Origin: Candidatus Nanopusillus sp.
GTDB taxonomy: Archaea > Nanobdellota > Nanobdellia > Nanobdellales > Nanobdellaceae
Direction of reading: 5' to 3'
NCBI GenBank assembly: GCA_046536775.1
Contig: JAWDMD010000016.1
Coordinates: 1-10,339 of the forward strand
DNA: 10,339 bases
Part shown: piece after piece, positions 1-10,339 of the stretch
Numbering within the stretch: the stretch's first letter is position 1
How the letters are laid out: each line of letters begins with the position of its first letter
Notes under the pieces: generated by a model
Seen by the model: only the letters and a program-made list of their open reading frames with translations
Database searches by the model: none
What the model was told of the DNA's origin: nothing
Position numbers and translations under genes: made by a program

Positions 1-2
1 TT

Positions 3-1220
3 ATGTTATTAACAATATTTCCCCTTGCATCAATATTCTTAGGAAATATGTTTAGTCCCCCAGTTTTGTTTATATTATTCGATATTTTAATACCACTTAT
101 AGCATTTTATTCGATTAATTACGCAATTTCTTCGAAAATAATTAATGTTTTTTCAAATGATGATATATATTTATTCTATTATTTAAGGAAAAAGGATTTA
201 ACAAATAAATTAATATCGGTAGCTAGTGGAATTTCGGTAAGTATACTACTATTTTTTATAATCTTTTTTGTAATATATCAATATTTATATAAATTTGATA
301 TTTCAGGAATATTATTATCAGAATTTTTAGTATTTATAATGGGTTTGTCCATTTCAGTAATTGCTTTTATTTATTATTCTCATTATAAGGATTTATATAA
401 AAATTTAGAAAGAATAGGAACAGATTTACCATCGTTTTTATTATCTTTAAGTTCAGCATTGAATGAAGGTTATCCACTTGAAAAGGCAATGATATATATT
501 TACTCTAAATATAAAGGTAGTCCAATAGGAGATTTTATATCAAAAATATATCAAAACTTAAGGGCAGGTTTATCATTTTATGATTCAATATTTGATATTG
601 AATATGGAGCTCTATCTAAAATTCCATCATCGCAATTGAGAGCTGCAATGGAACTATTATATGAAGCTAGCAGTCAATCTCCTACAGAAGCTTCTATTAT
701 AACAGGTATAATTGCAAAATATTTTTTATTAATATCAAAAGTAAAAGAGAGAATTAAAGACCTTGTAGCAGAAGATTTATCTCAATTAAAGTCTCTATTG
801 AGAATTTTAGGTCCAGTTATTCTAGGAATAATAAGTGCAGTTAGTGTAATGGTTATAGAAATTTTATATAAATTGTCTTTTCAATTTAATCAACTATCTA
901 ATTTAACATCATCTAATTCTAATGTTTCTCAATATGTAAACTCATTACCAAATATTATATTTAATATATTTAACCTAAATTCTCTCATATCTCCCGATTC
1001 AATGATAATTATAATTGGAATATTTAATTTAGCAATAGCTTTTGTAATTACATATGCAATTAATAGTATAGAAAATAGTGGGGATAAATTGGGATTTTAT
1101 TATTATTTATATAGATATTATATAATTAATATATTAATATTCTTTATATTTTCCACTTTATCTACAATAGGATTATATATGTTTATACAGGGAATATTAA
1201 ATATTAGCCAACTTATCTAA
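3..1220 (+). CDS. Polytopic membrane protein with a T2SS-F (GspF/TadC/FlaJ-like) domain. Probable platform protein of an archaeal type IV pilus/archaellum-type machine, possibly 5'-truncated by the window edge.
   Basis: 405-aa ORF from the track. It has multiple hydrophobic helices. The central soluble segment LPSFLLSLSSALNEGYPLEKAMIYIYSKYKGSPIGDFISKIYQNLRAGLSFYDSIFDI...IPSSQLRAAMELLYEASSQS matches the helical-bundle pattern of T2SS-F domains (x-G-x-sL-x-eAl ... l-x-x-G-x-s-x-x-x-a). FlaJ/TadC proteins normally carry two such repeats and only one is visible, and the ORF starts at nt 3, so the true start may lie upstream of the window. Confidence 0.55.
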   Translation: MLLTIFPLASIFLGNMFSPPVLFILFDILIPLIAFYSINYAISSKIINVFSNDDIYLFYYLRKKDLTNKLISVASGISVSILLFFIIFFVIYQYLYKFDISGILLSEFLVFIMGLSISVIAFIYYSHYKDLYKNLERIGTDLPSFLLSLSSALNEGYPLEKAMIYIYSKYKGSPIGDFISKIYQNLRAGLSFYDSIFDIEYGALSKIPSSQLRAAMELLYEASSQSPTEASIITGIIAKYFLLISKVKERIKDLVAEDLSQLKSLLRILGPVILGIISAVSVMVIEILYKLSFQFNQLSNLTSSNSNVSQYVNSLPNIIFNIFNLNSLISPDSMIIIIGIFNLAIAFVITYAINSIENSGDKLGFYYYLYRYYIINILIFFIFSTLSTIGLYMFIQGILNISQLI

Positions 1221-1874
1221 ATTTTTTATTAGAATATCAATTGTTATTCCATTTATATTATTATCTATTACATCATCAATCAATCTTGGACATGCAGAGA
1301 AGATCCAGAAATCTATATATGGAAAATTTAATAATTGTAAAATATCGATTGTATCTCCAATAAATAAGTATACATTTTTTCCAGATTTTTCTAATTTATC
1401 TCTAATTTTTGATGTCTCTACATAATAATATTGTCCAGGCTTTATCGATAATATTATACCAATGTTCTTTGAATTCTTTAATTTATTCAATAGAAATTCT
1501 AAAATTTTATCAAAATTATAATCTGGTTCATAAACTTTTATTTCTCCATATATTGGATCATAGACAATTACATGTTTCTTTAATTTTCTTATAATATTTT
1601 CTGCATGAAATTTTCCATTTCCAATTAATAATACTGTATCTATATCATTTATATTTGCAGGTTCTGAATAACATCCCAAAACATTTATCCCATATAATTC
1701 TTCTTTTAATATTATTTCATAATCTTCCTTTAATATCTCATATATTTTCTTAGCATATTCTGAATATTGCGTTAAAGATGTTAGAGCGAATTTTTTTGGT
1801 AAATATTTTTTTAATTCATCCAAATTTTTAATTTCTTTTAATTTATATCTTGTTGGTATATTTATTATATCCAT
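1197..1874 (-). CDS. dph2: Dph2-like 2-(3-amino-3-carboxypropyl)histidine synthase (diphthamide biosynthesis, radical-SAM-type), N-terminally short form
   Basis: The motifs VLGC, IGNGKFHA and SACPRL align with the VLGC / GSGIFHP / VACPRV motifs of Pyrococcus horikoshii Dph2 domains 2-3. The track start at 1877 is TTG and is immediately followed by ATG at 1874, so I take the ATG. An in-frame TAA at 1887-1889 forbids any N-terminal extension. Confidence 0.75.
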   Translation of the reverse strand: MDIINIPTRYKLKEIKNLDELKKYLPKKFALTSLTQYSEYAKKIYEILKEDYEIILKEELYGINVLGCYSEPANINDIDTVLLIGNGKFHAENIIRKLKKHVIVYDPIYGEIKVYEPDYNFDKILEFLLNKLKNSKNIGIILSIKPGQYYYVETSKIRDKLEKSGKNVYLFIGDTIDILQLLNFPYIDFWIFSACPRLIDDVIDNNINGITIDILIKNLDKLANI

Positions 1875-1908
1875 CAAACTTATAATTTAAAAAACGAATA
1901 AAAATCTA

Positions 1909-3054
1909 ATGATAGATGTTATAAATGCGAAGAAACTTGCAGAAAAATATAAGAAATTATATGGAAAATCTATAATATTAAAAAAGGATATAAATGGGTA
2001 CACTCCCCCATCAAATTTAATTAGTTCAATTAATTATCCAAAATTATCTTTGGGTGTTTTGACATCTTATAATGAAAATATAGAATTATATGATAATCCA
2101 ATATATTGGGCAAAAAATAATATAGATGTTGAAGAAATTATAAAGAGTAGAGTAAGTTTAATAAATGCAAAGAAAATTGTAGGTGCAAATTTACCAAGAA
2201 AAAATGATAAATTATATAATGAAATTTTAGATTCAATGTTATCAGTTAAATCGATAAATTTGGAAATATATTTAAATAAAATAAGTGAAAATATGGAAAT
2301 TTCAAAGATAATAGGGTTATATGGGTATTCTGGAATAATAGATAAAATAAAGATAAATGAAAACCCAAAGATACCAAATGATATATATAAAATAGAGGAA
2401 ATGAAGTCGGAAGATTCTATATATTTTCTATATAAATCTGGAATGTCAGATTATTATTTATCAAGATTATTTTCAATGGGTTTCTTTGGATATAAGATAA
2501 ATAAAAAATTAGTTCCAAGTAAATGGGCAATAACAGCAGTTCATGAAATTTTAGAGAAAAAAATAAAGGAAGAAATAAAAGATTATTCTAAAATTAATGA
2601 TAAATATTATTTATTCTATTATTCTTTATATGGAAATGATTTTTATGGGGTATTTTTTCCAGGTAATGGAAATTCCGAATTGATCGAGACATTAATACCA
2701 GGTTCTGTATATAATTTAAACTCTAAATATAGTATAATTGGTAGAGATGATGAATCTGGTGGTTATAGTGCTTTAAAATTATCTTTTGCAGAATTTATGA
2801 GAAATTATAAAATGACTGGAAATTTGGTTGTATTTAGATTTGTAACAAAAGAGTATAAAGTTCCTTTGGGCGTTTGGGTTGTTAGGGAAGGAACTAAATA
2901 TATGTTAAATAATTTAGTAGAAAAATTTGATAATTATAACGAACTAATAAAATATCTAAGTAATAAATTTATGAATAAATATAATGTTTCGGTATATAAA
3001 TTAAGAAAATATAGTAATTTATTGAGTCAGAAATCAATTTTTAATTTTATTTAA
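1909..3054 (+). CDS. Nre-family protein (archaeal DUF650/DUF651, putative PCNA-associated DNA repair factor)
   Basis: YTPPSNLISSINYPKLSLGVL, VPSKWAITAVHEIL and GGYSALKLS...KVPLGVWVVREGTK resemble the conserved blocks I recall for Nre N- and C-terminal domains (sPPsvFVG..YP.v.vGpl; P.kWsITAVDd; GGYYA...PLGVWqVRE). The extreme C-terminus QKSIFNFI fits a PIP box. Confidence 0.6.
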   Translation: MIDVINAKKLAEKYKKLYGKSIILKKDINGYTPPSNLISSINYPKLSLGVLTSYNENIELYDNPIYWAKNNIDVEEIIKSRVSLINAKKIVGANLPRKNDKLYNEILDSMLSVKSINLEIYLNKISENMEISKIIGLYGYSGIIDKIKINENPKIPNDIYKIEEMKSEDSIYFLYKSGMSDYYLSRLFSMGFFGYKINKKLVPSKWAITAVHEILEKKIKEEIKDYSKINDKYYLFYYSLYGNDFYGVFFPGNGNSELIETLIPGSVYNLNSKYSIIGRDDESGGYSALKLSFAEFMRNYKMTGNLVVFRFVTKEYKVPLGVWVVREGTKYMLNNLVEKFDNYNELIKYLSNKFMNKYNVSVYKLRKYSNLLSQKSIFNFI

Positions 3055-3507
3055 ATAATATTTTGTTATACTATCTCCATAATAATGTATATTTTCTACT
3101 ATCTTTCCTTTTTCCATTTTAATGGCATCATTACTATCATATAATACTCTTCCAATTGCTAATAATTTATTATCTTCAGATATTATCAATATTATTTCAT
3201 CCTTTTTGAAATCTGAAAATTCAATTATTCCTGGTCTAAATACATCCGCACCATTTAATATTTTCTCTTTTGCTCCAATATTTACTTTAATATAATTCAT
3301 ATTTGCTTCACATTCATTTATCAAAAATATTGTTGGATATATTTTTTTATCTTTTATAAAAGCTATTGGAATATTATTATATATATAAATATTGTTTTCT
3401 TCATCTAAAAAAACATTTTCATTTTTTAATTTTTCGCATTCTATCTTATAATTGTTTTTTAATACCTCTATTAAATCTTTTCTTGATTTTTTATCTAAAC
3501 TTTTCAT
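3034..3507 (-). CDS. PUA-domain RNA-binding protein (universal archaeal PUA protein, Tma20/MCT-1- or Nip7-like)
   Basis: 157 aa. The C-terminal half KILNGADVFRPGIIEFSDFKKDEIILIISEDNKLLAIGRVLYDSNDAIKMEKGKIVENIHYYGDSI is a typical PUA fold signature (GA.v..pGi......gd.V.v......laiG......e......kG..v...h..gD). I cannot tell the Tma20 and Nip7 subfamilies apart by eye. Confidence 0.75.
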   Translation of the reverse strand: MKSLDKKSRKDLIEVLKNNYKIECEKLKNENVFLDEENNIYIYNNIPIAFIKDKKIYPTIFLINECEANMNYIKVNIGAKEKILNGADVFRPGIIEFSDFKKDEIILIISEDNKLLAIGRVLYDSNDAIKMEKGKIVENIHYYGDSITKYYLNKIKN

Positions 3508-3543
3508 AGAAATATATATAAGTATTTAGTTTAAAAATTAATA

Positions 3544-3804
3544 ATGGTTAGCTTTGATTACAAAACGCCAAATTTGCTAGAAATAATATTATTGGTAGGA
3601 TTTTTTATTAATATGGTGTTCGGATACCTTTTATTGTTCAAAAGCATAGAACTTCCAGTTGCACTACAAAGTTCAGCTGCCGTAGTTATAACAGCTTTAT
3701 TTACATGGTTGGGAGTATTATGGTTATCTGTAATTGCAATATTAATAGAGTATACTAGAAAGGATGTAATAGAATTAAAGGAAAAGCTTGAAAAGAATAA
3801 ATAA
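3544..3804 (+). CDS. Small membrane protein of unknown function (two predicted TM helices plus a charged C-terminal helix)
   Basis: 86-aa ATG-initiated ORF that exactly fills the gap between two minus-strand genes. It has two hydrophobic stretches (LLEIILLVGFFINMVFGYLLLF and VVITALFTWLGVLWLSVIAILI) followed by RKDVIELKEKLEKNK. No family recognised. Confidence 0.45.
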   Translation: MVSFDYKTPNLLEIILLVGFFINMVFGYLLLFKSIELPVALQSSAAVVITALFTWLGVLWLSVIAILIEYTRKDVIELKEKLEKNK

Positions 3805-4653
3805 TTATATTTTTAGTTTTAATTCAACAATATCTTTATCTTCTAATTTATAATTTAATCCAGCTCTTATAATCTTATTTTCTCTAATTATCTTTGCATA
3901 TCTAAATTTATCTATCCACTTTTTATTTATCTTTTCAATGAAATCTTTTATAGTAGAATCCTCATTTAATATAACACAATGATCGGAATCTATTGGTTTT
4001 ACCCTTATTAAATCTAAATCTTTAATCATAGTTTCCAATATTTCTTGTAAATTTATATCTTTAAAATCATTAAATTTATTATATATTATTTTATATTTAT
4101 TACTTGGAATTGTACTAAATTCAATTACTCCTTCGGAAAACTCATTTATTCTTTCTAATTGTTCTTTTATATTTCTTTTTTCATCTAATATTAATATATA
4201 ATAATCTGATAATGATAAAATTGATCTAAATTTTCTTTCAAATGTGGATGGGATTTCAACAAATTGATAATATACACAATTATAAAATATGGTACCAATT
4301 GCAGGATTTATTGTAGAAAAGGGAATTTCACTTACTTCAACATTTGCGTTTGTGAATTTCCTTAAAAAATAGCTTTTTCCAGAGTTTTCTATTCCCAATA
4401 TGCCTATTAAAATATCACCAGATTTTTCTATTAACTTTATGCCACTACCTCCTTTTTTATATTTACCTCCTTGAATTATTTTTTCATATTCTGATATTTT
4501 TTTATTTATCCATGCAATTAAATGTTCAGATCCTTTGTGTTTTGGAGCAGTTTTTAACATTTCATATAAATATTTTAATTTTTCTTCTGGAGTTTTAGAA
4601 TTTTCATATTTTTCTTTGGCAGCATAAAATTCCGGCCCCGCATTTGTTACCAT
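3805..4653 (-). CDS. Divergent, shortened DRG-family GTP-binding protein with C-terminal TGS domain
   Basis: The N-terminal helix region KHKGSEHLIAWINKKISEY matches the DRG pattern KNKATEyHiG.LKAKiA. The P-loop is GIENSGKS and G2 is PFSTINP. The C-terminal FRYAKIIRENKIIRAGLNYKLEDKDIVELKLKI matches the TGS end FRYA.vWG....g.rVg..h.LeDgDi. G3 and G4 are degenerate (see findings). Confidence 0.65.
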   Translation of the reverse strand: MVTNAGPEFYAAKEKYENSKTPEEKLKYLYEMLKTAPKHKGSEHLIAWINKKISEYEKIIQGGKYKKGGSGIKLIEKSGDILIGILGIENSGKSYFLRKFTNANVEVSEIPFSTINPAIGTIFYNCVYYQFVEIPSTFERKFRSILSLSDYYILILDEKRNIKEQLERINEFSEGVIEFSTIPSNKYKIIYNKFNDFKDINLQEILETMIKDLDLIRVKPIDSDHCVILNEDSTIKDFIEKINKKWIDKFRYAKIIRENKIIRAGLNYKLEDKDIVELKLKI

Positions 4654-5054
4654 ATTATATGTAATCTCTTATTTGAATAAAAAATTACTGGTATATGTAA
4701 TTTCTTTAATATCATCCTTAAATTTTTATCTAGTGTACATACAATAAATTTATCAGATAAGGCTGTTTTTATTATAAGTCTATCAGTTTTTTCATAATTT
4801 TCTTTTGTCTCTATAATATTTATATTATTCTTTTTTATATATTCTAATACTAAATTATATGTTTTTTTCCATTTTTCAGATTTTGAACTATTTATTTTAT
4901 TTTCAATTTCAATAATATTCTTTCTTAATGTATAAAATCCATCATATTCAATATTATTCCTCACTAGAAAATCTTTTAATTCATTTATTACATCAAAATT
5001 CTCATAAAATGGAATAAAAAATATGTTTGTATCAATTAATATCTTATATTTCAT
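4647..5054 (-). CDS. PIN-domain protein, Fcf1/Utp24-like (COG1412-type predicted rRNA-processing endonuclease)
   Basis: ILIDTNIFF at the N-terminus, an acidic TDRLII block, and C-terminal IVCTLDKNLRMILKKLHIPVIF match the Fcf1-type PIN pattern (lDTNfl ... vaTnD.eLr.rl...gvPvi). The position directly downstream of aIF2 gamma is a conserved archaeal neighbourhood. Confidence 0.7.
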   Translation of the reverse strand: MKYKILIDTNIFFIPFYENFDVINELKDFLVRNNIEYDGFYTLRKNIIEIENKINSSKSEKWKKTYNLVLEYIKKNNINIIETKENYEKTDRLIIKTALSDKFIVCTLDKNLRMILKKLHIPVIFYSNKRLHIIW

Positions 5055-6250
5055 AATAATTTACCAATTGCAAATATCTTCCATCTTTTATTAATATTTC
5101 TTAATATTATTACTTTATCATCTTTATATCCTAGAACTGGTTTATTTAACTTTATGGTAATTACATTTCCTTTCTCTATATTTTTTATAATTCCATCAGA
5201 AATTATATTATACAAGCCTACTATTACTGTTTCTCCTTTTTGAATTCTTTCATTTTCATTAAATAGTTCTTTTATTATTTCATATTTTATCCTTATTTCA
5301 TCATATTGTGGGGGTAATTTATTTATATATCCAGCAATTTGACCTGCTAATGTATCGTCTTTTGTAACTGAAGGATCTAAACTTGTTCCAATTCCAGCAG
5401 TTCCCTTTGGTAATATTTCTTCTACGTCGCGATTACCTTGTTTTAATGAAACTATCCTTGTTTTTATAGGAACCCATTTATTATTAATAAATAATCCAGG
5501 TCTTACTTCTATCTCATCATTTAATTTTAATTTACCCTTTAGTAAACTTCCTCCACAAACACCTCCAACTAATTTTTCTATATCTGTACCTGGTTTATTT
5601 ACATCAAATGATCTTGATATTAAAAATATTGGATCTGAATTTTCATCTTTTTCGGGTTTTGGTAAATTAGCCAATTCTTCTAATAAGTAATTTATATTTA
5701 CATTATTTATTGCAGATATTGGAATTATTTTTACTTTATTCTTATTAATATTTAATTTGTCTAGTAAATTTAATATTTCTTGATAATTCTTCATTGCTTC
5801 TTCTTTCGTTACTAGATCAATTTTATTTTGTACAATTATTAATGGTTTATTTCCTAAATACTTAAATGCTACAAGATGTTCCAATGTTTGTGGTTGTGGG
5901 AATGGCTCATTTGCAGCAACAACTAATATAGCAGCATCGACAATTGCAGCACCTGTTAACATTACCATTAATAAGCTCTCATGACCAGGTGCATCTACAA
6001 CAGATATTTTTCTAATTGGTTTATTTTCTTTATCACATACTGGACATGTTTTTTCTGTAAAATATCCATGTTTTTCACATTCATATATTGTAAAATCTGC
6101 ATATCCCAATTTTATTGTTAATCCTCTTTTTATTTCTTCAGAATGTTTTGATAGCCATTGATTTGTTAGTGCTTTTGCCAATGTTGTTTTTCCATGATCA
6201 ACATGTCCTAATATTATTATTGATAGATCAGGATATATTATATCATCCAT
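5051..6250 (-). CDS. eif2g: Translation initiation factor aIF2 gamma subunit
   Basis: GTPase motifs GHVDHGKTTL (G1), DAPGHE (G3) and NKIDL (G4). A zinc-knuckle insert lies between G2 and G3. The 399-aa length and beta-barrel domains II/III (VGGVCGGSLLKGKLKLNDEIEVRPG) are typical of aIF2 gamma/eIF2 gamma. Confidence 0.95.
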   Translation of the reverse strand: MDDIIYPDLSIIILGHVDHGKTTLAKALTNQWLSKHSEEIKRGLTIKLGYADFTIYECEKHGYFTEKTCPVCDKENKPIRKISVVDAPGHESLLMVMLTGAAIVDAAILVVAANEPFPQPQTLEHLVAFKYLGNKPLIIVQNKIDLVTKEEAMKNYQEILNLLDKLNINKNKVKIIPISAINNVNINYLLEELANLPKPEKDENSDPIFLISRSFDVNKPGTDIEKLVGGVCGGSLLKGKLKLNDEIEVRPGLFINNKWVPIKTRIVSLKQGNRDVEEILPKGTAGIGTSLDPSVTKDDTLAGQIAGYINKLPPQYDEIRIKYEIIKELFNENERIQKGETVIVGLYNIISDGIIKNIEKGNVITIKLNKPVLGYKDDKVIILRNINKRWKIFAIGKLL

Positions 6251-6289
6251 TCACTTATTTTTAATAAAAAAGTTAAAAAATAATAATTT

Positions 6290-7711
6290 TTAGATAAACC
6301 TATATATTGTTTTATCTCCTTGATCCAATAAATCTATACCAACTTTTCTTAGTTCTTCTCTTATTTTATCAGATAATTCATAATTTTTGGTTTTTCTTAA
6401 TTCATTTCTAATATTTATTATTATGTTTAATAAAATATTTGTTAGATTTTCTTTACTCTCTTTTCCGTAAAATATATCTTCCCATAATCCATAGATCCTT
6501 GATGCAATATTATAGAAATTATATGAAGTAAGGTATAATGTAAATGTTTCGGATCCAATAACATTTTTATTTATATAATTTGTTGCTTCTAATAATATTC
6601 TTGTAGCTTCTCTTGTATTGAAATCGTCTTTTATACTATCTATAAATTCTTTTTCATAATTTAGCAATTCTTTCCATATCTTTATTTTGTTATCATCTAA
6701 ATAAAATGTTCTGTCCAAACTATCTATTTCATTTATTATTGTTTTAATTGTTGAACTTATATATCTATGGTTTTCTTTTGCTTGATTTATACTTTCTTCA
6801 TTTATATCAATTGGTTCTCTATAATGATAGGACCCAATATAAAATCTAGTAATATCTTCTCCATATTTATCTAAAAAATCTTTTGCAGGTATTATATTTC
6901 CCAAACTTTTACTCATTTTTTCTCCTCTAATTTTTATAAATCCAAAATGTAACCAGTATTTTACCCAAGGATGCTTATTAAATCTAGCTTCTGATTGTGC
7001 AATCTCATTTTCATGATGTGGAAATATTAAATCTTGACCTCCGGAGTGTATATCAAATTGTAATCCTAGATATTTTGATGACATTGTAGAACATTCAATA
7101 TGCCAACCAGGTCTTCCTTCTTCAATTTCCGTATTCCAGTATGGTTCATCTTCTTTTTTAAATTTCCATAACGCAAAATCATATGGATGTTTTTTATCTC
7201 CTAAAAATTCTGTTTCTTGTTCCCATTGTTCTTTTATTGTTCCAGACAATTGTCCGTAATATGGATATTTGTCTATATCATAATATATACTATATTTTCC
7301 TTTGTATGCATATCCTTTATTTATTAAATCTTTTATAAAATCTACAATATCATTAATATGTGTTGTAACTCTTGGATTTATATAAAATGGTAAATTATCT
7401 AATCTTTTTATTTGTTCTAAATGATATTTTATATATTCTTCAGGTATTTTTTGCCAATCGTTTAATAAATTTAGTTCTCTTGCTTTTTTTATTATTTTAT
7501 CATCTATATCTGTAAAATTGCTAATTGCTATATCTATGTATCCAAAATATCTAAATATCCTTCTTATAATATCTAGAGAAATTTCTGATCTTAAATGTCC
7601 TATATGTGATGTATCATATGGTGTTATCCCACAATGATATATTTTTACAAAAGGGAATTCTATTGGCTCAAATATCTCTTTTTTCTTTGTTAATGTATTA
7701 TATATATAAAT
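6290..7711 (-). CDS. cysS: Cysteinyl-tRNA synthetase (class I). The 5' boundary is uncertain because no canonical in-frame start codon exists.
   Basis: The track ORF (6290..7249) carries GWHIECS, HSGGQDLIFPHHENEIAQSEA and KMSKS. My manual translation shows the same frame stays open upstream to a TGA at 7733-7735. That stretch encodes the missing N-terminal Rossmann half: IYIYNTLTKKKEIFEP...IYHCGITPYDTSHIGHLRSEISLDIIRRIF...NFTDIDDKIIKKA...INKGYAYKGKYSIYYDIDKYPYYGQLSG (HIGH motif at 7595-7606). The start shown is the ATT at 7711-7709, chosen by alignment to the usual M-x-x-[IV]-Y-N-T-L-T N-terminus. Confidence 0.85.
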   Translation of the reverse strand: MYIYNTLTKKKEIFEPIEFPFVKIYHCGITPYDTSHIGHLRSEISLDIIRRIFRYFGYIDIAISNFTDIDDKIIKKARELNLLNDWQKIPEEYIKYHLEQIKRLDNLPFYINPRVTTHINDIVDFIKDLINKGYAYKGKYSIYYDIDKYPYYGQLSGTIKEQWEQETEFLGDKKHPYDFALWKFKKEDEPYWNTEIEEGRPGWHIECSTMSSKYLGLQFDIHSGGQDLIFPHHENEIAQSEARFNKHPWVKYWLHFGFIKIRGEKMSKSLGNIIPAKDFLDKYGEDITRFYIGSYHYREPIDINEESINQAKENHRYISSTIKTIINEIDSLDRTFYLDDNKIKIWKELLNYEKEFIDSIKDDFNTREATRILLEATNYINKNVIGSETFTLYLTSYNFYNIASRIYGLWEDIFYGKESKENLTNILLNIIINIRNELRKTKNYELSDKIREELRKVGIDLLDQGDKTIYRFI

Positions 7712-7782
7712 TACACCGATTGTCGCCCATTTTCAAATAATTATAAAAAAATATTTAAAAAGATATTTTGAATATTATACGA

Positions 7783-8277
7783 ATGAATAATTTATTTAAG
7801 GATATGATAAAAAGTAAAATTGGAATTATTTTAATTATAATATTTTTTATAATTGGCTATTTTTATATTAAATCAATATTCTTAGGTTTGTCATTATATC
7901 CAATTTATATAAAAATTCTTGCATGTTCATATGTAATTTTATTTTCTTTAAATTTTGCTTTAATATCTTTTATGATAATTAATTATAGGAAATTCTATAC
8001 AGGAAATATTTTATCATTTATCTCTGCAATATTTGGTTTTGCTGGATTTCAAGCATGTTTAGTTGGATGTAGTATGGGTTCTTTTGCAGTTTTGGTTGCA
8101 ACACTTGCCCCAATATTTAGATTGAATATATTTGAATTTGGAGAAATTCTATTAATTGTTAGTGATATTTTGTTTATAGTCAATTTAATATTTTTGTTGG
8201 GATTGAATAAAAGAAAAGATGTTAAAAAATTAAAAGTTTCTAAAAATAATAAAGAAGATTCTTGCTGCTGTTGTTGA
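7783..8277 (+). CDS. Four-helix membrane protein of unknown function with an intramembrane CxxxC and a C-terminal CCCC
   Basis: The track ORF starts at TTG 7768. The first ATG is at 7783 (MNNLFKDMIKSK...), which I prefer. There are about four hydrophobic helices. GFQACLVGCSMG lies in helix 3 (Cys codons at 8056-8058 and 8068-8070). A lysine-rich tail ends EDSCCCC (TGC TGC TGT TGT at 8263-8274), followed by tandem stops TGA TAA. Confidence 0.5.
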   Translation: MNNLFKDMIKSKIGIILIIIFFIIGYFYIKSIFLGLSLYPIYIKILACSYVILFSLNFALISFMIINYRKFYTGNILSFISAIFGFAGFQACLVGCSMGSFAVLVATLAPIFRLNIFEFGEILLIVSDILFIVNLIFLLGLNKRKDVKKLKVSKNNKEDSCCCC

Positions 8278-8370
8278 TAATGCTAATATAATATATTTCT
8301 CTAAAATTTAATTAATTTAATATATAAAAAGATTTGATGTCACTAATTATTTAATTGTAAATATAATCTC

Positions 8371-8384
8371 TTATATTTTAAAAT
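8371..8384 (+). promoter_or_regulatory. Candidate archaeal TATA/BRE element for tRNA-Leu
   Basis: TTATATTTTAAAAT is centred about 30 nt upstream of the mature tRNA 5' end (8409), consistent with a TATA box about 26 nt upstream of a short-leader transcription start. TATA-like strings are frequent in this AT-rich DNA, so specificity is low. Confidence 0.3.
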
Positions 8385-8408
8385 TTTAATAGATATAAAA
8401 TAAAATAC

Positions 8409-8492
8409 GCGGCGGTGTCCGAGAGGCCAAAGGAGATCGGTTGAGGTCCGATTGGATAAGATCCGCCAGGGGTTCAAATCCCCTCCGCCGCA
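8409..8492 (+). tRNA. tRNA-Leu (anticodon GAG), class II with long variable arm, no intron, CCA not encoded
   Basis: Manual fold of 84 nt. Acceptor stem GCGGCGG/CCGCCGC. D stem TCC/GGA with an 11-nt loop. Anticodon stem ATCGG/CCGAT with loop TTGAGGT, giving anticodon GAG. The 15-nt variable region contains a GGAT/ATCC hairpin. T stem AGGGG/CCCCT with loop TTCAAAT. Discriminator is A. The next bases are CTT, so CCA is added post-transcriptionally. Confidence 0.9.
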
Positions 8493-8499
8493 CTTAAAA

Positions 8500-8511
8500 T
8501 TTTATTTTTTT
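8500..8511 (+). terminator. Oligo-T tract (TTTTATTTTTTT), likely archaeal terminator of the tRNA transcript
   Basis: The T-run begins 8 nt after the tRNA 3' end. Archaeal RNA polymerase terminates at oligo-T stretches. Background T-richness lowers specificity. Confidence 0.4.
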
Positions 8512-8600
8512 ATAATTCTAAGTATTGTTAGATTTACTAATTTATTCAATCCATCAATTATCATAAAATATTTATTACCTAAGATATAAATAATATTTAT

Positions 8601-10169
8601 ATGAAATCTATTTCCCCAATAATAGCATCAATATTAATTATTGTTATTACAGTTGCAATTGCTGGAATTTTTTATGCATTTACTTCTGGTATGTTTGGTT
8701 CTTTAACCCAATCATCATCTCAACAAATTCAACAGCAATCTCAAATAACATCATTTACAATAAATACTATATATTGTTCAAATAATATATTATATTTTGA
8801 TATTTATAATAAAGGAAATATACCTATTAATATAAATAATTCTCAAATAATATTTACTGATAATTATGGAAATACTATATCGGTAAATGGAAGTAATATT
8901 ATATGTAATAATAGAAATATAATACCTTCTGGAAGTAATAGTTTATGTTATATAATAAATAATTATTTCTGTTATTATAGTTATACAGATTATATTAAAA
9001 GTACTAATTTTGTATATAATGGAATAAATTATAATTATGAGATATTAAATAATAATAAATTTAATATAATATATCTTCCTAATTCTAGTAGTTATCCAAT
9101 GATAATATATAATACTCAATCTATTTCAACTCTATCTCCATTTCAACAAGATATAGCAATATGTAATGGAAATATTAATGTAGGTTCTAATTTTGCTTAT
9201 GTAAATAATGCAACACTATTTAATGAAATAAATCCAAATGGACAAAATGTATTATTCTTTAATCCAAATAGTAATCAATTACTTTATTATTCATGGTATG
9301 AAGGTCAATTAAGCAATGGAAGTACATATTGTGATGTATGGTGGATAAATATACCTCAAAGAATTCTTGCTAATTCAAATGTAACTATTTATATGTATAT
9401 AGGAAATAGTTCTTCAAATTATTATTCTCAATATTATCCATATGTAGGAGAAACACCCCAATTATCTCCAACATATGCAGAATATGATAATGGAAATTAT
9501 GTATTTAATTACTATTGGGATTTTGCAGGTACAAGTTTACCAAATAATTTAATTTGTACAGTACTGAGTAATCCTTCAGGAGCTTCAGGATCATGTTCAG
9601 TTAATAATGGGGTTTCAGTAGTTAATACAAATGGTTATGATTTTTGGGTTGGTGATTATATGATTACATATTTGTATTATAGTCAACTAATATCAATACC
9701 CACAATTGTGGAAGCGAAAGTTATATCTTTAACAGGAAATTCTGGGGATAGCGGATGGACAAAAGCCGGAATACTTTATCAAAATCAGGTAACTGATTCA
9801 TCAACCCTGAATGGAGAAGTCGATATGATAGTTACTGATGGAGCTGGTTATGCAATTCAATGGCAATCTGAAACTAGTTATATAGCGCCAACAGATAATT
9901 ATAATGGTGGTAGTATAATATATCCTACGATTATTGCACTAGTATTTCCAAATACAAGTTATGCCTGTGGATTTTATGGAAGCTCTCTAGGAGTTTTATC
10001 TCAAGAGGGTAACTGTGTAACTCCCACCTCTAGGGCATCACAAGGATATATCGGATTATTTGTTACGTCTCATAATAGTAATGGATTATCTTCAAGTGCT
10101 GTTTTTCAATACTTATTAGTTAGGGCATATCCTCCAAATGGAATAATGCCTTCAATTTATATTAGTTAA
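8601..10169 (+). CDS. Secreted/surface protein with an archaeal type IV pilin-like (class III) signal peptide and N-terminal hydrophobic helix, then a DUF2341-like domain and a C-terminal lectin/LamG-like beta-sandwich region
   Basis: The N-terminus MKS-ISPIIASILIIVITVAIAGIFYAF matches the archaeal pilin pattern (short basic leader, then [ST]P[IV]I[AG]..L...IT[VI]..A). A Q/S linker (SSSQQIQQQSQITS) follows. The segment NVLFFNPNSNQLLYYSWYEG...CDVWWINIPQRILANSNVTIYMYIGN matches the DUF2341 hallmark (D.rF.d.dG..L.yeiE.w....a.vWVk.p.l.a...t.iymYYGN). The end ...FQYLLVRAYPPNG resembles the usual ...vD.vrvRky..peP terminus of DUF2341/LamG proteins. Confidence 0.7.
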   Translation: MKSISPIIASILIIVITVAIAGIFYAFTSGMFGSLTQSSSQQIQQQSQITSFTINTIYCSNNILYFDIYNKGNIPININNSQIIFTDNYGNTISVNGSNIICNNRNIIPSGSNSLCYIINNYFCYYSYTDYIKSTNFVYNGINYNYEILNNNKFNIIYLPNSSSYPMIIYNTQSISTLSPFQQDIAICNGNINVGSNFAYVNNATLFNEINPNGQNVLFFNPNSNQLLYYSWYEGQLSNGSTYCDVWWINIPQRILANSNVTIYMYIGNSSSNYYSQYYPYVGETPQLSPTYAEYDNGNYVFNYYWDFAGTSLPNNLICTVLSNPSGASGSCSVNNGVSVVNTNGYDFWVGDYMITYLYYSQLISIPTIVEAKVISLTGNSGDSGWTKAGILYQNQVTDSSTLNGEVDMIVTDGAGYAIQWQSETSYIAPTDNYNGGSIIYPTIIALVFPNTSYACGFYGSSLGVLSQEGNCVTPTSRASQGYIGLFVTSHNSNGLSSSAVFQYLLVRAYPPNGIMPSIYIS

Positions 10170-10198
10170 TTTTCTGCTATTTTCAATACTAAAATAAA

Positions 10199-10209
10199 TT
10201 TTTATTTTT
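10199..10209 (+). terminator. Oligo-T tract (TTTTTATTTTT) between the pilin-like gene and adkA, a possible terminator
   Basis: The T-run lies 30 nt after the stop codon at 10167-10169 and 20 nt before the next ATG. Weak specificity in AT-rich DNA. Confidence 0.25.
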
Positions 10210-10228
10210 CATAGTATTTATTTAGTTT

Positions 10229-10339
10229 ATGATAGTAATTGTTGTAGGAGTACCAGGTGTTGGAAAAACTTCAGTAATTAATGAAGCTAAGAAATATTTA
10301 AAATATGAATTTAAAGTTGTAAGTACTGGAGATATTATG
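10229..10339 (+). CDS. adkA: Archaeal-type adenylate kinase, 5' fragment (continues beyond the window)
   Basis: Manual translation from ATG 10229 gives MIVIVVGVPGVGKTSVINEAKKYLKYEFKVVSTGDIM. This matches the archaeal AdkA N-terminus (M..vvvtGvPGvGkTTv.......l.......k.vn.Gd.M) including the P-loop GVPGVGKT. It is open to the window end. Confidence 0.8.
   Translation, partial: MIVIVVGVPGVGKTSVINEAKKYLKYEFKVVSTGDIM

Follow-up and report, generated by a model that had tools for sequence, protein, structure and literature searches.

The open reading frame at positions 8601-10169 of the forward strand (522 aa, ATG start), present in the window, i.e. the whole stretch of 10,339 nucleotides analysed here, probably codes for an adhesin of its Nanopusillus strain that is modular and resembles archaeal type IV pilins. 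Because the head of this protein is swappable and related to a protein of Sulfolobales viruses, we infer that the head module is a strong candidate for the parasite's host recognition. The source is a metagenome-assembled genome (MAG) of Candidatus Nanopusillus sp., and the identical protein MFP3317217.1 is annotated solely as 'archaellin/type IV pilin N-terminal domain-containing protein'. A first-pass annotation made from the sequence had read the frame as a pilin anchor joined to DUF2341 and a lectin-like ectodomain, in a genome-reduced and probably host-dependent archaeon; the frame, its domain layout and the overall interpretation proved essentially right, and the organism is a host-dependent nanoarchaeon.

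Profile searches and structure prediction indicate the domain order class III (prepilin-type) signal with hydrophobic helix, archaellin/UpsA-like Ig domain, DUF2341 and concanavalin-A-like head (full-length AF2 model, pLDDT 82.3, pTM 0.72). The features of the window are the following.

3-1220, + strand: FlaJ/TadC-type type IV pilus platform gene, 3' part (405 of 669 codons), cut at the contig end
8409-8493, + strand: tRNA-Leu(GAG), ending 108 nt ahead of the pilin gene (ARAGORN)
8528-10192, + strand: accessory segment of 1,665 bp (putative promoter and pilin-adhesin gene), absent from N. acidilobi 7A (blastn)
8562-8583, + strand: conserved A/T-rich element CATAAAATATTTATTACCTAAG, which resembles a TATA box and lies 18-39 nt ahead of the start codon (alignment of the upstream regions of 12 family genes)
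8601-8690, + strand: predicted class III signal (MKS) and hydrophobic pilin helix, aa 1-30 (TIGR02537, phmmer, hydropathy, AF2)
8691-8750, + strand: Q/S-rich flexible linker, aa 31-50 (pLDDT 53-57)
8751-9080, + strand: predicted archaellin/pilin-type Ig-like beta-sandwich, aa 51-160 (UpsA model, AF2, Foldseek)
9081-9485, + strand: predicted DUF2341 domain, aa ~161-295, conserved first half of the mobile module (Pfam, phrog_7548, hhalign)
9486-10130, + strand: predicted concanavalin-A-like head, aa ~296-510, type H2, exchanged cassette (Foldseek, clustering, windowed nucleotide identity)
10131-10169, + strand: conserved C-terminal tail ...RAYPPNGIMPSIYIS and stop, 3' flank of the cassette (alignment)

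A pilin-like stalk

The N-terminal sequence, MKS followed by ISPIIASILIIVITVAIAG, has the form of a class III signal, i.e. a short charged leader ending in [K/R]-[G/A/S] and then directly a hydrophobic helix of ~20 residues, with the predicted cleavage site between S3 and I4. The NCBIfam model of the archaellin/type IV pilin N-terminal domain (TIGR02537) scored above its cut-off (25.8 bits against 20), and in the phmmer alignment I4 pairs with the first residue of 3j1r, the Ignicoccus adhesion-filament chain (starting VSPVIATLLL), which was, with 8fk7, one of the sequence matches in PDB. The [K/R]-S-I-S-P motif is kept in ~90 homologues, the hydropathy maximum lies at aa 1-33, and the AF2 helix spans aa 5-28. 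The Pfam search for Pilin_N (PF07790) that had been suggested remained below the gathering cut-off of 25.2 for the query (20.3 bits, E 1e-3) and gave 23.9 bits for the Nanobdella homologue P0094; the pilin-type N-terminus itself is upheld by TIGR02537, by the UpsA model NF046073 (E 1.6e-17 over aa 1-121) and by a predicted fold like that of archaeal pilins and archaellins. Since the UpsA score of 63.9 bits is below the equivalog cut-off of 130, the stalk is related to UpsA and is not an orthologue.

In the linker, identities to the query fall into two groups (40-60% and 80-95%), independently of the remaining stalk. What had been described as a separate Asn-rich beta-type module does have a beta fold, but by the UpsA model and Foldseek it is the pilin's own globular Ig-like domain, with four invariant cysteines (C59, C102, C116 and C124). 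In the AF2 model of aa 1-165 (pLDDT 81.6, ~90 in the Ig-like domain), the helix is followed by a globular beta-sandwich of pilin/archaellin fold, for which the top Foldseek matches were 8fk7, a type IV pilus subunit of Pyrobaculum calidifontis (165 columns, E 1.7e-4), and S. acidocaldarius FlaF (4p94) and FlaG (5tuh; target TM 0.6-0.72); 8fj5 was matched as well. Distant relatives of aa 1-160 are mostly 'naked' pilins of 130-175 aa. The strongest matches of the first homologue search did not include a 'naked' major pilin that shares this helix; the short near-identical proteins P0127 and P0129, which could be fragments, lie on contigs no larger than ~1 kb. The counts of ten cysteines and eight N-x-S/T sequons given in the first-pass annotation were exact, but not so the reading of the sequons as a sign of glycosylation: ~12 are expected from composition (12.8% Asn, 19% Ser+Thr), and eight, being no enrichment, carry no information on glycosylation.

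DUF2341 and the lectin-like head

The DUF2341 block already recognized in the sequence is probably present, as judged from the homologue P0084 and phrog_7548, although the query itself is sub-threshold in Pfam (PF10102, aa 213-272, 20.4 bits vs. a cut-off of 23.4, E 7e-4). P0084, which aligns with query aa 166-519 at 55% identity, scored 28.0 bits against the same cut-off, and precomputed PF10102 matches exist in seven further homologues. The signature of the domain is NTQS..SPFQQDIAICN ... YPYVG..P.L..TY..YDNG. In the C-terminal tail, P512, N513 and P517 are nearly invariant in every head type; the tail is 92% identical in nucleotides to those of the L006 and L007 genes despite unrelated heads, and rudiviral proteins end in the same VRAYPPNGVMPS motif.

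For the C-terminal domain, Pfam returned zero matches, lectin families and the suggested Laminin_G_3 included; P0112, which combines the same stalk with a different head, passes Laminin_G_3. The expectation of a beta-sandwich was nevertheless confirmed at the level of prediction: the AF2 model has ~15 strands in aa 304-521 (pLDDT mostly 80-93), arranged as a two-sheet jelly-roll of ~220 residues, and Foldseek against PDB retrieved L-type lectins (ERGIC-53, Emp46/47, legume lectins) and GH16 enzymes (E ~3e-6 to 1e-4). The lectin matches are moderate (probability 1.0, target TM ~0.4-0.56, rmsd ~7 Å).

Genomic context

N. acidilobi 7A has the same tRNA-Leu(GAG) without a pilin gene after it. By blastn, window positions 8360-8527 correspond to L059 positions 19078-19243 (92%) and window positions 10193-10339 to L059 positions 19280-19427 (96%), and in strain 7A 36 bp alone separate the two flank matches. 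L061 and L062 have the same insertion at the same locus. These alignments mark the complete gene as an insertion next to tRNA-Leu that varies among strains; att-like flanking direct repeats were searched for at the insertion borders and none were found. The A/T-rich upstream element, which presumably acts as the promoter, hardly differs among the window, L061, L062 and L007, and the Nanobdella copies have the related TTATATATTAC. What looked like 3' fragments of tRNAs ahead of other family genes proved, with Rfam, to be complete intron-containing tRNA-Leu genes missed by ARAGORN, and the reading as fragments was discarded.

The accessory pilin gene lies 7.4 kb from the platform gene. The latter matches Pfam T2SSF weakly (E 3.9e-4); its full-length homologues (669 aa, 84-99% identical), among them N. 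acidilobi Nps_02245, bear the names 'Flp pilus assembly protein TadB' (JGI) and 'type II secretion system F family' (NCBI), and in L060, which is from a close relative, a T2SSE ATPase gene (747 aa) is located directly upstream of the platform gene. Such a neighbourhood fits a surface adhesin related to pili. Abundance values for the N. acidilobi ATPase Nps_02250 are present in the published proteome table (PMC4935971). There are none for Nps_01425, the N. acidilobi orthologue of the query, an absence that is weak or uninformative because just 10 Lys+Arg among 522 aa (query) leave few tryptic peptides. A keyword search of the N. acidilobi gene table found no annotated prepilin peptidase.

Head exchange and probable gene conversion

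Compared with L006, nucleotide identity is 88-97% over aa 1-240 (78% in the linker window, aa 31-60), falls to 42-60% across aa 301-510 and returns to 92% in aa 511-522, whereas against module 1 of L026, a Sec-type protein of 993 aa from N. acidilobi, it is 76-92% over aa 271-510. Identity of the head is 82.5% to this module, against 23-35% to its counterparts in most pilin paralogues. This mosaic pattern indicates that the head of the query was exchanged by recombination, with the 5' junction within aa ~240-300; that the exchanged H2 head is bracketed by conserved flanks, with the 3' end of DUF2341 on one side and the RAYPPNGxMPS tail on the other; and that the H2 head is otherwise carried by a large Sec-type paralogue.

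Clustering of the heads yielded H1 (68 members), H2 (15 members) and ~12 minor types, with the query in the rarer H2. The notion of 'hypervariable heads' is ruled out by this clustering, in which most pilin paralogues share H1; cassette exchange within a limited head repertoire, with greater divergence in Nanobdella, is the accurate description. The three Nanobdella paralogues, at separate loci, are 100% identical in nucleotides over most of the first ~540 nt (~180 codons), with one copy at 94-98% in two windows, and their heads are mutually 23-50% identical. Such near-identity of the 5' stalk among paralogues fits gene conversion.

The nearest H2 heads outside the locus belong to Nanopusillus itself, i.e. 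P0005-9 (84-85%) and module 1 of L026, compared to 54-67% for Micrarchaeota and other phyla. Thus, direct inter-phylum transfer into the query gene was rejected, and an intragenomic donor is more likely. GC content is 0.338 in the head vs. 0.219 in the 5' part, but most of this increase stems from the first and second codon positions (GC3 0.152 vs. 0.10-0.14 in neighbouring genes), so that the case for a recent foreign origin of the head by GC is weak.

Rudiviral homologues and distribution of the module

Across DUF2341 and the head, the query is homologous to the C-terminal ~350 aa of the SIRV2 gp39/ORF564 family, with signature motifs in common and an identity of 28-33%. We take rudiviral ORF564 to be located in the virion. 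The module (query aa 157-518) matched phrog_7548 (E 3.3e-19, profile positions 235-580 of 591); comparison with rudiviral ORF564 proteins gave a probability of 99.95% in hhalign (E 1e-37), Foldseek against BFVD gave E 2.5e-28 and 7e-24, and BLASTP against SBRV1 ORF38 gave 30% identity over 358 aa (E 7e-21), covering ORF38 aa 263-570. The tblastn matches were limited to Sulfolobales rudiviruses and Los Azufres archaeal virus 1 (LAAV1, unclassified in its record), where the annotation is 'putative structural protein'. Sulfolobales is the order of two known host genera of Nanopusillaceae.

In the viral proteins, a virus-specific N-terminal region of ~235-260 aa replaces the pilin stalk, and the first ~235 residues of phrog_7548 are unmatched by the query. 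As the match extends over the module only, the query shares a module with the viral family and is not one of its members. The SIRV2 homologue, annotated in RefSeq as DUF2341 and a member of phrog_7548, is encoded directly after ORF1070, and the gene is kept beside ORF1070 in rudiviruses; for the virion, three minor structural proteins have been stated (PMC3569270). ORF1070/P1070 is thought to form terminal fibres that recognize the host (PMC10541130), and the encoding of the module beside a terminal-fibre gene fits a role at crenarchaeal cell surfaces. A scan of IMG/VR with nanoarchaeal patterns and tblastn of the L004 carrier domain against phages each gave zero matches.

The family of the query is specific to Nanopusillaceae and includes three Nanobdella homologues (MJ1_0302, MJ1_0547 and BBL45314.1). 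Each genome (~0.6-0.8 Mb) contains 4-6 copies of the DUF2341+head module, distributed over at least five types of N-terminal carrier which, besides the query-type stalk, comprise Sec-signal, TM-anchored and other pilin-like ones. Given the Sec and TM carriers, a filament is evidently not required for the module's activity. The module was also found in Micrarchaeota, Marsarchaeota, Conexivisphaerales and Thermoplasmata MAGs and is thus not specific to parasites of Sulfolobales. A search with the head only yielded just 11 matches.

Comparison with known systems

In FimH and PapG of chaperone-usher pili, a pilin-type domain serves incorporation into the fibre and a lectin domain binds the receptor. 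The logic is like that of the query by analogy only, as folds and assembly are unrelated and the lectin is N-terminal, i.e. the order is reversed. Ups pili mediate species-specific cell-cell recognition via S-layer glycans. Sulfolobales UpsA (NF046073) is the best family match of aa 1-121 and shares the N-terminal motif and the Ig-like domain; however, UpsA is ~140 aa long and lacks a C-terminal module, and the query locus has no ups operon.

Streptococcus sanguinis PilC has the same order of class III signal, pilin moiety, Ig-like domain and ConA-like module and a similar size (52.8 kDa processed vs. ~57 kDa for the query); it binds host glycans and has been modelled at the pilus tip (PMC9934059). 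PilC is bacterial, its pilin moiety is unrelated by sequence, it has no DUF2341, and neither head exchange nor a multi-carrier family has been described for it; its glycan binding is known, whereas the function of the query is predicted.

Among archaea, DUF2341 proteins have been predicted to be tip adhesins of pili (PMC4858521), and transposon mutants in a DUF2341 gene of the Methanococcus epd pilus locus are transformation-defective (M. maripaludis, PMC10133366). The epd proteins (arCOG03508) resemble the query in their type IV pilus association and in DUF2341, which the query probably contains, but they are large, encoded inside a pilus operon and not described as UpsA-like pilin fusions; the query gene stands alone beside a tRNA, and its module carries the PFQQ...RAYPPNG signature. 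For Nanobdella aerobiophila, the 'lectin-like' surface protein MJ1_0179, described as combining a TM helix at its N-terminus with an Ig-like fold and with a lectin domain of ConA type, has been proposed to act in host recognition (bioRxiv 10.1101/2023.10.27.564410). MJ1_0179 is not among the homologue matches of the query, and its description in the same preprint omits a pilin nature, DUF2341, head exchange and a viral link; MJ1_0302, MJ1_0547 and BBL45314.1 are not discussed there.

Discussion

For the pilin-like adhesin proposed here, we envisage that a prepilin peptidase cleaves after Lys2-Ser3 and that the helix would either let the protein join a filament built by the neighbouring ATPase/TadC machine, as its minor or tip subunit, or anchor it at the filament base. 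The head would bind a host surface ligand, most likely a glycan on the S-layer or pili, and differing heads would confer differing host or ligand specificities. High non-synonymous diversity has been reported for nanoarchaeal surface proteins and pilus genes (PMC6142677).

Whether the stalk enters a filament at all is the point on which a different reading turns, namely that the protein is a never-polymerised cell-surface receptor, its class III signal and helix being only a membrane or short bindosome-like anchor that holds the head at the level of the S-layer. Sulfolobus sugar-binding proteins likewise carry class III signals, and Sec-signal and TM-anchored carriers display the same module in the same genomes. 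At the loci examined, family genes stand alone, outside pilus operons, and the best matches include no matching short major pilin; furthermore, Makarova et al. placed a ~500-aa secreted protein, arCOG08524 (adhesin/S-layer protein), in the bindosome system of Sulfolobus (PMC4858521). We nevertheless consider this reading rather unlikely, given that the stalk is a complete pilin (helix and Ig domain) nearest to filament subunits (UpsA model, 8fk7) and FlaF/FlaG, that it is identical among paralogues, as expected if all copies fit one assembly partner, and that a pilus ATPase/platform pair is located ~7 kb away.

At the other extreme, the protein could be the major subunit of a thick decorated filament, in which the 40-kDa DUF2341-lectin module of each subunit points outwards to form a multivalent 'bottle-brush' adhesive fibre. 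Several heads would then have to co-polymerise, and the gene is an accessory insertion absent from 7A at this locus; moreover, the bulky modular pilins that have been studied, S. sanguinis PilB and PilC, are minor and tip-located (PMC9934059). This makes a decorated major filament improbable, even though all proteins found with this pilin domain have the large C-terminal module, the homologue search found no full-length naked version at ≥75% identity, and filaments of ~15 nm, besides archaellum-like ones of 7-10 nm, have been reported at Nanobdella-host contacts (bioRxiv 10.1101/2023.10.27.564410); our volume estimate would permit a filament of ~14-18 nm.

The head, too, admits another function, i.e. 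that of a glycanase or lyase of ConA fold (for instance GH16), which would cleave S-layer glycans of the host where the cells touch instead of binding them. GH16 and related glucanases are among the Foldseek matches (6t2o, 5dxd, 8xph, 6hy3), but the best structural matches are non-catalytic L-type lectins. The H2 heads conserve Glu406, several aromatic residues, an Asp and a His; however, the GH16 motif E-x-D-x-(x)-E is absent, the sole E-x-D being E406-V-D408-M-I-V, where the second Glu is missing and D408 is not invariant (Tyr in P0097). Pectin-lyase-like surface proteins have been proposed to degrade the host envelope in Nanobdella (bioRxiv 10.1101/2023.10.27.564410), whereas exchange among H1, H2 and other heads (~25% identity) suits binding specificity better than a conserved catalytic site, and we regard an enzymatic head as doubtful at best. 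That the mosaic is an artefact, the metagenome assembler having joined one paralogue's stalk to another's head, is highly improbable: a near-identical stalk repeat is a classic source of chimeric contigs, but the same stalk and H2 head lie between tRNA-Leu(GAG) and adenylate kinase in three independent assemblies (the source MAG, GCA_046533395.1 and JGI 3300005859), whose copies differ from one another by 6-17% in protein sequence and hence are not one repeated error.

Beyond the pilin-like adhesin itself, we raise, as a speculation that we hold to be more likely wrong than right, the idea that Nanopusillaceae and Sulfolobales rudiviruses use one horizontally shared receptor-binding module to dock on the same crenarchaeal surface structures, conceivably the glycosylated S-layer or pili, and that nanoarchaea deploy it as combinatorial cassettes. 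A gene-converted pilin stalk with its promoter would be parked beside tRNA genes, other paralogues, and now and then other phyla, would supply the interchangeable heads, and the parasite would change specificity much as phages swap tail-fibre tips.

There have so far been almost no molecular candidates for the means by which DPANN/Nanoarchaeota ectoparasites find and hold their hosts, and aa 161-522 (~40 kDa) provide a concrete, expressible one. H1, H2 and the other heads form a family of alternatives, the distribution of which can be compared with host identity in co-sorted single-cell data. Stalk conversion together with head swapping points to rapid change of specificity in a genome of ~0.6 Mb, and the homology to a conserved rudivirus protein links two kinds of parasites of thermoacidophilic archaea. 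If confirmed, this homology would moreover give DUF2341 and the uncharacterised SIRV2 gp39 a function.

Domain architecture

The ORF at 8601-10169 (+), in a window of 23.7% G+C, encodes 522 aa; the identical protein MFP3317217.1, from a Candidatus Nanopusillus sp. MAG, is annotated solely as 'archaellin/type IV pilin N-terminal domain-containing protein'.

Parts of the query protein
aa 1-30: signal and helix; N-terminal sequence MKS followed by ISPIIASILIIVITVAIAG
aa 31-50: Q/S-rich linker; low model confidence
aa 51-160: Ig-like sandwich; four invariant cysteines
aa ~161-295: DUF2341
aa ~296-510: ConA-like sandwich head; predicted structure and Foldseek

The pilin-type signal and helix, read from the sequence in the first-pass annotation, passed NCBIfam TIGR02537, scoring 25.8 bits (cut-off 20); with Pfam Pilin_N, which that annotation had also named, the query is sub-threshold. 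The UpsA model matches aa 1-121 (E 1.6e-17) at a score far under its equivalog cut-off. Among PDB sequences, the query is matched best by a type IV pilus subunit from Pyrobaculum calidifontis (8fk7), by a Haloferax-type pilin and by the Ignicoccus adhesion filament (3j1r), with Ile4 of the query aligned exactly with the first residue of the 3j1r chain, and the [K/R]-S-I-S-P motif is kept in ~90 homologues, after a leader of 3-5 residues. Because the model of aa 1-165 (pLDDT 81.6) matches 8fk7, Sulfolobus acidocaldarius FlaF and FlaG, and the H. volcanii pilin, the 'Asn-rich module' described earlier is indeed beta-type but is the pilin's own globular domain rather than a separate module.

The DUF2341 block suggested for the following region falls below the Pfam threshold in the query, whereas homologues pass it. 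The LamG/concanavalin-type sandwich was borne out by structure prediction: Foldseek matches lectins first (ERGIC-53, Emp46/47, legume lectins) and GH16 enzymes after (E 3e-6 to 1e-4 overall). The C-terminal 12 residues (RAYPPNGIMPSIYIS) are kept regardless of head type. On recount, the figures of 10 cysteines and eight N-x-S/T sequons were both correct; however, the sequon number, offered as a hint of glycosylation, is uninformative because ~12 would be expected from composition (12.8% Asn).

Mosaicism and exchange of heads

Residues 1-300 of the query are 60-100% identical to ~75 homologues (40-95% in the linker, aa 31-50), and residues 301-522 are ~25% identical to most of the same proteins. 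Clustering of heads yielded a common type, H1 (n = 68), the type of the query, H2 (n = 15), and about a dozen rare types. Elsewhere, H2 resides on non-pilin carriers, for example in module 1 of a Sec-type protein from N. acidilobi 7A that is 993 aa long (identity 82.5%) and in the homologues P0005-P0009 (84-85%); in other phyla, H2 heads are 54-67% identical to that of the query.

The site of exchange shows in windowed nucleotide identity, which to an ordinary H1 pilin gene (L006) is 88-97% over codons 1-240 (78% in the linker window, aa 31-60), 74-78% over codons 241-300, 42-60% over codons 301-510 and 92% over codons 511-522. Against module 1 of the Sec-type gene (L026), identity is 76-92% over codons 271-510, and the 5' end is not alignable. 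In the closed Nanobdella genome, three pilin paralogues at separate loci show 100% identity for most of the initial ~540 nt, one copy having two windows at 94-98%; DUF2341 identity is patchy (61-98%), and the heads are unrelated. Near-identical stalks bearing unrelated heads thus indicate, at the level of sequence, gene conversion of the stalk combined with exchange or divergence of heads. The compositional shift of the head lies mostly at codon positions 1 and 2 and is therefore weak evidence for a foreign origin.

The linker (window 8691-8750) reads GSLTQSSSQQIQQQSQ in the query and is of the SSSNNLVNQQS type in most other proteins; relative to the query, identities here fall into two groups (40-60% and 80-95%), independently of the flanking stalk. 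The linker is a second, small mosaic segment.

Family and carriers

The first search returned 404 relatives, the named members being mostly Nanopusillus, Nanobsidianus, Nanobdella and strain YN1; matches to the C-terminal module alone came from Micrarchaeota, Marsarchaeota, Conexivisphaerales and Thermoplasmata MAGs. Scanning a single genome per species gave 48 loci, all in Nanopusillaceae, with counts of 4 for N. acidilobi 7A (606 kb), 5 for Nanobdella aerobiophila (669 kb) and 6 for YN1 (773 kb). The module, DUF2341 plus head, runs from PFQQ to YPPNG (median 337 aa) and is found on at least five kinds of carrier.

Carriers of the module
UpsA-like pilin (query gene)
Second class-III-like N-terminus (MRLQSE...)
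Sec signal, on proteins at least 800-1,000 aa long that often bear two modules
TM anchor
Short pilin helix without Ig domain

Micrarchaeota homologues have yet another pilin-type signal (AQSAMEYL...). One Micrarchaeota MAG (L003, GC 0.39) encodes two DUF2341 proteins on a single 20-kb contig (2315-3913 and 11038-12711); P0084, from this MAG, has DUF2341 and an H2 head after a different class-III-type signal (KAQSAMEYLMTYGWAILIV), the head being 67% identical to that of the query and the rest unrelated. At L004 591-3400 (JGI 3300001340, GC 0.357), DUF2341 and an H2 head (65% identical) follow a non-pilin N-terminal domain of ~200 aa with the motif GRNHWVGQGLE; two head-less paralogues of this domain lie directly upstream, adjoining a PKD-like protein. 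A weak match to phrog_5417 was obtained, and the arrangement may represent a further fibre or a system of viral origin.

A sister group of ~450 aa (P0105-P0120, e.g. L035 1182-2543) shares the stalk (aa 1-160, 77-89% identical) and has an unrelated C-terminal part without the PFQQ and YPPNG motifs; a longer relative, P0112 (636 aa), passes Pfam Laminin_G_3. The group may be the counterpart of the Nanobdella 'lectin-like' MJ1_0179 type.

Homology to a rudiviral protein

Foldseek matches to predicted viral structures were much stronger than those to the PDB, led by A0A5P9U552 (BFVD, unnamed, 1,311 aa; E 2.5e-28, 35% identity), and included a 'DUF2341 domain-containing protein' of Sulfolobales Beppu rod-shaped virus 1 (SBRV1; E 7e-24) and a structural protein of Sulfolobus polyhedral virus 2. 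When aa 161-522 served as a tblastn query on 50,697 genomes of phages and archaeal viruses, the only matches were in Sulfolobales rudiviruses and in Los Azufres archaeal virus 1, unclassified in its record, where the rudiviral-type protein is annotated 'putative structural protein'.

Viral genes and the matched part of the query
SIRV2 gp39: L054 4317-6020
SBRV1 ORF38: L056 3215-4963
Further viral genes: L057 1556-2548; L058 1604-3340
Query module matched by viral proteins: window 9081-10166

BLASTP aligned 358 aa with SBRV1 ORF38 at 30% identity (E 7e-21), and the two proteins have motifs in common at each end of the module; profile-profile comparison with rudiviral ORF564 proteins gave a probability of 99.95% (E 1e-37), and PHROGs returned phrog_7548 (E 3.3e-19). 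Judged by these comparisons, the module is homologous to the conserved rudivirus protein SIRV2 ORF564/phrog_7548. The SIRV2 homologue, gp39/ORF564, which we take to be a minor virion protein, is encoded directly after ORF1070. 'Three minor structural proteins' are stated in PMC3569270; P1070, a large minor structural protein, is thought to make the host-recognising terminal fibres (PMC10541130), and SIRV2 fibres bind host pili (PMC4456609).

Genomic context and tRNA linkage

Genes of the query locus and a relative
Window 3-1220: FlaJ/TadC-type platform gene, cut by the contig start; 669 aa in relatives
L060 7782-12010: ATPase-platform pair in a relative (99% identical), with a 747-aa T2SSE (VirB11-type) ATPase gene just upstream
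Window 6290-7732 (-): cysteinyl-tRNA synthetase
Window 7768-8277 (+): 169-aa multi-pass membrane protein

Across Nanopusillus the platform protein keeps 84-99% identity, and in more distant Nanopusillaceae 47-60%; by contrast, strains differ by 14-17% in the pilin-adhesin encoded nearby. Abundance values for the N. acidilobi ATPase appear in a published proteome table. The order from the platform gene to adenylate kinase (adk) is kept in N. acidilobi 7A, where adk lies 106 bp after tRNA-Leu(GAG); window 8528-10192 (1,665 bp) stands in place of 36 bp there. Two other assemblies have an H2 pilin at the same site, which rules out a chimeric assembly and shows, from the sequences compared, a strain-variable accessory gene. 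A search for direct repeats flanking the 1,665-bp insertion found none.

The synthetase frame is intact to ~7732, and ahead of the N-terminal region with the HIGH motif it contains no ATG, GTG or TTG; the ORF as called mechanically begins at TTG 7249, and translation probably initiates at ATT (7711) or ATA (7705). In N. acidilobi, the orthologue has 478 aa. The membrane protein, which ends in four consecutive cysteines (...KEDSCCCC), has no Pfam or NCBIfam match; a 163-aa protein occupies its position in N. acidilobi 7A.

Among 15 pilin-carrier loci, 13 begin 60-210 nt downstream of a same-strand tRNA gene; the linkage was noted at the query locus (tRNA 8409-8493, gene from 8601), L006, L007, L009, L010, L012, L014, L017, L018, L019, L035, L061 and L062. 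Since only ~3-6% of genes would, by our estimate, lie directly downstream of a tRNA by chance, this linkage is far above expectation and not fortuitous. The tRNAs in question are of at least seven kinds, including Leu-GAG, a Leu with an intron, Leu-CAA, Phe, Val, Lys and Arg. Often there is a further tRNA immediately past the stop codon, and a TATA-like element 18-39 nt 5' of the ATG is kept between loci. The 100-nt intron-containing tRNA-Leu genes (L007 2342-2441, L006 152-252, L010 917-1016, L009 2193-2293) are missed by ARAGORN and score 49-52 bits with Rfam; the 22 nt at their 3' end are the same as in tRNA-Leu(GAG) and tRNA-Leu(CAA). The cassette may recombine or integrate preferentially at tRNA genes.

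Functional interpretation

The query protein, whose architecture, family expansion, recombination pattern, accessory status, proximity to pilus machinery and viral homology are documented here, is a candidate member of the modular pilin adhesins. It would be cleaved by prepilin peptidase and built into a filament as a tip or minor component. Alternatively, it might be a surface receptor of the bindosome kind that does not polymerise, a reading favoured by the non-pilin carriers of the module; the protein might otherwise be the major subunit of a decorated thick filament, given the ~15 nm filaments reported at Nanobdella contact sites (bioRxiv 10.1101/2023.10.27.564410). A glycanase head is opposed by the absence of the GH16 catalytic motif from its sequence, and an assembly artefact is rejected on account of the two further assemblies.

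In Streptococcus sanguinis PilC, the closest functional analogue, a class III signal and pilin moiety are combined with an Ig module and a ConA lectin module; this pilin binds glycans and is assigned by modelling to the pilus tip (PMC9934059). DUF2341 proteins of archaeal pilus loci have been predicted to be tip adhesins (PMC4858521), and one is genetically needed for transformation (PMC10133366). A Nanobdella 'lectin-like' protein (TM helix, Ig fold, ConA domain) was proposed for host recognition in a study whose discussion does not include the Nanobdella homologues of the query (bioRxiv 10.1101/2023.10.27.564410). In the searchable literature, we found no account of the family, head exchange, tRNA linkage or the relation to rudiviral ORF564. 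On the favoured reading, the head would bind a host surface ligand, probably a glycan, and exchange of heads would switch specificity.
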